Shown here piece by piece: positions 1 through 64,000 of a stretch of DNA of 64,000 nt (positions are counted from its first letter, which is position 1; every line of letters begins with the position of its first letter). The position numbers were made by a program, and so were the translations under genes. The notes under the pieces were generated by a model. It did no database searches. It worked only from the letters and a program-made list of their open reading frames with translations, and was not told the origin of the DNA. The DNA is taken from the NCBI GenBank assembly GCA_001784115.1, contig MFPD01000011.1:28869-92868 (forward strand). Reading direction: 5' to 3'. Origin of the DNA: Candidatus Levybacteria bacterium RIFCSPLOWO2_02_FULL_37_18. Lineage in GTDB: Bacteria > Patescibacteriota > Microgenomatia > Levybacterales > UBA12049.

Positions 1-2223
1 ATTTTCTTCAATGGCCGCAATTTTTTCTTCCGCCTTAGCAATGAGATTATTCTTTTCTTCAATCATTTCATTGTCAAACACAGAAACCGATATTCCTGAA
101 ATGGTGGATCCATAAAATCCAAATTCTTTAATACTGTCAATTAGTTTAGCTACTTCTTCATCGTCGCACGTTGCGATAGCTTCGGTTATTATCTTTTTAA
201 TTCCGGATGCTTTTATAGCTGTATTTACATACCCAAGTTTTTTGGGTAATCTTTCGTTAAACAGAAGTCTCCCAATAGTTGTTTCGAAAACTCCTCCGTC
301 GATTCTGACCATAATCGGTTCGCGAAGACCAATTTTCTCAAATGAATATGCAAGTATTGCTTCCTGTCTGTCTATAAAAGAAGACATATGTTCCTTACTC
401 AAACTTTCATCAATTGTCGTAAGGTAAAAAGTGCCCAAAGCCATTTCTTTATTTGGCAATGTAATAGGGCTTCCATCTGCGGGCTTTAATAGATTGTGGT
501 TTGGCATCATTAAAAGTATGGCTTCTTCTTGAGCTTTTTTAGAAAGAGGTATATGAACAGCCATTTGGTCTCCGTCAAAGTCTGCGTTGTACCCGGCACA
601 AACACAGGGATGAAGCTGAATTGCTGATCCCTCTGTAAGTACAGGATAAAATGCCTGAATTCCTAATTTATGGAGTGTTGGCGCCCGGTTAAGTAAAACC
701 GGGTGATTTTTTGTAATTTCTTCCAAAATATCAAATACTTGAGGCGGTTTTTTCTCGATAAACCGTTTGGCAGATTTGATATTTGGAGCAAAACCTCTGA
801 CAATTACTTCTCGCAACACAAAGGGTTTAAACATCTCAAGCGCCATTTCTTTTGGCAACCCACATTCGTTTAGCTTTAGATGTGGACCAACCACAATAAC
901 TGACCGTCCTGAATAATCTACACGTTTTCCCAAAAGATTTTGCCTAAATCTACCTTGTTTGCCTCGTAACATTTCAGAAAGAGAACGAAGCGGAGAAACC
1001 ACAACCTGAGTTGCACGAGGCGACACATCAATAAGTGAATCGACTGATTCCTGAAGCATTCGTTTTTCGTTTCTTAAAATAATTTCTGGAGCACCCAAAG
1101 CGATAAGATGTTTCAACCTGTTATTTCTATTTATGACCCGTCTGTACAAATCATTCAAATCAGATGTGGCAAATCGTCCTCCAGCAAGCTGTACCATGGG
1201 TCTTAAATCGGGAGGAAGAACCGGTAAAACGGTAAATACCATAGATGTAGACTTAATACCTGCTTTTCTCATGCCGTCTATGAGTCTAAGCCGTTTTACT
1301 ACTTTAAGATACTTCTGCCCGGTTGTTTTTTGTGCTTCTTCTCGAAGAGAGTTGGTCAAAGCAGTAAAATCAATTTTTTGCAAGAGTTCAAAAAGCGCTT
1401 CCGCACCAGTCTTGACGGTAAAAAACTGAGGAATGTCGTATTCTAAAATCTTAAAATATTCTTCTTCGGATAATACGCTTCCTACCTTAAGATTTCTGAC
1501 TATATGAACCAAAGCATCTGATATTTCTTCAAGTTTTTTTTCTTCCTCTTCAAAACGTTCTGTAATTGCAGCCATTTTTTGCCGTTTTAAGTATTCCAGT
1601 TCTTCACCTATGAGGTCTTTCTGCTCCTTGTTGATGCTGGTTAATTTTGCTTCAAGACGCTTTTGTAAAATTTCTTCAGTAACACGCTTCTCTTCCTCTG
1701 CTAAATCTTTTTTTTTGAGCTTTTTTCGCTCAACCAAAGAAGCAGAAAGAGTTTTAAATGCTTCTTTTTTCTTGTCTTCGTTAATATTAACTATAAGATA
1801 TGAGGCATAATAAATAACCGACTCCAAATCTTTTTGTGAAATATCTAAAAGTAAAGACGTGGGAGACGAAGCACCCTTAAAAAACCATACATGCGATACC
1901 GCAGATGCAAGGATAATATGTCCAACTCTCTCTCTTCTGACTCGGGAAAGCGTTACTTCTACACCGCATTTGTCACAAATAATTCCTCTATATCTAATTC
2001 TTTTATATTTACCACAGTAGCACTCCCAGTCTTTTGTGGGGCCAAAAATTCTCTCGTCAAACAAACCGTCTTTTTCCGGACGAAGCGTCCTGTAGTTAAT
2101 TGTTTCAGGCTTCGTGACCTCGCCATACGACCAATTAAGAATATCTTCTTTACTGGCAAGTAAAATTTTAAGCGATTTAAAATCTAATATTGTTGGATCT
2201 TTTATTTTTTTGCTGCTATTCAT
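1..2223 (-). CDS. rpoC: DNA-directed RNA polymerase subunit beta' (N-terminal part; gene continues beyond window start)
   Basis: Reverse-strand translation from ATG (complement of 2221-2223) gives MNSSKKIKDPTILDFKSLKI...NYRTLRPEKDGLFDERIFGP...CYCGKYKRIRYRGIICDKCGVEV...NRAPTLHKLGIQAF...ADFDGDQMAVH. These are canonical beta' zinc-finger and NADFDGD motifs. Gene lies 21 bp downstream of the rpoB stop. Not in the ORF track because the frame runs off the window edge. Confidence 0.9.
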   Translation of the reverse strand, partial: MNSSKKIKDPTILDFKSLKILLASKEDILNWSYGEVTKPETINYRTLRPEKDGLFDERIFGPTKDWECYCGKYKRIRYRGIICDKCGVEVTLSRVRRERVGHIILASAVSHVWFFKGASSPTSLLLDISQKDLESVIYYASYLIVNINEDKKKEAFKTLSASLVERKKLKKKDLAEEEKRVTEEILQKRLEAKLTSINKEQKDLIGEELEYLKRQKMAAITERFEEEEKKLEEISDALVHIVRNLKVGSVLSEEEYFKILEYDIPQFFTVKTGAEALFELLQKIDFTALTNSLREEAQKTTGQKYLKVVKRLRLIDGMRKAGIKSTSMVFTVLPVLPPDLRPMVQLAGGRFATSDLNDLYRRVINRNNRLKHLIALGAPEIILRNEKRMLQESVDSLIDVSPRATQVVVSPLRSLSEMLRGKQGRFRQNLLGKRVDYSGRSVIVVGPHLKLNECGLPKEMALEMFKPFVLREVIVRGFAPNIKSAKRFIEKKPPQVFDILEEITKNHPVLLNRAPTLHKLGIQAFYPVLTEGSAIQLHPCVCAGYNADFDGDQMAVHIPLSKKAQEEAILLMMPNHNLLKPADGSPITLPNKEMALGTFYLTTIDESLSKEHMSSFIDRQEAILAYSFEKIGLREPIMVRIDGGVFETTIGRLLFNERLPKKLGYVNTAIKASGIKKIITEAIATCDDEEVAKLIDSIKEFGFYGSTISGISVSVFDNEMIEEKNNLIAKAEEKIAAIEEN

Positions 2224-2244
2224 AGCTATTCATAGCATAGAATT

Positions 2245-5200
2245 TTATTCTCTTGCTTCTTTATCTACATTTGCCTCCGGAACTATACTTGTTTTCAAAT
2301 CCCCCGTTGCAACTTCACTTGCGCCTAATTGCCTTTGCATTTCATTTGCTTCTTGTTTGACTTTTTCTTCTTGACTTGCAGACATAATCCCTTCTGTTGG
2401 TTCCGCCTCAACTATTATGGCGGGTTTTATGGGTACGACATTGAGTCCCAAAGCCTGAAGTTCTTTAATCAAAACTTTAAACGATTCAGGAACTTTTGGT
2501 GTTGGGATATCAGTCCCTTTTACAATAGCCTCAAATGCTTTTGCTCTTCCAACGACATCATCTGATTTAATGGTTAACATTTCTTGTAGTGTATAGGCAG
2601 CTCTATGAGCTTCAAGTGCCCATACTTCCATTTCTCCCAGTCTTTGTCCTCCCATTTGTGCTTTTCCACCGAGCGGTTGCTGGGTAACTAAAGAATAAGG
2701 TCCTGTAGAACGGGCATGAGTTTTATCCTCAACCATATGAATAAGTTTCATCATATATTCGATGCCCACCATAACTGGGTTTTTATACGCTTCGCCTGTT
2801 CTTCCGTCATAAAGCGTAACCTTTCCGTTTACAGGAAGACCAGCTTTTTTAAGCACAGATACGATTTTATCTTCTTTTATGTCTTCGAATACAGGAACTG
2901 CAAGCTTTGTAGAGAGTTTTTTTGCTGCCCAACCCAAATGAGCTTCTAAAAGCTGACCTAAATTCATACGAGCCAAAACCGAAATCGGAGAAATTACGAT
3001 ATCAACCGGCGTACCGTCCTCTAAACACGGCATATCTGCAACGGGTAAAATCTTTGAAATAACTCCTTTGTTGCCGTGTCTTCCTGCCAGCTTATCTCCT
3101 ACAACTACGTGTCTAAATTGGGCTACCTCAACGATAATTTTTCGAATCGCCCCCGGCTCTAATTCGTCACCCTTTTTCCTGTCCAATATCGAAACACTGA
3201 TTACTGTCCCTCTTTCCCCATGAGGTATGCGCAACGATGTGTCTCTGACTTCTCTTGCTTGCTCTCCAAAGATTGCCCGAAGCAGTCTTTCTTCTGCGGT
3301 TAGTTCTGTTTCTCCTTTTGGAGCGATTTTACCCACTAGTATATCTCCCGGTCCCACTTCGCTTCCAATAACCACAATTCCATCTTCGTCTAAATTTGCC
3401 AAATCTTCATCAGAAACATTAGGAATATCCCTTGTGGTTTCTTCCGGACCAAGTTTTGTTTCTACAACAGAAGCTTCGTATTTCTCGATATGAATTGACG
3501 ACAACACATCTTCTTTAACGAGCCTGTCGGAAATAACAATTGCATCTTCATACCCCAAGCCGTCTAAAGAAGCATACGCTATTAAAAGATTCTGTCCCAA
3601 AGCCAACTCTCCATTTTCAGACGCGGGACCATCAATTAATACATCTCCTTTTCTAACTCTTTGCCCACGAAGTACGTATAGTTTTTGCGTATACGAGGTT
3701 GCTTGTGAAGTTCGTTTGAATGATTCAATGGTATAGGTCACTTTTTGACCTTTGTCACCTTGGAATACTAAGCTACTTGCGTCAGCATGAAGCACTCTTC
3801 CATCGAATGGGGCTCTGACAACCCGATTCATAACCCCTGAGACTTCCCTTTCCATATTTGTCCCAACCACAGGGCTCTCGGGTTTAACAAGCGGTACTGC
3901 CTGACACTGCATATGGGTTCCCATAAGCGCCCTGTTTGCTTCGTCGTGATTAATAAATGGAATTAAAGAAGCCGCTGTCCCAAATACCTGTCTTGGGATG
4001 ACGTCAATGTATTCTATTTTCTCTTTGTCAACTTCTATAAATTCTCCTCTAAATCGAACAGGCACTCTCTCCGCTTCGATGGTATCTTTATCAGACAAAA
4101 CCAACGCGGCAGTTATATAATGCTCTGCTTCATCATCAGCGTCTAGGTATACAATTTCATCGGTTGCTTTTATGGTTATTTTTCCTCCTCGTTTTTCTTT
4201 TACTACTTTTCTGTACGGCGCTTCTAAAAATCCACAATCATTGACTCGTGTGTATAACGCCATGTATGTAACAAGACCAATATTAGGTCCCTCAGGAGAC
4301 CTGATTGGGCAAATTCGGGAATACTGAGAACTGTTTATATCCCGAATTGAAAATGCTGCTCGTTCTCTTGAGATTCCACCGGTTCCCATAACTGTCAGTC
4401 TGTTTAAATTATCAATTTCAGAAAGCGGATTAGTCTGATCTAAAATAGTTGATAATTGTGATGTTCTAAAAAACTCATTAATAGAAGCCATAATTGGTCG
4501 GGCATTAATCAAACTAGCAACAGATACCGGAATATCCGGCTGGATAAGACTCATACGCTCTTTAATACTTCGCTCAAGTCGTAAAACTCCTACTCGAAAT
4601 GCCGTGGTTGCAACCAATTCTCCTACTCTTCTGACTCGTCTATTGGCCAAACTGTCGATATCATCAACCGTACCCTGTCCGCTCTTCAAAAGAATTAAAT
4701 ACCCAATGGTTGCAATAATATCTTCTATTGCAAGAACTCTTTCCTCTGTGGTTCTAAAGCCTGGTACATTTGATAACTTTTTGTTTATTTTGTATCTACC
4801 AACAGTTCCTAAGTCGTATCTCCTGTTATTAAAAAATAGGCTAATAAAGTTTTCTCTTACTTTATCTAACACAACAGGCTCACCTGGGTGCATTTTTTTA
4901 AAGATTTCGATTGTGGCTTCTGTTTCGTTTTGGGTTTCGTCTTTCTCAAGGGTATTTTCGATAAACGATTTTTCACCATTTTCTATACTTGAATCTTTAA
5001 GTGCTGCAAATTTATCCAAAATGTTTTGATTTGAAGAAAGACCTAATGCTCTTAAAAAGGTAGTTACGGGAAATTTCCTTCGCCTATCGATTTTTACGCT
5101 AATCGTATCGTGCCGGGTTGTAGAAAATTCTAACCACGAACCATGAATAGGCCTAATTTCTGCTATATATAAAGGTTTTCCTGTAACCGGATCTGGCACA

Positions 5201-5643
5201 GAAGTATAAAAAACGCCCGGAGAACGGACGAGTTGGTTAACAACAGCTCTTTCAATACCATTAATAATAAAAGTACCCCTATCGGTCATTTGCGGGATAT
5301 CTCCTAAAAACACTTCTGCTGTGTGATTTTTGCCTGTTTTTTTATTAGTTAGAATTGCTTTTACGTATAAAGGAGCATCAAAAGTCAAGCCTTTTGCTAA
5401 AGCTGTAACAGGATCATTTGTGGTTTTCCCCAAACGGTAATTAGTTAAAGACAATGTCCAATTTTTTTCTGTGAAATCGTCAATTGGAGAAATTTCATGT
5501 AAAATCTCTCCGATTGCTTTTTCTTCAAACCACTTATAAGACTGTTTTTGTGCGGCAAGTAAATCCAATTGAGGCTCAATAGAGTATTTTCTTCCCCAAT
5601 TCTCTCGTACTATGTTGTTTGTTTTTGTATCTTTTTTAGCCAT
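2245..5643 (-). CDS. rpoB: DNA-directed RNA polymerase subunit beta
   Basis: 1132-aa ORF with conserved beta-subunit blocks throughout (e.g. GTHMQCQAVPL, NMEREVSGV, GDKLAGRHGNKGVISKI, MVGIEYMMKL). Conserved rpoB-rpoC adjacency. Confidence 0.97.
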   Translation of the reverse strand: MAKKDTKTNNIVRENWGRKYSIEPQLDLLAAQKQSYKWFEEKAIGEILHEISPIDDFTEKNWTLSLTNYRLGKTTNDPVTALAKGLTFDAPLYVKAILTNKKTGKNHTAEVFLGDIPQMTDRGTFIINGIERAVVNQLVRSPGVFYTSVPDPVTGKPLYIAEIRPIHGSWLEFSTTRHDTISVKIDRRRKFPVTTFLRALGLSSNQNILDKFAALKDSSIENGEKSFIENTLEKDETQNETEATIEIFKKMHPGEPVVLDKVRENFISLFFNNRRYDLGTVGRYKINKKLSNVPGFRTTEERVLAIEDIIATIGYLILLKSGQGTVDDIDSLANRRVRRVGELVATTAFRVGVLRLERSIKERMSLIQPDIPVSVASLINARPIMASINEFFRTSQLSTILDQTNPLSEIDNLNRLTVMGTGGISRERAAFSIRDINSSQYSRICPIRSPEGPNIGLVTYMALYTRVNDCGFLEAPYRKVVKEKRGGKITIKATDEIVYLDADDEAEHYITAALVLSDKDTIEAERVPVRFRGEFIEVDKEKIEYIDVIPRQVFGTAASLIPFINHDEANRALMGTHMQCQAVPLVKPESPVVGTNMEREVSGVMNRVVRAPFDGRVLHADASSLVFQGDKGQKVTYTIESFKRTSQATSYTQKLYVLRGQRVRKGDVLIDGPASENGELALGQNLLIAYASLDGLGYEDAIVISDRLVKEDVLSSIHIEKYEASVVETKLGPEETTRDIPNVSDEDLANLDEDGIVVIGSEVGPGDILVGKIAPKGETELTAEERLLRAIFGEQAREVRDTSLRIPHGERGTVISVSILDRKKGDELEPGAIRKIIVEVAQFRHVVVGDKLAGRHGNKGVISKILPVADMPCLEDGTPVDIVISPISVLARMNLGQLLEAHLGWAAKKLSTKLAVPVFEDIKEDKIVSVLKKAGLPVNGKVTLYDGRTGEAYKNPVMVGIEYMMKLIHMVEDKTHARSTGPYSLVTQQPLGGKAQMGGQRLGEMEVWALEAHRAAYTLQEMLTIKSDDVVGRAKAFEAIVKGTDIPTPKVPESFKVLIKELQALGLNVVPIKPAIIVEAEPTEGIMSASQEEKVKQEANEMQRQLGASEVATGDLKTSIVPEANVDKEARE

Positions 5644-5673
5644 TTGCTTTCTTATATTGCGGGCCGTTTACAA

Positions 5674-5702
5674 CAAAAAAAATAAGCAGTCCCACAGGAC
5701 TG
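5674..5702 (-). terminator. Hairpin (CAGUCC-ugug-GGACUG) followed by a U8 tract in the rpoB 5' leader; candidate attenuator/intrinsic terminator
   Basis: Minus-strand RNA reads agaugaCAGUCCugugGGACUGcuuauuuuuuuu. It lies 30-60 nt upstream of the rpoB ATG (5643). Confidence 0.4.
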
Positions 5703-5803
5703 TCATCTTTTAGAAAAGATAGAGTAAACTACTTATAACACACCTTGAACAGCGGTGTCAAGGCCTGAAAATATTGGTAACTGTTTACACTTCTGACACG
5801 ATT

Positions 5804-5918
5804 TTGTCATTCTGGAGGCTGAAAGCCGACTTGCCTGCCGGCAGGTAGGTAGAATCTCTCCCAAAGTTAGATGCTATCGCTACGCCGAGTCAGACTCGGC
5901 TGCGCTCCAGCATGACAA
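5804..5918. mobile_element. MITE-like palindromic element copy A (TIR attttgtcattctgg / ccagcatgacaattt)
   Basis: Terminal inverted repeat ttgtcattctggag...ctccagcatgacaa (13/14). Internal palindromes cctgccggcagg and gccgagtcagactcggc; the latter 15-mer is shared with copy B. Flanked by imperfect direct repeats aactgtttacac (5779-5790) and aactgtgaatagttacaca (5927-5945). Confidence 0.55.
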
Positions 5919-6105
5919 TTTTATTAGAACTGTGAATAGTTACACATTTGAAACTAACAAGTTGACATACCTAAGGATTTTTAATTATTGAACATTCTTT
6001 TCAAAAGAGATACCAGACGCGGTTAAATAGTTCTTCTAAATGAGACCGTAGTGGAATGGGTATTTTCAAATGGGGTTTTGTCGGTCCAACAAATCTGGTA
6101 TTTAC

Positions 6106-6474
6106 TTATTTCTGACAAAGTATGTCGAGTAAATCCATTTGCTCATGAGGAAACTCATGACTATACCCATATTTTCCAGAATCAGTGACTATATATTCAA
6201 CCGAATCATCAAGCATTAAACGAGTAAAATGAGCCAGTCTTCCATTTCCCCCACCAACTTCTAAAACTCGAATCGGTTTACCTGCTGATGCTCCTAATCC
6301 TTTCGCACGCAAATGTAAATATCGAGAAAATGCGTCAATAAACTCAACGGTTAATAGTTCGTAAAAATTCTTTCTACTCTTAGAATCTATACCAAAACAA
6401 AATAAATCCCATTCATTTTTATCAGAGGGTACGCTATGGTCAAAAACAGACCATACTTCTACAAGAGTTGGCAA
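6106..6474 (-). pseudogene. Fragment of a class I SAM-dependent methyltransferase (N-terminal part incl. motif I; no ATG start, C-terminal half missing)
   Basis: Translation contains VLEVGGGNGRLAHF (motif I, GxGxG) and the post-I acidic residue (YIVTD). The frame ends ~25 aa later. The only ATG codons are near the 3' end, and a TAG lies 3 codons upstream of the TTG used by the ORF caller. Sits between MITE-like copies A and B. Confidence 0.5.
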
Positions 6475-6555
6475 ATGCTTCGGATCATTTAATCGCTATC
6501 TTATTGCTTCTTTACTATCTACTTCCTGCTTTTCTAAAACTTCTATCATATTAAG

Positions 6556-6675
6556 ACTGTGAGTGAGACATAATTCACATTGTCATGCTGGATTTATTTC
6601 ACCGAGTCAGACTCGGTTTCAGCATCTCCATTTTATAGATTCTGAATCAAGTTCAGAATGACATTTATGTCCCAG
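6556..6675. mobile_element. MITE-like palindromic element copy B with 10-bp flanking direct repeat (tcatattaag)
   Basis: Exact 10-bp direct repeat tcatattaag at 6546-6555 and 6676-6685. Terminal inverted repeat tgagacataa (6563-6572) / ttatgtccca (6664-6673) matches 9/10. Internal ttgtcatgctgg...cagaatgacat, ccgagtcagactcgg (identical to copy A) and attctgaatcaagttcagaat palindromes. Confidence 0.6.
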
Positions 6676-7208
6676 TCATATTAAGCGTATATCAAAAGTA
6701 AATTCTTGAAAGACGTTCTTCAGATTATTGGTAGTAGCTCAAATTGAAGTAGACATTATTTCACCTTAAACATTCTTATTTACGTATAATCTAGAAAAAA
6801 TACTTGCACTAATCTAAAAACAAAAAATAGGATTGACCATGCCAGAAAAAATAGAAAAATTAGTAATGGTATTGAGATTACTCATTTTACCATTTAGGCC
6901 ACTTCGCCCATTTCGGGGCTAAAATCAAACCTATTGGGTATACAAAGATCAGAAGTAAGACAGTAATAATAGATTTTGTATCCTCAGACATTCCATGATT
7001 TTTCTGCACCATAATTTCATTAAACTCTCTCTGTATTTGTCAAGAGTCAAAAAGATCAAAAAATTGTGATGTTTTTGTGATTAGAAATCCCGTGGAAAAT
7101 TAGAAAACAAATAGACGATTAAAATCTGAATTAGTTTCAATGTTTTGAAACATTTAAACTCATTCACCTTATCTATTTTACTCTTTTAGGAAAGCTTGTA
7201 AAGGGTGT

Positions 7209-7236
7209 TTGTCTGGAATTGTGTTCGTGCTATAAT
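7209..7236 (+). promoter_or_regulatory. Candidate sigma70-type promoter with extended -10 (TGcTATAAT) for alaS; start codon only ~7 nt downstream (possible leaderless mRNA)
   Basis: tgcTATAAT at 7228-7236, weak -35 ttgtct at 7209-7214 (16-bp spacer). alaS ATG at 7243. Confidence 0.4.
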
Positions 7237-7242
7237 CTTTCT

Positions 7243-8655
7243 ATGACGGCAAAAGATATTATTGATACCTACATTTCTTTTTTCGAAGAAAGAGGACACA
7301 AAAAAATTGAAAATTCTCCGCTTGTATTGCAAAATGATCCGACAACTCTTTTCACAAGTGCCGGCATGCAGCCCTTAGTGCCATATTTGCTGGGAAAAGA
7401 ACATCCAGAAGGAAAAAGATTGGTAAATGTACAAAACTGTTTTCGCGCTCAGGATATTGATGAAGTCGGAGACAACAGACATACTACGTTTTTTAGAATG
7501 CTTGGCAATTGGAGTCTTGGGGATTATTTTAAAAAAGAAGAAGTTTCCTGGTTTTGGGAATTCTTAACCCAAAAGCTTACTATTCCAAAAGAACGGTTAT
7601 ACATAACAGTATTTAAAGGAACAAATGAAATTCCAAAAGACGAAGAAGCAGAGCAAGTTTGGAAAGAAATAATTCTACAGGAAGGAATGAATCCGAAAGA
7701 ACGGATTCTTTATTACGGTACAAAAAAAAATTGGTGGTCGCGCTCCGGAGTTCCGGAAAATATGCCTGCCGGAGAACCGGGAGGACCGGACACTGAAGTT
7801 TTTTATCGATTTAATATAGAGCATAATCCTGCTTTTGGAGATGTGTGCCACCCAAATTGCGACTGTGGCCGATTTATGGAAATTGCAAACTCAGTATTTA
7901 TGCAGTATGTTAAGCAGGAAAATGGATCATTCAAAGAGCTTCCTAAAAAAAATGTAGATTTTGGCGGAGGACTCGAAAGACTTCTTGCAGCAGTTGAAAA
8001 TATGCAGGACGTATTCCAAACCTCTCTTTTTGCTCCCATAGTTGCCGGAATTTCCCATGCAATTAACAAACCGTATTCTGAAGAATCAAAAGAAATTCGA
8101 ATTATTGCCGACCATTTTATTTCTGCCTGTTTTATTGCAGCAAATGACGTAATACCTTCTAATAAAGAACAAGGATATATTTTAAGAAGATTAATCAGAA
8201 GAGGACTTGACAGTTTTTATCAGCTGCAGGGAGGAAATCTTTCAGAGATTATCGAAACTATTGTTGATCAATATAAGAATACCGATCAGATTCTTTTAAC
8301 TAAGTTTGAACATATTAAGAACACAATTCTTGCCGAAGAAAATAGCTACAGTCAAACACGAAGAAACGCAAGGAAACTTATTACCAGAAAATATCCTTCG
8401 GCAAGCCATTCGGCCCGAGTTCAGGCCGAGGGCTTGGGGCAAGCAAGAATTGGAGATGAATTAAAAGGACAGGTTGAAATCTCGACAGAAGACGCTTTTG
8501 TGTTGTATACAGCTCACGGTCTTTCTCCTGCTCAAATTAAAAGCCTCGGGTTTTTGTTTAATGAGGATGAATTTGTACAAAAAATGAAAGAACACCAGCA
8601 GCGCTCAAAAATGTCAGGTACAAAAAAATTCGACAGAGTCAAAGAAATTAGGTAA
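7243..8655 (+). CDS. alaS: Alanyl-tRNA synthetase, catalytic/tRNA-recognition fragment only (no editing or C-Ala domain)
   Basis: MTAKDIIDTYISFFEERGHKKIENSPLVLQNDPTTLFTSAGMQPL aligns with the E. coli AlaRS N-terminus ([22 protein letters not shown]...NDPTLLFTNAGM). The C-terminal end ...FVLYTAHGLSPAQIKSLGF...EHQQRS matches E. coli ~400-460 (FRLYDTYGFPVDL...EAAMEEQRRRA). The stop immediately follows. Confidence 0.85.
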   Translation: MTAKDIIDTYISFFEERGHKKIENSPLVLQNDPTTLFTSAGMQPLVPYLLGKEHPEGKRLVNVQNCFRAQDIDEVGDNRHTTFFRMLGNWSLGDYFKKEEVSWFWEFLTQKLTIPKERLYITVFKGTNEIPKDEEAEQVWKEIILQEGMNPKERILYYGTKKNWWSRSGVPENMPAGEPGGPDTEVFYRFNIEHNPAFGDVCHPNCDCGRFMEIANSVFMQYVKQENGSFKELPKKNVDFGGGLERLLAAVENMQDVFQTSLFAPIVAGISHAINKPYSEESKEIRIIADHFISACFIAANDVIPSNKEQGYILRRLIRRGLDSFYQLQGGNLSEIIETIVDQYKNTDQILLTKFEHIKNTILAEENSYSQTRRNARKLITRKYPSASHSARVQAEGLGQARIGDELKGQVEISTEDAFVLYTAHGLSPAQIKSLGFLFNEDEFVQKMKEHQQRSKMSGTKKFDRVKEIR

Positions 8656-8664
8656 TATATACCT

Positions 8665-11010
8665 ATGCCTATTTCCCTGCCTTTTTTCAAAAAAAAAGAA
8701 GAGCCTAAATACTTTTTAGTACTGCTTTTAAGAGGAGAAAAAGTCCACGCCGTACTCCTTGAGGAATTGGATGGGAAAATAAAAATACTCGAAAAATCCC
8801 AAGAGTTTTTTCAAAGTTCAATTGAAGACACAAGCGAAGAAGAATTATTAACAGTACTCGATAAAGCCATAACCAATGTAGAATCCACTCTTCCTCTTGA
8901 TTTCCCTACTCACCAAACTGTTTTTGGAGTAAAAGAAAACTGGGTGCTTGATGGGAAAATAAAAAAACAATACCTTAGCAAACTTAAAAGAATCTGCGAT
9001 GAATTAGGTCTTGCTCCAATTGGATTTTTAGTTATCCACGAAGCAATCGGACACTTGATGAAAAAAGAGGAAGGAGCACCTGTATCAACACTTCTAGTTG
9101 AAACCGGTAAGCGATCTTTAATTGTTTCTTTAATAAAAGCAGGAAGAATACTCGAAACAAAAAGCGCTCCGGTTAAAGGATCATATGCTTATACCGTAGA
9201 TACACTTTTAAAAGAATTTGCTACAAGCGAAATCTTGCCTTCTCGAATTACTATTTTTAACGACGACAAAAATGAAGATGTGCTAATGCAGGAATTTATC
9301 GGACACACATGGAGCAAAAGCCTTCCTTTCTTACATGTTCCTCAAATTACAACTCTTTCTAAAGATTTTGGCATATATGCAATTATAACTGCCTCTGCTC
9401 AGCAAATGGGCTTTGAGGTTTTAGAAACAGAAAATGAAGTTGAAATCCACCAACAACTAGAGACTGCAGAGGTTCGTAAACCAGCAATAGAATCAGAAAA
9501 AGAAACCGAAGGCTACCAACCACAAAATGAGGTTCAAAGTGTTAAGGAAAGCCAAAGTTTAGAACGAGAACAAGCAGAAGAGATAGAAAAAGGAGAACAA
9601 GCAGACAACAAAGAAGCTTTATATCCGAAAGAGGACGTATTCCAAAAATTCGGATTCTACAAAGACACAGACATCGCTAAAATTTCAAAAGAAGAAGTTA
9701 TTCCACCCGAACCAATGGCGTCTCAAGAAGAATCATCTGCGCATAAACAATCCTCAAATTCATTTTTATACACGGCCATTTTAATACTCTCAAAAGGAAA
9801 ACACGTTCTTTCTCATACATTTCATACGCATATTAAACATCGTATAAAAAAACCCCGTATTTCTTTTACCATGCCTAAGGGAAAATTTGTTTTGCCGGTA
9901 TTCATAACAATTCTTTTGTTACTAGGAGCAATCCTATTGTATATTTTTGGTATAAAAGCGATTGTCACCTTGACAATCGAACCAAAAGTTATTAAACAAA
10001 CCCAAGACGTCGTATTCGTAAATACGTCTTCTGACTTCTCTAAGAATACTATTGCTGCTGATTTTATTACCATATCAGAAGAAGGATCGGTATCCGAAAC
10101 TATTACAGGCAAAAGAGAAGTCGGAGAAAAAGCCAAAGGATCGGTTACGTTGTACAGCAGATTTACCCAAGATAAAACTCTTCCTTCTGACACAACAATT
10201 ACTTCTTCAAACGGATTGCAGTTTGTATTTGATGATGATACAAAGCTTGCTTCAGCTTCTGCTGGCGCAAGTGCCTCTCCATCAACTACAAAAGCAAATG
10301 TAACGGCAAAACAAATTGGCAAAGAATCTAATCTTCCTTCTGGAACTAAATTTTCTGTTTCATCGTTTGACATATCAGATATAGAGGCAAAAAACGACAG
10401 CGCATTCTCGGGCGGATCGAAAAAAGAAATAACCGCAGTATCAAAAAATGATTTACAAAAAGCTCTAGACGATTTACCAAAACAACTCGAACAAAAAGCC
10501 AAAGAGGACCTTTCTAAAAAGGTATCAAAAGACCAAGCTATTCTTCCTTCCTTTATCTCAACCACTGTGGGTAAAAAAGATTTTGATAAAAAAGAAGGAG
10601 AAGAAGCAAAATCTCTAATACTTAAAGGAACCGTAGACTATAAAGCAATCGCATACAAGAGAAGTGATTTTATTCTTTACGCAACACGTATTCTTTCAAA
10701 CAGCTTTCCCAGCAATTTTTCCATTTCTCAAAATAATCTAAAAGAAACCGTTAAAAGCATTAAGCAAAAAAATGGTTCGGAAGTTTTATCAACCCTGGAA
10801 ATCCAAGCGTTTTTAGTATCTAAATTAGATATGGAAAATATGAAAAAAAACATTACCGGAAAGACGTTTTTGCAAGCAGAGGATCTTTTATTAAAACTTC
10901 CGCAAGTTTCTGATGTAAGAATTATTCTTTCTCCCAATGTGTCATTTTTACCCAAGTTCCTGCCCCGAATTTCTAAGAATATAGAAATTCGGACGAAAGT
11001 AAATGACTAA
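8665..11010 (+). CDS. Actin-fold (FtsA/PilM-like ASKHA) N-terminal domain + E/Q-rich linker + single TM + large extracytoplasmic domain; hypothetical
   Basis: N-terminal ~270 aa show ASKHA-like blocks (KYFLVLLLRGEKVHAVL; CDELGLAPIGFLVIHEAIG; LLVETGKRSLIVSLIKAGRILE...GSYAYTVD) resembling FtsA phosphate-1/phosphate-2 (…VDIGGGTTDIAV…) but degenerate. TM segment FVLPVFITILLLLGAILLYIFGI at ~aa 415-440, followed by a ~340-aa Ser/Thr-rich domain. The next gene is a sortase. Confidence 0.45.
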   Translation: MPISLPFFKKKEEPKYFLVLLLRGEKVHAVLLEELDGKIKILEKSQEFFQSSIEDTSEEELLTVLDKAITNVESTLPLDFPTHQTVFGVKENWVLDGKIKKQYLSKLKRICDELGLAPIGFLVIHEAIGHLMKKEEGAPVSTLLVETGKRSLIVSLIKAGRILETKSAPVKGSYAYTVDTLLKEFATSEILPSRITIFNDDKNEDVLMQEFIGHTWSKSLPFLHVPQITTLSKDFGIYAIITASAQQMGFEVLETENEVEIHQQLETAEVRKPAIESEKETEGYQPQNEVQSVKESQSLEREQAEEIEKGEQADNKEALYPKEDVFQKFGFYKDTDIAKISKEEVIPPEPMASQEESSAHKQSSNSFLYTAILILSKGKHVLSHTFHTHIKHRIKKPRISFTMPKGKFVLPVFITILLLLGAILLYIFGIKAIVTLTIEPKVIKQTQDVVFVNTSSDFSKNTIAADFITISEEGSVSETITGKREVGEKAKGSVTLYSRFTQDKTLPSDTTITSSNGLQFVFDDDTKLASASAGASASPSTTKANVTAKQIGKESNLPSGTKFSVSSFDISDIEAKNDSAFSGGSKKEITAVSKNDLQKALDDLPKQLEQKAKEDLSKKVSKDQAILPSFISTTVGKKDFDKKEGEEAKSLILKGTVDYKAIAYKRSDFILYATRILSNSFPSNFSISQNNLKETVKSIKQKNGSEVLSTLEIQAFLVSKLDMENMKKNITGKTFLQAEDLLLKLPQVSDVRIILSPNVSFLPKFLPRISKNIEIRTKVND

Positions 11011-11704
11011 GCTTTACTATAAAAAATCTAACAAAAAAAATCTAAAGATTATAATCCGTATTGTTTCAATCGGAATATTTCTTGCCGGATTATATGTTCT
11101 TTCGTATGTATTCCTTCCTATATACTCATGGCATATATATTTTGCGCCAGTATTCGCTGCTCAAAATGTAAACTACCCAATTCCTAAATTATTACTTCTT
11201 ACTCCAACAAGTAATACGTCTATTGATACAAAATATCTTGACGCAAAAAATTGGTTTCCTACACTTTCCACGACAGATACTGCTCCAAAAATTTCATCCT
11301 ATACTCTCTCTATTCCAAAACTATCTATTAAAAATGCGCTTGTTTCTACAATTAACAATGATCTCTCAAAACACTTAGTCCATTACCAAGGAACCGCGCT
11401 TCCACCAGACAATGGAAACGCAGTTATTTTTGGTCATTCAACATTGCCGCAATTATTTAATCCAAAAGATTATACAACTATCTTTGCTAGAGCTTATACT
11501 CTTTCTAACTACGATAAAATTATTTTACAAATGCAAGGCATTACCTATACATATAGTATATATAACACGACTGTTGTTAATCCAACTGATACTTCTCCGT
11601 TTAACCAAGACTATGCTTTTAGTCACCTCACGCTTGTTACCTGTACACCTCCAGGAACAACATGGAAACGCTTAATCATAAAGGCAAAAATTGAGAATTT
11701 GTAA
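11003..11704 (+). CDS. Sortase family transpeptidase (membrane-anchored)
   Basis: N-terminal TM anchor. Conserved His (AVIFGHST), catalytic Cys in TLVTCTPPG and downstream Arg (WKRLII), in sortase order. Confidence 0.75.
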   Translation: MTKLYYKKSNKKNLKIIIRIVSIGIFLAGLYVLSYVFLPIYSWHIYFAPVFAAQNVNYPIPKLLLLTPTSNTSIDTKYLDAKNWFPTLSTTDTAPKISSYTLSIPKLSIKNALVSTINNDLSKHLVHYQGTALPPDNGNAVIFGHSTLPQLFNPKDYTTIFARAYTLSNYDKIILQMQGITYTYSIYNTTVVNPTDTSPFNQDYAFSHLTLVTCTPPGTTWKRLIIKAKIENL

Positions 11705-11735
11705 AAAATAACTGCTAAAAGCAAGGAAACGATAT

Positions 11736-11764
11736 TTGACATCAATGCGAAAATACTATTAAAT
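11736..11764 (+). promoter_or_regulatory. Candidate sigma70 promoter (TTGACA-17-TTAAAT) for the phosphorylase gene
   Basis: ttgaca at 11736-11741, 17-bp spacer, ttaaat at 11759-11764. ATG at 11782. Confidence 0.45.
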
Positions 11765-11781
11765 ATACAAATAATTTTTGT

Positions 11782-13104
11782 ATGACCACACAAAGTTCTT
11801 CTAAGAAGGTATGGCCAACACAAAAACCTACTCTTGAAGTCCAAATCGCATTAAACGCAATCAGAAAAAAACTAGTTGGAAAAAGTTTAAGCTACAAAGA
11901 AATCTATGCCATTATGGATTCTATTTCTCACAAACGCTTAGGGGATGTTTTAACAACATATTTTGCCGCCTCAGGTTACTCGACCGGATTTAATAACCAA
12001 GAATTATTTTATCTAACGAAAGCAATGGTTGAAACCGGAGAGCGTCTCCATTTTAAAGGAATCGTCGCAGACAAACATTCAATCGGAGGAATCCCCGGGA
12101 CACGAACAACACTTGTTGTTATCCCTATTATTGCCGCTGCTGGTTTTACAATTCCTAAAAGTTCTTCAAGAGCTATCACAACTCCAGGCGGAACCGCAGA
12201 TGATATGGAGGTTTTAGCACCCGTTGAATTTAGTAAATCCCAGATTTATGACATAGTTAAAAAAACAAACGGCTGTATTGTATGGGGTGGAAGTTTTCAT
12301 ATTGCTCCAGCTGATGATATTATTATCCGAGTTGAAGAGCCTCTTCTATTTGAAAGTTACGATAAAATATTAGTTTCCATTATGGCAAAAAAAATTGCTT
12401 TCGGGTCTAATCATGTCGTAATTGACATTCCATACGGACAATCCGTAAAAGTACACAGACTTAAAGATGCTCAACTTTTAAAAGAAAAATTTGAATTTTT
12501 AGCAGAAAAATTTCATATAAAAATTCGCTGTATTGTCCATAGAACAGACGAACCAACAGGTTGTGGTATTGGTCCAATTCTTGAAACACGCGAATCTTTA
12601 AGAGTCTTAGAACAAAAACCAAATCGACCATTGGATCTGGAAATTCGAAGTTTGAATTTGGCTGGAAACTTATTAGAAATTTGCCTAGAAGATTCTCCTC
12701 AAAAACTACGAAAGACCATAAAAACAGAATATGGAAACGGCATTGGCTGGGCAACGCATCTTTTAAAAATCGGGCTGGCTCTTTCTAAAATGCGAGAAAT
12801 TATAAAAGCCCAAGGAGGGAAAGAGAATATAACAAGCGATGACCTAAAACCAGGAAAACATACATACAAAGTTTACTCTCAAAAAAAGGGAATTGTAAAG
12901 AAAATAAACAGCCATAATGCAACTGTTATTACTAAAACCTTAGGGGCCCCTCATCAAAAAAGAGCTGGAATTTACTTAGAGAAAAAAATAAAAGAACATG
13001 TTGAAAAAGGAGAACTTCTCTATACGCTGTATAGTGATAATGAATTTACTATGGAAGAAGCAAAAAAAACGCTTTCTGAATTCGAAATATTTACAATAGA
13101 ATGA
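11782..13104 (+). CDS. Thymidine phosphorylase / AMP phosphorylase family protein (glycosyltransferase family 3)
   Basis: ADKHSIGGIPG (DKHSTGG motif), TTPGGTADDMEVL and overall TP-family layout. 440 aa. Confidence 0.8.
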   Translation: MTTQSSSKKVWPTQKPTLEVQIALNAIRKKLVGKSLSYKEIYAIMDSISHKRLGDVLTTYFAASGYSTGFNNQELFYLTKAMVETGERLHFKGIVADKHSIGGIPGTRTTLVVIPIIAAAGFTIPKSSSRAITTPGGTADDMEVLAPVEFSKSQIYDIVKKTNGCIVWGGSFHIAPADDIIIRVEEPLLFESYDKILVSIMAKKIAFGSNHVVIDIPYGQSVKVHRLKDAQLLKEKFEFLAEKFHIKIRCIVHRTDEPTGCGIGPILETRESLRVLEQKPNRPLDLEIRSLNLAGNLLEICLEDSPQKLRKTIKTEYGNGIGWATHLLKIGLALSKMREIIKAQGGKENITSDDLKPGKHTYKVYSQKKGIVKKINSHNATVITKTLGAPHQKRAGIYLEKKIKEHVEKGELLYTLYSDNEFTMEEAKKTLSEFEIFTIE

Positions 13105-14048
13105 GGAAACTGGTAATACTTCTTTTTATTTTTGGAACATTTGTTCTCGGCGGTATCGCTTGGTGGAACAATGCGCTTTCTGCCGTTGACAAAAACAACA
13201 CATCAAAAAAAATTTTTGTTATATATAAAGGACAGGGTGTCAAGACAATTGCAAATAATTTAAAACGCGAAAGTTTTATCAAAGACCCAATTGTTTTTTT
13301 TATATTAGTTAAAAAATTAGGAATCGAAGGAAAAATTCAAGCCGGAGATTTTCGTCTTTCTCCTTCTCAGTCGGCAACTGATATTGCCCAAACCTTAACC
13401 CATGGGACACTCGATGTATGGATAACAATCCCCGAAGGACAAAGAGCAGGTGAAATCGCAGATATTTTAAAAGACAATATTTCTACTTTTGAACCCTCTT
13501 GGAAAATTGAATTAAGTCAGCACGAAGGATACTTATTTCCGGATACCTATTTAATTCCGAAAGATGCTTCTATTTCATTTATTATTTCTCATTTAAAAAA
13601 TAATTTTAATAATCAATATGCAAAAGTTCAAACTTCTGAGAATCAAAAAAAAATTGTCACCATCGCATCTCTTATTGAGCGAGAAGCTAAATTTAAAGAA
13701 GATAGACCCCTTGTTTCTTCTGTTATTCATAATAGGCAAAACCTGAGTATGCCGCTTCAAATCGACGCAACTATTCAGTATATGCTGGGTTATCAATATA
13801 ATGAACATAGATGGTGGAAAAAGAATTTAACAAAAGAAGATTTACAAATTGACTCTCCCTATAATACCTACATTCATCCGGGTCTTCCTCCAACCCCTAT
13901 TGCAAACCCAGGGCTTTCTGCATTACAAGCAGCGGCCCAACCTATAAACACAGATTACTTGTATTATATTTCTGATAAACAAGAACACAATCATTATGCA
14001 AAAACACTTGAAGATCACAATGCAAATATTAAGAAGTATGGACTGTAA
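13101..14048 (+). CDS. mltG: Endolytic murein transglycosylase MltG (YceG family)
   Basis: N-terminal TM, conserved SPYNTYIHPGLPPTPIANPG block and LIEREA motif. Confidence 0.85.
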   Translation: MRKLVILLFIFGTFVLGGIAWWNNALSAVDKNNTSKKIFVIYKGQGVKTIANNLKRESFIKDPIVFFILVKKLGIEGKIQAGDFRLSPSQSATDIAQTLTHGTLDVWITIPEGQRAGEIADILKDNISTFEPSWKIELSQHEGYLFPDTYLIPKDASISFIISHLKNNFNNQYAKVQTSENQKKIVTIASLIEREAKFKEDRPLVSSVIHNRQNLSMPLQIDATIQYMLGYQYNEHRWWKKNLTKEDLQIDSPYNTYIHPGLPPTPIANPGLSALQAAAQPINTDYLYYISDKQEHNHYAKTLEDHNANIKKYGL

Positions 14049-14125
14049 AAAACTGTCATTGCGAGGAACTTATGTTCCGAAGCAATCTCTAATTGAGACT
14101 GCTTCGCTCCGCTCGCAGTGACAAG
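14047..14125. terminator. Compound hairpin element (TGTCAT...ATGACA-bounded) between convergent mltG and ytxH-like genes; likely bidirectional terminator
   Basis: aaaactgtcattgcgag...ctcgcagtgacaagtttt outer inverted repeat with nested ggaacttatgttcc and gaagcaatctc/gagactgcttc stems. Sits exactly between the stop codons of the convergent genes. Confidence 0.5.
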
Positions 14126-14134
14126 TTTTAAACA

Positions 14135-14560
14135 TTAATTGATCCGTCTTTTAGGCACTCCGCGGAAGAATCGTTTGGTTTTTTTCTCAAAATTTTCAGT
14201 TACTTTTGCTGCTGTCTCTGCGACATCAGCAGCGTTTGACGCGGCTTTTGCTGCTGTTTGGGCTAATCCACTTACTTTAGAAAGACTTGTTGTGGTAATT
14301 TTTTCAATCGCCGATTCAACCTGCGGTATTGTTTCTTTTACTTTCGAACGAATAACTTGTGATGGTTTAACTTCATCCTCAAGTAAAAAATCCTCCAAGT
14401 CAGAAATTCCTTCGATGCCTTCTTCTGTTAATGTTTTTAACAACCGTTTGCCTTTTTTTGTGCCGAATAAAAATACTCCCACTCCTCCTAAAATAGCTCC
14501 CAATAAAAATCCATTGCCAAATGCGTTTGAATTATGATTGTCGTGATTATTATTACTCAT
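14135..14560 (-). CDS. YtxH-like membrane protein (general stress/DUF948-neighbour family)
   Basis: GFLLGAILGGVGVFLFGTKKGKRL N-terminal helix, then an A/K/E-rich coiled region typical of YtxH. Confidence 0.55.
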   Translation of the reverse strand: MSNNNHDNHNSNAFGNGFLLGAILGGVGVFLFGTKKGKRLLKTLTEEGIEGISDLEDFLLEDEVKPSQVIRSKVKETIPQVESAIEKITTTSLSKVSGLAQTAAKAASNAADVAETAAKVTENFEKKTKRFFRGVPKRRIN

Positions 14561-14831
14561 GTTTTGATTTACCTGCCTTTCTTTTAAAAAAACGCGCTAG
14601 TAAATTTCCTACTTTTACTCCTTCAGAAAGAGCTGAAAATGAAAATAAAGAAGATAAAGGGGAAGAAACTGTCTGGGAAATTACTCCGGCATCGTCTAAT
14701 ATTTTATTTGCTTTTTTTACTGTTCTTCGTAATTCCCGAAGTATTAAAAATACCTGAACACCTAAAATAGCCAAAAGGATTGTGAGTACTGAAATAACTA
14801 TCAAAAGTATAATCTGAGCAGCATCCGCCAT
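14553..14831 (-). CDS. DUF948-like small membrane protein
   Basis: N-terminal TM (IILLIVISVLTILLAILGVQVFLIL) followed by RELRRTVKKANKILDDAGVIS, typical of DUF948/YtxG-like proteins. Confidence 0.5.
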   Translation of the reverse strand: MADAAQIILLIVISVLTILLAILGVQVFLILRELRRTVKKANKILDDAGVISQTVSSPLSSLFSFSALSEGVKVGNLLARFFKRKAGKSKHE

Positions 14832-14916
14832 AGCAGTATTACACTAGCAAAAAATCCACCCCTCGTCAATCCGATCTATCTATAATTTTCCAGTACATCT
14901 TTACAGCTTTTTCTAT

Positions 14917-15981
14917 CTATTCAAGAGGTATGTATTCATTGGCTGAATGAATTACCTCCTTTACACCTGGTCCTAAAACAACTGCTTCGATTCCATGTTG
15001 AGCAAAAAATACTTGATCTGTTGACCCAAGAGAAGTTGTAATAGATAGTTTTGGAAAAAACTTTTTCATTTTCTTTACGACTTCATTGTTACTAGAAATA
15101 TATATTGGTTCAATTGGATTTTTTAGAAATGAGGTGATAATTTCTTCTCCTACTGTTTTTTTAAGTAACTCTAATAATTTTCCGTGAAGCTTCGGGGTTG
15201 TTCTTATATCAAGAGTTACAAAACAAGCGCTTGGAATTTTGTTAATTGATTCACCAGATGTATAAATACCGGTAATATTAAGACTTGGTTCTCCTAATAT
15301 ATAATCCTCAAATTCTATCTGCCAATTCTTAAACTCTTTTTTTATTTTTCCTAGTGTGGCTAAAAATTTTTCAATAGCATTATCAGAAAAATCATGTTGT
15401 TTTGCTCCGTGACCAGCTTTTCCCAATGCTTGAATTTTGATAAACGCATTTCCTCTATGACCAATTTCTATAGAAGAAAGATTAGTCGGTTCTCCAACAA
15501 TCGCAAAAATTTTCTCATACTGTCATACTGTTTAAAGTATTTAGTTTTTTTAAACCACCTCAAAAAAATTTTGTGTTCCCAAACCATCAGTTTCTTCATT
15601 ACAAACAAATGTAAACCAAACATCAAGTGGAGAATTTTGTAAAGATTTTGCTAAAAGAAGCATTGCTGCGATTGCTCCTTTATTATCACTTGCTCCCAAT
15701 CCATACAGTTTTCCATCAAAAATTTTTCTTTCTAACGAACTACCTTCTATAGTATCCATGTGCGCATTAAAAATAATGCACTTGTTTTTATTTTTTCCTT
15801 TGAAACAAATTACTACATTTCCATGTAGAAGTTTTGCTGGAATATTATTTTGTTTACAAAAATTCAAAATAAAATTTGTGAGCTTTTTTTCCTGTCCAGA
15901 AGGAGAATAGATTTGAACCAGATTCTGTAAAAGTTTTTCAGGATTCATAGTGTTCTCCTTTTCCGCCAAAAAGTTTTTCAC
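14917..15981 (-). pseudogene. M20 family metallopeptidase (ArgE/DapE-like acetylornithine deacetylase-type) interrupted by four clustered in-frame stop codons
   Basis: N-part (15550-15981) has M20 catalytic motifs (NAHMDTIEG, GASDNKGAIAAM, CNEETDGLG). C-part resumes in the SAME frame with ...QYEKIFAIVGEPTNLSSIEIGHRGNAFIKIQALGKAGHGA. Between them lie TAA (15550-52), TAA (15541-43), TAA (15532-34), TGA (15523-25), with an exact 8-bp tandem duplication catactgt|catactgt at 15516-15531. Confidence 0.7.
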
Positions 15982-16191
15982 TTTCTTTTTTTGTTTTCAA
16001 TTTTGCATCAGTTATTCTTCTAATGTTAAAGTGCGTCCAATCGCTATATTTTTTTACGAGGATTTTTTTGAACGATTTCTTGTTTGAAAAGCATTAGTAT
16101 ATGAACCTTCGTTACCCATAAATCATACAAAACCAATTTCTGGTCTAATTCTTTTTGCTTTTCCGAAATAATAAAATGATCCGTGTTCATA

Positions 16192-16969
16192 CTATTTTTT
16201 TTGCATTAAATATAACAGTATTGCCATTTGTGCCCACATCCTATTTTCTGCCTGATCTAAGACAATTGAATTCTTACTATCCAAAACTTCATCAGTAACT
16301 TCAACATTTCTTCTTACTGGCAAACAGTGCATAAAATATGCATTATTCGTTAGTTTCATTTTTTTAGAATCAACAATCCAATTTTTTAATCCTTCTCTGA
16401 TTTTTTTCTCTCTTTCCCAATTTCCGTAATAAGACAAAGCTCCCCAACTTTTAGCACATACCACCTCTGCATCTTTAAAACTTTCTTCCATATTATTTGA
16501 AAATGACAATCTTCCTTCTGCTTCTTGTGATCTTTTTTTCATTGTTTTAACAGTTTCCTCATCTAATTCCCACCCTTTAGGATAAGTAACTGTTACGTCC
16601 ATCCCTAAATCACATGCAGATAAAATTTGAGAATTCGGTGTTGCAATCGGTAATGCTTTCGGATGATAAACCCATGTAAGCACACATTTTTTATTTTTTT
16701 GCATTACCAAGTTTTTCTTTAATTGTCATAGCATCACCCAATCCTTGACATGGATGAAACACGTTAGACTCCATATTAATTACTGGAACTGAGGAATATT
16801 TCATGAATGATTTTACAACAGTATCTTTTTTTAATTCTTCCCAAGCTTTAACATTCACACTCTCAGTTGAACTTGTAATTAATTCGCTTGATCTTATTGC
16901 CAATCCATCACAGTATCTAGATAAAACACCAGATGCTTCTTTTACATGCTCAATGGTATTCTTATTCAT
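16192..16969 (-). pseudogene. argF: Ornithine carbamoyltransferase remnant (N-terminal ~80 aa missing, internal frameshift near 16691-16710)
   Basis: Two overlapping ORFs: 16691-16969 (...SRYCDGLAIRS...VPVINMES...HPCQGLGD) and 16192-16710 (...HCLPVRRNVEVTDEV...). Upstream in-frame sequence (16970-17040) hits a TAA and is not OTC-like. The STRTR carbamoyl-phosphate-binding region is absent. Confidence 0.7.
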
Positions 16970-17009
16970 AGCTACGCCGTCATTAAATTCAAAAGTATAA
17001 CTACCATCC

Positions 17010-17371
17010 CAGGCATTGAGCCAATGATTGCATCTGCAATTTTAGGAGAGATTGGGGACATTAAAAGATTTCCCAATGTTCCATCTCTAATTGCTTATGC
17101 AGGACTGGACCCCACTACCTTTGAATCGGGAAGCAGCATCACAAAACACAGGAAGCTTTCTAAGAAAGGCTCTAAGTATTTAAGAACTGCACTATGGCAG
17201 GGTACTGTTTACTCTTTGGTACATAATCCCAACTTAAAAGCATTCTATGACAAGAAGCTCTCTGAGGGAAAACCAAAACAAGTAGCTTTAGGTGCTGTGA
17301 CCAACAAACTTACCAGGATTATTTATGGCATCCTAAGATCTGGTCAAGATTATCAACTAGATTTTAGTTAG
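17010..17371 (+). mobile_element. IS110-family transposase C-terminal fragment (Transposase_20 domain only)
   Basis: IPGIEPMIASAILGEIGDIKRFPNVPSLIAYAGLDPTTFESGSS...GSKYLRTALWQGTVYSLVHNPNLKAFYDKKLSEGKPKQVALGAVTNKLTRIIYGIL is the IS110-family C-terminal signature. No N-terminal DEDD domain upstream (that space is occupied by the argF remnant). Confidence 0.75.
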
Positions 17372-17542
17372 ATCCAATATCTTGTTAAAGTGCTAAATCT
17401 TTACTCCTTAAATTGGAGTAAATTGTTAGTGTCTTTTTTAGTACTCATACTGCTATCCATTTTTGATACTTGACATTTTATAGCTAGTCTTTGAACCACT
17501 ATTCTAGTTCAAGAGTGTAACCGATGTATCTCATCTTCTGCA

Positions 17543-17598
17543 TGTCATTCAAACTCGATTCAGAATTTCTAAGATCCTGAAATAAACTCAGGATGACA
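17543..17598. repeat. TGTCAT...ATGACA-bounded hairpin element (copy E)
   Basis: tgtcattcaaactcgattcagaatttctaagATCCTGAaataaacTCAGGATgaca. Same terminal motif and TTCAGAAT content as elements A-D. Confidence 0.4.
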
Positions 17599-17606
17599 AG
17601 AAGTAT

Positions 17607-18239
17607 TTACTTTACCTCCACGTGTCTCTCGATTTTTGTTTCTTTGCCGAATCGATTTACAGCCCGAATTACGATTATTGACTTACCTAAGAATACGTCA
17701 ACTGTTTTTTTAAACATTCCCTTTTCTTCCAAAAATACAGCATTATTATTAATATACACTGTTACATTGGAATCTGTTTTGCCAATAATTTGCACAGATG
17801 AACCGTTAAGCACTACTCCTTCTTTTGGACTTGTTACTTCAAGCGGTGGAGCTAAAAATGCGTACCGATTTTGATAAAAAATATAAGTTACCAACAATAG
17901 TAACAATATAACAATAGTAACAATTGTCCGACTTAACCTTGTTCTATGAATAGAAAAATCCTGTCTTCCTACAAGACCTTCAGGTAAAACTCTATATATT
18001 TTTTCTTCATCAAATTCCCTTCTAAAAAGAGCCATGGTTTCTTTTTCCGGAAGTCCAAGATATTCAATATAATTACGAACAAATCCCTGGGCGTATGCTC
18101 GTGACGGAAGTTTGTTATATTCCCCTTTTTCTATTGCGGAAAGAAATTGAGGTTTAATTTTTATTGCCTTTGATACATCTTCCAAGGTTAAACCTTTTTT
18201 ACTGCGTGCGTCAAAAAGAATCTGACCAACATGAATCAT
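17607..18239 (-). CDS. rodZ: RodZ-like protein (XRE-type HTH + TM + periplasmic domain)
   Basis: HTH (GQILFDARSKKGLTLEDVSKAIKIKPQFLSAIEKGEY), single TM (IVTIVILLLLLVTYIF) and C-terminal beta-rich domain. Start likely at MIHVG (complement of 18237-18239). Confidence 0.6.
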   Translation of the reverse strand: MIHVGQILFDARSKKGLTLEDVSKAIKIKPQFLSAIEKGEYNKLPSRAYAQGFVRNYIEYLGLPEKETMALFRREFDEEKIYRVLPEGLVGRQDFSIHRTRLSRTIVTIVILLLLLVTYIFYQNRYAFLAPPLEVTSPKEGVVLNGSSVQIIGKTDSNVTVYINNNAVFLEEKGMFKKTVDVFLGKSIIVIRAVNRFGKETKIERHVEVK

Positions 18240-18357
18240 AAATTCAAAAATCAAAAGGCAAAATTTCAATTCAAAATGCAAAAGTAAAGATTGTTTAGAA
18301 CTGGATTTTGACTTTTTACTTTCACTTCTGAATTTTGACCTTTGACTTTTGACTTAA

Positions 18358-20505
18358 TTATTGTTCTTGTCCGTGCAAGCTATTGAGGAACTCCTGTGCA
18401 TTTTGGACAAGTACGTCTCTTGGCTTGGCCCCTTCTCCAGGGCCGACAATTCCAATTTCTTCTAACTGATCAAGTATCCGAGCAGCCCGAGAATACCCGA
18501 CAGATAATCTTCTTTGTAAAAGCGAAGCCGACGCTCTATCGTGTTGGCATACTGTCCGAATTGCTTCTTCAAATAACGGATCTCTTCCGTCAGGTGAACC
18601 TCCACCTGTGTGTCCGTTGCCTTTTTTAAGAGGCAATTGTTGCGCTGTAACTTCTTCTGTATATTCAACCGGAATTCCTTTTGATTTTAAGAAATCAACT
18701 AATTTTTTAACTTCTTTTTCCGAAACATACGTACCTTGAATACGCGTTGGTTTGGCTTGATCTGGAGGGACATATAACATATCTCCTCTTCCTAATAATT
18801 TCTCAGCCCCAGGGCCGTCGATTATTACCCTGGAATCAATCATCGAGGAAACGTTAAATGCGATTCTGCAAGGTATATTTGCTTTAATAAGTCCTGTGAT
18901 AATATTAACAGACGGCCTTTGGGTTGCAATTACCAAATGAATTCCGGTTGCCCTGGCCATTTGAGCAAGACGGGCAATAGAATCTTCAACATCAACTGGA
19001 GCAAACATCATAAGATCCGCAAGTTCATCAATGACAATCACAATATAGGGAAGTGCCTGAAATCCGGATAATTCATTGTATCCGTCGATGTTTTTTACTC
19101 CTCTTTCTGCAAATAATTTATACCTTCTGTCCATTTCGCCCATCGCCCATTTTAATGCAGATAAGATTTTTTCCGGTTCTACAATTACCGGAGTAAGTAA
19201 ATGCGGAATACCATTGTATGCTGTAAACTCAACTCGCTTTGGATCAACAAGAATTAACTTTAACTCAGCAGGAGACGCACGAAATAAAAGCGTGCAGATA
19301 AAAGAATTAATTAAAACTGATTTTCCAGATCCTGTGGTACCGGCAACTAACACATGAGGCATTTTGGCAATGTCCGCAACAACTGAATTTCCCGACACGT
19401 CAAGACCTAATGCAGCCGTTAATTTTGATTTACTCCTCTGCATGGAAGAAGAAACAAGAATTGTCTTTAATGTGACAATTTCAAGCGATTTATTCGGAAT
19501 TTCTATACCAACTAAATTTCTTCCGGGAATCGGCGCTTCGATTCTGATTTGTCCGGTTGGAGCTTCCGTTGCCAAAGCCAAATCGTTTGATAATGCAGTA
19601 ATTTTAGAAACCTTTGTGCCCAAAGCAATTTCCAAAGCATACTGGGTAACAGCAGGACCTAGGTTTACTTCAGAAACCCGGGCGTCAACGCCAAAGCTCT
19701 GTAGAGTTTTCTCTATAACTGCAGCGACTTTTTTAATATCTCCCCTGTCTGCTTTTTGATTTGAAGCATCAGACAAAAGAGATAAAGCCGGATATTCCCA
19801 AATTCCTCCACTTGTTAATTCTCCAACAGTATTGGTTACTAATTTTTCGGACAAAAGCTCTGGTTCTTTTTTTACGTGCTGAATTTTTATATTGGCAGCC
19901 GGAATCACAGCTACATCTTTTATCCCTCCTCCTTTTATTGCGATTGGTTTATTTCTGACAATAAGTTGTTTTTTTGTTTTGAAAAGTGAGTTAATAAGAT
20001 TTTTTGGATAGAATCGTAAAATATTTTTAATTGTAAAAGAAACACCTTGCGTTAACTCATCTAGTGTTGTATCAAACAATACCACTAATCCCACAAATAC
20101 TCCTATCAAAAACACAAGCATGCTCCCTAATTTGGTAATCATTTCCGCAAATGTTCTAAATAACATTTCGCCGACTCTTCCACCCTGTGTAAGACCAACA
20201 AGAGAAGTAAAAAACAAGACAAACCCAAGCGCTACATTAGGTTTTGAAATAAATAGTTTTAGTCGTAAAAATAAAAAACCAAACAGAATTATTACAAAGG
20301 GAAATAATATTGCGGAAAACCCAAACATTTCTTGGAGTTTTGTATTTAATGTCGTAAACGAACCGCCGCTTTCTCCAGGTGGAGTAAAAAATGTAAGAAG
20401 AAGTAAACCACCTGCTAAGATAAACCCTAAAGCAAAAAGAGTATAAATTGTCTCTTTTCGAAGTTTTAATTTTGGACCTCTCCGCCTATATCTTCTCTTG
20501 GGCAT
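18358..20505 (-). CDS. ftsK: DNA translocase FtsK/SpoIIIE
   Basis: N-terminal TM helices, then motor domain with Walker A (VAGTTGSGKSVLINS) and Walker B (IVIVIDELADLMM). Confidence 0.9.
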   Translation of the reverse strand: MPKRRYRRRGPKLKLRKETIYTLFALGFILAGGLLLLTFFTPPGESGGSFTTLNTKLQEMFGFSAILFPFVIILFGFLFLRLKLFISKPNVALGFVLFFTSLVGLTQGGRVGEMLFRTFAEMITKLGSMLVFLIGVFVGLVVLFDTTLDELTQGVSFTIKNILRFYPKNLINSLFKTKKQLIVRNKPIAIKGGGIKDVAVIPAANIKIQHVKKEPELLSEKLVTNTVGELTSGGIWEYPALSLLSDASNQKADRGDIKKVAAVIEKTLQSFGVDARVSEVNLGPAVTQYALEIALGTKVSKITALSNDLALATEAPTGQIRIEAPIPGRNLVGIEIPNKSLEIVTLKTILVSSSMQRSKSKLTAALGLDVSGNSVVADIAKMPHVLVAGTTGSGKSVLINSFICTLLFRASPAELKLILVDPKRVEFTAYNGIPHLLTPVIVEPEKILSALKWAMGEMDRRYKLFAERGVKNIDGYNELSGFQALPYIVIVIDELADLMMFAPVDVEDSIARLAQMARATGIHLVIATQRPSVNIITGLIKANIPCRIAFNVSSMIDSRVIIDGPGAEKLLGRGDMLYVPPDQAKPTRIQGTYVSEKEVKKLVDFLKSKGIPVEYTEEVTAQQLPLKKGNGHTGGGSPDGRDPLFEEAIRTVCQHDRASASLLQRRLSVGYSRAARILDQLEEIGIVGPGEGAKPRDVLVQNAQEFLNSLHGQEQ

Positions 20506-20547
20506 ATATTCTATTATATAAGTAAAATTTCCTAATCACAAGCGTAT

Positions 20548-22245
20548 CTAAACTTCAATCACAACCGGAAGCACAAGGGGGCGTTTGCGGAGTTTTCTCA
20601 AAATAAACCGTTCGCAGACTTCTCCGACAAACTTTCTCATATATGTCCAATTACTTACTAAGCCATTTTTTTTCTTTAATGATTTACATAATTCCCTCTC
20701 TACTCCTGCTGTTAACCTTTCTATGTTAACCGCAAATCCGCGGGTAATAATATCAGGTTTACCAACAAGCTGACCATTCGATGAATCAATTTCTACCATG
20801 ATAATTACAATCCCTGATTCCGATAATTTTTGCCTGTCTCGTAAAACAAAACTTTCTAATTCCTCTCCTGTTATTTCATCCACAAACACGTTTCTGACAG
20901 GAATTTTTCTGCCTAATCTTCCCCCGTTTTGATTAAATACAACCTCCTGCCCGTCTTCGACTAAAAAAATAGTTCCCTCTGTGTAGCCGTTTTCTTTTGC
21001 TAATTGTTTGTATAAAGCCATGTGCCTAAAATTCCCGCCAATGGGCAATAGTGTTTTTGGCTTTGTCAGCTGAATAAGTTTTACTAATTCATCCCATGAC
21101 CCGTGTCCTGAAACGTGTAATCCAACGTGGATTTTTGGATACAAAACCCTGATTCCTTTTTTAGAAATCTCGTCAATCATAGAATTTACCAAGACTTCAT
21201 TCCCAGGAATCGTATCCGAAGAAAAGATGATAGTGTCCTGGGAGGTTAATTTAATTTCTTTATGTTCTCCATTTACAATTCGTGCCATGGAAGAATTCTC
21301 TTGTCCTTGGCTTCCTGCAACGAGGAGGACAATCGAACTATCAGAGCAGCGTTCTAATTCATCAATTTGAATTTCTGTGTTTCCATCAAGCTTTATGTAA
21401 CCCATTTTTATGGCAATCTCTTTTGCTTTTATTAAAGATCTGCCAATAAAACAAACTTTTTTACCTAGTGTTTCCGAAGCTTGTATAATTTGATTAAGAC
21501 GGGCGATATGAGAAGAATATGTTGTCACCAAACATTTTCCCTTGCTTTCCTGTATCGCTTTATAGAGCGAGTCATATAACGGAGTTTCCGACCCTGAGTT
21601 TCCTTTTTTTTCTGTCCCCAAACAATCAGATAATAAACAAAGCACTCCTTCATTTCCGGCTTGGGTAATTTTTTGATAATCACTCACTTTTTTATCCCAC
21701 GGCATATCATCAAATTTAAAATCACTGCCGTGATAAAAATTACCAATTGGAGTTTTAATAAACATATGCGAAGTGTCTGGAACCGAATGGGTAACATGAA
21801 TAAACGAAACAGAAAAATCTCCCAGTATTTTTTGATTACTCGTGAATGGAATAGATTGCACTCTATGATCAAGTCCGAATTCTTTTAATTTTTCATTGCA
21901 AAAAGAAGCGGTAAGCGGTGTGGCAAAAATAGGGAAATTTGGCAATTGCGGAAGAATAAATGGTAGTGCACCCAAATGATCCTCGTGTCCATGAGAAATA
22001 CACATACCTACAATTTTTTTTCCTGATTGAATTGCATTGAGAATATAGGTGATATCTGGAACGAGTAAATCAACACCAAACATTGTTTCATCCGGAAACC
22101 CAAGTCCGCAGTCAACAATAAGTATTTGATTATTATATTCATATATATACATGTTGCGGGTAACGTTTCCGGGACCACCGAGGGGAATAAGGGAAAGAGT
22201 ATCCATATTAATTCCTAATTTCAAATTTCCAATTAATAATTTCAA
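20548..22245 (-). CDS. rnj: Ribonuclease J (metallo-beta-lactamase/beta-CASP)
   Basis: IPLGGPGNVTRNMYIYEY..., HGHEDHLGALP motif, beta-CASP and C-terminal domain. True start may be the internal Met (MDTLSLIPLGG, ~22206). Confidence 0.88.
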   Translation of the reverse strand: MKLLIGNLKLGINMDTLSLIPLGGPGNVTRNMYIYEYNNQILIVDCGLGFPDETMFGVDLLVPDITYILNAIQSGKKIVGMCISHGHEDHLGALPFILPQLPNFPIFATPLTASFCNEKLKEFGLDHRVQSIPFTSNQKILGDFSVSFIHVTHSVPDTSHMFIKTPIGNFYHGSDFKFDDMPWDKKVSDYQKITQAGNEGVLCLLSDCLGTEKKGNSGSETPLYDSLYKAIQESKGKCLVTTYSSHIARLNQIIQASETLGKKVCFIGRSLIKAKEIAIKMGYIKLDGNTEIQIDELERCSDSSIVLLVAGSQGQENSSMARIVNGEHKEIKLTSQDTIIFSSDTIPGNEVLVNSMIDEISKKGIRVLYPKIHVGLHVSGHGSWDELVKLIQLTKPKTLLPIGGNFRHMALYKQLAKENGYTEGTIFLVEDGQEVVFNQNGGRLGRKIPVRNVFVDEITGEELESFVLRDRQKLSESGIVIIMVEIDSSNGQLVGKPDIITRGFAVNIERLTAGVERELCKSLKKKNGLVSNWTYMRKFVGEVCERFILRKLRKRPLVLPVVIEV

Positions 22246-22282
22246 ATAAGGTTCCTTATTTATTTGAAATTCTCTGTATATT

Positions 22283-23398
22283 CTACCACGTCAGGAGAAA
22301 TTCTTTAATATTTTGTGAATTTATGTGTACTGTTTGAGCTTTTCCCTCAACTATAATCCGCGCTGCTTTTCTTAACATCCCTTCTATTGTCCTATACAAA
22401 CTTCTAATTCCAGAATCATACCCTAAAGGTCTTATAACTGTTGGCCATAAGTTATCATCAATAAAAATTTTATTTTCTGTTAATCCTGTTTGGGCTCTAA
22501 TCCGAGGAAAAAAAAAGCTCTTGGCAATCACAATTTTTTCTTGATCTGTATACGAAGGCATTTGAATAATCTCAAGTCTATCCAAAACTGCAGCAGAAAT
22601 ATTTGTGGTGTTATTTGCAGTAGCGATAAATAGTACTTCTGACAAATCAAATGGATAATCAATATAATGATCGGTAAATGCTTTATTTTGCTCAGGATCC
22701 AAAAGCTCTACTAAAACTCCCATAATATCGGACATTCCGTGTTCTGATACCCTGTCCAATTCGTCAAGTAAAATAACACAATTTTTACTTCCGGCGCGAA
22801 CTAATTTTTTAATAATGTATCCTGGTTCTGCATCGGGCATTGCCTTGGATTGACCCCGTAAAGCCCTTGCATCTCCCATTCCTCCAAAAGGAATTCTTTC
22901 AAATTTTTTTCCTAAACTTTCTGCAATAGAATAAACCAATGTTGTTTTTCCGGTTCCGGCAAGTCCAACAAGACATAAAATAGGCGCTTTTGAAGGAATC
23001 AATTGTTTTTCTTGATTTTCTTTTAAAATTAAAACTGATAAATAATTTAGAATATATTCTTTTACACCGGAAAGCCCATAATGATTTTTATCCATTACAG
23101 ATTTTGCTGTCGTTAGATTTAATATATCCTGAGTTTTTTTATTCCAGGGAAGACTCACTACCCAATTAATGTAGGCAACCGAGCTTTCATATTCTGTAAT
23201 ATATGTTGAGCTTAAATACCCGGAAGATGCTCGTAAAAGAGCAAGACGCGAAACCCGCTCCGTAAGTAAATCTTTTAAGTCAGCAGGGATATCTGCTTTT
23301 TCTATTTTCTCTCCGAGTTTTCTTACTTGATCCGAAGCATCAGTAGGTTTCTGAATTACTGGCTGAACTGGTTGATCAGTTGGGACAGAAAGATCCAT
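22283..23398 (-). CDS. Lon-like AAA+ ATPase module without LAN N-domain or protease domain
   Basis: Collinear with the Lon ATPase region: HYGLSGVKEYILNYL / PILCLVGLAGTGKTTLVYSIAESLGKKFERIPFGGMGDARALRGQS / CVILLDELDRVS / LLDPEQNKAFTDHYIDYPFDLSEVLFIATANN / LDRLEIIQMPSYT. The protein ends ~80 aa after the AAA domain with no Ser-Lys protease domain. Confidence 0.7.
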   Translation of the reverse strand: MDLSVPTDQPVQPVIQKPTDASDQVRKLGEKIEKADIPADLKDLLTERVSRLALLRASSGYLSSTYITEYESSVAYINWVVSLPWNKKTQDILNLTTAKSVMDKNHYGLSGVKEYILNYLSVLILKENQEKQLIPSKAPILCLVGLAGTGKTTLVYSIAESLGKKFERIPFGGMGDARALRGQSKAMPDAEPGYIIKKLVRAGSKNCVILLDELDRVSEHGMSDIMGVLVELLDPEQNKAFTDHYIDYPFDLSEVLFIATANNTTNISAAVLDRLEIIQMPSYTDQEKIVIAKSFFFPRIRAQTGLTENKIFIDDNLWPTVIRPLGYDSGIRSLYRTIEGMLRKAARIIVEGKAQTVHINSQNIKEFLLTW

Positions 23399-23534
23399 AC
23401 CTATAGAATACTACAAATACTACCAATAAACAAAATAATTCAGAATCTAGAATTCATAATTCAGAATAAAATTAAGAATGTAGAATTATAAATTCTAGAT
23501 TCAATTCTGAATTCTAAGCTCTGAACTCTAAATT
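23399..23534. repeat. EcoRI/XbaI-like simple-repeat spacer (AATTCAGAAT / TCTAGAATTC units)
   Basis: aattcagaatctagaattcataattcagaataaaattaagaatgtagaattataaattctagattcaattctgaattctaagctctgaactctaaattc. Similar arrays at 18282-18357, 22246-22282, 34255-34304 (ttctgaa x4), 36228-36330, 36835-36873, 37630-37700, 49076-49172. Confidence 0.6.
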
Positions 23535-25886
23535 CTAATAGTGGGTTTTTCGAAAGCGTGGACGAGGAGAGGTAGATCGAAGGTTATTTCTCTCCGACCT
23601 TTCTCTTTGAAATTGCCTTGACAGCGGATGAGGCGAACGCCTCTCAGGTCTTTCATCTCGTCTTTCTGGTCTTCTTCCCGAAGTCTGTCCTCGCCTGTCA
23701 AGTCTTCGACCCCCAGGTTCAGACCCGAAGGTCCCGCGACCTCGGCTTTCGGCCTCCGGCCCAAACAACATTGACAAGTTTATCCTTCCTTGCTCATCAA
23801 TTTCTGCGACTCTGACTTTTACTGTTTGTCCAATTGACACTACATCCGATGGGTCTTTGACAAAATTTGTTGACATTTGAGACACATGGACCATTCCTTC
23901 TTTTCCAGGAAGAATTTCAACAAAGGCTCCAAAAGGAAGCATGCGCCTTACAACTCCTTCAAACTCCTCTCCAACAACTATTTCCCGGGTCAAATTCCTC
24001 ACCCAATCTGTTGCCTTTCTAACAGCTTCCTCAGAAGTCCCCGAAACCGTAACTGACCCGTCATCCTCAACATCAACCGTTGCCGAAGTTTCGGCAATAA
24101 TATTTCGAATAACTCGCCCGCCCGGCCCAATTACCTCACCGATTTTTTCAATCGGTATCTTAACAACTTCTATTTTGGGAGCAAATTCAGAAACTGCTGC
24201 TCGTGAAGCAGTAATAACTAACTTCATTTTTTCTAAAATAGAAAGCCTCCCCGCTTTTGCTCTTTGTAGTGTTTCCTTAATCTGATCAATGGTTAAACCC
24301 AGAATCTTTACGTCAAGTTGAACTGCCGTAATACCGCTGTCTGTACCACTAACTTTAAAATCCATATCACCGGAAAAATCTTCCAGCCCAATTATGTCGG
24401 AAAGAATGACATATTCATCTTTACCTGAATCTGCTAAACGGCTCATCATTCCCATAGCAATCCCTGCAACTGGTTTTTTGATCGGAACTCCGGCATCCAT
24501 TAAAGCCAGTGTTGATCCGCAGGTTGCTGCCATACTCGTGGAACCATTAGACGATAATATTTCAGAAACAACCCTAATGGTATAAGGAAATTTTTCTTGA
24601 CTTGGAATAACAGCTTCAAGTGCCCGTTCTGCCAAAGCTCCATGCCCAATTTCCCTTCTTGAAGGAGTACCCATTCTCCCTGTTTCCCCTACAGAATAAG
24701 GAGGCATGGAATAATGATGAATGTATCGCTTGGATTCTTCTCCTTCTGCGGATTCGATTAACTGCTCGAGTCTTGGAGATCCAAGAGTTACAACTGTCAA
24801 AGATTGAGTGTTTCCTCTTTGGAACAAGGCAGATCCGTGAGTTCTCGGCAAAAGTCCAACTTCTACGGTTATAGGACGAATCTCATCGATTTTTCTTCCA
24901 TCTACTCTTTGAGACTTGGTTAAAACAGCCTCTCTAATTCCTTCAAATAGAATCATTTCAACTGCTTTTGCTATAGTTTTTTTATCTACTGGGCTTTCCG
25001 GATTTGCTAATCCTGAGCTTGCCGAATGGACTTCTTCAAAAATTTTACTAAGTAGATCTTCTGATTCTGAGGAATCAGCTTCTTTTGTCGCTCTGGATTT
25101 TCCCAGTTCTATAATCTCTGATTTATATGATTTTTCAATCCGGGCAACAAGCTCATGTAAGACGCTACTTTCTGCTGCAACTTCTTTCTTTTGTCCAATT
25201 TCTTTCGCTAATTTCTTTATTGCCTCAATAATTTTTATATTTTCTTCGTAAGCTTTCTGAATTGCTTCAACAACAACGTCCTCGGAAACTTGTCTTGCAT
25301 CAGCTTCAAGCATGAGGGTTTTTTCTTTTGTTTGAGTCACTACCAAGTTAAGATCGGAAAGGGCTATTTCTGCGATATGAGGATTTATAATAAAATCATA
25401 CTTCCCATTTCCTTGTTCTTTTATAAGACCGATTCTAACGGCACCAACAGGACCTTTCCATGGAATTTTTGACAAAGACAATGCTGCCGAAACCGCAACA
25501 ATTGACAATACATCCGGTTCATTCTCTCCATCAACTGATAAAACAGTAACTACGACTTGGATTTCTTTTTTGTATTCTTTAGGAAATAAGGGTCGAATTG
25601 ACCTGTCTATTAAACGTGCTGTTAAAATTGCCTCGTCTGAAGGTCTGCCTTCCCGTTTTACCCACCTACTCCCTTTAATTCTTCCGCCTGCGTACAACCT
25701 TTCTACGTACTCAACTGTCAAAGGAAAATACCCTAATTCTGTTTCCTTTCCTTCCACAACAGTCACCAGTACCATTGTGTCTCCCAAACGAGCAAGTACG
25801 GAGGTTGTTGCTTGCCCAGCAAGCTGTCCTGTCTGTAGAATTATGGTTTTTCCGTTAATATCTAAGTTTACTGAGGTCTTTTGCAT
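23535..25886 (-). CDS. pnp: Polynucleotide phosphorylase with Arg/Gly-rich C-terminal tail
   Basis: Two RNase PH domains, KH and S1 domains (GEEFEGVVRRMLPFGAFVEI), followed by an ~80-aa R/G/E-rich extension encoded by a locally GC-rich stretch (23535-23770). Confidence 0.93.
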   Translation of the reverse strand: MQKTSVNLDINGKTIILQTGQLAGQATTSVLARLGDTMVLVTVVEGKETELGYFPLTVEYVERLYAGGRIKGSRWVKREGRPSDEAILTARLIDRSIRPLFPKEYKKEIQVVVTVLSVDGENEPDVLSIVAVSAALSLSKIPWKGPVGAVRIGLIKEQGNGKYDFIINPHIAEIALSDLNLVVTQTKEKTLMLEADARQVSEDVVVEAIQKAYEENIKIIEAIKKLAKEIGQKKEVAAESSVLHELVARIEKSYKSEIIELGKSRATKEADSSESEDLLSKIFEEVHSASSGLANPESPVDKKTIAKAVEMILFEGIREAVLTKSQRVDGRKIDEIRPITVEVGLLPRTHGSALFQRGNTQSLTVVTLGSPRLEQLIESAEGEESKRYIHHYSMPPYSVGETGRMGTPSRREIGHGALAERALEAVIPSQEKFPYTIRVVSEILSSNGSTSMAATCGSTLALMDAGVPIKKPVAGIAMGMMSRLADSGKDEYVILSDIIGLEDFSGDMDFKVSGTDSGITAVQLDVKILGLTIDQIKETLQRAKAGRLSILEKMKLVITASRAAVSEFAPKIEVVKIPIEKIGEVIGPGGRVIRNIIAETSATVDVEDDGSVTVSGTSEEAVRKATDWVRNLTREIVVGEEFEGVVRRMLPFGAFVEILPGKEGMVHVSQMSTNFVKDPSDVVSIGQTVKVRVAEIDEQGRINLSMLFGPEAESRGRGTFGSEPGGRRLDRRGQTSGRRPERRDERPERRSPHPLSRQFQRERSERNNLRSTSPRPRFRKTHY

Positions 25887-25960
25887 GTATTCTTTTTTCT
25901 TTCTTTAACGTAGCCTTAAGAAGCATCTCTCTTAGGTCACTTTTCTCATTATATCACACG

Positions 25961-26230
25961 TTAATCTTTTAGTCCAATCTTCTTAGCAATTGCTGCGGCT
26001 CGTTTTTTTTCAACTTTTCCCAAAAAATTTAAAAGTCTTCTGCGTTTGGCAATCATGGATAAAAGCCCACGCCTGCTATGTATGTCATGAGTATGATTTT
26101 TTAAATGCTCTGTTAATCTTTCAATTCTCCTTGTTAAAAGCGCAATTTGGACTTCCGGACTCCCTGTATCTCCACTAACCGTCTGAAATTCTTTAATAAT
26201 TTCTTGTTTAAGTGTCGAAGATAACGACAT
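25961..26230 (-). CDS. rpsO: 30S ribosomal protein S15
   Basis: MSLSSTLKQEIIKEF...DTGSPEVQIALLTRRI..L..HLK.H..D.HSRRGLL.M...RR.LL.YL matches S15 nearly residue-for-residue. Confidence 0.95.
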   Translation of the reverse strand: MSLSSTLKQEIIKEFQTVSGDTGSPEVQIALLTRRIERLTEHLKNHTHDIHSRRGLLSMIAKRRRLLNFLGKVEKKRAAAIAKKIGLKD

Positions 26231-26299
26231 ATAGGGATGTATTATAGCAGGAACAAAAGCTTACTACAAGCATTGAAAGTATCAAAAAGATACAAAACT

Positions 26300-27217
26300 T
26301 TATACTATGGTTGATCCTTTATAGATTTTAGGAGCAAGCCAATCTGGCGGAGCCTCCTTTTTCTTTTCCTGTTCTATCTCTTCTATGCTACTGGCTGGAA
26401 GTTTCTGTTGAGTTTGTTTATTCGGTTGAGCAGAAGGTCTGGGTCCAAAAAACGGATCATACGTTCCTCCAAAATCACCTTTTGGTAATACTTGTCTGAC
26501 AGCTCCTTTCTTCATAAGAAGTGCTGCCATTTCGAAGGCGACAGTGGAAGTTTTCGGATTGCCAAAATTATTTGTAGCGCTTGAAATTCCGGAGAGGAGA
26601 TTTTGAGCTTCGTCAATACCAAATTCTAAGGGTAAAGAAGACAAAAGTGTTGCAATCTGCTCAGAAACTGAAGAAAAATTAGGCGACACCAACACCACGT
26701 CGCCAAATCCTTGATTTTGAGTATTGTTGTCAATATTGACTACCGTTGTGTCTTTTAAGCTCTCCGTATCAAATAACTTACCTAAATCAGAAAGTCGTGG
26801 TGTACCGATAACAAATAAGATTTTTGCAGGAGATATACCTCGTTTATACCGTATTTCTTGCTCAGAAAAAGTAAGTCCGACTTCTCCAGCCTTAACAACT
26901 ATATTAAGGTATCCATCTTCAAGGGTATACGAAACTTTTTCTATTTCTCCTTCTTTATACGGAAAAGAAACAATCAGATCTCCCGTGCTACCGTTTAAAT
27001 CTGTTTTTACCCTATCAATTCCTACGAGTGTTGAAACTTCAACCAAGGGTGAAGTTGGAGAAGCAATGACAACCTGCTTTCCCATTTTTTCTAAAGATAA
27101 AGCTAAGGATAGAGCGGCAGCCATTGTGTCAAGTGTTGGATTTTGACCAACCGCAATAGCTATTTTGTCATTTTTGGACAGAAGATCACGAATTTTTGCA
27201 AACGTAGGGTTGTCCAT
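26300..27217 (-). CDS. DHH-phosphoesterase-family-like protein with degenerate catalytic motifs (at the rbfA/truB position of the nusA-infB-rpsO-pnp cluster)
   Basis: IAIAVGQNPTLDTMAAALSLALSLEKMGKQVVI resembles the NrnA-type motif (I.IxxHxNPDGDxxGSxLAL...GK.V), but His/Asp residues are replaced (Q, TLD). Confidence 0.4.
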   Translation of the reverse strand: MDNPTFAKIRDLLSKNDKIAIAVGQNPTLDTMAAALSLALSLEKMGKQVVIASPTSPLVEVSTLVGIDRVKTDLNGSTGDLIVSFPYKEGEIEKVSYTLEDGYLNIVVKAGEVGLTFSEQEIRYKRGISPAKILFVIGTPRLSDLGKLFDTESLKDTTVVNIDNNTQNQGFGDVVLVSPNFSSVSEQIATLLSSLPLEFGIDEAQNLLSGISSATNNFGNPKTSTVAFEMAALLMKKGAVRQVLPKGDFGGTYDPFFGPRPSAQPNKQTQQKLPASSIEEIEQEKKKEAPPDWLAPKIYKGSTIV

Positions 27218-27221
27218 ACTG

Positions 27222-28712
27222 TCAGTCGTGGCATAATAGCATATCTCCTATAGTAAAGTCAAGCACCGGAGCTATGATAATTCCGCATTCTTTTCCCTTC
27301 TCAACTTTAGAAGCTTGTTCTTTGCCAATTCTAACCGAAGTAATCGTGCTTTCGCCAATAACTTCTTCTCCTCTTATAAGCCGCACCTTGTCTCCCCTCG
27401 CAACTCGTCCCTCTGTAACTCGAATCCCCAAAACTTTTGTTTTTTCAAATGGAAAGCTTGCAAGCACGACAGCAGAACCAAAAATCTGTTCTTGCAATGA
27501 AAGCTGTTTTCCTTCCAAAGCATCTTTTACCTCGTCTAAAAGCTCGTAGATAACCGTGTAATTTTTCAGAAGTACTCTTTCTACTTGCGCTAGTCTTTGG
27601 ACTTCATTCCTTATTTTCGTATTAAAACTAACGAGTATTGCTCCTGTTGATTTTGCTAACAAGACATCTGCTTCTGTTACTTCTCCTGTTTTTTTCAAAA
27701 TTACTTTAATTTCTTTGGGAAGAGAGGCCGTAATTGCTTCCAATGCTCCTTCAGTCTCAGCGCATACTATAATAGAAAGTTCGCTCGCCTCGCTACTCAT
27801 AAAAAATAATGACTTTTTCCCTTCTGCTTTTTCTATTTTTTCTACTTTTCCTACTTGTTTTATCTGTGCATCTGATTTTTTATAGACCATTTCACCTACT
27901 ACAGGTGGATCTTCAAATCCTAAAATTTCCACTCCTTCTCCTTCTTCTGCTTTTTGAATCTTTTCTCTTTTATCCGTAATTAAAGCTTTGACACGGCCAT
28001 GTATTTTTCCTGAAGTAATTTCATCTTTTATCTTTAAATTCCCTTTTTTTATAATTACTGTTGCAAGCGAACCTCTTTTTATATCCCGCTTTGACTCAAT
28101 CACGATTGCCTCAAACCTTTCGACTCCACTTGGGACAAGTTTTTCCGCTCCTACTTTTAGATCAAATACTAATAAAATAAGCTCAAGCAACTCCTTAATA
28201 TTGTGACCTGTTTTTGCTGATACCTCTATTTGAGGTATGTCTCCGCCTCTTCCTTCTACGAGTACTTCTTCTTTTGCCAATTCTCCTATTACCTTTTCCG
28301 GGTTTTTATCAGGTAGGTCTGATTTTGTCAAAACAACAATAAAAGGGATTTTAGATACTCGTAAATGCTGAATTGATTCTTTTGTCTGAGGCTTAATCCC
28401 TTCACTTGAAGAAACTATTAACAATCCAATATTTGCAGCTGTTGCCCCCCGACTTCGCATCTTGCTAAACGCTTCATGTCCTGGCGTGTCAATAAAAGTA
28501 ATCTGTCTTTTTTTATCTTCATGAAAAACCTCAACGCTTGAGGCACCAATTCTTTGGGTAATTCCGCCGTGCTCCAGTACTGCTATAGATGTTTTTCGAA
28601 TTGCATCCAAAAGTGAAGTTTTTCCGTGATCTACATGACCCAAGACCGCAACTACCGGAATGCCTAAATTGCCTGAAGTTTGAACTAATTTTTGTGTATT
28701 TTTTTTTGGCAT
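27222..28712 (-). CDS. infB: Translation initiation factor IF-2 (short form)
   Basis: G-domain GHVDHGKTSLLDAIR, DTPGHEAF, NKSD-like TKSDL, plus C-terminal beta-barrel domains. Confidence 0.93.
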   Translation of the reverse strand: MPKKNTQKLVQTSGNLGIPVVAVLGHVDHGKTSLLDAIRKTSIAVLEHGGITQRIGASSVEVFHEDKKRQITFIDTPGHEAFSKMRSRGATAANIGLLIVSSSEGIKPQTKESIQHLRVSKIPFIVVLTKSDLPDKNPEKVIGELAKEEVLVEGRGGDIPQIEVSAKTGHNIKELLELILLVFDLKVGAEKLVPSGVERFEAIVIESKRDIKRGSLATVIIKKGNLKIKDEITSGKIHGRVKALITDKREKIQKAEEGEGVEILGFEDPPVVGEMVYKKSDAQIKQVGKVEKIEKAEGKKSLFFMSSEASELSIIVCAETEGALEAITASLPKEIKVILKKTGEVTEADVLLAKSTGAILVSFNTKIRNEVQRLAQVERVLLKNYTVIYELLDEVKDALEGKQLSLQEQIFGSAVVLASFPFEKTKVLGIRVTEGRVARGDKVRLIRGEEVIGESTITSVRIGKEQASKVEKGKECGIIIAPVLDFTIGDMLLCHD

Positions 28713-28815
28713 ACAATAGTAACTGTGACCGAAATTTTCAGAAGACTCGGAATGCTCGGAGATCCAGTATTTCAGGGGGTCTGATTATCAGATAGTCTGA
28801 TTTGCTGATATTCTG

Positions 28816-29976
28816 TCATACTGAGTTTTCTGAGTTTTCCGAATCATTTTTCTCTTTTTGAATTTTCTTTTTTGCTTTCTTTGCCTTTTTAGCTTTAGCT
28901 GCCGGCTGAGTACTTACATCATCCGTCTTAACCTCTTTTGCCTTCCCTTCTGTCCCTTTTGCGTCAGTCGCATTTGACGCAATCTCTTCTTGAACTTCTT
29001 CTTGCGTGTCCTCCAAAACTTCAGCGTCGGGGAATCCTTCTATCTCAATTCTATATCCAGTCAGTTTCGAAGCGAGTCTTACGTTTTGTCCTTCTTTTCC
29101 AATTGCCAATGACAATTCATCTTTTGCTACAAATACGCGGGCAATATTTTCTTTTTCGTTAATTTCAACTCTAATATTTTTTGCAGGAGACAACGAAGCT
29201 GCAATATATGCTTTACTGTCTAATTGCCATTGAATAATGTCAATTTTTTCAAGCCCGCCAAATTCCTGTATAATTGCCTGGACTCTTACTCCCTTTTGCC
29301 CTACACAGCTTCCTACCGGATCAATTCCAGGTTGATTAGTAGCAACCACAACCTTACACCTATTCCCAGGATCTCTGGCTATTGCTTTTATAACTACGCT
29401 TCCTTGAGCAACTTCCGGAACCTCCCGTTTAAAAAGCCCCTCTATTAACCCGTTACTTGCCCTGGATACAATTACCTCTTCTTCCCTGGCTCCTTCTCGA
29501 ATTTCTAAAAGGTTAACAGCCAAGCGCTGATTTAAATGATATTTCTCATTAGGAATTTGCTCGGAGGGAGGCATGACACCTTCTGCCTTGCCGATATCAA
29601 CAATGACATTTGGTCCGGCAAACCGAAGCACCATACCGTTGACAATAGTGCCAATTCTGACTTTATAGTCGGACAAAATTGCTTCTTTTTCTTTTTCTCT
29701 GATTTTTTGCAAAATGACTTGTTTTGCGGTTTGTGCTGCGATTCTGCCAAACCCGGGAGGGGTAACATCAGTATCTTTGTGGAAGATATGCGCTTCACCG
29801 GTATTTGCATCTAATGTTGCTGTATATTCTTCGATTTCTACTGTCGGGTGGTCTTTTCTATACGCAGCTACAATGGCATTTTTAACTGTTTCCAAAACAA
29901 CAGAGGGGTCAACCCCCCGCTCGTTTGCTACTTGATTTAATGCGAGCATAAACTCGCTTCTTTGCACAGCCGGCAT
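28816..29976 (-). CDS. nusA: Transcription termination/antitermination factor NusA with K/E-rich tail
   Basis: NusA N-domain, S1 and tandem KH domains (GSCVGQKGVRVQAI, LAIGKEGQNVRLASKLTG). nusA-infB adjacency. Confidence 0.92.
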   Translation of the reverse strand: MPAVQRSEFMLALNQVANERGVDPSVVLETVKNAIVAAYRKDHPTVEIEEYTATLDANTGEAHIFHKDTDVTPPGFGRIAAQTAKQVILQKIREKEKEAILSDYKVRIGTIVNGMVLRFAGPNVIVDIGKAEGVMPPSEQIPNEKYHLNQRLAVNLLEIREGAREEEVIVSRASNGLIEGLFKREVPEVAQGSVVIKAIARDPGNRCKVVVATNQPGIDPVGSCVGQKGVRVQAIIQEFGGLEKIDIIQWQLDSKAYIAASLSPAKNIRVEINEKENIARVFVAKDELSLAIGKEGQNVRLASKLTGYRIEIEGFPDAEVLEDTQEEVQEEIASNATDAKGTEGKAKEVKTDDVSTQPAAKAKKAKKAKKKIQKEKNDSENSENSV

Positions 29977-30123
29977 ATTCCTTAATCATTCGTGTTCATT
30001 TATGAACATTCGTGTATTCAAGTATACCAGATTCCGAGATTTGCTTCAACATGACGCTTTACCTGTAACAATTGTAACAAACCTTAAAACTCAAACGGCT
30101 GTTTTGGAAGCAAAAAGAAAACA

Positions 30124-32532
30124 TTAAGTATTAATTATCACGTGCGGGTTATTATCTTGATCTACGTTTAAAGTAACTCTGTTTCCCCTTTTTATTTCTT
30201 CTGTGAGCATTTTCTGCGCCAGTAGACCTTCTATTTTATCCTGAACAAACCGTCTTAAAGGCCTGGCACCAAACTCATCATTTGTTCCTTCTGTAACTAT
30301 TTTTTGCAGAACAGAATCATCAAAGGAAAGAGTTATATCTTTCTCCTGCATTTTTTTAATTAATGAGCTTAAAAGCAATTTTGTTATTTGACCCACTTCA
30401 TCTTTTCCAAGGGGTTTAAATGTAACTACTGCGTCAAATCTGTTTAAAAGTTCAGGCCTAAAAATATTTTTACTTTGCAATTCATCTAAAAGCCGTTTAT
30501 GGAACACCTCATCAATTTTTGTGCCTTTTTTAATTTCCTCCCGAATAAATTCAGCTCCCGCATTTGAAGTTGCTATGACAATTGCATTGACAAATGAAAC
30601 AGTCCGACCTTTGTTATCAGTTAATCTTCCGTCTTCAAGAACCTGAAGAAACAAATCTAAAATCCTGGTATTTGCTTTCTCGAATTCGTCTAATAGAACA
30701 AGTGAGAAAGGATTTTCATGGATTTTATCAGTTAATTCTCCCCGCTCACTGCCTTCTCCAGGGCCTGCTCCTAAAAGTCTTTTCAATCCTGTCTCATCGC
30801 TATACTCACTCATGTCAAGTCGTATCATATGATCTTCTCCATGAAAATATACATGTGCCAATGCCTTGGCAGTTTCGGTTTTTCCAACTCCGGTTGGCCC
30901 TAAGAATAAAAATGAAATTGGCTTTGTTGTACTTGCTAATCCTGTCCGAATTCTTCTCATTGCTTCAGAAATTGCCGTTACTGCTTCTGCCTGATCAATT
31001 ATACGCTCATGGAGTTTATCTTCTAGATGTAATAAAACGTATTTTTCTTCTCCAACAGGCTTTGCTACAGATATTTTTGTTTTTGCTTCTATTGTTTTTA
31101 CAATATCTAAATCCGTAACAGTTCCTCTATATTTTTTGCCATATGTGTCTTTTGTATACAAAGATACCTTATGAGCACTATCTTCCAATAAATACACCGC
31201 GCTTCCCGGCAGCACTGCATCAGTCATAAATCTATGAGAATACTCAACGCTTGCTTTAATTGCTTTATAGGTAACAGTCACATGCTCCTTTGCTTCTATT
31301 TCACCTGCTTTTTTAAATACCATTCCCACTGCTTGACTCTGATCTGCCCCGTCAAGTTTTACTACATCAAATACCTCCATAATCGGATGGTCTTCAAGTA
31401 ATTTTTTATATACTCCATTTGTTGCTGTTGCAACAACCGCAAGACTCCCATCTTTTAAATACGGCATGAGTATTGAAGACATATCTATATCTGTTGCACC
31501 TTCGCCTAACAGATTCGACAGGTCAGGAATAAATAACACAACATTTCCACCGTGAGAAACCTCATTAATGATTTCTTGGAGTCTCGTTTCTAAGTCACTT
31601 TTCTGCGAAACTCCGGATACAAACAAACCCGTAAGCAATTCCAAAACTCGCTTGTGACTTAGTTGTTCTTGCAGCTCTCCCATATAACTTTTGTATGCAA
31701 AACTTTCAACTAATGTATCTTTTCCGCTTCCTCTTTCCCCCACAATCAGGACGTTATTACTTTGCTGTTTTGATAATCCTTCCAAAAGCTCTTTGAATTC
31801 TTCTTCTCTGCCAAAAATATAAGGCTCATGCAACAAACTTTTATACGTAATATTTTTAGTAAATTGCATGGTATTTGGAGTCCAGCCGGTAACTAACCCC
31901 TCTCCAATTCCATCACCTTTATACTGAATTCCGGGTTTTTTTGGATACTCTATAAATGGAAACTCACCTCTTGATAATTTTAAAATTTGGGCAATATCTT
32001 CCTGCTTTAATTCTTTTGCAAATAATAATTTTGTGTGCGGTTCTAAAATAAAAAGATAAGATACTAAAACATCAACCGGAGTAACAAAATCTCCTTTTAC
32101 ATATCTTGTAATTTCTATGGAGTATGCCGTAAGTACATCAAGCGGAATATTAATGAGTGGAATTTCTTTAGGCGTAATGCCTGTTTTGGCAAGTAAAAAT
32201 TTGATCTCCCACTTCTTAAGCAAAGATTTTATAACGTCTGAGGAAGTATGGTGAGTTATAAAAGCTGTTGCGGTCTCTTTTGCGAATGAATCAAATATAT
32301 CTGATTTTGTTTTGTTTTTAACTGAGGTGTTTGGCGTTACCCGGCCTATTTTGTATTCCATAAACAATTCCCACGCAATAAATAAACCAAATAACCCCAA
32401 AGGAATTTTAGGCAAAGTATGCGAAAATATTTGCAAAACAATAAGTGCTGTTAAAAACGAAATAAAAAGAATTCGTATTACGACAATCGCAGGATTTGAA
32501 TAAAAATTATTCAACTGTAAATAAGCTTTCAT
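30124..32532 (-). CDS. ClpA/ClpB-family double-AAA+ ATPase with N-terminal transmembrane anchor and degenerate first nucleotide-binding domain
   Basis: Two predicted N-terminal TM helices, Clp N-domain repeats. NBD1 Walker A reads GERGSGKDT and Walker B LFIPDLSNL (non-canonical). NBD2 is canonical (LFLGPTGVGKTETAKALA; LLDEFEKA; sensor/arginine-finger region). No long M-domain. Confidence 0.75.
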   Translation of the reverse strand: MKAYLQLNNFYSNPAIVVIRILFISFLTALIVLQIFSHTLPKIPLGLFGLFIAWELFMEYKIGRVTPNTSVKNKTKSDIFDSFAKETATAFITHHTSSDVIKSLLKKWEIKFLLAKTGITPKEIPLINIPLDVLTAYSIEITRYVKGDFVTPVDVLVSYLFILEPHTKLLFAKELKQEDIAQILKLSRGEFPFIEYPKKPGIQYKGDGIGEGLVTGWTPNTMQFTKNITYKSLLHEPYIFGREEEFKELLEGLSKQQSNNVLIVGERGSGKDTLVESFAYKSYMGELQEQLSHKRVLELLTGLFVSGVSQKSDLETRLQEIINEVSHGGNVVLFIPDLSNLLGEGATDIDMSSILMPYLKDGSLAVVATATNGVYKKLLEDHPIMEVFDVVKLDGADQSQAVGMVFKKAGEIEAKEHVTVTYKAIKASVEYSHRFMTDAVLPGSAVYLLEDSAHKVSLYTKDTYGKKYRGTVTDLDIVKTIEAKTKISVAKPVGEEKYVLLHLEDKLHERIIDQAEAVTAISEAMRRIRTGLASTTKPISFLFLGPTGVGKTETAKALAHVYFHGEDHMIRLDMSEYSDETGLKRLLGAGPGEGSERGELTDKIHENPFSLVLLDEFEKANTRILDLFLQVLEDGRLTDNKGRTVSFVNAIVIATSNAGAEFIREEIKKGTKIDEVFHKRLLDELQSKNIFRPELLNRFDAVVTFKPLGKDEVGQITKLLLSSLIKKMQEKDITLSFDDSVLQKIVTEGTNDEFGARPLRRFVQDKIEGLLAQKMLTEEIKRGNRVTLNVDQDNNPHVIINT

Positions 32533-32861
32533 ATAAATAACATCCCAATACTTGCAATTGGAATGAGTAAAAACACCAATAAAATAAGCAGTTCAAACGT
32601 TAATACAATAAATAAAAACAGTAAATCAACCACAATCAAAACTGACTTTACTGCCATCCCCATGACAATAGAAAATCCAACTAAGCCTTCCCTGTATTCA
32701 TTTTTTATGGGTTTGAAAAACGTTTTGACTAAAAGCGGAAGAGAAAATAATTGAAGCAAAGAACTGTTAAGCGAAGCAAAATATGTGTATAACCTGTTTG
32801 GAGCTTCAAAAAACCAAAATTTTATACATAGCAACGGCAATTGCATCAATAGAGCAGTCAT
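32529..32861 (-). CDS. Hypothetical small membrane protein
   Basis: 110-aa ORF with 3 hydrophobic segments. Start overlaps the upstream Clp-like gene by 4 nt. Confidence 0.35.
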   Translation of the reverse strand: MTALLMQLPLLCIKFWFFEAPNRLYTYFASLNSSLLQLFSLPLLVKTFFKPIKNEYREGLVGFSIVMGMAVKSVLIVVDLLFLFIVLTFELLILLVFLLIPIASIGMLFI

Positions 32862-32954
32862 ACGTTAATGATTGTCATTCTAAACTAGTTTCAGAATCTA
32901 TTTTTAGTATAGGTTTTTTGTTAACAAATTACAACGAACTTGAACATGAAGAAT

Positions 32955-33347
32955 TTATTTTGCTTCTTTTGTATGTTTTAACGCTTTGGGGAAATGAATT
33001 AAAAACAATACCAATCCGACAATACTAAACGTAAGTGAAGATTTTAAATCATCGAGTTTTTGCTGTTTTCGCTCCTTTTCAAGCTGTATTTGACATTTCT
33101 TTTTTTGTCCGTCTAATTCCTTTTGTGTTGGAGTTGAAATTGGCAAACCATTAGCAGCAGGAACTGGTTTTGAATATGCGTACGGATACGTTTCGCAGTC
33201 TTTCCCTCTAAACCGAAGCGGATATGTGTCGTATTGAGTTGTATTAATAACAAAATTTACAGTCGCAAAAATTCCAACGACAATTAAAGCCAAAGCTGCT
33301 GCTGAGATTGCGTAAAAATAAATACTGGCTATGTGTCTGGTATTCAT
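32955..33347 (-). CDS. Hypothetical membrane protein (two TM helices flanking a soluble segment)
   Basis: 130-aa ORF in operon position upstream of dnaJ. TM at both ends. Confidence 0.4.
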   Translation of the reverse strand: MNTRHIASIYFYAISAAALALIVVGIFATVNFVINTTQYDTYPLRFRGKDCETYPYAYSKPVPAANGLPISTPTQKELDGQKKKCQIQLEKERKQQKLDDLKSSLTFSIVGLVLFLIHFPKALKHTKEAK

Positions 33348-33350
33348 GTT

Positions 33351-34226
33351 TTAAAACCAACCTTTGTTTCTTTTTGATTCCATTTCAAATTCTTCAAGCA
33401 GTTTTTTTTGCTCTGACGAGAGATGTTTTGGAACTGTTACTTTTATCCTAACATAATGATCACCGTGTCCGGAACTTCTTAAATGAGTAACACCTTTTCC
33501 CCGTAATCGAATAATCGTATCAGGCTGTGTACCTGCTGGAGTCTTAATTTTTACCACTCCTTGCACGGTTTCAATTTCTGCTTCTGTTCCAAGCACTGCT
33601 TGAGGAAAAGAAATTTCCTTTTCCGAGATAATATCGTATCCTTCTCTTTTAAATCGCTTGTTGGGCATTGCTTCAACTATCACATCATAGTCGCCAAAAC
33701 GGATTCGTGAACCATCATCTACACCTGCTGGAATTTTTATGGTTTGTGTTTTCCCATTAATGGTTACTCGTTTTTCCACACCTTTGACTGCTTCCATGAA
33801 ATCTATGGTAATTGAATACACAGGCCGTCTCTGCCGGGCACCAAATGGCGATGCACCACCAAAAAATTGTTCAAATATTTCAAATGGATCGGAAAAACCT
33901 CCAAAATCAAATCCGCCGCCGCCCCCACTGGAGGTGTATGTATAGGTAAACGGACCATAGCGGCCGGATTGGGTCCCCTCAAACGGCCCTTGCCCGCCGC
34001 CTTGCTCGAAAGCAGCATGTCCAAATTGATCGTATGTTTGCTTTTTCTGAGGATCTGACAATACTTCGTATGCTCTGCTTATTTCTTTAAATTTCTCAGC
34101 AGCGTCTTTTCCTTTATTTCTATCCGGATGATACTCTAAAGCAAGCTTACGATATGCTTTTTTTATTTCGTCAGCGCTCGCTGTCCTTGAAACTCCTAAA
34201 ACTTGATAACAATCTTTCTCTGCCAT
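33351..34226 (-). CDS. dnaJ: DnaJ-class co-chaperone (J domain + G/F region + C-terminal domains; no CxxCxGxG zinc finger)
   Basis: [33 protein letters not shown] (J domain, HPD), G/F-rich region, no Cys repeats. Confidence 0.88.
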
Positions 34227-34304
34227 ACTTTTATTTTACCAATTATTGAACAAAAAAGCGCGGTTTCCGCGCTCAATTCTGAATTCTGAATTCTGAATTC
34301 TGAA

Positions 34305-36227
34305 CTAGTCCACCACTTCTCCCTCTATCGGCTCATCCTTATCCGACTTTTTCTGTTCTTCTGTTTTTTCCGAACTCTGATCTTCTGTCTTTTGTTCTTT
34401 ATCCTCCGATTTCTGACCTCCGGCCTCTGAACTCTGTTGTTTGTAAAGTGCTTCTCCTACTTTTTGTAAAGAATCGGAAAGATCTTTTGTTTTAGCTTCT
34501 AAATCTTCTTTTGTGCCGCTATCCAAAACTGCTTTGAGTAATGACATTTTTTCTTCAACTTCTTTTTTTGTGTCAACACTTACTTTATCTCCTGCGTCTT
34601 TTAAGGATTTTTCTGCAGTAAATAGTAAAGAATCTGCTTGGTTTCTGGCTTCAACGTGTGCTTTCTTTTCTTCATCTTCTTTTGCATGCATTTCTGCTTC
34701 CTTAGTCATTTTCTCAACTTCTTCTTTTGTCAGTCCGGTTGAGCCGGTAATTTTAATACTTTGTTCTTTTCCTGTTGCCTTATCTTTTGCTTTTACCGAT
34801 AAAATTCCGCTGGCGTCAATATCAAAGGTAACCTCTACTTGAGGCATTCCACGAGGAGCAGGCGGAATTCCATCCAAAATAAACCTTCCAAGTGACTTAT
34901 TATCGATAGCCATGGGTCTTTCTCCTTGCAGTACATTAATTTCAACCTGTGTCTGATTATCAGCTGCTGTTGAAAATACCTGAGATTTAGAAGAAGGAAT
35001 AGTTGTATTTCTTGGAATTAAAGGTGTGGAAACTCCTCCAAGTGTTTCGATACCAAGTGTTAAAGGAGTAACATCTAAAAGCAATACGTCTTTCACTTCT
35101 CCTCCTAATACCCCACCCTGAACAGCAGATCCGACTGCAACTACTTCGTCCGGATTAACTGATTTATTAGGTTCCTTACCAAAGAATTTCGAGACAACCT
35201 CAACAATCTTTGGCATTCGAGTCATTCCTCCAACCATAACCACCTCATCCACATCACTTGCTTTCATTCCCGCGTCTTTAAGAGCCAGTTCAACAGGTTT
35301 TAAGGTACTTTGAACAAGGTTATCCACCAACTGTTCAAGTTTGGCTCGGGTCAGAGTCATGGTAAGATGAAGCGGTCCTTCTTTACCTTGAGTTATAAAG
35401 GGCTGATTAATTTCTGCTTGGGTAGAGCTGGATAGTTCTATTTTTGCTTTTTCTGCTGATTCCCTTAATCTCTGCAAAGCTTGTGGGTCTTTTTTTAAAT
35501 CAATACCGTGTTCTTTTTTAAATTCCTCTGCAATGTATTCAATAATTTTCTGGTCAAAATTATCTCCTCCCAAATGGGTATCTCCGTTGGTTGATTTAAC
35601 TTCGTATACTCCCTCACCAAGTTCAAGAATAGAAATATCAAAGGTTCCTCCTCCTAAGTCATACACGGCAATCGTATGTGCATTTTTTTTGTCAAGTCCG
35701 TAAGCTAAAGCTGCCGCAGTAGGTTCATTAATAATTCGAAGCACTTCAAGGCCTGCTATTTCTCCTGCTTGTTTAGTTGCTTGGCGCTGAGAATCGTCAA
35801 AATATGCAGGTACGGTAATAACAGCTTGCGTAACTTTTTCTCCCAAATAATTTTCCGCGTCTGTTTTGATTTTTTGTAAAATTTGAGCGGAAATTTCTTG
35901 AGGAGTAAATGTTTTTCCTTCTGCTTCAACAACAGCCATCCCGTCTCGGCCGGCTTTAACTGTATACGGAAGCCACTTTAAGTCGTACCGAACAGACTCG
36001 TCGTTGAATTTACGACCCATAAGTCTCTTGACTGAAAAAATTGTTCGTTTGGGCTTTAAAACAAGTTGCCGCTTTGCCACGTCTCCCACGACATGAGAAA
36101 CCGGATCAACAACCGATGGAATAACATTTCTTCCTTCTGCGCTATGAATTACTTTGGGACTTCCTCCCTCCATAACCGCAACGCATGAATTTGTTGTACC
36201 TAAATCTATGCCAATTATCTTTGCCAT
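34305..36227 (-). CDS. dnaK: Chaperone DnaK (Hsp70)
   Basis: [35 protein letters not shown] and the complete Hsp70 architecture. Confidence 0.97.
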
Positions 36228-36330
36228 ATGTTTCTTTCAGTCAAATCCAAAATTCAAAGTTCAAAATTGCAATTCAAAATTTTAAATTACTAACTTTCAA
36301 CTATAACTTTTAATTTTTAATTTTGAACTT

Positions 36331-36834
36331 TTAACTTTTTCCTACCTTTACCTGTGCAGGCCTTAAAACCTTATCTCCCATTTTATACCCTGCTTGTATT
36401 TCTGACAATACCTTTCCTTCTTCTCCTTTTTCAGTTACTACACATTCCATAAGCGTTGGGTCAAAATCTTTTCCGACTGTTTCAATTCTTTCAACGCTCT
36501 CATTTCTTAAAACATCTCCAAATTGCTTAATACTCAGTTGCAACCCTTGATTGTCTACATGCTGACTTGCCATGACTAATATATCTAAAACCGGAAGTAG
36601 CCGCAATATCAACTGTCTATTCGTACTCAGTATCCATCCTCTTTTTTCTTCTCGTACTCTTTTTTCTAAATTCTGATAGTCTGCTAAAGCCCGCTTGGCA
36701 ATACTTTCTAACTCTTCAACCCGTTTTTTACATTCAATAAGTTCCGAATTTTCTGGTTCTGAACTTTCTACTTTTTCTACATCCTCTACTTCATCTACTT
36801 TTTTTATATCGTTTTTATCTTTCTTCTTACTCAT
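36331..36834 (-). CDS. grpE: Nucleotide exchange factor GrpE
   Basis: Coiled-coil N-part plus C-terminal beta-domain, between hrcA and dnaK. Confidence 0.85.
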   Translation of the reverse strand: MSKKKDKNDIKKVDEVEDVEKVESSEPENSELIECKKRVEELESIAKRALADYQNLEKRVREEKRGWILSTNRQLILRLLPVLDILVMASQHVDNQGLQLSIKQFGDVLRNESVERIETVGKDFDPTLMECVVTEKGEEGKVLSEIQAGYKMGDKVLRPAQVKVGKS

Positions 36835-36873
36835 TTTAATTCTGAATTGTAAACTCTAAATTCTAAATTGGAA

Positions 36874-37605
36874 TTACCATCCTTTTGCTATCTCTTCGAT
36901 TAAACCTCCGAAATATCTCACGGTCGGTACTACATACATATAATTTAATCTCACAGGGCCTAATACACCAATATCTCCAGAAATATTTTCAGGTGTGGTG
37001 TATCTGGTAAATACAAACCCATATTGAGGTGGAAGTTTTGGCCCTAATTCTTCTCCCATCAGTATATGAATACCTTCGTTATCTTCTTCAGCTTTTTGAC
37101 ATAAGTCTTTAAAATAATCAAATTCATCAATTGCCGAAAGCAAACTTCTGGTAATATCAATGTCAAAAAATTCAGGCATGTCTAAAATATTTGCGTATCC
37201 AGAAGCATACACTGTCCCGTCGCTTGCGGTTGCCACGGCAAGCGTTTTTGTTTTTTCTGCTAAAGTCCTGGTGAGTTCTCGCATGAATTCATGAATTTTA
37301 TTTCGCAGGTCCCATAATCTCTCCTTAACCGCTACTTCTTCAACTACAGAAAGTTCCTTCTCCTTCATGAGCTGTCTGACATAAAATTTCATACCCATTG
37401 GTGTCGGAATTCTACCTGCTGAAGTATGCGGTTTTCTTAAGTACCCCAAATCTGTGAGCCTAACCATTTCGTTTCGAATAGTCGCGGGAGATACGCTTAA
37501 ATTGTGTTTTTTTTCAAGAGTTTCGGAGCCGACTGACTCGGCTGTATCAATATATTCTTCAATGAGGCTTTTAAGAATTTCTATTTGTCGTTGGGTAAGC
37601 TGCAT
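36874..37605 (-). CDS. hrcA: Heat-inducible transcription repressor HrcA (short form)
   Basis: MQLTQRQIEILKSLIEEYIDTAESVGSETL matches the HrcA N-terminal wHTH (LTERQ..IL..IV..Y...G.PVGS). Heads the hrcA-grpE-dnaK-dnaJ operon, with a CIRCE-like inverted repeat upstream. Confidence 0.8.
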   Translation of the reverse strand: MQLTQRQIEILKSLIEEYIDTAESVGSETLEKKHNLSVSPATIRNEMVRLTDLGYLRKPHTSAGRIPTPMGMKFYVRQLMKEKELSVVEEVAVKERLWDLRNKIHEFMRELTRTLAEKTKTLAVATASDGTVYASGYANILDMPEFFDIDITRSLLSAIDEFDYFKDLCQKAEEDNEGIHILMGEELGPKLPPQYGFVFTRYTTPENISGDIGVLGPVRLNYMYVVPTVRYFGGLIEEIAKGW

Positions 37606-37731
37606 ATGCGCTAAAATTCTAATGTTCAAATGTCTAAAACTGTTTTGAATTTTGTATTTTTATTCATTTGAATTTGTTTCGGATTTAGATATTAGAATTT
37701 CGGATTTCTTAATTTGCAACGCAAATTAAGA

Positions 37732-37758
37732 TTAGCAGTACTATACCACGACTGCTAA
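37732..37758. promoter_or_regulatory. CIRCE-like operator (TTAGCAGTA-N9-GACTGCTAA) upstream of hrcA
   Basis: 9-9-9 inverted repeat matching the CIRCE consensus TTAGCACTC-N9-GAGTGCTAA at 7/9 + 8/9 positions, ~100-125 bp upstream of the hrcA start. Adjacent 8-bp-arm palindrome taatttgcAACgcaaatta (37710-37728). Confidence 0.6.
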
Positions 37759-37796
37759 TCGATGTCAAGACCCAGTTTTTTTGTTACACTTACATC

Positions 37797-38132
37797 ATGC
37801 GACAGAGAAAAAAGCTTTTCCCATTTCTAGTTCTTAGCATTCTTTCATTCCTAGGCATTCTCTATGTATTCTTTTTTCTCCCTCCAGATTTTATATTTTT
37901 TACTGTAAACCATGAGCTATCAACTGTTTGGTTATTTTTCCTACTTCTTTTTATTTTTTTTTTATCTCTTACTTTTTATCTTCTTGTGAGCCTGAAACGG
38001 GCCACATTTGTTGGATTATTCGTAGTTGTGTTTCTCTGGCTTCGGCTCATCCATCTTACCCACTTCCTTTATCCAATTCTTTTACTTCTTCTTTTTATTC
38101 TCCTTGACCTGTCTTTCCAAAAAAGGAAATAA
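37797..38132 (+). CDS. Hypothetical low-complexity hydrophobic small protein
   Basis: 111-aa ORF, highly L/F-rich. Could be a spurious ORF in the hrcA/metG intergenic region. Confidence 0.25.
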   Translation: MRQRKKLFPFLVLSILSFLGILYVFFFLPPDFIFFTVNHELSTVWLFFLLLFIFFLSLTFYLLVSLKRATFVGLFVVVFLWLRLIHLTHFLYPILLLLLFILLDLSFQKRK

Positions 38133-38170
38133 TCATTGTTAGCAAGGCTATTTTTTGATAAAATGAAAAA

Positions 38171-39607
38171 GTGAGCAAATTTTTCATTACCAACGCAATA
38201 CCGTACGTGAATGCAAAACCGCATATTGGTCACGCGCTGGAATTCGTGCAATCCGACGTGATCCGTCGATTTCATCTTTTACAAGGCGATGAAACCGTTC
38301 TTTTATGTGGTGGAGACGAAAATGCAATTAAAAATGTCCAGGCAGCGGATCGAGCCGGAAAGCCGGTGCAAGAATTTATCGATGAGAATACAAAGTTATT
38401 TTCTCAACTTGCAGAAAAACTAAATGTCCATTTTGATTTTTGGCAGAAGGCAAGTAGTAAAAATCACCATATTTCCTCTCAAAAACTTTGGGAACTCTGC
38501 AATAAGAATGGCGACATTTATAAACAAACATACACCGGACTGTATTGCGTCGGATGTGAACTGTTTTACGAAAAAGAAGAGCTTGATGAAAATGGTGAAT
38601 GTCTTGAACATCCTGGAAAAAAGTTAGAGGAAGTTTCTGAAGAAAACTATTTCTTTAAATTATCGAAATACGAAAAAAAACTCTTAGAACTCATTGAATC
38701 AGATGACCTCAAAATTACTCCTATTGGACGCAAAAATGAAGTAGTTTCATTTATTAAGCAAGGGTTAAAAGACATTAGTATTTCACGCTCTAATAAACGT
38801 GCAAGAAATTGGGGAGTGCCGGTTCCCGACGATGACTCTCAACGCATGTATGTATGGTTTGACGCCTTAAATATTTATCAAAGCGGTATTGGATTTGGAT
38901 CGGAAGACGAATCATTGTATAAAAAGTGGTGGCCGGCAGATGTGCATGTTATTGGCAAAGGCATAACACGTTTTCATGCCGTGTACTGGCCGGCATTTCT
39001 TTTATCGGCAGGACTTAAAACTCCTAAATCTATTTTAGTCCATGAATACATTACTGTAAACGGACAAAAAATGTCAAAAACCTTAGGGAATGTTATCGAT
39101 CCAACAATACTCATTGATAGGTATGGAACAGACGCGCTCAGATATTATTGTCTTGCAAAAATTTCACCATTTGCCGACGGTGATTTCTCCGAGGAAAAAC
39201 TGAAAGATGTTTACAATGCCGACTTGGCAAACGGCCTTGGAAATCTAGTCGCACGCGTTGCAAAATTGTGTGAAACCAACGAGGTATCCATTTCAGACAT
39301 TCCTCATCGTGTTCCAAATGTAAGTCTAAAAGGAGGATATATCGAATATTTTGAACGATACGAGTTCAACTTAGCATTAGAAGAACTATGGAAAGATATT
39401 AAAGATCTAGATGTTGCAATAAATACTGAAAAACCCTGGACTCTCTCAAAAGAAAATGCTACACCCTTATTAAAAATTCTTGCTTATCAAATAAAAAATA
39501 TCGCGCATGGAATTAAACCATTCCTTCCCGATACAGCAGAGAAGATTTTAAAACAGTTTAAAGGGCCAGGAATTATGGCTCAATCTCCTCTTTTCCCACG
39601 GCTATAA
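38171..39607 (+). CDS. metG: Methionyl-tRNA synthetase (short form, no C-terminal tRNA-binding domain)
   Basis: HIGH motif (PYVNAKPHIGHALEF), zinc-knuckle region (CVGCELFY...CLEHPG), KMSKS (QKMSKTLGN). Confidence 0.93.
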   Translation: MSKFFITNAIPYVNAKPHIGHALEFVQSDVIRRFHLLQGDETVLLCGGDENAIKNVQAADRAGKPVQEFIDENTKLFSQLAEKLNVHFDFWQKASSKNHHISSQKLWELCNKNGDIYKQTYTGLYCVGCELFYEKEELDENGECLEHPGKKLEEVSEENYFFKLSKYEKKLLELIESDDLKITPIGRKNEVVSFIKQGLKDISISRSNKRARNWGVPVPDDDSQRMYVWFDALNIYQSGIGFGSEDESLYKKWWPADVHVIGKGITRFHAVYWPAFLLSAGLKTPKSILVHEYITVNGQKMSKTLGNVIDPTILIDRYGTDALRYYCLAKISPFADGDFSEEKLKDVYNADLANGLGNLVARVAKLCETNEVSISDIPHRVPNVSLKGGYIEYFERYEFNLALEELWKDIKDLDVAINTEKPWTLSKENATPLLKILAYQIKNIAHGIKPFLPDTAEKILKQFKGPGIMAQSPLFPRL

Positions 39608-39654
39608 GACTACTTGACAACCGGGAATATATTCTAAATACTTGATACAAATTA

Positions 39655-39678
39655 CTTCAATGATTCGAATCATTGAAG
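39655..39678. promoter_or_regulatory. 24-bp perfect palindrome cttcaatgattc|gaatcattgaag overlapping the start of the yerC-like gene; second near-identical copy at 40144-40163 just after its stop
   Basis: Exact reverse-complement symmetry over 24 nt. Core aatgattcgaatcatt is repeated 3' of the gene. Confidence 0.55.
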
Positions 39679-40137
39679 CATACTGTGTCGCAAGTTTCTA
39701 AATACCCTATTTCTAAAAAAATCGCTGATCGCATTTTTGAAATATTTCTCAAAACATTTGTAAAGATAAGAGATAAACAAGAGGCAAATCAATTTATATC
39801 AGATTTCCTGACGCCAACGGAAAAAATTATGCTAGCAAAACGTCTAGCCATTGCATTTTTGCTTGAAAAGAATTACGACTATCGAGCAATTCAAAAAATA
39901 ATAAGAGTAAGTTCTGGAACGATAAATTCTGTAAGCACAACACGGCAACTTGGAAGTGAAGGGTATAAGAAGCTTATTGCAAAAATTATCAAGGAAGAAA
40001 AATTAGTTGACCTCCTCGAAACAGCAGTAGTTAAAGTTCTATCTGCTCCAGCAGCAGTCGAACCAAAAAGAGGCACCTGGACATATCTTAAACGCCAACT
40101 TGAAGATACTAAAAAGAAAAATAGAAAAGCATTTTAA
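39673..40137 (+). CDS. YerC/YecD (TrpR-like) family DNA-binding protein with ~50-aa C-terminal extension
   Basis: ADRIFEIFLKTFVKIRDKQEANQFISDFLTPTEKIMLAKRLAIAFLLEKNYDYRAIQKIIRVSSGTINSVS...GSEGYKKL aligns with B. subtilis YerC (…CTVNEIQSLAQRLEVARMLREGHTYLEIAEKTGASTATISRVNRSL…GYKLV). Start codon uncertain (TTG 39673 or GTG 39685). Confidence 0.65.
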   Translation: MKHTVSQVSKYPISKKIADRIFEIFLKTFVKIRDKQEANQFISDFLTPTEKIMLAKRLAIAFLLEKNYDYRAIQKIIRVSSGTINSVSTTRQLGSEGYKKLIAKIIKEEKLVDLLETAVVKVLSAPAAVEPKRGTWTYLKRQLEDTKKKNRKAF

Positions 40138-40270
40138 TTTCTGCTTCAATGATTCGAATCATTAGATCAAAGACAGAATCACCCTTTTTTTCTTTTATCA
40201 GGAAGAGCTATTCTAGTCTGTTGTAAAAAATGAAAAGTCAATTAATATTCGCTTCTTGTATAATTAATTC

Positions 40271-41071
40271 ATGATCGATGTTCATTGTCATTTAAATTTC
40301 AAACGTTTTGCAGATGATTATGATGAGGTTATCAAACGAGCTTATAAGGCTGGTGTAACGACAATTATCAATGTAGGAACAAAAATTGATTCAAGTCAAA
40401 AAGCAGTTGAGTTGGCGCAAAAATACGATAATTTATTTGCAATTGTAGGTGCTCATCCCCATCATGCTGACAAACATGAACTTGAGTCTGATTGGCTAGA
40501 ACAGCTGGAAAAACTGGCAAAAAAACCTAAAGTAGTTGCAATCGGTGAAATCGGAATGGATTACTATAGATATCAATCAAACGGAATTGTTGATAAAAAG
40601 CTCCAAATGGAAGTTTTCCAACAACAAATTAAGCTTGCTCATAAACTTAAACTTCCGCTTCAAATCCATAACCGTCACGCTGGTGAAGATATAATCAATA
40701 TATTATTGAATCATAAATCATACTTATTAAATCCGCCCGGTATGTTCCATTGTTTCGCGGGGACTTTTGAAGTATTGAAATCTGCATTGCAGATGGGTTT
40801 TTGCATTGGTTTTGACGGAAATATTACGTATAAAGGCGTTTCTCCCGGAGAAACAGTAGCATTATCCGAGCTCGCAAAACGTATATCCCTTGATAGAATT
40901 GTCATTGAAACAGACAGCCCGTATCTTACCCCCCAACCCCACAGAGGTAGCAGAAATGAGCCTCAATATGCTATACTTACAGGTAAGTTTATCGCGCAAA
41001 TAAAGGATATTTCTTTCCAAGAACTAGACCGCCAAACTACCGAAAACACAAAAAGAATGTTTAGATTATGA
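40271..41071 (+). CDS. tatD: TatD-family metal-dependent deoxyribonuclease/hydrolase
   Basis: MIDVHCHLNF, GAHPHHA, AIGEIGMDY, LPLQIHNRHA, ETDSPYL motifs. Confidence 0.88.
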   Translation: MIDVHCHLNFKRFADDYDEVIKRAYKAGVTTIINVGTKIDSSQKAVELAQKYDNLFAIVGAHPHHADKHELESDWLEQLEKLAKKPKVVAIGEIGMDYYRYQSNGIVDKKLQMEVFQQQIKLAHKLKLPLQIHNRHAGEDIINILLNHKSYLLNPPGMFHCFAGTFEVLKSALQMGFCIGFDGNITYKGVSPGETVALSELAKRISLDRIVIETDSPYLTPQPHRGSRNEPQYAILTGKFIAQIKDISFQELDRQTTENTKRMFRL

Positions 41072-42561
41072 CAAATTTTTTCAATTTCATTTTTACCAGA
41101 TACCCTATTAAAACCAGAAGATCATTGGAAATGATGCCAGGTTTAATTTCTTGGAGTTTAATATTTTTTCCCGTTTGGGGATCGCTCTTAATTCCTTTTG
41201 CAGTTGCGTATTTTATTCTTCTTTTTGACGTTTTTTGGTTTTATAAGTCATTTTCTTTAGCCATTACTGCTTATATTGCCTCGAAAAAGATATCTCAGGC
41301 AGAAAAAGTAGATTGGCTTTCTGAAACGAAAAACTTCAAAAACTTCAAAAAAGTCACTCATGTTATTGTGATTCCAAATTACAAAGAAAGCTATACTAAG
41401 TTAAACGCTTCAATAGCTTCAATTGCTAACCAGACCTTCCCAACGAAGCACATTCACGTTGTTTTAGCTATGGAAGAAAGAGAGGCAAAAGCAAAAACAA
41501 AAGCAAATAAACTTATAAAAAAGTATAAACATATTTTTGGCAGTATATTTACTACGTTTCATCCAGACATAGAAGGAGAGATCAAAGGCAAATCCTCTAA
41601 TGAGAGCTACGGAGGAAAACAAGCTTATAAAAAACTTGTCGAAACAGGGCTTATTGATATTAAACACGCAACAATTTCTTCGGTTGACGCTGATTCAATT
41701 TTTGACAAACAGTATTTCTCCTACCTTACATTTAAATTCCTTAAAAATCCAAAACGGTTTGGCACATTTTGGCAGTCCGCAAATGTAAATTATAATAATT
41801 TTTGGAATGTACCAGCTCCTGTGAGAGTGCTATCATTCTTTTCCAGTTTGTATCGAACAGCTCTTTTGATTCAGCAGGATAGACTCGTTGCGAATTCAAC
41901 CTATTCTCTTTCATTTGTAATGCTTCATAAAATCGGCTACTGGGATGTCGATGTAATCCCTGAGGATTACAGAATTTTCTTTAAAGCATTTTACAAACTG
42001 CAAGGAAATGCCTGGGTTGATCCGATATTCTTAAAAACTTCAATGGATGCTCCACTTTCGTCAAGCTATATAAAAAGTCTTAAAAATAAATACAATCAAG
42101 AGCGCAGATGGTCGTGGGGGGTTTCCGACGATCCCCTTTTTATAAAATGGTGGCTGACAACTCCCAACGTGCCATTTTTAAGAAAAACCATTCTTCTTTA
42201 TAACGTCTTACTTGATCACTTTCTCTGGCCGGTTAATTGGTTTATTATTACCGTTGCTGCTAATATTATGCCATTTGTTAATCCAGTTTTTTCACGGACA
42301 ACCTTGGGTTATAACCTTCCCAGATTAGCAGGATTTATCCTTACATCATGTCTATTTGCACTTTTAGCAATGATTATTATTGACGTTAGAAATAGGCCTA
42401 AAAATACTCCACTTTCAAGAGTTAGGCAATTTCTTTTTCCGCTTGAATTTGTCTTGCTTCCTGTGGTCGGATTTTTTCTTTCTACCCTTCCTGCGTTAAT
42501 ATCCCATACCCAGCTTATGTTTGGTAAACGTCTCGAATATAAAGTCACCGAGAAATTATGA
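41068..42561 (+). CDS. Membrane-bound family 2 glycosyltransferase
   Basis: N-terminal TM pair, GT-A fold region (VIVIPNYKES...ANQTFP...HIHVV...SVDADSIF; DxD-like), then four C-terminal TM helices. ATGA-overlapped with the next gene. Confidence 0.65.
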   Translation: MTNFFNFIFTRYPIKTRRSLEMMPGLISWSLIFFPVWGSLLIPFAVAYFILLFDVFWFYKSFSLAITAYIASKKISQAEKVDWLSETKNFKNFKKVTHVIVIPNYKESYTKLNASIASIANQTFPTKHIHVVLAMEEREAKAKTKANKLIKKYKHIFGSIFTTFHPDIEGEIKGKSSNESYGGKQAYKKLVETGLIDIKHATISSVDADSIFDKQYFSYLTFKFLKNPKRFGTFWQSANVNYNNFWNVPAPVRVLSFFSSLYRTALLIQQDRLVANSTYSLSFVMLHKIGYWDVDVIPEDYRIFFKAFYKLQGNAWVDPIFLKTSMDAPLSSSYIKSLKNKYNQERRWSWGVSDDPLFIKWWLTTPNVPFLRKTILLYNVLLDHFLWPVNWFIITVAANIMPFVNPVFSRTTLGYNLPRLAGFILTSCLFALLAMIIIDVRNRPKNTPLSRVRQFLFPLEFVLLPVVGFFLSTLPALISHTQLMFGKRLEYKVTEKL

Positions 42562-44108
42562 AAATTTTCGCCAAGGCAGAAAAAAGCAAAATATGCTGGT
42601 TTTTACTTATCATCTCTGCATTTTTCTTTCTTCTTCGAATACCTTCATTTATAGAGCCATACTGGTACGGCGATGAAGGAATTTACCAAGTAATAGGCAT
42701 GGGGCTTAGGAATGGCAGGTTATTATACAGAGATATTTGGGATAATAAACCTCCGCTTTTGTATGTTTTATATGCTCTGTACAACTCCGATCAATTCACC
42801 ATTCGTCTTGTATCAGCACTCTTTGGCATAGGATCAATCATTGTCTTTTATTTTTTAGCCCAAAATTTATTTAAAAAACATATTGCATATAGTGTTACAA
42901 GTGTGTATGCGTTTCTTTTTTCTCTTCCACTTTTTGAAGGAAACATTGCCAATGCGGAAAACTTTATGCTTTTTCCCATTATTCTTTCTGCTCTCTTTAT
43001 CTATAAAGCTTCCGAACTTGAACCTCCAAAAACAACTATCAAATCATTCTCTCTTTCCTATATACTACATACCAAATACCATATACTCTTATTTTCTGCA
43101 GGTCTTATTCTTTCTTTTGCATTTCTTTTTAAAATTGTCGCCATATTCGATTTTATCGCATTTTTTCTTTTTCTGTTTTTTGTGCATCATCCCAAAAATT
43201 TCTCAAAAAAAAATATATCAAGAATTGTTGAATATAGTACATATTCTATAAAAACATTTCTGCAACTTTTATTAGGATTTTTTATTCCTATTTTTATTAC
43301 TGTTTTGTTTTTTTTCTTTCAGGGTGCCCTTCCTGATTTTTTACACGCCGCGTTTATTCAAAACGTTGGATATGTTGGATATGGTAATACATTATTTTTT
43401 ACTCAAGGATTATTGGTAATAAAGCTTATTCTTTTATCCGGCGTTTGTTTTTTTCTATTTTTAAAAAGAGCGCATATTCCAAAAATACTGCTTTTTATCC
43501 TTCTGTGGCTTTCTTTTTCTGTATTTAATGCTTTTTTTTCCGCCAGGCCCTATACTCATTATGCATTAGTTCTTCTTCCCAGTTTTTGCCTTTTTTTGGG
43601 AGCAACTTTTTCCAACCGATTAAAAACGTTAAGCAAGGCAGAACAAAAACGTCAAAAAATATTACTTACCTTACTTATTGTATTAATAATACTTGTGTAT
43701 AAAAACTTTTGGCTCTACGGAAAAAATATTTCGTATTATCAAAACTTTTTTTTATTCTTAACAAACAAAAAATCTGTAACCATGTATAGATCGTTTTTTG
43801 ATTCTAAAACTCCCCGGGACTATGAACTATCCGCTTTAATAAAACCAAAAAAAGATACGCTATTTATATGGGGAAATAACGCCCAAGTGTATACGCTTTT
43901 AGGCGCACTTCCGCCGGGTCGCTATACTGTCGCGTATCATATTAATTCTTCCCTGCAAACTTTAAAAGAAACCGAACTCGCTCTTTCCAAAATAAAACCA
44001 AAGTATATAATCATAATGCCGGATGTAGGAATATTCCCATATAGCTTATCGGGATATAATCAAATATATAAGATTCGAGATGTTTCAATATATGAAAGAA
44101 GTTTTTAA
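42558..44108 (+). CDS. GT-C fold membrane glycosyltransferase (GT39/ArnT/PMT-like, polyprenyl-phosphate-sugar dependent)
   Basis: Multi-TM protein with N-terminal loop EPYWYGDEGIYQVIGMGLRNGRLLYRDIWDNKPPLLY (DE/extracytoplasmic loop-1 signature of GT39/GT83). Confidence 0.65.
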   Translation: MKIFAKAEKSKICWFLLIISAFFFLLRIPSFIEPYWYGDEGIYQVIGMGLRNGRLLYRDIWDNKPPLLYVLYALYNSDQFTIRLVSALFGIGSIIVFYFLAQNLFKKHIAYSVTSVYAFLFSLPLFEGNIANAENFMLFPIILSALFIYKASELEPPKTTIKSFSLSYILHTKYHILLFSAGLILSFAFLFKIVAIFDFIAFFLFLFFVHHPKNFSKKNISRIVEYSTYSIKTFLQLLLGFFIPIFITVLFFFFQGALPDFLHAAFIQNVGYVGYGNTLFFTQGLLVIKLILLSGVCFFLFLKRAHIPKILLFILLWLSFSVFNAFFSARPYTHYALVLLPSFCLFLGATFSNRLKTLSKAEQKRQKILLTLLIVLIILVYKNFWLYGKNISYYQNFFLFLTNKKSVTMYRSFFDSKTPRDYELSALIKPKKDTLFIWGNNAQVYTLLGALPPGRYTVAYHINSSLQTLKETELALSKIKPKYIIIMPDVGIFPYSLSGYNQIYKIRDVSIYERSF

Positions 44109-44445
44109 TACGGTTAAAAAAGATAAAATTCTCTATGTAAGTTTTAGTATAGCTGGGGTACTTATGATTATAAATTGGACATACACAGCATTTTTATTTA
44201 ATCGTCTTCCTCCTTTTCTGCCTTTGTTCAACCAGCTGGCCTGGGGAGAAAAAAGAGTAGGAAATAAATCTGAAATTTTTATTCCTATTGCAATAGTTTT
44301 TGCTGTATTCATAAGTAATTTCCTTATTTCCTCTTTCCTTTATTCAAAAACTCCGCTTATCTCAAGAATACTTTGTATAACAACTCTTCTGATCTCTTTG
44401 TTTGCGCTTCTATTTACCATCCGAACCATAGGTCTTGTGTTATAA
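44080..44445 (+). CDS. Hypothetical small membrane protein
   Basis: 121-aa ORF with 3 predicted TM helices inside the envelope gene cluster. Confidence 0.35.
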   Translation: MFQYMKEVFNTVKKDKILYVSFSIAGVLMIINWTYTAFLFNRLPPFLPLFNQLAWGEKRVGNKSEIFIPIAIVFAVFISNFLISSFLYSKTPLISRILCITTLLISLFALLFTIRTIGLVL

Positions 44446-45511
44446 CATGACAACTTTTTATTTCATAATTCTTCTCCCGATAACTATATCCTTTTTAGCC
44501 GCAAGCATTCTTACTCCCATTTGTATACATATTTTGAAAAAAATTGGATTATTTGATGATCCTAAATTACGAAAACATCCAGGAGTTATTCATACCAAAC
44601 CAATCCCCCGAGGAGGAGGAATTCCTCTTTTTTTAGGAGTTTTTATTACAGCTTTGTATTTTCTTCCCATAAATGGAATAACTATTTCTCTTTTTATAGC
44701 TTCTTTTATTTCTCTTGTGGTTGGAGTTTTAGATGATAAATTTGATATTTCACCATATATTCGCTTTGTAATAAATATTCTTTCGGCTGCATTAGTTGTT
44801 TTTAATGGTGTTGGTGTTCCTTTTATTACCAATCCTTTTGCGCCTAGTGTTTTACATCTTGACACTATTGCGCTTTTTTCTTTTGGAACAATTACGATCT
44901 ACCTCTCGCATATTGTATCGCTTTTGTGGATTGCTTGGGTAATTAATATGCTTAACTGGAGTAAGGGGGTTGACGGACAAATGCCTGGAATCGTAGCAAT
45001 TTCAGCCACAGTAATAGGTCTTTTGTCCCTTCGATATACCCTCTTAGACCCTCTTTCTATTACTTCTGCAAAACTTTCGTTTATTATCGCTGGAAGCGCG
45101 TTGGGATTTTTGTTATTTAATTATTATCCGGCACGAATTTTTCCCGGTTACGGGGCAACATCAATATATTTATTGCTGGCTGTGGCCTCTCTACTGTCAA
45201 GTGCAAAACTTGCTACCGCAATATTAGTCATGGGAATTCCTATGGTAGACGGGTTATTTACCATTATCCGAAGAATCGTAAGCGGACGATCTCCTTTTTG
45301 GCACGATAAAAAACATCTTCATCACCTGCTGCTTGAATTAGGACTATCGCAAAAACACATTGCATTGTTTTATTGGAGTATTTCTGCTATATTAGGTGCG
45401 TTATCGCTTACGCTTTCAAGCAGTGGTAAATTTTTTGCTATAGTAATGCTTGGTGTACTCGTTGGAGGCACGTTGCTTTTCTTACACGTTGCATTAAGGA
45501 AAAACTCATGA
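44435..45511 (+). CDS. Polyprenyl-phosphate N-acetylhexosamine-1-phosphate transferase (MraY/WecA family, GT4)
   Basis: Cytoplasmic loop motifs DDPKLRKHPGVIHTKPIPRGGGI, VVGVLDDKFDISP, NMLNWSKGVDG. ~10 TM. Confidence 0.8.
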   Translation: MCYNMTTFYFIILLPITISFLAASILTPICIHILKKIGLFDDPKLRKHPGVIHTKPIPRGGGIPLFLGVFITALYFLPINGITISLFIASFISLVVGVLDDKFDISPYIRFVINILSAALVVFNGVGVPFITNPFAPSVLHLDTIALFSFGTITIYLSHIVSLLWIAWVINMLNWSKGVDGQMPGIVAISATVIGLLSLRYTLLDPLSITSAKLSFIIAGSALGFLLFNYYPARIFPGYGATSIYLLLAVASLLSSAKLATAILVMGIPMVDGLFTIIRRIVSGRSPFWHDKKHLHHLLLELGLSQKHIALFYWSISAILGALSLTLSSSGKFFAIVMLGVLVGGTLLFLHVALRKNS

Positions 45512-46452
45512 GCAGACTATTATATAACACGCTCAAGCTGCTTCGGCCGAGACAATGGATTAAAAACTTCGCCATTTTTGCCGCTATCACGTTTAAAGGA
45601 CAATTATTCGAACCATCGGTATTTTTAAGAGTAAGCATTGCGTTTATTATTTTTTGCATGCTTTCTTCCGCAATTTATATTATTAACGATATCTTTGATG
45701 TCAAAAGAGACCGGCTTCATCCATTCAAACGATTTAGACCTCTGGCCCATAAAGATCTTTCTGTCGAATACGCATTAGCGCTTGCTATGTGTTTGCTGTT
45801 TGTATCGTTTTGGGTAGGGTTTTTTGTAAATCCAACTTTTTTCTTACTTACTATTGCATATTTCCTTCTCCAGGTTTCTTATACTGTTTTCCTCAAACAC
45901 ATTGTTATTTTGGATATCTTAGCAATTGCCTCAGGGTACATCCTTAGAGTTTATGCCGGAGAATTTGCCTCAGGACTTCACATTTCTGTCTGGCTTTTAC
46001 TTACCACAATTTCTATTTCTCTTTTACTTGCTGCAGGAAAACGCAGGTCAGAATTAACGCTTCTTTTAGGAAATCCCAATACAAAAATAGAAATTACGCG
46101 AAAATCACTTTCAAGGTATTCCGAACGTCTCTTGGATGTATATGCTTCGATTTTTGCCACCTCTACATTTATTTCCTATTCGCTTTTTACTTTTTTGGAA
46201 AACGAGTCAGGATTTAAGCTATCAATTGGAGTCCTTATGCCGGATTTTCTGCCATCTTTTTTCCAAAAAAAATGGCTTATGATAACAATATTACCGGTGG
46301 TATATGGACTCATGCGTTATCTAGAAGATGTATACGAACGGCATGAAGGAGAAAGTCCGGAAAGAGTCTTACTTTCTGATAAACCACTCTTAACAAGCGT
46401 GCTTTTATGGATACTTTTGGTTATTGCCATCATCTATTACGTTGGCCCCTAA
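45508..46452 (+). CDS. UbiA-family polyprenyl-phosphate phosphoribosyltransferase (decaprenyl-phosphate 5-phosphoribosyltransferase/Rv3806c-like)
   Basis: RPRQWIKNFAIFAA, YIINDIFDVKRDRLHPFKRFRPLA, LKHIVILD, AGKRRSEL align block-for-block with M. tuberculosis UbiA/Rv3806c (RPRQWVKN..., YLVNDVRDVEADREHPTKRFRPIA, LKHQAVVE, AGKRYAEL). Confidence 0.8.
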   Translation: MSRLLYNTLKLLRPRQWIKNFAIFAAITFKGQLFEPSVFLRVSIAFIIFCMLSSAIYIINDIFDVKRDRLHPFKRFRPLAHKDLSVEYALALAMCLLFVSFWVGFFVNPTFFLLTIAYFLLQVSYTVFLKHIVILDILAIASGYILRVYAGEFASGLHISVWLLLTTISISLLLAAGKRRSELTLLLGNPNTKIEITRKSLSRYSERLLDVYASIFATSTFISYSLFTFLENESGFKLSIGVLMPDFLPSFFQKKWLMITILPVVYGLMRYLEDVYERHEGESPERVLLSDKPLLTSVLLWILLVIAIIYYVGP

Positions 46453-46454
46453 AT

Positions 46455-47312
46455 CTATTTCCTTTCTGCGTAGTCGCTTATTATCCAACCTGTTTTACCG
46501 TCTTCTAATTTTACTTCAAACCACCCGTCTTTTTCAGACACAAACTCAAACGTATTACCAGGATAAACCACAGTTATTTTTGATTCTGTAACTGAATTGC
46601 CGCTTCTGACGTTTAAGTATCCTGTAGGGGTTTCTAATATAGTAACCATCGAAGGCGTATTCGTTGGAGTTGCAGAAGGCGTAGCAAGAGGTGTAGCTTT
46701 AACTTGAGTTTCCCCGCTTACTCCTAAAAAAACAATTGCTTCGAGTTTGTATCCGGAAACGGTTTTAATCCGAAGCGTTTTTTGGTTATACTCGTCTTTT
46801 TTAAATTGCAATTCATGGTCTGAAGAAGTTATATTTTGCAAAAAAAGCGGAGTTGCTCCAACCGATTTACTATCCAACAGAGTTTCTGCTTTTTCAGGCA
46901 TGGAAAGCAATAAAATTTGGGATGATTTTTTTTCATTTGTTGGAGTAAGAGTAATAATACTTCCTTCGGAACTTGCTCCTTTTCCAAATGTCCTGTCAAC
47001 TACAGTCAAAACCGATTTATTGATTTTTATTTTTTGCTCAAAAGGAGAAAGTCCTGCTTCTTGGGTAACTTCATCCGAAACCAATGGAACAAGCCGAATG
47101 GTATACTCTCCTGACGGCAACATGTCACTGACATCACATTTACAAAACGGAGTCTGTCCTATTAATTTTCTGTCTATATACACAGCGCTTTTTGGCGTGC
47201 TGGTTATTTGAAGAGCTCCTTTTCCTTTATCTTTTAGAATAAAAAAATATAATCCTGATACAACTATTACAAGCATGAGAAATGGAACAAAAATTGGAAA
47301 TAGTTTTTGCAT
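46455..47312 (-). CDS. PEGA-domain + bacterial SH3-like domain membrane-anchored protein
   Basis: N-terminal TM, PEGA-like (ALQITSTPKSAVYIDRKLIGQTP...GEYTIRL) and C-terminal SH3b-like (GYLNVRSGNS...GWFEVKLEDGKTGWI). Confidence 0.6.
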   Translation of the reverse strand: MQKLFPIFVPFLMLVIVVSGLYFFILKDKGKGALQITSTPKSAVYIDRKLIGQTPFCKCDVSDMLPSGEYTIRLVPLVSDEVTQEAGLSPFEQKIKINKSVLTVVDRTFGKGASSEGSIITLTPTNEKKSSQILLLSMPEKAETLLDSKSVGATPLFLQNITSSDHELQFKKDEYNQKTLRIKTVSGYKLEAIVFLGVSGETQVKATPLATPSATPTNTPSMVTILETPTGYLNVRSGNSVTESKITVVYPGNTFEFVSEKDGWFEVKLEDGKTGWIISDYAERK

Positions 47313-47384
47313 ATTATGTATTATAAACGATGGTCGAGTTTTTTATTATACTCCATTCATGAATGAAGGTAAACTGTGATAAGC

Positions 47385-47411
47385 CAAACAAAAAACCCGC
47401 TTTCATGCGGG
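47385..47411 (-). terminator. Rho-independent terminator downstream of groEL (CCCGC-augaaa-GCGGG + U-rich)
   Basis: Minus-strand RNA reads ...gaagCCCGCaugaaaGCGGGuuuuuuguuugg, immediately 3' of the groEL stop (47438). Confidence 0.6.
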
Positions 47412-47437
47412 CTTCAATTTATTAATTTTGAACTTAT

Positions 47438-49481
<2,044 letters not shown>

Positions 49482-49539
49482 AGGTTAAATCTATTCAATT
49501 ATTGGGCAAGAAAATGTCACCTGAAGCTTTCGACTGCTA

Positions 49540-49569
49540 ATTTATACAATATAGAATTTTGTTTGTCAA
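49540..49569 (-). promoter_or_regulatory. Consensus-like sigma70 promoter (TTGACA-17-TATAAA) for groES-groEL
   Basis: Minus strand reads ttgacaAACAAAATTCTATATTGtataaa. A CIRCE-like left half-site ttagcagtc follows immediately downstream, but without a matching right arm. Confidence 0.55.
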
Positions 49570-49643
49570 TAACCTATAGTTAAAATAGCACTCAGGAAGC
49601 TTGACACTGTTTTATTTTGCCTATACTATGATATTAGTACCTA

Positions 49644-50812
49644 TGCAACGAAACAAATTTTTAATTGGGGGCATTATTGCTGTTTTGTTGATTACTATTC
49701 CCTTAACGGTCTTTTTACTTGGGCAACAGCAACAAACTCAAACCAAAGCAACACCTGCAACCACACTCTCTTTAGCGCTATCTAATCCCTCTCAAACAGT
49801 TACTGTAGGGCAAGACTTTGGTGTTGATATTAATATCAATCCAGGAAGCAATCAAGTTTCGTATGTAAAAGTGACAATTAATTTTGATGAAACAAAACTA
49901 GCAACCTCAGGAGCAGGATTTGAACCAAGTGCTTCTTTTCCTACCACACTTGAAGGCCCTATATTTACTTCAAACTCGTTTACTGTTGGTCTTTCAATTG
50001 GGGCTGATTACACAAAAGCAGTACAAACACCCGGAAAAGTAGGAAAACTAACATTCCGTGCCAAAGCACTAACCAATGGCACCCAACAACTTGCCAGCTT
50101 TGATACAGGGCAACAAAAAACACTGGTTCTTTCTATTGCAAGCAGCCAAGATAATTATAACGAAAATGTTTTATTGCCAAATCCCGCACCTCTTTCTTTA
50201 GCTATCTCAGCAGGACCAACCGGAACACCCGGGCCAACAGCACCAACCCAAGCACCAACCTGCAGCAACTTAAAAATCGATAGGGTAGCAAGCGGTAATA
50301 CGCCGTTTTCTATTACATTTACCGCTGATGGAAGCGATCCTGACGGGACAATTTTTAGGGTATCTTTTGACTTTGGAGATGGACCAAGTCAAGATGAAAC
50401 TGCCGGCGGTGGCATTGGAACCGGTACAGTAAGTGTCCCTAAATCTCATACGTATAACAATCCAGGAACGTACGAAGCCAGAGCAACCCTCTATGACAAT
50501 AATCAAAACGCAAGTTTGCCTAATACCAAGTGCACAAAAACAATAACTGTAACTCAGGGACCAACTCCCACTCCAGGATCCATTTCTGCGATTACCCCTA
50601 TTCCAACCCCGCCATTATCTGCACAACCAACTGCTATTATTCTTACCCCCACACCGCTTGCTTCTAATCCAACAACTATTGCGCAAAGACCAACTACAAC
50701 TCCACCAGGTCAACCACCGCCAAACTCTGGACCAGGAGATGCCATTCTTGTAGCCGGGGGTATTGGATTTGTCCTATCTGTAATTGGTGCGCTTTTGTTT
50801 TTTGGACTCTAG
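49644..50812 (+). CDS. PKD-domain surface protein with N-terminal signal anchor, Pro/Thr-rich stalk and C-terminal TM
   Basis: MQRNKFLIGGIIAVLLITIPLTVFLLG signal anchor. PKD-like block DGSDPDGTIFRVSFDFGDGPSQ...HTYNNPGTYEARATLYDNNQN. PT-rich stalk (TPTPGSISAITPIPTPP...TTTPPGQPPP). C-terminal hydrophobic helix. ORF-track start (49601) uses TTG; ATG at 49644 preferred. Confidence 0.6.
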
Positions 50813-52680
50813 GTATTTTCAATCATTGACAAAATCGCTTCTTGGGGAAGTACTATTTTTCCTGTTGTAATCATTTTTGCTTTTCCCCTCTTTTGCTTTT
50901 TAAGCAACTTATCTTTTCTGGTTCTATCACCGCCTGACATTTTTGCCAACACATTTTTTCTAAAGGGTGGGATTTCTTCCCTGGCAACAATCGTACCATT
51001 TACAACAGATTGAATAATCTGTCTAAACTGCTGTCTTTCCAGAAACTCTTTTAATTTTTCAGCTTTTTGCCTGGCAATCTGTATTGCCTCATCTCTATAT
51101 ACAAGTTCTGACAATACATCAATGGAAACGTCGTTAATTCTTACTTCAAGCGAAACTAAATCAGCTTTTCTATACTCTATTAATTCATAATCAATACTCC
51201 CAAAACCCGAAGAAACGGATTTTAATTCAGCTGACAACCCTCTCATAAACATGCTGTATGGCGCCTCAAAGGTTAAAACTGCATACATTTCGAAGTAGGA
51301 GAGGTCAATTAAATTCCCTTTTCTTTTTTGACAAAGCGTTATAATGGATCCTACAAAACCAGATGGCGTATAGATAATCAGTTTCATGTATGGCTCAAGA
51401 TATTCACCCATTGAATCTTTGTCATACAACACATGTGGCATGGTAAAAAGTAAATCAAGTAAAAATTCTTGCTTAAGCCGTTCTTTTACTATTTCTGCAT
51501 GGAGTAATCCTAAAAATCCAACCCGAAACCCGCTTCCTAAATACGCTGAATATTCTTCTGTATACGTTAAGGCTGTATCATTTAAAGCAAGTTTTCCTAA
51601 TGATTCTTTTAAACGAATTAAATCATCTGTGGTTTTCGGATACACCCCAAAAAAAACCATTGGCTTTGGCACTTTATATCCCGAAAGCGCATGAATTTCG
51701 ACTCCCTTGTCATCTACAGCTAATTTTGAATTTTTAATTTTTAATTTTGAATTTATTATCGTGTCTCCTACTCGGCAAAGACGTATGTCTTTAATTCCTG
51801 TAATAATATAGCCAATTTCACCTGTTAAAAGTTGGCCGCTTGATTTTAAAAATGGCGTAAAATGTCCAATATCGGTAATTTCTGTTTGCGTACCATTTTG
51901 AAAGAATTGAATTCTTTCTCCTTTTGCAACGATTCCGTCCATAATTCTGACATACGCAACCACACCTTTATATTCGTCATATACTGCGTCAAAAATAAGT
52001 GCGCGAAAAAGATCTGCTTGGCTTCCGTGGGGAGTTGGAATTCTCCCAACAACAGCATCTAACAAATTGCCAACGTTTTCTCCGGTTTTTGCGGAGATAA
52101 AAAGCATTTCTTCTTTTGTAAATCCAAATGTATCAACAAGTTCTTTTTCTGTTGTTTCAATTTGCGCATTAGGAAGATCTATTTTATTAATTACAGGAAT
52201 GAGTTTTAAATTAAGCTTTTTGGCGCTTTGGAAATGAGCTACTGTTTGAGCCTGAATCCCTTGGGTTGCGTCAACAAGCAAAATCGCACCATCGCACGCT
52301 GCAAGCGTTCGGGAGACCTCATACGAAAAATCTACGTGTCCGGGAGTATCAATTAAGTTCAAAATGTATCTTGAACTTGCAAACTCGAAATTCGAATCTC
52401 GAAATTCGAAATTATTTTGTTCATTTGAATTTTGAATTTGAGGATTGTTTCGGATTTCGGATTTCTGATTTCGGATTTCCGGATGGTATATCATCCGTAC
52501 TGGTGCTAATTTGATCGTGATTCCACGTTCCCTGCTTATCGGATTTTGATCCAAGAACTGCTCTTTCAGATCATTTTTGGGAACAGTTTCTGTTATTTCC
52601 AAAAATCGATCCGCAAGCGTTGACTTCCCATGATCCACATGAGCGATAATGGCAAAATTTCTAATCTGCGATTGATTCAT
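50809..52680 (-). CDS. lepA: Elongation factor 4 (LepA) with two low-complexity insertions
   Basis: IIAHVDHGKSTLADR, DTPGHVDFSYEVSR, NKIDLP, and the LepA-specific C-terminal domain (…RKNVLAKMSGGDRTRKDKLLKKQKRGKAKM). A ~32-aa insertion (EIRNQKSEIRNNPQIQNSNEQNNFEFRDSNFEF) before DTPGH and a ~11-aa KLKIKNSKLAV insertion relative to E. coli LepA. Confidence 0.93.
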   Translation of the reverse strand: MNQSQIRNFAIIAHVDHGKSTLADRFLEITETVPKNDLKEQFLDQNPISRERGITIKLAPVRMIYHPEIRNQKSEIRNNPQIQNSNEQNNFEFRDSNFEFASSRYILNLIDTPGHVDFSYEVSRTLAACDGAILLVDATQGIQAQTVAHFQSAKKLNLKLIPVINKIDLPNAQIETTEKELVDTFGFTKEEMLFISAKTGENVGNLLDAVVGRIPTPHGSQADLFRALIFDAVYDEYKGVVAYVRIMDGIVAKGERIQFFQNGTQTEITDIGHFTPFLKSSGQLLTGEIGYIITGIKDIRLCRVGDTIINSKLKIKNSKLAVDDKGVEIHALSGYKVPKPMVFFGVYPKTTDDLIRLKESLGKLALNDTALTYTEEYSAYLGSGFRVGFLGLLHAEIVKERLKQEFLLDLLFTMPHVLYDKDSMGEYLEPYMKLIIYTPSGFVGSIITLCQKRKGNLIDLSYFEMYAVLTFEAPYSMFMRGLSAELKSVSSGFGSIDYELIEYRKADLVSLEVRINDVSIDVLSELVYRDEAIQIARQKAEKLKEFLERQQFRQIIQSVVNGTIVAREEIPPFRKNVLAKMSGGDRTRKDKLLKKQKRGKAKMITTGKIVLPQEAILSMIENT

Positions 52681-52714
52681 GTAGAAAGTAGTATAGAGTC
52701 GATGGATATTAAAA

Positions 52715-54625
52715 TCAACTTACTGTTCCATTTACCCAAGGAGAATAACCATGACCATTTGTGCTAAAAACAGTCTCTTCTACATCTTGAGAGACACGGC
52801 TTTCTTGAGATTCTTCGGGAAATCCTTTAAGGATATAATCTCTCATCATCCGCGCTCCGGAAATAACCGGAAGATACGCCTTTAGTTGTCCTTTCGTAAA
52901 AGAAGTCCAAGTACTATCTTCATCTTTATCATCTACGATTCGGGCTGCTCTTACCAGTTGGCTATAAATAAAATGTTGTTGTTCGCTATCAAAATCTCCT
53001 CCAATCTCTAAGTATGCGGGAGGGGTAATGTCCGCAACTCCTCCGTCTTCGGTAGAGATAAGAATTGTTAGGTTTCCTATTGCTTTCATCCATGAAGTTC
53101 CACATGCCTCTTTCCCTACAACAGGCGTATTAAGCCATACATCAGAACCTGTAACCATCTTCTGAGCAACGTCAACATCATATCCCTGTACAAAATGTAC
53201 TCTTTTCTTTAGAACTGGATTTTTATCTACAAGGCCAAAAATATGTGAAAAATTATCACCACCATATTTCCCTGACATAAGAATGTGCATGTTTTCTGAT
53301 TCAAGCAGGTAAGCAAGTCTTCTTACATCGTTAAAAAGAAGATGAGGTCTTTTATAGTCGACAAATCGTTTTGCCCATGATGCAATCTTTGCTCCTTCTT
53401 CAATTTTTATTGGCTCTCCGTATTGATCTTTTCTTGTCGTAAGAAATTCTCTTAGTTCTCTTCTTGCGATCTCCTTAATTTCTCTGAGTTTTTTACCGTC
53501 TAACCTATCTATTCTCTCCTGGTAATCTGGAGTGGGCAAATCAAAGACATCTATAGCTTTTTCTTTTTTGTAAAGATTCATAAACCCCTCTTGAACCCAA
53601 GTTTCCATAAAAATTCCATTTGTGTCATGTTCAAACTTTATTTTATTACCCTCATGATCTTTAAAATAAACTAATATCCCCTCTGCAGTTTCTCTTTCTC
53701 CGTTTGCAATTTGGGTATGTAGCTTACTAACTCCCAGGCGTGTCCCTGATAATGCTAAGGCAAGCGTGTTTAATCGAATTATTCCATTGTTGCCGTCAAT
53801 TAATCCGCGAAGCCAATTTGCGGCATCTAAACTTGTCATATTCCCAATTGCATATTCCTCAAGAATATCTCTTGAGACTTCTGCTTCTGCAGCTTGTTCC
53901 AGCGTATGATTTATATACATTGTTTCGCCTCGTACCGACTCAAGGGCTTGTTCAAAAGGAACACCGTTGTTGCATGTATCATCAAGGTTTGCCAAGGCGA
54001 CAAAAACAGATGCAGATTCATTAATAAGATAGACAGATGGTTTTATACCTTTTGCCTGTAAAGATCTAAATCCACCAAATCCTAAAACCACCTGCTGATA
54101 CATTCGATGAGAAGAATCCTGAGCAGCTTGATATAAAGAACCAATCCCTGGTTCAAAAAGACCAAATACTTTTGCACTACCTGCTTCTTGAGTAAATAAT
54201 CCAAACCGTGTTGTATGACCATTGGTGCGCACTAATACATCTTGGTTCCATTCGGATGTTCCCCATGCACTACCCTCCGGATCAAAAGGATATTCTCTAT
54301 GATACGAACGAAACCTGTTTTCTTCAGTTCCGTATATCCCTATCTCAACTGCACCTTCTTGTCTCCCACGGGTTGCATATACAGGAGTTACTAACACATA
54401 AGGAATTCCGTCCTTTCCTGCTTGAAAATACTTGCAGCGTTCTAAAATCCCTAATCCTCCAGCATAAGACCCATCTGGAATAGCTGCTTCCATGGAGAAG
54501 GAGACAATCGGAGATTGAGGGGTAATTTTTTCTTTAAGATCCGGCCTTCCTATTGCGTCGAAGAAGCTACGGGAAGATTCTCTCTCTTGTAATCCATCTG
54601 TGCATCTTTCAAGAACTTGTACCAT
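52715..54625 (-). CDS. glgP: Alpha-glucan (glycogen/maltodextrin) phosphorylase family protein, short type (GT35)
   Basis: EACGTSWMKA matches the pyridoxal-phosphate lysine motif EASGT(S/G)NMK of GT35 phosphorylases. 636 aa. Confidence 0.6.
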   Translation of the reverse strand: MVQVLERCTDGLQERESSRSFFDAIGRPDLKEKITPQSPIVSFSMEAAIPDGSYAGGLGILERCKYFQAGKDGIPYVLVTPVYATRGRQEGAVEIGIYGTEENRFRSYHREYPFDPEGSAWGTSEWNQDVLVRTNGHTTRFGLFTQEAGSAKVFGLFEPGIGSLYQAAQDSSHRMYQQVVLGFGGFRSLQAKGIKPSVYLINESASVFVALANLDDTCNNGVPFEQALESVRGETMYINHTLEQAAEAEVSRDILEEYAIGNMTSLDAANWLRGLIDGNNGIIRLNTLALALSGTRLGVSKLHTQIANGERETAEGILVYFKDHEGNKIKFEHDTNGIFMETWVQEGFMNLYKKEKAIDVFDLPTPDYQERIDRLDGKKLREIKEIARRELREFLTTRKDQYGEPIKIEEGAKIASWAKRFVDYKRPHLLFNDVRRLAYLLESENMHILMSGKYGGDNFSHIFGLVDKNPVLKKRVHFVQGYDVDVAQKMVTGSDVWLNTPVVGKEACGTSWMKAIGNLTILISTEDGGVADITPPAYLEIGGDFDSEQQHFIYSQLVRAARIVDDKDEDSTWTSFTKGQLKAYLPVISGARMMRDYILKGFPEESQESRVSQDVEETVFSTNGHGYSPWVNGTVS

Positions 54626-54694
54626 ATTTCTCTAGGACAGAAGAATAATAAATAGCGTACTGCGAGAAAAACAAGTTGTCAAGAGGTTATAAGG

Positions 54695-56359
54695 TTAAGG
54701 ATTGGGACGGTTGGGGTCGAGAGTTTCTCCTCGCTCCTGTAATATCTCCCTCCAGTTTCCGATTTTTTTAAACAATAGTAAAAATGTTGTTGCTTCTTTT
54801 ACATTGAAAAGCCAAGTTAAGAATAGATACAATGATAATCCGGCAAAACTTGAAATACCGGTTAAGAAAATAAGATTTATAGTATGTGTTGTATCAAATA
54901 CTAATTGATCGAGCAACTTTATTGGAATATATAATGCAAAACCTGTAAAAAGAGATGCAAAAAAGATTTTTAAAGAGGAAAAAAACATATCTATCTTTTT
55001 AAATCCGCCAATTTTTTTATCCAAAAGAAAAAGCAATACGACTAAATTCAAAATACTTGCAACTGAATACGCAAACGCAATATTTTCTATACCCATTTTA
55101 TATCTCAATATAAATAATACACTCATACCAATCATGCAAAGCGTTGTTATTCCTCCTACGACAAGCGGAGTCTTCGCGTCATGGAGTGCATAAAATCCCC
55201 GGGAAATCAAATAAATTAAAGCATTAGCAAAAACAGATAGCGCAAAATATGCTAAGGTCTTTCCTGTTAAAACAGTAGCCTCCCAATCAAATAAACCAGC
55301 TCCAAATACAAGTCTCACAACGGGAATTCGCAAGACTAAAAAAAGTACAGATACAGGCAGTACCAAATAAAGCATTTGATTAAAACTTGTTAAAAAAGTT
55401 AGCTTAAAGTGCTCAATTCTTTCCCGCTCGCGGGAAAGAACGGGAAAAGCAGCTTGAGCAATCGTTTGCCCAAAAAGCGCAATAGGAGCAAACGCAAGTG
55501 TCTGAGCATAGTCAAAAATTACATAATTTCTCCCAGAGTTAGGAATATATGAAATAAGCGCAATAGTTATCAAAGAACCTACTTGAAAGATTCCGATAGA
55601 AAAAGTTCTGGGCCACATAAGTGAAACAACTTCCTTAATTCCCGGTGTCTCAAACGATATGGATGAAGTAAAAGAAAAACCCACTTTCTTAACGAGGGGG
55701 ATCTGTGCTGCTGCAAAAAAAATGCCTCCCAAAATGATTCCGTATACCGGCCCATATATCCCTAGTATAGGCGATAAAAAAAGAATTCCAAGTATGATCC
55801 CTAAGTTATATGAAGCCGCGGCTATTCCGGGAATAAAAAAATGATTATATGATTGTAGTAATGCGGAAAAAAAAGTAGCAATTAAAAAAAATAATTGTCC
55901 GACAATAACCAGTCTCATCAAATTTGCCATCAATTCCATTTCAGATGCAGAAAATCCAGAACCTGGATTTAATATTTGCAAAAAAAAGGAAGCAAAAATA
56001 AAAAGAATTATCGATAAAATCGAAAAAACCACAACAAAAATTGTCAAAAGTGTGGAGGCCATCTTTCGTGCCTCCGCCTCTTTATTTTTGACAATAAAAT
56101 CTGAAAAAACAGGAATAAACGCAGATGACAAAACTCCCGCTATAATTATCTGAAACAGAAAATCCGGTAATTTAATAGATGCAAGATATACTCCTAAGGT
56201 ATTGGAAGCGCCAAATATTGCCACAAGAAGTCGTTGCCTTATAAGACCTAAGAATTGGGAAAGTATTACGGTTGACATAATAACAAATGCCGCAGATAAA
56301 ATATTCGTTTGTCGCATCGAAATAATATCAATGCTTTTTTGTAAGAATTTTTTCATCAT
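54695..56359 (-). CDS. murJ: Lipid II flippase MurJ (MviN)
   Basis: 14-TM MOP-superfamily topology. N-terminal SAAFVIMSTVILSQFLGLIRQRLLVAIFGASNTLGVYLASIKLPDFL is the MurJ signature region. Confidence 0.85.
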   Translation of the reverse strand: MMKKFLQKSIDIISMRQTNILSAAFVIMSTVILSQFLGLIRQRLLVAIFGASNTLGVYLASIKLPDFLFQIIIAGVLSSAFIPVFSDFIVKNKEAEARKMASTLLTIFVVVFSILSIILFIFASFFLQILNPGSGFSASEMELMANLMRLVIVGQLFFLIATFFSALLQSYNHFFIPGIAAASYNLGIILGILFLSPILGIYGPVYGIILGGIFFAAAQIPLVKKVGFSFTSSISFETPGIKEVVSLMWPRTFSIGIFQVGSLITIALISYIPNSGRNYVIFDYAQTLAFAPIALFGQTIAQAAFPVLSRERERIEHFKLTFLTSFNQMLYLVLPVSVLFLVLRIPVVRLVFGAGLFDWEATVLTGKTLAYFALSVFANALIYLISRGFYALHDAKTPLVVGGITTLCMIGMSVLFILRYKMGIENIAFAYSVASILNLVVLLFLLDKKIGGFKKIDMFFSSLKIFFASLFTGFALYIPIKLLDQLVFDTTHTINLIFLTGISSFAGLSLYLFLTWLFNVKEATTFLLLFKKIGNWREILQERGETLDPNRPNP

Positions 56360-56405
56360 AATAATAGAGGTTGCAGATTACAGTATACCATGGTACAATA
56401 AGCCC

Positions 56406-56690
56406 ATGCCAGTAATAAAATCAGCAAAAAAGAAATTAAGAAAAGACAGAAAAAGGGAAAAAGAGAATAATAAATTTGAAAATATTCTCAAAACACTCAT
56501 TAAAAAAGCAAAAAAAATCAAAACAGAAAAAGCAATAATTCAAGCGGTAAGAACCGCAGATAAGGCTGCGAAAAAAAGAATTATTCATAAAAATAAAGCA
56601 TCGCGTTTAAAATCTCAGCTGTACAAACTAATCGCTAAAACACCAAAAGCAGCTGTAAAAACAACCTCTAAAAAAACTCCAAAAAAATAA
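56406..56690 (+). CDS. rpsT: 30S ribosomal protein S20
   Basis: MPVIKSAKKKLRKDRKREKEN...IHKNKASRLKSQLYKLIAK matches S20 (MANIKSAKKR...GLIHKNKAARHKANL). The ORF-track ORF (56202) starts too far upstream; ATG at 56406 fits. Confidence 0.88.
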   Translation: MPVIKSAKKKLRKDRKREKENNKFENILKTLIKKAKKIKTEKAIIQAVRTADKAAKKRIIHKNKASRLKSQLYKLIAKTPKAAVKTTSKKTPKK

Positions 56691-56706
56691 TAAATCCTCC
56701 TCCAGT

Positions 56707-56811
56707 CCTGACATTACCCCAGCTTTGCTTCAAATCGTCATTCTGGAAAGCAACGACTTTTCCAGAATCAGATTCTGGACAAGCCAGAATGACAAAGTGG
56801 GATAATATCAG
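56707..56811. mobile_element. MITE-like palindromic element copy C (TIR tgacattacccc/gggataatatca; flanking imperfect direct repeat cctccagtcc/cctccaatcc)
   Basis: Terminal IR 10/12, nested hairpins gtcattctggaaa/tttccagaat and attctgg/ccagaat ending ccagaatgacaa (same terminal motif as copy A). Direct repeats at 56697-56706 and 56812-56821. Confidence 0.55.
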
Positions 56812-56887
56812 CCTCCAATCCCTTTGACAAAAGATATAAAACCTCCTAGACTAATTAAAGGCGTTATGTGTAAACGTCTTGTTTTGT

Positions 56888-57427
56888 ATGATTAAAAAAA
56901 CTCCAACAATAAACTTATTTACAGGAAGAAGTAAAAGCTTTATTGATAGATTTCTAAAATGGGCATTAAGCGTTGGAAGACTTATCATCATTCTAACCGA
57001 AATAATAGCCCTTTCAGCTTTTTTATATAGATTCTCTCTAGACAGACAACTTATTGATCTTAGGGACAAAATAAAATCACAACAAAAAATACTTGACTTG
57101 TATAAAAATAACGAAAAAAAATACAGAAGTCTTCAAGAAAGAATTGCATTATCTTCTCAACTTTCTACTCTAGCTGAAAAAAATACTGACACGCTCAACA
57201 AAATCAATCAAAGTATTCCAATTAATATGTCTGTAAGTAGTCTTACCTTGCAAAAAAAGAGCATGAATATAAATGCAAGTGTACCGTCAATTTCTACACT
57301 CACTTCCTTTATGAAAAAAATAAAAAGTTTTCCAGAAGTAAAAGGAACAACGCTTGAAAGAATTGATAATAGGATATCAAGCTCTACACTCGTATTTAGT
57401 TTAAATGTCTTTCTAAAAGATGAATAA
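56888..57427 (+). CDS. pilN: PilN-like type IV pilus assembly protein
   Basis: N-terminal MIKKTPTINLFTGRSK (INLLP-type motif), single TM, coiled-coil and C-terminal beta domain. ~180 aa. Confidence 0.5.
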   Translation: MIKKTPTINLFTGRSKSFIDRFLKWALSVGRLIIILTEIIALSAFLYRFSLDRQLIDLRDKIKSQQKILDLYKNNEKKYRSLQERIALSSQLSTLAEKNTDTLNKINQSIPINMSVSSLTLQKKSMNINASVPSISTLTSFMKKIKSFPEVKGTTLERIDNRISSSTLVFSLNVFLKDE

Positions 57428-58040
57428 TACAAAAATCAAAAAAAATAATTCTCTATTTCCTGTTAAGAACAAATATCTTGAGTTTCTTCCAAAAATTAAA
57501 GAAGAAAAAATACAAGTAGCAACAACTGTGGGCTTAACATTCCTTGGTATTATTTTGTTTGGTTTGTTTGCAATCAGCCCAACTCTGACAACCATTGCTC
57601 ATCTAAGAAAAAGTTTGGCTGATAATCAAGATTTATTTGCCAAATTGCAAGAGAAAAACAAAAATTTAAGTATTCTCCAGCAAAAATATTCAACCGTGGA
57701 AAAAGATATTCCTACCATTCTGTCTGCACTGCCCCAAAAACCATCGGCACCTGTCTTTCTTGGACAAATACAAACTCTTCTTGTTAGTAATCATCTTAAT
57801 TTAATAAACATTGGATCTCTTGAGGTCGAGCTTACCAAATCTGAAGAAGGCGAAAATCAGTATTCATCGTTTATTTTTAATCTGAGCGCCGATGGATCGA
57901 ATGAGAATGTGCTCACGTTTATAAATTCCTTAATACATGTCAGCAGGATCGCATCTATAGATAACATCTCTCTTGTAGAAAACTCAAAAAAAGGAAATAC
58001 ACAAGTTACAATTACTGGAAAAACGTATTTTAAAAAATAA
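57420..58040 (+). CDS. pilO: PilO-like type IV pilus assembly protein
   Basis: Short cytoplasmic N-terminus, TM, long coiled-coil (LRKSLADNQDLFAKLQEKNKNLSILQQKY) and C-terminal domain. Overlaps the pilN stop, immediately downstream of the PilN-like gene. Confidence 0.45.
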   Translation: MNNTKIKKNNSLFPVKNKYLEFLPKIKEEKIQVATTVGLTFLGIILFGLFAISPTLTTIAHLRKSLADNQDLFAKLQEKNKNLSILQQKYSTVEKDIPTILSALPQKPSAPVFLGQIQTLLVSNHLNLINIGSLEVELTKSEEGENQYSSFIFNLSADGSNENVLTFINSLIHVSRIASIDNISLVENSKKGNTQVTITGKTYFKK

Positions 58041-58042
58041 TT

Positions 58043-58339
58043 ATGAAACAAAAAGACATCTTACTTATCTTAGGCTCTCTTTGTGTAGTTACTATTGCGT
58101 GGATTATTTTTAATATTTATCATACTACTGTCACATCAACAATTCCCGAAACCATAACTACGCAAGTTAAACCAATCACACCGGATTTTGATATAAAAAG
58201 TATTGATGCGCTTAAAAAAAGACAAAAAATAACTCCAAATTTTGGTTTTCCTTCCTCTGGTACTCCTACTCCGACACCTACCCCTTTTCTCTTGCCAAAA
58301 AAGAATCAACCTGCATCTGAAAGCTCATTCCTTAGATGA
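58043..58339 (+). CDS. Small membrane-anchored protein with Thr/Pro-rich tail (pilus-cluster associated)
   Basis: 98 aa, N-terminal TM, ...GTPTPTPTPF. ATGA-overlapped with the downstream gene. Confidence 0.4.
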   Translation: MKQKDILLILGSLCVVTIAWIIFNIYHTTVTSTIPETITTQVKPITPDFDIKSIDALKKRQKITPNFGFPSSGTPTPTPTPFLLPKKNQPASESSFLR

Positions 58340-59685
58340 AAAAAAATATTTTGAGTATTCGTATTCCAACCTTGTTGGGAATTTTTTTAATACTGGTTAC
58401 TCTTGCATCAACATCGTATCTTGCAAATCAGGGTGTAATTACGATTGGAAGAGCAAGTTTAACACAAGCCCCACAAAGAGTGCGCATAACGAATGTCTCA
58501 GATACTTCATTTACGGTTTCTTATAAAACCGAGACTCCAACACTAGGATCTCTTAACACTGGAAAAGATAAAAGCTTAGGCCTTGTAATCAATGACGACA
58601 GAGATAGTCAAACCGCAAAGCCTCATGTACTTCATTACTTTACTGTAAAAAATCTTGCCCCTAACACACTATATTATTTTTCAATTGTATCCGGTGACAC
58701 TATATACACAAACAATAATACTCCTTTTACAGTGACAACGCGTGAATTAGGCGATACTACTTCTTCACCTAATTCAATGAGCGGAAAAATAATTACACAA
58801 GAAGCAACAGCCCCTCAGGAAGCAATCGTATATGTAAAAAAATCATCCGATCCCAAATCTATATCTACATTAGTAAATAATGACGGGACGTATTCTTTGG
58901 ATGTATCAAAAATTGGAATTAAAAATAATTCTTCAGACAGTCACATTCTCCAAATGCTTGTTCTTGGAGATCAAAAAGAATCAAATATTACTATTAGATC
59001 TTCTGCTATCCATCCTGTCCCAATAATTACTCTTGCCAAAGATTACGATTTTATTCAAAACGTTTTAGAACCGTCTGCGTCAACAAGCGCAAATTTTCAA
59101 TCTTTTCCCTCATTTAATTTTACCAGTAACTCTACAATACCTCAAATTATTACACCAAAAAATGAAGAAATCTTCAAAGATGCCAAACCTCAATTCTTTG
59201 GAACTGCATCTGCATCAGCCTTGGTAAAAATTACTATCCATTCTCAAGATATAATACAAGATCAAGTAAAAACAGACCCTAACGGCAGATGGTCATATCG
59301 TCCAATTCAACCTCTTTCTCCCGGAAATCATACTATTTCTATAACAACCCAGGATCAGACAGGAATTACAAAAAGTATCGAAAAAACATTTATTGTTTTT
59401 GCATCCGGAAGCCAATTTATCGAGCCTTCTGTTTCTCCTATTCCGCCTACTCCCACCTCATCACCTACAATAACCCCCACGCCTTCCATTCCCACAGCAA
59501 CACCTTTGCCTCCAACTCCTACTTCATTACTTTTGCCATCTCCAACCATAATCCCTCCTGCAAGCTCAACTACTCTTCCTCCGCCCGGAAGTTCAACTGC
59601 CTTGCTTACAGGACTTAAGGGAATTGGAATAACTCTTGCTGGCTTACTTCTTCTAATTCTCTCCCGAGGCGTTTTACATATATGA
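58336..59685 (+). CDS. Surface protein: signal anchor + Fn3-like and Ig-like domains + Pro/Thr-rich stalk + C-terminal TM
   Basis: Fn3-like RVRITNVSDTSFTVSYKTETPT...NTLYYFSIVSGD. PT-rich PTPTSSPTITPTPSIPTATPLPPTPTS. C-terminal ALLTGLKGIGITLAGLLLLILSRGVLHI is a possible non-canonical sorting signal. Confidence 0.55.
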   Translation: MKKNILSIRIPTLLGIFLILVTLASTSYLANQGVITIGRASLTQAPQRVRITNVSDTSFTVSYKTETPTLGSLNTGKDKSLGLVINDDRDSQTAKPHVLHYFTVKNLAPNTLYYFSIVSGDTIYTNNNTPFTVTTRELGDTTSSPNSMSGKIITQEATAPQEAIVYVKKSSDPKSISTLVNNDGTYSLDVSKIGIKNNSSDSHILQMLVLGDQKESNITIRSSAIHPVPIITLAKDYDFIQNVLEPSASTSANFQSFPSFNFTSNSTIPQIITPKNEEIFKDAKPQFFGTASASALVKITIHSQDIIQDQVKTDPNGRWSYRPIQPLSPGNHTISITTQDQTGITKSIEKTFIVFASGSQFIEPSVSPIPPTPTSSPTITPTPSIPTATPLPPTPTSLLLPSPTIIPPASSTTLPPPGSSTALLTGLKGIGITLAGLLLLILSRGVLHI

Positions 59686-60953
59686 AAATAGGAATAATAG
59701 GTGCAGGATTTACTGGCCTTTCTGCAGGAATTCAATTATTAAAAAAAGGTCACAGCGTTACAATTTTTGAAAAAGATAAAAATCCAGGCGGCCTTGCCTT
59801 AGGATACAAAGAAAACAAGTGGCAATGGAGTCTTGAGGAACATTATCATCATTGGTTTACGAATGATTCTTATATAGTAGCTCTTGCTAAAGAAATTAAA
59901 CACGAAGTAATAATACAAGAACCAAAAACATCTGTATATGTAGACAATACGTCTTATCAACTTGATTCTCCTATCCGCGTTCTTAGTTTTCCCAAATTAT
60001 CTTTTTTTGAAAGAGTGCAAATGGGAATTGCTTTGGGAATATTTCGTTTTAATCCTTTCTGGAAACCTCTAGAACAATTTCGTGCATCCGACGTCTTATC
60101 TAAACTAATGGGAGAAGTCCCTTATAAACTTCTTTGGGAACCATTATTGAAAAATAAATTTGGTAATTATGCCGACGATGTTTCACTTGCGTGGTTTTGG
60201 GCGCGAATTTATAAAAGGACAAAAAAGCTCGCTTATCCTAAAGGAGGTTTTCTAGAATTCGCGAATAAACTTGTTGAATATATTAACAATTTGGGCGGAA
60301 CGGTAATTTACAATTCACCAGTAGAAAATATTAAATCCAACAATGATTCCGTAAGCATAAAAACAAATAACAAATCTCAGTCTTTTGACAAAATAATTGT
60401 GACGCTGCCTTCTCAATTATTTACTAAAACTGCTTCCATTCCTTTTGAATACAAGCAAAGTTTAGAACAATTAAAAAGTTTAGGAGCGGTAAATCTTGTA
60501 TTAAGACTTAAAGAAGAGTTTTTAAAAGACGGAACGTATTGGCTGAGTATGTGCGATGCCAACATTCCGTTTTTAGCTATTATTGAACATACTCACTTCA
60601 TGGATAAAAAATCTTATAACAACGAATATATAGTATATATTGGAAAATATCTCCCTAGTAGTGATCCTTTTTTTTCAAAATCTAAAGAAGAAATATTTAA
60701 TATATATGACCCGTTTCTTGCCAAGATTACCAAAAATTATAAAAAATCTATTATCGACTATCGAGTATTTAAAGCTCCGTTTGCCCAACCAATCATCCCT
60801 ATACATTATTCAAAAGTTATGCCATCATTTAAAACTCCTTTACAGGGCGTGTACCTTGCAAACATACAACAAGTATATCCCTGGGATCGAGGAACAAATT
60901 ATGCAGTTGGATTAGGTCAAAAAATAGCCACGTTTATTGAAAACGATAGATGA
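59682..60953 (+). CDS. FAD/NAD(P)-binding oxidoreductase (amine-oxidase/phytoene-desaturase-like Rossmann)
   Basis: MKIGIIGAGFTGLSAGIQLLKKGHSVTIFEKDKNPGG (GxGxxG + acidic residue + NPGG). ATGA overlaps on both sides link it to the upstream surface-protein gene and the downstream GT-C gene. Confidence 0.65.
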   Translation: MKIGIIGAGFTGLSAGIQLLKKGHSVTIFEKDKNPGGLALGYKENKWQWSLEEHYHHWFTNDSYIVALAKEIKHEVIIQEPKTSVYVDNTSYQLDSPIRVLSFPKLSFFERVQMGIALGIFRFNPFWKPLEQFRASDVLSKLMGEVPYKLLWEPLLKNKFGNYADDVSLAWFWARIYKRTKKLAYPKGGFLEFANKLVEYINNLGGTVIYNSPVENIKSNNDSVSIKTNNKSQSFDKIIVTLPSQLFTKTASIPFEYKQSLEQLKSLGAVNLVLRLKEEFLKDGTYWLSMCDANIPFLAIIEHTHFMDKKSYNNEYIVYIGKYLPSSDPFFSKSKEEIFNIYDPFLAKITKNYKKSIIDYRVFKAPFAQPIIPIHYSKVMPSFKTPLQGVYLANIQQVYPWDRGTNYAVGLGQKIATFIENDR

Positions 60954-62614
60954 AGAAAAAAATATCCATCTTGATAGTTTTTGTATTTGCAATTGCTTTT
61001 TTATTTCGCTTTTATAATATTCTATGGGGATCACCATACTTCTTCCACCCGGATGAAAGAAATATAGCTTATGCAACTGAGAGAATCCGTTTTCCAAATC
61101 AATTAAATCCCCAGTTTTTTGCGTATGGCAGTTTTCCGATATATGTCATTTATTTTACTGGTGTTTGCTTCAATTTCTTTTCTCACTTTTTGAACATAGA
61201 AAAAAATATTAGTGATATATTTTCTGTTTCATTCGAAAATGCGATATTTTTTGGAAGATTCTACAGTGCTGTTTTTTCGTTTATTTCTATTTTTCTGACA
61301 GTAAAGATCTACAAAAAAATAAGTAATAAAACACCAGGAACAATTCTTCTCATGTGGTTACTGACAACAAGTGCGGGATTTATTCAATTTGCCCACTTTG
61401 CTACATTCGAAATGTGGCTAACATTTTTCACCCTATTGCAGTTTTATTATTTATTAAAATTTTTTGAACAAAAAAAAGTTGTTTATTTTTCTATTTCATC
61501 TGTAATTTTTGGACTGCTTCTTAGCATTAAAATTTCCTCATTAACTCTTTTTCCTATTTCTCTTTTTATAATAAAAAAAACAAAATTGAACTGGAAAAAA
61601 AATCTTGTTATTTTTTTAGTAACTGCCTTTGTAACAGGTATTCTTACCTCGCCATTTTATGTTTTGGATTTTTCTACTTTTAAATCAAACATAACATATG
61701 AATCAAATGTTGCAACCGAAACGCTTCCTGTTTTTTATTCCGGACAATTTTTTTATACAATTCCTATTCTATTCCAGCTTACAAAAGTATATCCATTTCT
61801 CATAAACCCAATGCTAACTATATTATTCATCCCTTCTCTTTTGTATGTTACCATTATTGGTTTTAAAAAAACAAAAAATTCTTATCTCTTATTGCTTTTC
61901 ACTTATCTCTTACTTTTCCTTCCGCAATCATTTTTATTTGTAAAATGGACACGTTATATGGTTCCAACTCTTCCTTTTATCTATCTTATAATTACGATTT
62001 TTCTTTCTGAACTTTTGCAAGGACTACAAAAGAAAGTTCATTACTATTATATTAGTATAATAGTAATAATAACGATAACCATAAGTATAGGTTTTGCATT
62101 TTCATATTTTCTTACAGTTTATCTTAATCCAGATACACGGATTCAAGCAAGTAGTTGGGCGAGTGAACACATACCAAAGAATGCAAAAATTCTAAGCGAG
62201 GTTTATGATTTAGGAATCATTCCTTTTAATCAATATTTCCAAAATATCCAACTCTTTAATTTTTATTATCTCGACAATACAGACACCTCGGATGGTGGCA
62301 GACTGAGCTTGCGAAGCCATGACTCCTCCGAGGTAAATGACCTAGAACAAAAACTCAGAGATTCAGATTATCTAATTCTTCCAAGCCAACGAATACTAAA
62401 AAATAGAATTACAAATAAACAAAAGTTTCCGGTTGGATTTAAATTTTATTATAAACTTCTTTCCGGAAAGCTTGGATATAAAAAAATCTACGAAACACCA
62501 TGTGATATTTTTTGTAAAATAATATACATGGGAGATCCTGTTTTTAATATCGAAGAAACAGCAAATGTTTTTGACAGACCGATGGTATTTATTTTCAAAC
62601 ATGAAAAATTATAA
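60950..62614 (+). CDS. GT-C fold membrane glycosyltransferase (GT39/PMT-like), paralog 1
   Basis: FFHPDERNIAYATERIRFPNQLNPQFFAYGSFPIY loop-1 motif, >10 TM. Confidence 0.65.
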   Translation: MKKKISILIVFVFAIAFLFRFYNILWGSPYFFHPDERNIAYATERIRFPNQLNPQFFAYGSFPIYVIYFTGVCFNFFSHFLNIEKNISDIFSVSFENAIFFGRFYSAVFSFISIFLTVKIYKKISNKTPGTILLMWLLTTSAGFIQFAHFATFEMWLTFFTLLQFYYLLKFFEQKKVVYFSISSVIFGLLLSIKISSLTLFPISLFIIKKTKLNWKKNLVIFLVTAFVTGILTSPFYVLDFSTFKSNITYESNVATETLPVFYSGQFFYTIPILFQLTKVYPFLINPMLTILFIPSLLYVTIIGFKKTKNSYLLLLFTYLLLFLPQSFLFVKWTRYMVPTLPFIYLIITIFLSELLQGLQKKVHYYYISIIVIITITISIGFAFSYFLTVYLNPDTRIQASSWASEHIPKNAKILSEVYDLGIIPFNQYFQNIQLFNFYYLDNTDTSDGGRLSLRSHDSSEVNDLEQKLRDSDYLILPSQRILKNRITNKQKFPVGFKFYYKLLSGKLGYKKIYETPCDIFCKIIYMGDPVFNIEETANVFDRPMVFIFKHEKL

Positions 62615-64000
62615 AAATCACATTCTATTTTTAGTAATTCTTTTGATTGGATCATTATTTAGATTTTGGAACATGAACTGGGACGAAGGGTTTCATCTTC
62701 ACCCAGACGAAAGGTTTCTGACTATGGTTGGCAATTCCATGAGAATTCCAAATAACCTTTTAAGCTACCTAGACCCAAAAGTTTCAACTTTTAATCCTCA
62801 GAATATCAACTATCCCTTCTTTGTTTATGGAACTTTTCCCTTAGTGCTCAATAAAATAATAGTGTCGTTATTAAATAGCGATACTTATTTTCAATTTACT
62901 TTGTTTGGAAGAATAGTATCCGCATTTTTCGATCTTTGTATTATTGCACTTATTTACAAAACAGTTGAACTACTAGAGAAAAAATATAGACTATCAAGAT
63001 CGATTAAATTCCTCGCTAGTTTTTTTTATTCAATCACCGTATTTCCCATTCAGTTGTCTCATTTTTTTGCTGTTGATACTTTTCTTAATTTCTTCATGTT
63101 CGCATCTTTTTACTTTATTCTTAAGTATTCTTTTGAAAAAAAAATATCTTTTCTTGTGTTTAGTGCCATCCTAATGGGCCTTGCATTTGCATGTAAAATA
63201 ACTGCCGCCTTTATTTTCCCTTTAAATATGTTTTTCTTGTTTATAGGGAATAACAAGAATCATATTAGTAAAATATTTACTCGTAAGTTGTTCCAAACAT
63301 CTTATTCAGGATTCATATTATTCTTATTTTATGCCACTATAGTATATTTTACTCTTAGGATTGCTGATCCGTATATGTTTGAAAACAGCTCTATCTTACA
63401 CCCCGAAATAAACAAACTGTTTATCCAAAACTTGAAAACTCTTTCGACTTTAACAGGGAAAGGAGCAACCTATCCCCCAACAATTCAATGGATTAACAAG
63501 ACTCCCATACTTTTTAGTTTGACAAATATTATTGTTTTTGGAGTTGGAGTTATATACTTTTTATTTATACTCATAGGATTTTATACGTCTCTAAAGGTTT
63601 ATAAAAATATTTTTCGGACAATTCTTGTTTGGACAATCGGATTTTTTCTTTACCAAGCATCTCAATTTGCCCAAAGCATGCGGTATTTTATTCCTATTTA
63701 TCCGTTTCTCGCGATTTTTGCAGGAGTTGGTTTTTTCTACCTTACAAAAAAATGGAAAAAAATATTTGTTATACTTTTACTTATTGTTCCCCTTTTGTAT
63801 CCTCTTGCATTTATCTCTATATATAGAAACGAGACAACGCGGGTAACGGCATCAAAATGGATTTATAAAAATATACCCGACGGGAGTCTGTTACTTGGAG
63901 AACATTGGGATGATCCGCTCCCGTTATTAGTTACCAATACCAAACAAAAACAATTTATATCAGAAGCATTACCTGTTTTTGACATGGATACAAATGAAAA
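62601..64000 (+). CDS. GT-C fold membrane glycosyltransferase (GT39/PMT-like), paralog 2; runs off window end
   Basis: MKNYKNHILFLVILLIGSLFRFWNMNWDEGFHLHPDERFLTMVG..., same HPDER loop-1 motif as paralog 1. Frame open to the window end; start overlaps the upstream stop. Confidence 0.6.
   Translation, partial: MKNYKNHILFLVILLIGSLFRFWNMNWDEGFHLHPDERFLTMVGNSMRIPNNLLSYLDPKVSTFNPQNINYPFFVYGTFPLVLNKIIVSLLNSDTYFQFTLFGRIVSAFFDLCIIALIYKTVELLEKKYRLSRSIKFLASFFYSITVFPIQLSHFFAVDTFLNFFMFASFYFILKYSFEKKISFLVFSAILMGLAFACKITAAFIFPLNMFFLFIGNNKNHISKIFTRKLFQTSYSGFILFLFYATIVYFTLRIADPYMFENSSILHPEINKLFIQNLKTLSTLTGKGATYPPTIQWINKTPILFSLTNIIVFGVGVIYFLFILIGFYTSLKVYKNIFRTILVWTIGFFLYQASQFAQSMRYFIPIYPFLAIFAGVGFFYLTKKWKKIFVILLLIVPLLYPLAFISIYRNETTRVTASKWIYKNIPDGSLLLGEHWDDPLPLLVTNTKQKQFISEALPVFDMDTNE

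Follow-up and report, generated by a model that had tools for sequence, protein, structure and literature searches.

Within the window, that is, the whole 64,000-nucleotide stretch of Candidatus Levybacteria DNA that was analysed, we identified six loci with REP-type repeats (A to F), five of which are head-to-head (HH) dimers. For A, B and C we consider an account in two layers to be probable, in which a common REP-dimer core is combined with differing outer arms, C being an IS4-derived MITE, B an insertion and A the bearer of a third type of arm. The preliminary description of this DNA regarded A, B and C as three copies of one non-autonomous miniature transposable element. All the sequence features that it named are present at their coordinates, and A, B and C are real small mobile repeats of a non-autonomous kind, with C a MITE. 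However, their membership of a single MITE family is not supported, as the outer arms are of three different types and the part in common is an internal REP-dimer core, and D, E and F bring the number of such loci to six.

The motif shared by A, B and C, TGTCATTCTGG, occurs six times in the window when at most one mismatch is allowed, and these occurrences form three inverted pairs at 5805/5917, 6581/6663 and 56736/56794. In shuffled versions of the window the mean count was 0.98, and none of 100 shuffles attained six. This motif was previously taken for a transposon terminus. By its anatomy, TGTCATTCTGG/CCAGAATGACA is instead the tag and stem of a CGTC/TGTC-tagged REP unit, to the exclusion of a transposon terminus, and corresponds to the internal core of a REP-dimer superfamily that spans phyla. 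Each unit has four parts: an unpaired tag (YGTC), a stem opening with an A-T and then a T-A pair, a variable loop that often contains small nested palindromes, and a tail beginning with C. Every REP unit of the window carries the tag TGTC or CGTC. The stems (ATTCTGG, ATGCTGG, ATCCTGA, ATTGC and ATCCC) all begin AT and finish AT and are 5–10 bp long, and they enclose loops of 5–36 nt, several with nested palindromes. Nearly every stem is followed by C, after which the bases vary, with CTC the commonest tail and CAG, CTG and CCC also found. The stem variants that distinguish the copies (ATTCTGG, ATCCTGG, ATTGC, ATCCC and ATTCC) stay complementary. In A, B and C, two such units are inverted with their tags outward, an arrangement through which the entire core may form a long hairpin or cruciform. 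The predicted folding of the elements exceeds that of shuffled sequences by far (z = -4.2 to -5.1), and the fold of D is weak.

A pattern scan for the dimer in other genomes returned more than 118 loci among the matches listed, in many phyla, including Patescibacteria, Bacteroidota, Cyanobacteria, Nitrospirota, Chloroflexota and others. The scan pattern did not demand a complementary 3′ terminus, corresponding to an outward tag, and 81 unique dimers among the matches listed possess one. In these 81 dimers GTCAT is preceded by T (50 dimers), C (28) or A (3) and never by G. Exact direct repeats in the 40-nt flanks of 78 dimers from other genomes, among the matches listed, gave no TSD signal, and a TIR plus a 9-bp TSD was found within 80 nt of none of 77 such dimers among the matches listed. 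Flanking inverted repeats of at least 9 nt are enriched, being present at 9 of the 78 bare dimers among the matches listed versus 6 of 310 controls. All-against-all ORF clustering identified no gene family enriched beside 118 loci among the matches listed, and an association of the dimers with small GIY-YIG genes at these loci received no support.

Element C spans 104 bp (56708–56811; the composite elements and dimers are given without strand) and has its REP HH dimer core at 56736–56794. The core is bounded by an IRL-type end (56708–56735, CTGACATTACCCCAGCTTTGCTTCAAAT) and an IRR-type end (56793–56811, CAAAGTGGGATAATATCAG) that overlaps the tag. Outside these ends lie the left (56699–56707, CCTCCAGTC) and right (56812–56820, CCTCCAATC) target-site duplications, which match at 8/9 positions. 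The flanks CCTCCAGTCC/CCTCCAATCC and arms TGACATTACCCC/GGGATAATATCA described earlier for C were found in the sequence, and the target duplication proposed there stands, with a length of 9 bp rather than 10. Of 3000 window positions drawn at random, 5 gave a TIR plus TSD combination such as that at C. Of the two genes said to border this copy, rpsT was confirmed, whereas pilN is matched weakly (E = 0.0058) but is followed by pilO. Because C has at its left and right the respective end sequences of an IS4-family IS, together with a 9-bp target duplication, it is demonstrably, on the evidence of its sequence, a true MITE derived from such an IS.

The further copies and the autonomous partner with matching TIRs for which the preliminary description suggested looking were both found in metagenomes. 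A scan with the TIR of C identified 61 loci there. Twenty-one elements, C and 20 sisters that include copies at unrelated loci, are of MITE size (104–177 bp) and contain one REP dimer each. Their 9-bp flanks are identical (9/9) in eight and match at 8/9 in three, C being one of those three. All of the sister MITEs were found with a pattern that fixes the TIR, so TIR conservation among them is partly by construction. The same ends occur on 12 elements of 1324–1414 bp, with 9/9 TSDs in three. With an additional IS copy that has the TSD CACTATGAC, full IS copies with a 9/9 TSD number four. The ends of C, CTGACATTACCCCAGCTTTGCTTCAAAT and CTGATATTATCCCACTTTG, match the IS ends CTGACATTACCCCASTTTTGCYTCAAA and CTGACATTACCCCACTTTG, and subterminal sequences specific to the IRL (…CCCASTTTTGCYTCAAA) and to the IRR (…CCCACTTTG) of the IS are both retained in the MITEs. 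This partner IS of ~1.4 kb comes from groundwater metagenomes and encodes a transposase that scores 163.5 bits against the NCBIfam IS4 family model NF033591 (cut-off 152) and matches Pfam DDE_Tnp_1 (PF01609) at 9.7e-13. The IS4-family transposase at L172:248-1336, for example, has 362 aa. No IS4 transposase was found within the 64-kb window. Most likely, C would have been moved in trans by an IS4-family DDE transposase through a cut-and-paste reaction, the REP dimer forming its body.

The REP core may have been such cargo from the start or may have been acquired later. According to the latter view, which we regard as possible, REP dimers entered the centre of existing minimal MITEs or palindromes, at hairpin apices, so that arm and core have separate histories. 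Sister MITEs from different samples that have common TIRs and unlike core stems (ATTCTGG, ATTGC and ATCCC) are consistent with this, as are the nested mini-palindromes inside REP loops and the enrichment of inverted repeats around bare dimers described above. Against it, none of the 21 elements of MITE size is core-less. In addition, C shares a 74-nt stretch at 100% identity with an unrelated locus on a contig of 36% GC (L141), and this stretch extends from the left TIR across unit 1 into the beginning of unit 2. Because this identity runs through arm and core at two loci, the arm and core of C moved together, at least recently.

Element B (6556–6675) has a REP HH dimer core at 6581–6663 between a left arm (6556–6580, ACTGTGAGTGAGACATAATTCACAT) and a right arm (6664–6675, TTTATGTCCCAG). 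Its TIR differs from that of C and pairs ACTG[TGAGT]GAGACATAA with ACTGGGACATAA, an 11/12 match with a 5-nt indel. The exact 10-bp repeat reported around B was confirmed, with copies of TCATATTAAG at 6546–6555 and 6676–6685. The left copy, which reads CTTAATATGA on the minus strand, contains the ATG with which the neighbouring pseudogene originally began, and this ATG aligns with the start of an intact ortholog. Exact direct repeats of at least 9 nt were present in the 40-nt flanks of 5 of 310 control positions, and repeats of at least 10 nt at none. Given that the exact 10-bp flanking repeat contains the start codon of the dead gene, B was most likely inserted immediately 5′ of that codon, duplicating 9–10 bp. 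Only one other B-type element was seen, in L135, where arms ACTGGGACATAAA / ACTGGGTCACAA surround a REP dimer and the flanks are without duplication. As TCATA of the B repeat resembles the terminus of this second element, the true duplication of B may extend over no more than 5 bp. A scan of the metagenome collection for the empty site of B (pattern CTTCTATCATATTAAGCGTATATC) gave no match. Eight contigs of the same population (same rpoB) are at least 99.93% identical and have the elements in all cases, with no presence/absence polymorphism. No further B or C arms were found within the window, and in viral contigs the B-type TIR gave five chance matches, all without REP cores. The tips of the B-type and C-type TIRs are alike (CTG[GG]ACAT…), a likeness too weak to use.

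The pseudogene beside B occupies 6023–6549 on the minus strand and derives from a 253-aa protein, of which the closest relative has an intact 253-aa ortholog at the same place. It was described as a start-less, C-terminally truncated methyltransferase fragment at 6106–6474. We found it to be larger, with an ATG (6549–6547), an internal deletion and a recognisable C-terminus. A TAG interrupts it at codon 18. The N-terminal part reaches down to about 6130, and the C-terminal 38 codons (6139–6026) end at a stop (6025–6023). Residues of about 138–213 (about 76 codons) are deleted, with a frameshift. In accordance with this, a tblastn comparison with the intact ortholog (L127:57-818) as query showed 47% identity across residues 1–137 and, in a different frame, 58% across residues 214–249. 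The protein has a SAM-methyltransferase-like motif I (VLEVGGGNG), and its assignment as a methyltransferase is tentative, the Pfam methyltransferase matches being sub-threshold (E = 0.025–0.2). No solved homolog of this methyltransferase-like protein was found. Insertion of B may have cut the ORF off from its translation and transcription signals and so led to decay of the gene. The locus lies upstream of rpoB, and its description as a decaying one is supported.

The arms and direct repeats of B and C also bear on a REPIN-like explanation, in which a RAYT or an IS200-type Y1 transposase copies REP doublets on single-stranded DNA, the arms are host palindromes and the direct repeats are incidental. 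We consider this improbable. Inverted doublets with outward tags are indeed the REPIN architecture, the bare dimers are without TSDs, and dimers within longer palindromes have been reported (PMC3733652). However, the tag here is YGTC instead of GTAG, no RAYT was found in connection with CGTC repeats (PMC3733652), and the 118 loci among the matches listed share no enriched gene family. Moreover, the arms of C correspond to both ends of an IS belonging to the IS4 family and carry a TSD of the 9-bp length usual for this family, and the repeat at B is exact over 10 bp. No Y1 transposase turned up in those ORFs of the window that were scanned or annotated.

Element A (5777–5943) is inverted relative to B and is likewise composite. 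Its left arm (5777–5804, GTAACTGTTTACACTTCTGACACGATTT) and right arm (5918–5943, ending GAATAGTTAC) are inverted and about 70% alike. The REP HH dimer core (5805–5917) comprises unit 1 (5805–5856), with a TGTC tag, the stem ATTCT/AGAAT and a loop with the nested palindrome CTTGCCTGCCGGCAGGTAGG, and unit 2 on the other strand (5871–5917), with the stem ATGCT/AGCAT and a loop with CCGAGTCAGACTCGG. The latter is the 15-mer noted previously as identical in A and B, which we located at 5885 and 6602. Neither a target duplication nor a TIR plus TSD was detected around A. The aactgt..ttacac flanks, once interpreted as such a duplication, are part of the inverted arm, which is found again next to REP units at L141 and L170, and as a degenerate version at D. 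A, and with it D, represents a third arm type that has no detectable duplication. D itself (17543–17598) is a degenerate REP dimer whose unit 2 has the compensatory stem variant ATCCTGA/TCAGGAT and whose arms are degenerate A-type arms. An IS110-family transposase fragment lies 170 nt upstream of it. F (14054–14123) is a bare REP HH dimer without arms that has ATTGCGAGG-type stems and lies between convergent genes, and E is a single REP unit, TGTCATTCTAAACTAGTTTCAGAATCT, on the plus strand (32873–32899), downstream of a minus-strand gene.

The placement of these loci, with C, E and F just downstream of genes and A between co-directional genes, is compatible with conserved hairpins that are immobile and have a function, for example as bidirectional terminators, as stabilisers of mRNA or as a structured small RNA, and that selection retains in place. 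The stable folds and compensatory stem changes also agree with this explanation, which we nevertheless judge to be very unlikely, considering that copies of one element stand at unrelated loci, that TSDs are present and that B stands in front of a dead gene. At the gathering threshold, no Rfam family was matched in the whole window, and at E values up to 10 the region 5644–7218 gave chance snoRNA and miRNA matches only. No tRNA or tmRNA was found in the window. A terminator role acquired after insertion is compatible with the two-layer account too.

As a rule, hairpin repeats of the REP type are classed apart from MITEs. In the window and the metagenomic family, an IS4-derived MITE whose 9-bp target duplications are clean has a REP dimer for its entire body, and a single small Patescibacteria genome has a core of identical kind in at least three types of arm. 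Based on this, we tentatively propose that CGTC/TGTC-tagged REP dimers spread, at least in Patescibacteria, as MITE bodies driven by IS4-family (and other) DDE transposases, or reach the middle of such palindromic MITEs by homing. If true, either reading would be the first concrete mobilisation route for the orphan CGTC/TGTC REP superfamily and would account for one core with different arms. Bare REP dimers (F in the window and 77 elsewhere among the matches listed) and the singlet E lie outside the reach of the MITE route. The superfamily is hereby extended to the candidate phyla radiation, and the region directly upstream of rpoB appears to preserve a local record of a gene that decayed after an element had inserted at its start codon. 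No new principle is involved, REP dimers and MITEs both being known kinds of element.

IS10 and IS50, which belong to the IS4 family, have CTGA-type termini and a 9-bp TSD. The partner IS resembles this family in its DDE transposase, which passes the NCBIfam IS4 model, in termini that start with CTGA and in its 9-bp duplications. It is unlike IS10 and IS50 in its length of about 1.4 kb and its origin in uncultured groundwater bacteria. For the TIR CTGACATTACCCCA no paper was found in the literature searched, the REP motif strings gave primer coincidences only, and MITEs in combination with Patescibacteria gave nothing relevant.

The CGTC-tagged REPs, which include dRS3 of Neisseria and RPE-4 and RPE-6 of Rickettsia, have the tag CGTC or TGTC, stems that begin with AT, and tails; HH dimers predominate, some of them in longer palindromes, and no dedicated transposase was found for them (Di Nocera, De Gregorio & Rocco 2013, PMC3733652). 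The window REPs are alike in their unpaired CGTC/TGTC tag and A-T/T-A stem start, apparently also in a short unpaired tail, in being mostly HH dimers in intergenic positions, often downstream of genes, and in having no known dedicated transposase and some dimers nested in longer palindromes. Their stems of 5–10 bp and loops of 5–36 nt contrast with the 8–9 bp and 4–5 nt of the four CGTC families in that paper, values that define those four families and not the superfamily itself (PMC3733652). The tail is C plus variable bases as opposed to the consensus CCA of CGTC REPs, and the host belongs to the Patescibacteria (Levybacteria), outside the five phyla given for CGTC repeats (PMC3733652). Unlike the described CGTC repeats, some dimers of the window and its sister elements are bounded by IS4-type TIRs and TSDs.

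In REPINs, two inverted REPs likewise form one long hairpin and singlets are decayed remnants (Bertels & Rainey 2011, PMC3116915). Both features are shared with the window elements, whereas the GTAG tag, the single-copy Y1 transposase partner, the lack of a TSD and the lineage-specific rather than cross-phylum occurrence of REPINs are not. With Nezha (and its ISNpu3), Correia/NEMIS and RUP, element C has in common that it is short and non-coding, that its TIRs equal those of an autonomous IS, that direct repeats flank it, that a strong hairpin is predicted for it and that it is inserted beside genes (PMC3184786). Unlike in such IS-derived MITEs, the body of C between the TIRs is a cross-phylum REP HH dimer and not a remnant of the IS interior.

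The window is AT-rich (36% GC) and derives from a groundwater population of Candidatus Levybacteria (Patescibacteria). Allowing at most one mismatch, we identified six occurrences of TGTCATTCTGG arranged as three inverted pairs; about one occurrence is expected by chance and none of 100 shuffles reached six. These pairs mark three palindromic elements, A (5777–5943), B (6556–6675) and C (56708–56811), which fold far better than shuffled sequence (z = −4.2 to −5.1) and have no match in Rfam. The 15-mer CCGAGTCAGACTCGG, found in both A and B, the 10-bp repeat and all the arms quoted in the preliminary description were also present, confirming that the palindromic elements are real. Each is built from a hairpin unit present twice, in inverted orientation. 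The unit opens with a YGTC tag and an AT-first stem (ATTCTGG or ATGCTGG); its loop is followed by the complementary strand of the stem, which ends in AT, and then by C. The two units are arranged in opposition, tags on the outside, and TGTCAT…ATGACA thus forms the outer edges of the dimer. A is inverted relative to B, as the two share an exact 14-nt match on opposite strands and carry the 15-mer in the corresponding unit. The motif previously taken for a transposon end is instead the known cross-phylum REP core (tag plus stem, in an HH dimer), and the three copies do not constitute one family because A, B and C have different arm families.

A scan of the window for tagged hairpins revealed three further REP loci: D (17543–17598), a degenerate dimer with the compensatory stem ATCCTGA/TCAGGAT; F (14054–14123), a bare dimer with ATTGCGAGG-type stems; and E (32873–32899), a singlet unit. 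D lies 170 nt downstream of the last in a run of broken genes (14917–17607) comprising a peptidase M20 split into two ORFs (14917–15426 and 15550–15981), the C-terminal half of an ornithine/aspartate carbamoyltransferase (16192–16710) and an IS110-family transposase reduced to its C-terminal Transposase_20 domain (16946–17371). Insertion of IS110-family elements into REP sequences has been reported (PMC3184786). The REP loops also hold very short perfect palindromes, which are found in other genomes too, including CCGAGTCAGACTCGG with its relatives TCGAGTCTGACTCGA, GAGAGCTCAGCTCTC and TCGAGCTCAGCTCGA, as well as CCTGCCTGCCGGCAGGCAGG-like inserts. These palindromes (window 5885–5899, 6602–6616 and 5829–5850; in loci from other genomes, L136:5535, L086:1848, L141:6439 and L016:3094) resemble an additional level of nested mini-elements.

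The outer arms of C (CTGACATTACCCCA… and …TGGGATAATATCAG) are flanked by CCTCCAGTC and CCTCCAATC, and a combination of terminal inverted repeat (TIR) and duplication such as this occurred at 5 of 3000 random window positions. A metagenome scan with the 20-nt terminus of C returned 61 loci. Twenty-one elements of MITE size (104–177 bp, C included) each carry exactly one REP dimer between the arms; their 9-bp flanks are identical in eight cases and differ by one mismatch in three, C being among the latter. Full-length elements with C-type termini (n = 12, 1324–1414 bp) encode an ORF of ~360 aa, and three of them have perfect 9-bp duplications. An additional copy of this IS, with the duplication CACTATGAC, was identified in a 35% GC genome, also present in Rifle samples. 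The ORF scores above the cut-off of the NCBIfam IS4-family model (163.5 versus 152 bits) and matches Pfam DDE_Tnp_1; its >500 homologs are nearly all on contigs of about IS length, as expected for a multi-copy element. Both of the distinctive subterminal sequences of the IS, one from each end, are preserved in the MITEs, including C, which is a true MITE derived from both ends of an IS4-family IS.

In our view, a DDE transposase is likely to have moved C, and probably also B, as MITEs; it would act in trans on their arms, with the REP dimer as the body of the moving element. The core may have travelled as cargo or may represent a later nested insertion. Different cores are found under the same arms, which argues for repeated acquisition, whereas the absence of core-less MITEs among the 21 argues for co-movement. 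The latter is also favoured by L141 (36% GC, 163-kb contig), where 74 nt are 100% identical to C within different flanking DNA; this identity runs from the left arm through unit 1 into the beginning of unit 2, indicating that arm and core recently moved as one piece. At L141:6530–6609, a dimer beside a C-type left end is followed by an A-type arm and another REP unit (GTCATCCTAAACG…), and thus different arm types can abut in clusters.

Element B (120 bp) is flanked by an exact 10-bp repeat, TCATATTAAG. Together with A it occupies the space between two divergent genes, rpoB (2245–5643, minus strand) and a short alanyl-tRNA synthetase gene, alaS (7243–8655, plus strand). In the closest relative found (L127, AlaRS 75% identical), an intact 253-aa gene is divergent from alaS, 66 nt apart. 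Translated comparison with this protein showed that the window remnant keeps residues 1–137, with ATG at 6549–6547 and TAG at codon 18, and residues 214–249 in another frame (6139–6032, stop at 6025–6023). Accordingly, the remnant described earlier as start-less and C-terminally truncated does possess a start codon; a premature stop follows, and ~76 codons are missing from its interior, with a frameshift. Its putative identity as a methyltransferase rests on motif I (VLEVGGGNG) and below-threshold Pfam matches; the small ORF at 6106–6474 has a single database match, a hypothetical protein of “Candidatus Levybacteria bacterium RIFCSPHIGHO2_12_FULL”. The ATG sits inside the left 10-bp repeat and the other copy is on the far side of B, a layout that would be expected if the element had inserted immediately 5′ of the start codon and duplicated its target. 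The left arm of B has a 5-nt indel. A second B-type element (L135) has the arms without the duplication and its terminus is similar to the five bases that open the B repeat, so the true duplication at B may be shorter. No empty site for B was found in the metagenome collection; eight metagenome contigs with identical rpoB are each ≥99.93% identical to the window.

Several other features of this locus were observed. The window alanyl-tRNA synthetase (470 aa) is without the tRNA_SAD domain; most Levybacteria homologs are ~600 aa and contain it, and a minority, including the closest relative, are 450–462 aa. No tRNA genes were found in the window. Between B and alaS (6686–7242) lie ~560 nt with no convincing ORF, compared with 66 nt between the two divergent genes of the closest relative. 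A terminator-like hairpin readable on both strands (5686–5720) is located ~40 nt upstream of the rpoB start codon, abutted by a small TGTCAT-tagged hairpin (5701–5720).

The mobile-element interpretation of the preliminary description largely holds, with C being a MITE with a partner IS; at A we found no target duplication. The flanks of A form an inverted pair (GTAACTGTTTACAC…TTCT… versus GTAACTATTCACAG…TTCT…), and this arm type recurs beside REP units at two other loci, L141 and L170, with a degenerate version at D. The “aactgt..ttacac” repeat formerly regarded as a duplication is a by-product of this partly self-symmetric, recurring arm. A RAYT-type (REPIN) mechanism is less likely, given that the tag of these repeats is not GTAG, that no such enzyme is associated with them and that duplications are present at C and B. 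The location of C, E and F just downstream of genes would suit a terminator, but a purely structural or terminator role accounts neither for the duplications nor for the same elements at unrelated loci; the elements may have taken on such a role after insertion.

None of 77 REP dimers from other genomes combined a TIR (≥8/10) with a 9-bp duplication (≥8/9) within 80 nt, which identifies MITE packaging as a special case. Exact flanking direct repeats at these dimers did not exceed those of controls in length, and inverted repeats in the flanks were enriched. Scanning one genome per bacterial species with the dimer pattern gave at least 118 loci; we estimate that ~44 of the matches could be due to chance. 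The matches listed include candidate-phyla hosts (Levy-, Roizman-, Curtiss-, Davies-, Gottesman-, Berkel-, Moran- and Saccharibacteria) as well as Bacteroidota, Ignavibacteria, Nitrospirota, Cyanobacteria, Chloroflexota, Firmicutes, Actinobacteria and Proteobacteria. In 81 unique matches among those listed, the 3′ terminus is complementary as well, a property on which the pattern placed no condition; T or C precedes GTCAT in 78 of these. No gene family was enriched beside the 118 loci listed. In Ignavibacteria (L035, L046, L052, L055, L077, L112 and L115), the same dimer core lies between other conserved arms, TAAGTCACCTTACGCA … TGCGTAAGGTGA, and therefore lineage-specific arm packaging is not unique to Levybacteria.

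The main interest of these results is that an orphan REP superfamily is linked to an identifiable transposase family in bacteria of the candidate phyla radiation (Patescibacteria). The features of the window dimers fit the CGTC-tagged REPs (Di Nocera et al., PMC3733652), a superfamily that includes Neisseria dRS3 and Rickettsia RPE-4 and RPE-6 and for which the listed phyla do not include Patescibacteria. In these repeats the CGTC tag is often changed to TGTC, stems nearly always begin with A-T then T-A pairs, tails are short, HH dimers with tags outside predominate, some dimers are nested within longer palindromes and there is no dedicated transposase (PMC3733652). The likeness extends to the tag, AT-first stems, HH dimers, occasional nesting and lack of a dedicated transposase; the window copies depart from the published description in the dimensions of their stems and loops, as well as in the tail.

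Follow-up and report, generated by a model that had tools for sequence, protein, structure and literature searches.

The stretch of Levybacteria DNA analysed here (64,000 nt, the window) carries a cellular alanyl-tRNA synthetase (AlaRS) that naturally lacks an editing domain and is encoded at the normal alaS locus. Taking all the evidence together, its best explanation is probably, if by no great measure, that of a housekeeping AlaRS reduced to its aminoacylation core. To our knowledge, AlaRS editing is regarded as universally retained. AlaRS has been cited as the sole synthetase keeping the catalytic/editing/C-Ala prototype throughout biology, and E. coli, yeast, mouse and human all suffer harm when this editing is lost (PMC10036535, PMC12143591). 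Our literature search for loss of AlaRS editing in CPR bacteria returned no report; it did return an AlaRS without an editing domain from the giant virus Tupanvirus, and no cellular case. With the editing domain repeatedly deleted from the only visible alaS, nature offers a test of the Ala/Ser/Gly fidelity that a minimal cell requires, and of whether cis editing can be replaced by trans-editors or by intrinsic discrimination in the active site.

Domain content and boundary of the window AlaRS

The gene and its surroundings are laid out as follows.

2245..5643, minus strand: rpoB, divergent, upstream synteny anchor (open reading frame)
7243..8655, plus strand: alaS, mini form, 470 aa, catalytic and tRNA-recognition domains only (PF01411, E 7e-100)
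8623..8655, plus strand: deletion junction, with the conserved KKF (8623-8631), a unique 7-residue tail DRVKEIR and the TAA stop (8653-8655)
8656..8664, plus strand: spacer to the next gene, 9 nt, too small for an editing domain
8665..11010, plus strand: 781-aa protein with a Baseplate_J-like domain (Pfam), downstream synteny anchor
11003-11704: sortase, after the Baseplate_J-like gene

The open reading frame runs from the ATG at 7243 to the TAA stop, and its product is one residue shorter than the 471 aa given in the sequence-only reading, which had included the stop codon. That reading also had the enzyme ending just where the catalytic fragment ends, and on this point Pfam, NF002436, the PDB, the predicted fold and the KKF alignment all agree. 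Motifs 1-3 of the catalytic domain and the helical tRNA-recognition domain identify the protein as a class II AlaRS (PF01411/TIGR00344); tRNA-synt_2c is the sole Pfam domain (profile positions 2-435 of 552), and the alignment with TIGR00344 spans positions 2-431 of 847. Among PDB sequences, the protein is matched best by the catalytic fragments that were engineered from the AlaRS of A. aeolicus and of E. coli (E 1e-58 to 1e-64). An AlphaFold model (pLDDT 81, pTM 0.80) superposes on these fragments with TM scores of 0.80-0.84, indicating that the fold of the catalytic fragment is complete. A phmmer search of the PDB with the C-terminal 68 aa, aimed at the counterpart of E. coli D400, yielded only spurious TAL-repeat matches to 'HGLSPAQ', which we discarded.

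Which enzyme is the proper reference for this truncation? The boundary does match that of E. coli AlaRS, used for comparison in the sequence-only reading, but the more fitting standard is the ~600-aa small-AlaRS of the relatives rather than the 876-aa enzyme. The small-AlaRS of CPR, DPANN and others (NF002436/PRK01584; bioRxiv 10.1101/2023.05.29.542759) belongs to the same family as the window AlaRS, with which it shares 60-67% identity, the locus, the signatures CHPNCDCG, EI[G/A]NSVFM and DFGGGLER, and the lack of both the beta-barrel and C-Ala. It differs in keeping an editing domain of ~150 aa (HxxxH, CxxxH), whereas the window AlaRS covers only positions 1-442 of the 595 in the NCBIfam model NF002436. 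Its 394.6 bits lie below the cut-off of 529 bits, while the long relative P0004 reaches 601.9 bits over positions 1-590; with this score and without PF07973, the protein falls outside the NF002436 equivalog of canonical or small AlaRS with cis editing, and its architecture is that of a mini-AlaRS, i.e. a natural protein with no domains besides the catalytic one and the one for tRNA recognition. In the long relatives, KKF is directly followed by the editing domain (GGLADH..HTATHLL..CGGPH); the window AlaRS ends seven residues past the same KKF. Since the DHHA1-like, tRNA-elbow-binding C-Ala is absent from the window AlaRS and from all ~600-aa relatives, which had already dispensed with the beta-barrel as well, what was lost here is the ~150-aa editing domain alone.

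Eighteen contigs carry the identical protein, as do four metagenome-assembled genomes (MAGs) from Rifle at NCBI (OGH19022.1, OGH21982.1, OGH23053.1 and OGH33675.1), where it is labelled "hypothetical protein" because its score lies under the curated family cut-off. As a consequence, CPR completeness and metabolic surveys will score these organisms as being without AlaRS.

Several known systems resemble the window AlaRS in part. The closest in architecture, and in architecture only, is the mini-AlaRS of Tupanvirus (TuAlaRS), which charges tRNA-Ala and acceptor-stem microhelices, replaces yeast AlaRS and was called by its authors the only natural aminoacyl-tRNA synthetase with solely an aminoacylation domain (Antika et al. 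2023, PMC10036535). TuAlaRS is viral and derives from a eukaryotic host-type AlaRS, whereas the window enzyme belongs to a bacterial cell, has its gene at the alaS locus of the chromosome and originates from a small-AlaRS, not from an amoeba-type enzyme; moreover, neither of the residues that contact G3:U70 survives in TuAlaRS (P and T stand in for N and D), whereas the window AlaRS retains the Asn of the PSN motif. The E. coli N461/N441 and A. aeolicus N453 fragments (PDB 3HXU, 1RIQ) have the same domain boundaries and fold (TM 0.80) and, according to PMC10036535, are active in aminoacylation, but they are laboratory truncations of 870-aa enzymes and not, like the window AlaRS, natural and under selection. 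Nanoarchaeum equitans, with its split AlaRS, is another natural case in which a reduced genome departs from the canonical gene structure; there, however, the break falls within the tRNA-recognition domain, and editing and C-Ala are still supplied by the beta subunit, whereas the window locus has no editing part. A partner gene of the N. equitans kind was found nowhere in the 64-kb window, and the eight database candidates inspected are all artefacts at long alaS loci (see below).

Recurrence, locus and selection

Short AlaRS forms, drawn from ENA, Logan, JGI and NCBI assemblies, account for 12 of 119 close homologues and for three of 80 metagenome loci, two of the latter lying on contigs of 776 kb (Ga0070741_10000004) and 792 kb (WNFI01000001.1). 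They terminate 0-12 residues past KKF in unrelated tails, and both the C-terminal tails and the junction DNA vary between short-form lineages. For 8 of the 12, the closest relative is a long form (e.g. P0011/P0008 with 80% and P0084/P0055 with 78% identity). By these sequence comparisons, the short form has at least five separate origins within Levybacteria, and comparable losses of the editing domain are also found in more distant CPR lineages.

The window comes from Candidatus Levybacteria, a tiny-genome groundwater bacterium. In Levybacteria, the order rpoB, alaS, Baseplate_J-like gene, sortase is conserved, and most relatives carry at this place a ~600-aa AlaRS with an editing domain. Downstream, the order alaS, Baseplate_J-like gene, sortase, pyrimidine phosphorylase and YceG is common to short forms (the window, L001, L002, L019-L021, L033 and L046) and long forms (L003, which is CP066685.1, L004, L007, L011 and L022). 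Upstream, a divergent rpoB precedes the long alaS in CP066685.1 and L004, and the short-form loci L019 and L020 have a long, contig-cut minus-strand ORF at the rpoB position. A junction to the neighbour of the 9-nt type seen in the window recurs in L001, L002, L019, L020, L021, L033, L046 and L064. The neighbour itself had been described as an actin-fold protein. Pfam lends this label no support: its one match is the Baseplate_J-like domain (residues 484-588), and the N-terminal 260 aa match nothing.

Is the shortened gene on its way out? The dN/dS between the window alaS and the short form L001 is 0.08; the window alaS is under strong purifying selection and is not decaying. Based on alignments with the PDB fragments and Methylomonas AlaRS, the active-site and identity residues that correspond to D235, G237 and N303 in E. 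coli and to V204 and L219 in Methylomonas are unchanged in the window protein and in all 13 proteins of <520 aa; in the homologues as a whole, the equivalents of D235, G237, V204 and L219 are invariant in 120 of 120, and N303 is replaced by K in six long forms. Four substitutions recur among short forms (P29L, E52K, Q100E and G458S), each in a subset of lineages only and none in the active site. The residue aligned with E. coli D400, a G3:U70 contact, was located with the help of other small-AlaRS sequences and the E. coli sequence; it is Thr in the window AlaRS and throughout the small-AlaRS family, and is therefore uninformative on short forms specifically.

Editing lost, moved or made superfluous

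The gene's history starts from a small-AlaRS ancestor of ~600 aa, with catalytic, tRNA-recognition and editing domains, from which a clean in-frame deletion removed the ~150-aa editing domain, leaving the gene at its original locus and the active-site residues intact. By analogy with E. coli N461, A. aeolicus N453 and the Tupanvirus mini-AlaRS, the product would charge tRNA-Ala via acceptor-stem recognition, and it would by itself be unable to hydrolyse Ser- or Gly-tRNA-Ala. How, then, might the cell deal with these mischarged species? The reading that we prefer, and to which we give about an even chance, is that no AlaRS-type editing is left and that the lineage tolerates a higher Ser/Gly-for-Ala error, Gly-tRNA-Ala perhaps being trimmed by generic deacylases. 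A model for such tolerance, albeit in other synthetases, is offered by the LeuRS, ThrRS and PheRS of Mycoplasma, another case of proofreading loss in a reduced genome, where these enzymes are reportedly defective in editing and the mistranslation is tolerated. The broader claim, that mini-AlaRS Levybacteria and a few other CPR lineages are without AlaRS-type proofreading genome-wide, is put forward more tentatively, its chances being rather below even; if true, these would be the first known cells to dispense, and repeatedly so, with an otherwise universal Ser/Gly-tRNA-Ala editing.

The most serious alternative, which we find possible but somewhat doubtful, is a mini-AlaRS with proofreading in trans, where a free-standing AlaX-type protein (tRNA_SAD) from another place in the genome would clear Ser-tRNA-Ala and DTD may clear Gly-tRNA-Ala. 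AlaX occurs in all three domains of life and rescues AlaRS editing defects. It is discussed in PMC11260482. With a trans-editor present, the cis domain would be redundant and easily lost, so that its repeated independent loss is readily explained by an existing backup, and the strong purifying selection on the catalytic part fits as well. Recurrent loss is, in other words, expected also with a pre-existing trans-editor and cannot separate tolerance from trans-editing. What speaks against the alternative is that no editor gene came to light in the 64-kb window, which represents a part of a genome of perhaps 0.8-1 Mb. A tblastn search of all six frames with four Levybacteria editing domains gave a best match of only E 0.93, and Pfam found no tRNA_SAD, DTD or YbaK domain in the 44 ORFs of >=100 aa between window positions 6,106 and 58,040, which bears out, across the 64 kb, the absence of editing motifs that the initial inspection had reported downstream of the gene. 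Among the matches listed, the relatives of the window protein on genome contigs (42-50% identity) all have editing domains.

Stand-alone editors were also sought among the ~2,400 small proteins matched by a Levybacteria editing-domain query. None of the best 120 lies on the 776-kb, 792-kb or 164-kb short-form contigs, and those inspected are all fragments of long alaS; as such a search can reveal only editors related to the Levybacteria editing domain, this counts weakly against proofreading in trans. All eight stand-alone ORFs inspected as possible relocated editing domains proved to be frameshift, N-gap or contig-edge pieces of long alaS (L005 and L006 carry nanopore frameshifts and L007 one of 1 nt, L008-L010 and L011 have N-gaps, and L022 runs into a contig edge). 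The last of these was the most tempting, owing to its MVKKFHGGLADH start, but it too is a contig-edge fragment. As to the tRNA substrate and its G3:U70 pair, neither the window nor 43 related loci yielded any tRNA gene, tRNA-Ala included, and an Rfam scan of the window gave no matches.

Perhaps the active site could make editing superfluous. Why serine rejection has never evolved in nature is a question raised by the 2025 L219M paper, and the mini-AlaRS renders it testable. The segment EI[G/A]NSVFM of small-AlaRS, which reads EIWNLVFM elsewhere, adjoins the Val which, in the L219M study, acts as the gate for serine; that the remodelled small-AlaRS pocket rejects serine by itself is nevertheless improbable in our view, but would, if true, be a natural solution to the 'serine paradox' of AlaRS. 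Compensation by the fidelity mutation L219M can be discarded, the equivalent Leu and Val being invariant in short and long forms alike.

It is quite unlikely that a second, full-length alaS lies elsewhere in the genome and that the window copy is an auxiliary or specialised paralog. Some bacteria do have AlaRS-like paralogs, but the window gene stands at the orthologous locus, where Levybacteria have their single alaS copy, shares 60-67% identity with the long housekeeping forms and keeps their conserved promoter (see below), and duplicate synthetases are generally rare in the small genomes of CPR bacteria; the orthologous locus and the low dN/dS likewise rule against a decaying paralog, a scenario raised in the sequence-only reading. 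That the gene is a recent pseudogene or owes its shortness to an error of assembly or annotation, its editing domain hidden or newly destroyed by a frameshift, a gap or a misassembly, is hardly credible, since, even though many public 'split' alaS genes are of this kind (L005-L011, L022), the intact conserved neighbour follows 9 nt past the stop with no remnant of the domain in any frame, the identical protein recurs across contigs and MAGs, the clean junction is repeated at eight other independent loci, which also disposes of the hidden frameshift considered earlier, and purifying selection is strong.

Promoter and leaderless start

The mini gene is preceded by the following elements.

7209..7214, plus strand: -35-like hexamer TTGTCT, separated from the -10 box by 16 nt (consensus scan)
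7228..7236, plus strand: extended -10 box TG-c-TATAAT, with 6 nt between it and the ATG (sequence)
7243..7245, plus strand: ATG start, predicted transcription start of a leaderless mRNA (from sigma-70 geometry)

In a sigma-70-like scan of positions 5600-9200, the alaS site scored best (10/12), tied with one minus-strand site, and was the sole one with an upstream TG. The start codon is supported by the N-terminus MTAKDII, which aligns with MTAKDII, MTAKEII or MTAQEII in homologues. With the -10 hexamer ending 6 nt upstream, sigma-70 geometry would place +1 on the A of the ATG, upstream of which there is no Shine-Dalgarno (SD) motif. The extended -10 promoter would thus start the alaS mRNA at its ATG and lead to leaderless, SD-independent translation, and the earlier proposal of a leaderless extended -10 promoter gains support, as far as geometry goes, from the TTGTCT-16-TGcTATAAT arrangement, its distance from the ATG and its conservation in the clade. 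The leaderless mRNAs of Actinobacteria/Deinococcus, for instance those of M. tuberculosis, whose leaderless transcriptome is cited in PMC12641261, likewise have a -10 box some 6-7 nt ahead of the ATG and no SD site. For CPR bacteria or Levybacteria, a literature search found no description of leaderless initiation, and the conserved -10-to-ATG geometry would constitute comparative evidence for heavy use of leaderless, SD-free initiation in Microgenomates.

Eight out of nine Levybacteria loci have TGnTATAAT conserved ahead of alaS, five of them with the 6-nt spacing, and a -10 box lies 6-9 nt before the ATG at 55 of 77 related metagenome alaS loci (44 of the 55 with TG). The geometry is not peculiar to alaS, but is a habit of the genome, as well as of alaS across the clade. 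A leaderless start may even be the usual mode for operon-first genes in this genome: SD-like motifs accompany only 5 of 48 starts in the window, and 7 of its 33 TATAAT-like boxes lie 6-7 nt from an ATG, where ~1.2 would be expected.

The window alaS and its locus

The sequence-only reading described an AlaRS that stops at the boundary of the catalytic fragment with no editing domain encoded downstream, and both observations hold. PF01411, the AlaRS catalytic family, is the sole Pfam match of the product (E 7e-100, profile positions 2-435 of 552). NF002436/PRK01584, the NCBIfam equivalog for short bacterial AlaRS (595 positions; cut-off 529 bits), is aligned over positions 1-442 only, at 394.6 bits, whereas a long relative, P0004, spans positions 1-590 at 601.9 bits. 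In long relatives the editing domain (GGLADH...HTATHLLH...CGGPH) directly follows a conserved KKF, seven residues after which the window protein ends.

7243 (ATG) to 8653-8655 (TAA), + strand: alaS reading frame, 470 aa
8623-8631, + strand: conserved KKF

A tblastn search of the whole window with four Levybacteria editing domains returned nothing better than E 0.93, and Pfam scans of the 44 ORFs of at least 100 aa between 6,106 and 58,040 found no tRNA_SAD, DTD or YbaK domain. Among solved structures, the sequence most resembles catalytic fragments engineered from the A. aeolicus and E. coli enzymes (E 1e-64 to 1e-58), on which the AlphaFold model (pLDDT 81, pTM 0.80) superposes with TM 0.80-0.84; its confidence is low only in the motif-1 loop, in residues 388-408, which form a lineage-variable insertion, and in the last 12 residues.

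In the complete Levybacteria genome CP066685.1, a long alaS is flanked by a divergent rpoB on one side and by a 716-aa Baseplate_J-like gene on the other, beyond which come sortase, pyrimidine-nucleoside phosphorylase and YceG. This order recurs in the window and in another five short-form contigs (L001, L002, L019, L020 and L021), and at all short-form loci the neighbouring gene directly follows the stop, either overlapping it or separated from it by at most about 40 nt (9 nt in the window, where it starts at 8665). Gene order and junction together identify the window gene as the orthologous housekeeping alaS from which the last ~150 codons have been excised. The two possibilities that the sequence-only reading had held against itself fare poorly: a decaying paralog does not agree with an orthologous locus ordered as in the long-form genome, nor with a dN/dS of 0.08 against the L001 short form (dS about 1.7, near saturation), and a frameshift hiding the editing domain is ruled out by the neighbouring gene directly after the stop, no remnant being present in the window.

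The gene 3' of alaS, previously labelled 'actin-fold', finds no Pfam support for that name; it always encodes a protein of 670-800 aa with a hydrophobic middle segment (window, L001-L004, L019-L021 and L033) and a weak Baseplate_J-like domain. The sortase gene comes next, often overlapping by a few nt, and the pair is conserved across Levybacteria (window 8665-11704). On the other side, the rpoB-alaS spacer (5644-7242) is unusually long, 1.6 kb vs about 220 bp in CP066685.1. The one sizeable ORF within it (6106-6474, - strand, 122 aa) is probably a gene remnant, because its Pfam match is very weak (E 0.048) despite a SAM-methyltransferase motif I, VLEVGGGNG.

Recurrent loss of the editing domain

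Among the matches listed, the nearest homologues belong to Candidatus Levybacteria (CPR/Microgenomates). The protein was found on 18 contigs, the longest of 164 kb, and four identical NCBI entries from Rifle aquifer Levybacteria MAGs (OGH19022.1, OGH21982.1, OGH23053.1 and OGH33675.1) are all annotated 'hypothetical protein', a label that the sub-threshold NCBIfam score (394.6 vs 529 bits) may explain; automated surveys could therefore score such genomes as AlaRS-less. The comparison of alaS lengths that the sequence-only reading had proposed shows the short form to be the exception: 106 of the best 120 homologues have 596-646 aa and carry catalytic, tRNA-recognition and tRNA_SAD domains, 12 are genuinely short (450-470 aa), and the remaining two are a partial record (P0112) and a protein of intermediate length (P0051, 567 aa). 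The long architecture, with neither beta-barrel nor C-Ala, is that of the small-AlaRS already described in CPR and DPANN (bioRxiv 10.1101/2023.05.29.542759). The window protein belongs to this family by sequence but fails its full-length and editing criterion.

On a neighbour-joining tree of the catalytic parts, built without bootstraps, the short forms are scattered over several places; the inference of multiple losses rests mainly on nearest-neighbour identities and distinct junctions. A long form is the most similar sequence for 8/12 short forms (P0011/P0008, 80% identity; P0084/P0055, 78%; P0064/P0062, 73%), short forms of different groups are only 57-68% identical, and their C-terminal tails differ (DRVKEIR, DRT, ERKAQKV, SIK, EIKK, RV, AGRS, SGNH and others). 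Because the nearest relatives are so often long forms and the tails differ, the pattern requires at least five independent deletions of the editing domain. JGI and NCBI metagenome contigs yielded 80 related loci, 58 clearly long and three more short:

L033: on the 776,497-bp contig Ga0070741_10000004
L046: a further short locus
L064: on the 792,246-bp WNFI01000001.1; identity only 48%, and probably not a Levybacteria locus

The editing domain is kept in 7/7 distant relatives among GTDB species representatives. The five Logan short-form contigs (L001, L002, L019, L020 and L021) come from neighbouring runs (SRR22387818-SRR22388344), apparently of one study, and are thus ecologically non-independent; their lineages nevertheless share only 60-77% identity, a hint of one habitat rich in editing-less Levybacteria.

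Active site and the fate of mischarging

Every short form carries the residues that correspond to E. coli D235, G237 and N303; the first two are invariant in all 120 listed homologues, and the third is K in six long forms. Identity to the long-form consensus is slightly lower for the short forms (72% vs 76%), and some substitutions outside the active site recur among them (P29L, E52K, Q100E and G458S). The window gene very probably encodes a functional mini-AlaRS without editing in cis.

How might such an enzyme cope with mischarging? In Methylomonas AlaRS, L219M removes serine misactivation through Val204, with no editing domain involved, and the authors of that study raised the question of why nature never uses such a change (PMC12143591, 2025). 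The short forms do not use this compensation, since the equivalents mapped by alignment, L233 and V218, vary neither among short nor among long forms. The small-AlaRS family as a whole differs from canonical AlaRS in three features (window 7840-7935, AlaRS residues ~200-230): EI[G/A]NSVFM vs EIWNLVFM, directly beside the serine-gating Val; DFGGGLER vs DTGMGLER; and a Cys/His cluster, CHPNCDCG.

Tolerance of mischarging and an AlaX-type editor encoded elsewhere in the genome are judged roughly equally probable, with tolerance slightly preferred. A Levybacteria editing-domain query matched many small tRNA_SAD proteins, and numerous entries in public protein collections look like free-standing CPR AlaRS editing domains (130-280 aa), but all eight ORFs inspected were pieces of a long alaS at the normal locus:

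L005, L006: nanopore frameshifts
L007: 1-nt frameshift
L008-L010, L011: N-gaps
L022: contig edge

Fragments of this kind could pass for AlaX genes. None of the best 120 editing-domain matches lies on the 776-kb, 792-kb or 164-kb short-form contigs, which counts only weakly against a split-off editor of the same family and is silent on divergent AlaX. No tRNA-Ala gene was found in the window or in 43 related loci.

The Tupanvirus mini-AlaRS shares the architecture of the window protein; it is an active, specific enzyme, which its authors describe as the only synthetase in nature consisting of an aminoacylation domain alone (PMC10036535). The window protein, in contrast, is cellular, bacterial and small-AlaRS-derived, and keeps the G3:U70-contacting Asn. 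Unlike it, the split AlaRS of N. equitans retains editing on a second subunit. Neither a cellular AlaRS without editing nor a loss of aaRS editing in CPR was described in the literature searched.

Predicted leaderless initiation and other window observations

The leaderless extended -10 promoter proposed earlier for alaS is supported by its geometry, which is conserved in relatives:

7209-7214, + strand: TTGTCT, then 16 nt to the -10 box
7228-7236, + strand: extended -10, TG-c-TATAAT, then 6 nt to the ATG

This is the top sigma-70-like site in 5600-9200 (10/12), tied with one minus-strand site that lacks the upstream TG, and no SD motif precedes the ATG. Because transcription normally begins 6 nt after the -10 hexamer, the alaS mRNA should start at the A of the ATG and is predicted to be leaderless. 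TGnTATAAT lies upstream of alaS in 8/9 Levybacteria loci, five of which have the 6-nt distance exactly, and a TATAAT-like box ends 6-9 nt before the ATG in 55/77 metagenome alaS loci, 44 of the 55 with the TG extension. Several operon-first genes of the window likewise have such a box, frequently TG-extended, whose end lies 6-7 nt ahead of the start codon:

20505, - strand: ftsK
34226, - strand: dnaJ
38171, + strand: metG, whose start appears to be GTG
40271, + strand: tatD
47312, - strand: a further gene

Of the 33 TATAAT-like boxes in the window that are no more than 60 nt from a start, seven fall at 6-7 nt against about 1.2 expected, and SD-like motifs occur at only 5/48 gene starts. These counts suggest that leaderless initiation is widespread in this organism; since the geometry recurs at related alaS loci and at other window genes while SD motifs are rare, it reads as a predicted habit of the lineage, not a peculiarity of alaS.

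MetRS is also minimal (38171-39607, 478 aa), comprising catalytic and anticodon-binding domains only, without the C-terminal tRNA-binding appendix. Gene debris occupies 14917-17371, between YtxH-like and HTH_25 genes and inside otherwise conserved synteny; the complete genome CP066685.1 has none of it at that position. It consists of:

14917-15426 and 15550-15981: M20 peptidase split into two ORFs
16192-16710: aspartate/ornithine carbamoyltransferase, C-terminal half only
16946-17371: IS110-family transposase fragment

Follow-up and report, generated by a model that had tools for sequence, protein, structure and literature searches.

EpsL, a membrane scaffold with an actin-like cytoplasmic domain, is not known to bind nucleotide in the canonical way. 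GspL/EpsL of type II secretion and BfpC are bitopic proteins in which such a domain belongs to a scaffold of an assembly platform, and GspL and BfpC set a precedent for scaffolds of this sort that have no ATPase function (PMC4471445). The product of gene X, found in a 64,000-nucleotide stretch of Levybacteria DNA that was analyzed as a whole (the window), shares the layout of GspL and BfpC, with a cytoplasmic actin-like domain, a single transmembrane (TM) helix and an extracytoplasmic domain, but has no PilN-like ferredoxin-type periplasmic domain of the kind that pairs with GspM/PilO. The T2SSL and GspL_C models of Pfam do not match it, and neither the window nor the flanking DNA of related loci encodes a GspE/PilB-type ATPase. 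The domain combination of X is new, within the known general class of bitopic actin-fold scaffolds such as GspL. Levybacteria belong to the ultra-small bacteria of the CPR. CPR bacteria (Patescibacteria) are thought to need cell-surface structures for host attachment, and most of their envelope proteins are uncharacterised. In the literature we found nothing specific on the X family, on sortase partners in Patescibacteria, or on pilM or ftsA in Levybacteria. The features of the locus are listed in the table.

Table. Features of the X–sortase locus and associated genes; positions are those of the window, aa numbers those of the encoded protein.
Feature	Position	Strand	Description
Gene X	8665..11010	+	781 aa, one membrane pass; actin-fold domain followed by linker, TM and baseplate-J-like ectodomain
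Minimal ASKHA (actin-like) core, cytoplasmic	8707..9414	+	aa 15-250; made up of subdomains 1A and 2A, lacking 1B/1C/2B inserts; degenerate nucleotide-binding motifs
Acidic E/Q-rich disordered linker	9427..9750	+	aa 255-362; variable length and sequence; pLDDT <50
Linear motif F-G-F-x4-D-[IV]-A-K in linker	9649..9681	+	aa 329-339; presumed docking peptide
Juxtamembrane amphipathic helix, then K/R-rich patch	9760..9888	+	aa ~366-387 and aa 388-408; from AlphaFold2 model and conservation
Single TM helix	9889..9957	+	aa 409-431; N-in/C-out orientation, inferred
Extracytoplasmic domain	9958..11007	+	aa 432-781; 0 cysteines; 21% Ser+Thr; separate model, mean pLDDT 88
Baseplate_J/GlxA-type beta-barrel core	10114..10428	+	aa 484-588; invariant family motifs GKESNLPSG and NDxAFSGG
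C-terminal alpha/beta modules of ectodomain	10444..11007	+	aa 594-781
Membrane-anchored sortase	11003..11704	+	233 aa; Pfam Sortase 4.2e-20; N-terminal TM
pilN-like and pilO pair	56888..58040
pilO	57420..58040
fn3/Big_13 surface protein, tentatively associated	58336..59685	+	Pfam Big_13 and fn3; C-terminal LPxTG-like signal, TM, basic tail

The two ORFs with overlapping stop and start codons, which had been described in an earlier note on this DNA, were both recovered, and so was the fusion of a cytoplasmic actin fold, a linker, a single TM helix and a large outside domain, which is real and conserved among homologs. The product of gene X is 100% identical to the database protein P0001, has 558 homologs in the protein collection and has relatives in 230 species-level genomes, those listed being Levybacteria-like, so that the family is not a chance ORF. 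An exhaustive phmmer search with the N-terminal domain found 1,187 representatives at E<=1e-3 and 196 at E<=1e-30; the best 150 matches have the length and architecture of X, except for a handful of short, apparently fragmentary ones, and the weaker ones may be either true distant relatives or fragments from short contigs. A search from the divergent member P0248 led back to the same family only, the few organism names given being Levybacteria or Patescibacteria, and in the most isolated member, P0237, the downstream gene overlaps likewise. Within the CPR, X seems to belong to the core genes of one lineage, the Levybacteria. The mean pLDDT of the full-length AlphaFold2 model is 78. Strong constraint acts on the two folded domains (mean column identities of 59% and 57%), and the linker varies freely outside one invariant peptide.

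The Pfam and NCBIfam libraries that were searched do not detect the actin-fold domain, with no match at E<=1, the FtsA and PilM profiles included; PHROGs gave nothing relevant and a profile search of PDB sequences found no match. By structure comparison, in contrast, the nearest solved structures are FtsA and PilM, other matches including PPX/GppA, sugar kinases and Hsp70. Thus the ASKHA fold of the FtsA/PilM type proposed earlier for the N-terminal 270 aa stands on structure comparison and not on profile searches, and its extent shrinks to a core of only about 235 aa. In the model, aa 15-250 form an uninterrupted doubled beta3-alpha-beta-alpha-beta-alpha core and therefore leave no room for 1C or 2B inserts. 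The degeneracy of the nucleotide-contacting residues, noticed in the single sequence, extends over 47 sequences of the family: the phosphate-1 position of X reads LVLRNEK, without Asp or Gly; the Asp-x-Gly of phosphate-1 and the glycines of the adenosine motif are absent from all 47; and phosphate-2 varies (E, D, Q or I), with LVE[TI]GK in place of the canonical DxGGG, although the acidic E146 is mostly kept. Strictly conserved motifs are found on the surface (KEEGAPV and WSKSLPFLHxPQ), and none of the invariant residues falls within the cleft motifs. The loss of the Asp/Gly phosphate motifs together with the conserved surface motifs speaks for binding, not catalysis, as the role of the domain; taken alone, the absence of canonical motifs is still compatible with nucleotide binding.

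The E/Q-rich linker and the single TM helix were both borne out. The linker has 32% E+Q and a net charge of -15 and aligns poorly across homologs; within it, the motif FGFxxxxD[IV], a presumed docking peptide, stands out from unalignable flanks, with G330 invariant and F329, F331 and D336 conserved in at least 90% of 45 homologs. The TM helix is strongly hydrophobic in all 45 aligned homologs (Kyte-Doolittle 2.4-3.3), and in 32 of the 45 sequences K/R residues are more frequent before it than after it, a positive-inside bias. Upstream of it, the earlier note had not mentioned a conserved amphipathic helix and basic patch; the segment of aa 363-408 has a net charge of +9, and its weaker hydrophobic peak and basic residues are kept in homologs. 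A second TM helix at this place, which would put the C-terminal domain in the cytoplasm, was rejected: the hydrophobic segment is short, interrupted by K, S, T and N, weaker than the main TM helix in every aligned sequence and followed by the basic patch, and it is therefore taken as an amphipathic interfacial helix.

The ectodomain, presented before as Ser/Thr-rich, is indeed enriched in these residues, but modestly (21%, compared with 14% in the N-terminal domain). It matches the Pfam family Baseplate_J (PF04865) with an E-value of 1.4e-8, above the gathering threshold and with the signature motifs present, the match spanning the barrel only (profile positions 17-113 of 255). The beta-barrel is homologous to that of the Baseplate J, Mu gp47 and T4 gp6 wedge proteins and of GlxA, with which X has the motifs GK.xNLP and N..F.GG in common; the ectodomain of X (350 aa) is also similar in size to the proteins compared (346-356 aa), yet only about 100-140 of its residues match the wedge proteins. 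Unlike the latter, X carries a TM anchor in the cell membrane and a cytoplasmic actin fold on the same chain.

The gene downstream of X encodes a sortase with an intact catalytic triad (H145, C214 in TLVTC, and R223), which scores 60 bits against TIGR01076 (cut-off 39.35); no model of the sortase classes A-F reaches its cut-off, the best being class C with 61.7 bits vs 160. The two ORFs overlap by 8 nt (11003-11010, AATGACTAA). The stop/start overlap persists in 71 of the 82 loci compared, nine others having a gap of at most 30 nt; it is conserved across proteins that are only 36-46% identical. The pair also stays intact where its neighbours have changed (loci L016, L032, L045, L085, L087 and L091), so that X and the sortase are tied more closely than the single overlap first noticed would imply. 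The block alaS–X–sortase–PYNP–yceG is syntenic across Levybacteria, and the housekeeping surroundings (rpoB, alaS, yceG) are syntenic in every one of the 80 species-level genome loci reaching beyond X, out of 230 genomes that have a relative. Since the whole block is syntenic, the adjacency of X and the sortase within Levybacteria is partly inherited and not independently selected. Judging from its C-terminal sorting signal, which is conserved in relatives and is a literal LPSTGSS in the relative at locus L090, the fn3/Big_13 protein is probably a substrate of this sortase. The fn3/Big_13 gene directly follows the pilN-like and pilO pair, and conserved PMT_2 glycosyltransferase genes adjoin it.

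We tentatively favor the explanation that X is a non-enzymatic transmembrane scaffold acting with the sortase. Its gene overlaps that of the sortase, so the role of X is probably to organise the anchoring of surface proteins and not that of a missing pilus or division protein. X and the sortase would be made together and act together; at the surface of the membrane, the ectodomain may hold or position either the sortase or the LPxTG-like substrates of this enzyme, while the cytoplasmic pseudo-ATPase domain and the linker peptide may dock on a cytoplasmic landmark or self-associate. Anchoring of surface proteins could thereby be localised or gated from inside the cell, by analogy with GspL and with PilM-PilN, which join an assembly platform outside the cytoplasm to a partner within it. 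If a cytoplasmic partner is indeed coupled to sortase anchoring in this way, X would be a further actin-fold pseudo-ATPase membrane scaffold beside GspL and BfpC. To our knowledge no dedicated transmembrane organiser of a sortase has been described before, and X would, given such coupling, be the first.

The readings of X as a missing PilM and as an FtsA-like tether are both less probable than that of a scaffold for the sortase. The former had been suggested because the window holds PilN/PilO-like genes and no pilM, an observation that holds: pilO is recognized by Pfam (2e-11), its neighbour is weakly pilN-like (0.006), and neither pilM nor ftsA occurs in the window. X would then be a GspL-style stand-in for PilM in a type IV pilus-like envelope machine together with the orphan PilN-like and PilO proteins. 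In agreement with this, no pilM was found adjoining pilN-pilO in three relatives. However, X shares only the actin-like fold with PilM; it matches no PilM profile, has lost the nucleotide motifs, is itself anchored in the membrane and is not encoded with pilus genes, being 46 kb away from pilN-pilO and always situated between alaS and the sortase gene. In the model it has no 1C-type subdomain, which forms the PilN-binding groove of PilM, and would hence offer no groove for the N-terminal INLLP peptide of PilN. The PilN-like protein retains its invariant I-N-L docking peptide. In another genome of the Microgenomates, the main pilus locus includes a canonical PilM (PMC7143001). No prepilin genes were found in the window. 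Altogether we consider a PilM stand-in rather unlikely.

Also unlikely, and somewhat more so, is a derivation of X from FtsA, as a membrane tether through which the division or elongation machinery would link a cytoskeletal element to events in the cell wall outside; the sortase would then be a mere passenger of the operon. X resembles FtsA in the ASKHA fold of subdomains 1A and 2A, but matches no FtsA profile (Pfam, NCBIfam), has lost the ATP-binding motifs and has, beyond the actin fold, a genuine TM helix and an ectodomain of 350 aa. According to the model it lacks both the 1C subdomain (the SHS2 insert) and 2B, so that the surfaces by which FtsA binds FtsN and FtsZ would be missing. Moreover, ftsA is expressed in Patescibacteria generally (PMC9938205), so that there is no obvious need for a replacement; in the genome, X is coupled most tightly to the sortase, not to yceG or ftsK.

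A broader combination seems more doubtful still, namely that X, the sortase, the PilN-like and PilO proteins and the LPxTG-like fn3/Big_13 protein form one undescribed CPR envelope machine. In it, surface fibres or adhesins would be assembled in a sortase-dependent manner on a PilMNO-like platform, X with its pseudo-ATPase actin fold and baseplate-J-type ectodomain would replace PilM, and the PMT_2 glycosyltransferases would modify the product.

That X is an active ASKHA enzyme or a nucleotide-gated transmembrane sensor, a switch similar to a kinase, a phosphatase or Hsp70, is very improbable. Most members of the fold family are nucleotide-dependent, PPX/GppA, sugar kinases and Hsp70 are among the structural matches, and E146 is mostly retained at phosphate-2; however, the phosphate-1 Asp-x-Gly and the adenosine glycines are missing throughout the family, phosphate-2 varies, and the invariant residues are found away from the cleft.

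Finally, the Baseplate_J match could mean that X is a baseplate remnant derived from a phage or tailocin (a prophage gene, a receptor or a decoy), which is hardly credible, as the match is confined to a barrel also present in the non-phage enzyme GlxA, a tblastn search of 50,697 phage records gave no relative, genes for a tail, sheath or tube are absent from the neighbourhood of X, no PADLOC match was obtained, and the gene sits in the syntenic housekeeping block. Its context, the phage search and the barrel shared with GlxA led us to reject a prophage or tailocin origin, and the PADLOC result likewise a defence system. The baseplate-J beta-barrel is better regarded as a general extracytoplasmic module, common to Streptomyces GlxA, than as a prophage marker in CPR genomes. 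At present, members of the X family are labeled only as "hypothetical" or, misleadingly, as "baseplate J/gp47 family protein".

Gene X, which encodes a 781-aa protein, overlaps the gene of a 233-aa sortase by 8 nt (AATGACTAA). The domain architecture of X is genuine and conserved and had not been recognised before, and the function proposed for it below is putative; no published description of the family was found in literature searches. The window, with a GC content of about 30-42%, comes from the chromosome of a member of the Levybacteria (CPR/Patescibacteria) and contains housekeeping genes (rpoB, PNPase, FtsK, RNase J, a ClpB-type AAA+ protein, IF-2, NusA, DnaK/DnaJ/GrpE, GroEL, LepA and MurJ) and a PilO identical to a protein of 'Candidatus Levybacteria bacterium RIFCSPHIGHO2_12_FULL...'. 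X starts 10 nt after the end of alaS, no terminator-like sites were found on the + strand downstream of alaS, and the sortase gene is followed on the same strand by a thymidine-phosphorylase-family gene (PYNP) and yceG/mltG. The alanyl-tRNA synthetase itself has just 478 aa, ending shortly past the catalytic and tRNA-recognition part; its orthologs in related Levybacteria have 591-611 aa and a tRNA_SAD domain. The copy in the window is short of about 130-150 residues at the C-terminus.

Coordinates of gene X, its partner genes and other features (window positions unless a related locus, L088-L090, is named)
Feature	Position	Strand	Remarks
Alanyl-tRNA synthetase	7219-8655	+	
Gene X	8665..11010	+	ORF, 781 aa
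Sortase gene	11003..11704	+	ORF, 233 aa
ORF between IF-2 gene and PNPase	26300-27217	-	304 aa; no Pfam match at E<=1e-4
PKD-domain surface protein	49601-50812	+	
Relatives of PKD-domain protein	L088 1169-2434; L089 745-1857		
pilN-pilO cluster	56888-62614	+	
fn3/Big_13 surface protein	58336..59685	+	C-terminal LPxTG-like motif, TM helix, basic tail; directly after pilN-like, pilO and small TM ORF
Relatives of fn3/Big_13 protein	L088 9925-11292; L089 9949-11340; L090 6179-7615		

The AlphaFold2 model of X, built on a 45-sequence alignment, has two confident folded parts with a disordered stretch between them. Residues 15-250 (pLDDT ~85-93) reproduce the ASKHA core exactly, as a doubled beta3-alpha-beta-alpha-beta-alpha topology lacking 1B, 1C or 2B inserts, and their Foldseek matches are ASKHA proteins only: EutJ (7e-8), PilM (9e-8), PPX/GppA and CoaX. 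In the 47 sequences compared, 'LVLRNEK' occupies the phosphate-1 position, with Asp and Gly missing, and the phosphate-2 position is variable ('LVE[TI]GK'); the invariant residues of the domain stand elsewhere (D66, E73, W93, 'KEEGAPV' and 'WSKSLPFLHxPQ'). The linker (aa 255-362) is disordered, with 32% E+Q and a net charge of -15; homologs do not align in it outside a single motif, F-G-F-x4-D-[IV]-A-K, with G330 invariant. Ahead of the single strong TM helix, which spans aa 409-431 and was found in 45 of 45 homologs, lie an amphipathic helix (~366-387) and a basic patch (net +9 over aa 363-408); the positive-inside bias predicts a cytoplasmic N-domain and an outside C-domain.

The ectodomain (aa 432-781), modelled separately, has a mean pLDDT of 88. 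At aa 484-588 it passes the gathering threshold of Pfam Baseplate_J, as 30 of the 31 family members do; seven also match the GlxA beta-barrel model in the same region. The X-invariant GKESNLPSG and NDxAFSGG line up with their counterparts in diffocin TRI-2, a genuine wedge protein; only the barrel is common to X and Baseplate_J proteins. The last ~190 residues fold into small alpha/beta modules, for which only weak matches were obtained. The earlier note had described both ORFs, the actin-fold topology, the degenerate nucleotide-contacting residues, the E/Q-rich linker, the single TM and the large outside domain correctly. The N-domain matched no sequence profile of Pfam, NCBIfam, PHROGs or PDB, but its ASKHA similarity was recovered by structure comparison; the suggestion that the outside domain is PilN-like failed, as hhalign gave <1% against PilN and PilO.

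A word-indexed search of the protein collection found 558 homologs of X at E<=1e-3; among the matches listed nearly all have 715-806 aa, and those with an organism name are Levybacteria/Patescibacteria. Of the 1,187 cluster representatives that an exhaustive phmmer search with the N-domain gave at E<=1e-3, only 196 reach E<=1e-30; the weaker matches could be distant relatives or short-contig fragments. When each GTDB species was represented by one genome, 230 genomes had a relative. The sortase directly follows X on the same strand in each of the 80 loci that extend far enough downstream, although the block alaS-X-srt-PYNP-yceG is itself syntenic among relatives, so that this adjacency inside the clade is not independent evidence. 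When the ORFs themselves are measured, the stop of X overlaps the start of the sortase in 71 of 82 loci, in most of them by the same 8 nt, and the two lie <=30 nt apart in nine more, while the X proteins are just 36-46% identical to that of the window. X-srt is the tightest pair of the block and holds where other junctions break: PYNP and yceG are missing downstream in L016; in L032 2 kb are inserted behind the sortase, and in L045 1.2 kb ahead of X; and in L085 and L087 the outer flanks are rearranged. Even L091, the most isolated member, retains the overlap with the downstream gene. The coupling to the sortase, from which the earlier note surmised a functional link, is stronger than the one overlap in the window would indicate.

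The sortase carries a TM helix at its N-terminus, and its catalytic residues H145, C214 (TLVTC) and R223 are present; it matches general sortase models, and no class-specific model reaches its cut-off. Exactly one protein in the window, the fn3/Big_13 protein, has an LPxTG-like motif with a TM helix and then a basic tail behind it. Its C-terminal signal is kept in relatives (PPPGSS, SPPGNS, AKPGSS and, literally, LPSTGSS in one), and the protein is probably a substrate of this sortase, connecting the two loci. At its C-terminus the PKD-domain protein has a conserved 'PGP[GN][DN]' motif and a hydrophobic but no basic tail, which may be a second, different sorting signal.

Beyond the observed architecture, folds, motif loss, conservation pattern and gene overlap with an intact sortase, we tentatively propose that X is a non-catalytic transmembrane scaffold co-produced with the sortase. 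The ectodomain would engage the sortase or its substrates; the actin-fold domain and the tethered FGF peptide would bind a cytoplasmic partner or self-associate, and this would localise or gate anchoring. The closest likeness for such a mode of action may be GspL, BfpC and the PilM-PilN complex, GspL and BfpC being bitopic actin-fold scaffolds (PMC4471445). Judged by family features, X falls outside FtsA, PilM and GspL: it has no 1C subdomain, nucleotide motifs, profile matches or PilN-type outer domain.

It is unlikely that X is a GspL-like platform acting with the orphan PilN/PilO pair. In the window pilO was confirmed, the pilN-like gene is a weak match, and no pilM, ftsA or prepilin genes were found within the 64 kb. 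A canonical pilM adjacent to pilN, named by the earlier note as evidence against X as the missing PilM, was absent in the three relatives inspected (L088-L090), down to 33% PilO identity, and in the window and these relatives the pair is never beside other pilus genes. Several features speak against X as the missing PilM: the 1C subdomain, which makes up the PilN-binding groove, is absent from X; the PilN-like N-terminus retains the invariant I-N-L docking peptide; a related Microgenomates genome has PilM in the main pilus locus (PMC7143001); and pilus genes are never encoded beside X. The conserved cluster (Big_13 protein, amine oxidase, two PMT_2 glycosyltransferases and DUF2298, joined by an epimerase in two of the relatives inspected) may represent a non-pilus use of the PilNO module.

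Slightly less probable still is an FtsA-like divisome or elongasome tether, for which the YceG, RodZ-like and FtsK neighbours speak; ftsA is expressed in Patescibacteria generally (PMC9938205). We infer that the N-domain is a binding domain (pseudo-ATPase) and not an enzyme, and an active nucleotide-gated sensor is improbable. Least credible is a phage or tailocin remnant, against which stand the gene context, the barrel common to X and GlxA, the lack of relatives in 50,697 phage records, and the lack of a defence-system match.

The stretches 17607-18281 and 14135-14831 (both - strand) belong to a neighbourhood in which a RodZ-like protein (HTH_25 and Glucodextran_B domains) adjoins FtsK. Between the RodZ-like gene and yceG, relatives have a gene with a weak YtxH Pfam match and an unannotated small ORF, and two small ORFs stand at the matching position of the window. 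In relatives all these genes are kept downstream of the X block, and they lend the region a flavour of cell envelope and division. Public records contain annotation errors: Levybacteria-like MAGs are often titled 'uncultured Gammaproteobacteria' (L007, L011, L012 and many others), Methylomirabilota or Lysobacterales, and one X homolog (P0304) was named 'biopolymer transport protein ExbD' by JGI. The automatic NCBI name of X homologs, 'baseplate J/gp47 family protein', hides their membrane topology and actin-fold domain.

Follow-up and report, generated by a model that had tools for sequence, protein, structure and literature searches.

Deacylases of the ArgE/DapE type within the M20 family consist of a Peptidase_M20 domain carrying an inserted M20_dimer domain. 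An M20 gene placed after argF' and argH is the arrangement expected for the acyl-citrulline pathway, which is known from Xanthomonas and Bacteroides. Among disrupted genes, the pseudogenes that arise during genome reduction in bacteria, by homopolymer slippage and short tandem duplication, combine small indels and nonsense mutations with deletion of pathway neighbours, and transposon excision footprints are marked by a short exact direct duplication at the site of disruption. In metagenome-assembled genomes of CPR/Patescibacteria from groundwater, about 5-10% of genes have been called pseudogenes (PMC11188291).

The locus described here belongs to a 64-kb stretch of DNA from groundwater Candidatus Levybacteria (hereafter the window, meaning the whole stretch analysed). 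It shares the two-domain architecture with ArgE/DapE deacylases but differs from them in carrying two frameshifts and a nonsense codon. Its small indels, nonsense mutation and deleted pathway neighbours are also those of CPR genome-reduction pseudogenes, and, as in known bacterial pseudogenes, fixed lesions are accompanied by further decay that is polymorphic in the population, with no difference in kind. What sets the locus apart as a curiosity is that its two indels sum to +9, so that the two halves of the gene seem to be 'in frame'. It is very probably a fixed pseudogene of the ArgE/DapE family in a Candidatus Levybacteria population, killed by three small independent mutations. The features of the gene are as follows:

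14866-15948, reverse strand: M20 (ArgE/DapE-type) deacylase pseudogene, from the homology-supported ATG to the original TGA
15562-15568, reverse strand: T7 homopolymer, lesion 1 (+1 T; ancestral T6); the frame shifts after GTQNF, and the orthologue L104 and alleles L105 and L106 have T6
15523-15552, reverse strand: four in-frame stops (TAA 15552-15550, TAA 15543-15541, TAA 15534-15532, TGA 15525-15523)
15515-15530, reverse strand: lesion 2, exact 8-bp tandem duplication, +8 frameshift, with CAGTATGA twice on the coding strand
15156-15162, reverse strand: A7 homopolymer (coding strand), polymorphic, with A8 in L001, L084, L089, L090, L105 and L106
14917-14919, reverse strand: lesion 3, premature TAG in place of a K/Q/N codon; beyond it the conserved tail IEKAVKMYWKIIDRSD stays in frame up to TGA 14868-14866

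Structure of the disrupted gene

The original prediction, made from the sequence alone, described four stop codons clustered within 30 nt between two halves that share a frame. Both observations hold: translation of the M20 frame from 15981 to 14914 gives, as reported there, CNEETDGLGTQNFFEVV-stop-KN-stop-IL-stop-TV-stop-QYEKIFAIVGEPT, with TAA, TAA, TAA and TGA between 15552 and 15523. When the 200 nt around the patch are read in all three frames, one of them runs open through it, ending in EHKIFLRWFKKTKYFKQYDSMRKFLRLLENRLIFLL and a stop; this alternative frame crosses the stop cluster as RWFKKTKYFKQY, which matches the homologue consensus WFKKSKxFxxY. The patch is thus not 'garbled', as had been proposed. 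Every base between the two indels is native coding sequence, leaving no scrambled or foreign bases to explain, and the stop cluster is what the native WFKKTKYFKQY codons give when they are read in a shifted frame between the +1 T and the +8 duplication.

The T7 run lies 40 nt upstream of the duplication, and in the orthologue of L104 the codons for N-F-L are AAT TTT TTG, i.e. T6. On the forward strand, the duplication reads as TCATACTG twice in succession at 15515-15530, with the periodicity reaching 15531; the catactgt repeat at 15516-15531 noted earlier is real and is the same repeat rotated by one base. Removal of one duplication copy yields KQYEKIFAIVGEPT, and dropping one T together with one repeat copy gives a single uninterrupted ORF containing EETDGLGTQNFLRWFKKTKYFKQYEKIFAIVGEPT. 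In the protein alignment, which comprised the repaired M20 sequence and 19 intact homologues at 41-64% identity from Candidatus Gottesmanbacteria and other Patescibacteria, the repaired linker GTQNFLRWFKKTKYFKQYEKIFAIVGEPT fits the consensus GTxxFLxWFKKSKxFxxYKxIAAIIGEPT of all 19 homologues, including the invariant F128 and Y141. The agreement extends to length as well as sequence: with 35 aa, the interval from EETDG to GEPT in the repaired gene equals that in L103, L104, L004 and L005, as against 38 codons in the raw frame. It is homology showing an insertion that makes the duplication a meaningful, real mutational lesion, because period-8 repeats alone are not rare; the window contains three exact period-8 tandem repeats, compared with 1.9 +/- 1.4 in first-order Markov simulations.

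Because the +1 and +8 indels add up to +9, the downstream half returns to its original frame and the gene is three codons longer than its ancestor. This return is a coincidence and represents neither rescue nor suppression. That the +1 T might suppress the +8 duplication intragenically was considered and rejected, as the intervening segment contains four stops and the T6 allele has the duplication without the T insertion.

The 3' end of the gene carries a third lesion. The original prediction had the gene end at 14917; the natural terminator is instead TGA 14868-14866, and TAG 14919-14917 is a fifth in-frame stop, a nonsense mutation situated 17 codons ahead of it. The C-terminus in the window reads NEYIPLE-stop-IEKAVKMYWKIIDRSD-stop, and the conserved tail IEKAVKMYWKII runs on in frame past the TAG. 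At the position of this stop, L104 has CAA and L004 has AAG; the L104 protein ends in NEYINTKQIEEAAQIYKKIIDFQN and the L004 protein in NEYVYVSKIKKVVGLYKKIL, and the tail beyond the premature TAG also aligns to PDB 3ct9. At the other end, homology backs the ATG at 15948-15946 as the start, the GTG at 15981 being a mechanical ORF start only, and a tblastn search with the L004 orthologue as query gives a match over 15948-14881.

With five in-frame stops and indels of +1 and +8, no uninterrupted full-length frame exists, and the downstream ORF has its first usable start (TTG, 15426) past the E150 ligand (GEPT). The earlier conclusion that the gene is dead stands, given two frameshifts and a nonsense codon in comparison with intact orthologues at the syntenic locus. 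Three mutations inactivate it. One is the 8-bp tandem duplication (+8); we infer replication slippage or misalignment as its most likely origin, with flanking microhomology of 1 nt only. The others are the expansion of T6 to T7 (+1), which adds the second frameshift, and the point mutation that created the TAG. Homopolymer slippage is still going on in an already dead gene, and the loss of the M20 gene forms part of the decay of the whole arginine operon. The pseudogene model predicts that no peptides would be found across FLRWFKKTKYFKQYEKIF or the TAG position.

Family assignment and ancestral role

The repaired translation matches the Pfam models Peptidase_M20 (PF01546; 80.2 bits against a cutoff of 24.6, 2.6e-22) and M20_dimer (PF07687; 51.3 bits against a cutoff of 21, 1.3e-13). 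The earlier division into an N-terminal catalytic and a C-terminal dimerisation half was only roughly right: M20_dimer (residues 159-253 of the repaired protein) is an insert within the catalytic domain (residues 59-339). The repaired protein aligns end to end with intact homologues of 340-406 aa from Gottesmanbacteria and other Patescibacteria, with a top identity of 64%, and it also aligns end to end with the closest solved chain, PDB 3ct9_A, annotated as 'acetylornithine deacetylase' (E 2.5e-24). The invariant columns of the alignment include H63, D65, D88, E118, E119, E150, H331, F128 and Y141, and all are kept in the repaired protein; the first seven are what we take to be the metal and catalytic residues of M20 enzymes. 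Eleven residues present in most homologues (WKYPPxGKxAG) are missing from the repaired protein. Because the intact closest relative, P0001, has the same in-frame deletion, it is probably older and not itself inactivating.

Among NCBIfam models, the best match of the repaired protein is the subfamily model TIGR01910, which aligns end to end at 150.3 bits, below its cutoff of 217.6. Every equivalog model (acetylornithine, acetylcitrulline and succinyl-DAP deacylase) scored far under its cutoff, and the same was true of the intact L004 orthologue. Read from the operon context only, the ancestral role was probably that of an N-acetyl- (or N-succinyl-) citrulline deacylase in the acyl-citrulline route to arginine; the acyl group, assigned likewise from the gene neighbourhood only, may have been either acetyl or succinyl.

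Decay of the surrounding arginine operon

The neighbouring features on the 5' side of the M20 gene are the following:

15950-16190, reverse strand: argH (argininosuccinate lyase) remnant, with codons 1-48 and then about the last 30 codons out of frame
16192-17005, reverse strand: argF' (N-acyl-ornithine carbamoyltransferase) remnant, with codons 1-81 missing and +1 A in the A-run at 16694-16700
16997-17371, forward strand: IS110-family transposase remnant, C-terminal Transposase_20 only (PF02371, 1.5e-24, residues 18-101 of the ORF at 16946-17371)

Two relatives show what an intact locus looks like. In L004, a Gottesmanbacteria genome assembled into one 1.1-Mb contig, the gene order is argC, argD, argB, argF', argH, M20, hisG, hisD and hisC; its argF' product scores 379.7 bits against the N-acetylornithine carbamoyltransferase model NF003384 (cutoff 288), and its ArgH (487 aa) scores 364.8 bits against TIGR00838. 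L104, which represents the orthologous locus of a closer relative, contains an intact ArgH (489 aa), an M20 protein (368 aa), an amino-acid kinase gene, p91, p147, YceG and the thymidine-phosphorylase-like PYNP. In this comparison, L104 has an intact M20 gene, and the window has the same flanks around a broken one, with 63-70% identity for the flanking genes and 57% for M20. The kinase gene of L104 is missing from the window, where the M20 stop and the next gene are only 34 bp apart; the difference may reflect either a deletion in the window or an insertion in L104.

In the window, the pathway partners of the M20 gene have been degraded as well. A tblastn search with L004 ArgH recovers residues 1-48 only, at 16190-16047, and another frame of the remnant encodes KKYSDW followed by AKLKTKKESEKLF, similar to the way ArgH ends in L103 and L104; about 1.2 kb of the argH interior has been lost. 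The argF' remnant is split, with the Pfam domains OTCace_N and OTCace matching two separate ORFs and tblastn with L004 ArgF' placing residues 82-184 in one frame and residues 176-348 in another. Homology to argC, argD or argB was detected nowhere in the 64-kb window by tblastn. Because the truncated 5' end of argF' directly abuts the IS110 remnant, of which the C-terminal part alone is present, a deletion that ran from inside the IS110 element into the operon is suggested. All operon lesions are common to every contig examined, which places the death of the operon before the divergence of the sampled strains. Neither the premature TAG nor the degradation of the surrounding arginine operon was mentioned in the original prediction.

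Allelic variation across assemblies

About 20 contigs were compared with the window base by base, drawn from NCBI bins (including contig MFOH01000016.1 of GCA_001782355.1), two JGI metagenomes, ENA (IDBA 'ANAN16' scaffolds and MEGAHIT k141 contigs) and Logan assemblies of four SRA runs, and representing many samples. For the N-terminal M20 fragment, the index of the assembly collection has entries in 39 blocks. Across 14101-17720 the contigs compared are 99.6-100% identical to the window, and every one of them carries the same 8-bp duplication and the same TAG. No allele lacking the duplication was present among the contigs compared, and its ancestral state is taken from outgroups at 57-64% protein identity.

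The homopolymers, by comparison, segregate. An exact-sequence cluster look-up returned P0123 (159 aa), a variant of the N-terminal fragment ending in GTQNFLRWFKKTKYFKQYDSMRKFLRLLENRLIFLL, which is exactly the product predicted for T6 plus the duplication. Its contigs, L105 and L106 (ENA ERZ4903072 and ERZ4903055), match the window at more than 99.9% identity; they have T6 in place of T7 and keep the duplication. The A8 state at the second run is a further frameshift in the C-terminal half, which splits the 169-aa fragment into pieces of 105 and 50 aa. Three of the four possible combinations of T-run and A-run lengths were seen, and recurrent homopolymer mutation or recombination is thus needed. 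Since the duplication and the TAG occur in all haplotypes and T6/T7 and A7/A8 are polymorphic, the former two are the older lesions. The T6 allele shows that the duplication by itself already kills the gene and that the T insertion came later, on a gene that was already dead.

Searches elsewhere added little to this picture. An exact scan of a metagenome contig collection with a 28-mer located just upstream of the duplication gave 0 matches, the collection evidently being without this population. When the repaired protein was used to search for homologues, no intact allele close to identity came up (best 64%), a weak result given that the known fragments were not listed either. In a genome-contig collection, which is where L004 was found, the closest genome had 52% protein identity, and the species of the window apparently has no representative there.

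Alternative explanations

The original prediction saw in the patch a resemblance to a transposon excision footprint or repair scar. On the footprint reading, a mobile element would have inserted with an 8-bp target-site duplication and then excised cleanly, leaving both copies behind. An exact 8-bp direct duplication with nothing between its copies is the formal expectation of a clean excision in which the target-site duplication is kept, and the IS110 remnant and a MITE-like element of 120 bp at 6556-6675 attest to past activity of mobile DNA in this genome. The apparently garbled bases behind the idea are, however, native coding sequence. Beyond the shared duplication, the locus differs from excision footprints in that it has neither residual element ends nor, in the window, a cognate element making 8-bp target duplications; no occupied allele occurs among the contigs compared, and the surrounding sequence is unaltered native coding DNA. 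The resemblance once drawn to the MITE-like element is not supported, since the 10-bp repeat flanking this only candidate, TCATATTAAG, has just TCATA in common with the duplicated unit. The proposed link to the IS110 remnant fares no better. The copy of TCATACTG near it (17445) is at chance frequency, the window containing four occurrences against 1.33 expected, two of which are the duplication itself; target duplications of this sort are not typical of IS110-family elements, which are not known for 8-bp ones. When the MITE-like 120-mer and the IS110 3' tail were searched by blastn-short, only partial matches of 12-29 bp appeared, none near 15.5 kb; a repeat-family search over the whole window (seed 14, minimum 40 bp) detected no multi-copy MITE or IS at that stringency, and an Rfam scan of 13900-18400 (E <= 0.1) returned nothing. 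In bacteria, cut-and-paste excision seldom reseals the donor with a clean duplication left behind. Short tandem duplications are frequent among spontaneous frameshifts. Excision is accordingly improbable; if it did occur, the footprint would document directly that a transposon can excise in Patescibacteria with resealing of the donor.

The remaining alternatives would leave the gene functional. If a homopolymer had been miscalled and a repeat mis-joined, the gene could be truly intact, and one lesion does lie in a homopolymer whose length, like that of the A-run, varies among assemblies (T6/T7 and A7/A8). Yet the duplication and the TAG are the same across samples and assemblers (IDBA, NCBI bins, JGI, MEGAHIT k141 and Logan), and the T6 allele is also broken by them. 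MEGAHIT contigs carry A7 or A8 according to the sample, so the homopolymer variation tracks strains rather than software, and the T6 contig L105 differs from the window at linked SNPs too. Because about 20 contigs share the lesions, across many samples and several assemblers, an artefact of assembly or sequencing is very improbable. Recoding, whether by programmed frameshifting or bypassing or through a variant code with TAA/TGA as sense codons, could appeal to the shared frame of the two halves, to the T-run as a potential slippery site and to the conserved active-site columns, all of which are still there. It would need two shifts (+1, then -1) in addition to read-through of the TAG, whereas the 19 aligned homologues all keep one frame, with no frameshift at these sites, and so do the genes compared codon by codon. 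Moreover, the frameshift sites vary within the population, where A8 adds yet another segregating frameshift, and the partners argF' and argH are destroyed, so that the enzyme would have no substrate. A census of the 33 ORFs of at least 250 aa in the window (table 11; 49.7 kb of 64 kb, 78%) found 14 ending in TAA, 10 in TGA and nine in TAG; all three stop codons thus terminate normal genes here, as the original prediction had stated for TAA and TGA when judging recoding unlikely. Recoding can therefore be regarded as extremely improbable, and expression through two ribosomal frameshifts plus TAG read-through has a practically negligible chance. Gene-60-style bypassing was also considered and rejected: from V-TAA, the only near-cognate landing codon, GTA, leads into a TGA, and a conserved segment would be skipped.

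Implications

The disrupted M20 gene is an ordinary bacterial pseudogene in a decaying operon, of a kind already known, and the locus fits the abundance of pseudogenes published for groundwater CPR genomes (PMC11188291), with nothing new in kind. The value of the analysis is mainly practical, lying in a corrected interpretation and in the flagging of mis-annotated 'hypothetical proteins': in GenBank, four Levybacteria bins have the two M20 fragments entered as separate proteins under that name (OGH19030/OGH19029 and equivalents). A domain-based reconstruction would count an OTCase-family enzyme and an M20 deacylase among the functions of the genome, although the whole arginine module is dead. 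For the reading of sequences the locus serves as a warning: a stop cluster between two in-frame halves is the signature of two indels of compensating length and not of foreign or scrambled DNA. The locus further shows, on a small scale and at population resolution, how a CPR bacterium loses a pathway step by step: the older lesions are shared, one of the deletions stops at an IS remnant, and homopolymer indels are still segregating.

Deletions in the arg operon and at the adjacent M20 locus

15950-16190, argH (argininosuccinate lyase) remnant
16192-17371, argF' (N-acyl-ornithine carbamoyltransferase) and IS110-family transposase remnants

The argH remnant consists of the first 48 codons followed, in another frame, by approximately the final 30, an interior segment of approximately 1.2 kb having been deleted relative to both L004, a Gottesmanbacteria contig with an intact arg operon, and L104, the orthologous locus of a closer relative. 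The argF' remnant lacks codons 1-81, is frameshifted by an additional A at window 16694-16700, and is joined head-on to an IS110-family transposase remnant of which only the C-terminal domain is present. This junction looks like the product of a deletion that started within the insertion sequence and reached into the arg operon, with the loss of argB, argD, and argC as well.

On the other side of the M20 deacylase pseudogene, L104 carries an amino-acid kinase gene (2817-3599, 260 aa) between its M20 gene and the homologue of the flanking gene p91, whereas the corresponding site in the window comprises only 34 bp (14832-14865); either L104 has gained an insert here or the window lineage has undergone a further clean deletion. 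The M20 gene itself has an 11-residue in-frame deletion (WKYPPxGKxAG) at window 15726/15727 (codons 74/75), adjoining the HxD metal-binding motif. Its closest relative, the intact P0001 (on L103), shares this deletion; the remaining 18 homologues in the alignment do not.

Among the Rifle Levybacteria assemblies, single-nucleotide polymorphisms segregate at window 17371, 14268, 14223, and 15367-15368. The C/A variant at 17371 alters how long the ORF of the IS110 remnant appears to be (115 vs 149 aa), and the AA/TT variant at 15367-15368 corresponds to a K-to-I replacement in the C-terminal fragment of the dead M20 gene. Since its base at 14268 is not that of NCBI MFOH01000016.1, the window derives from a sibling assembly.

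Other features of the window

6546-6685, MITE-like sequence (120 bp, hairpin-rich) with flanking repeats
8665-11010, 781-aa ORF whose sole Pfam match, to Baseplate_J, is weak
14045-14140, very stable branched hairpin

The MITE-like sequence, located in a 1.5-kb stretch (5643-7219) with a single ORF of at least 120 aa, is bounded on both sides by the 10-bp direct repeat TCATATTAAG (2 matches observed, 0.26 expected); elsewhere in the window it has only short partial matches, at 32873-32901 (29 bp, 90%) and 5885-5919. The 781-aa ORF adjoins a sortase gene (11003-11704). The hairpin (MFE -40.7 kcal/mol; z = -9.2 relative to shuffled sequences) separates the convergent YceG gene and a 141-aa gene. 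It probably represents either a REP-like palindromic element or a bidirectional terminator.
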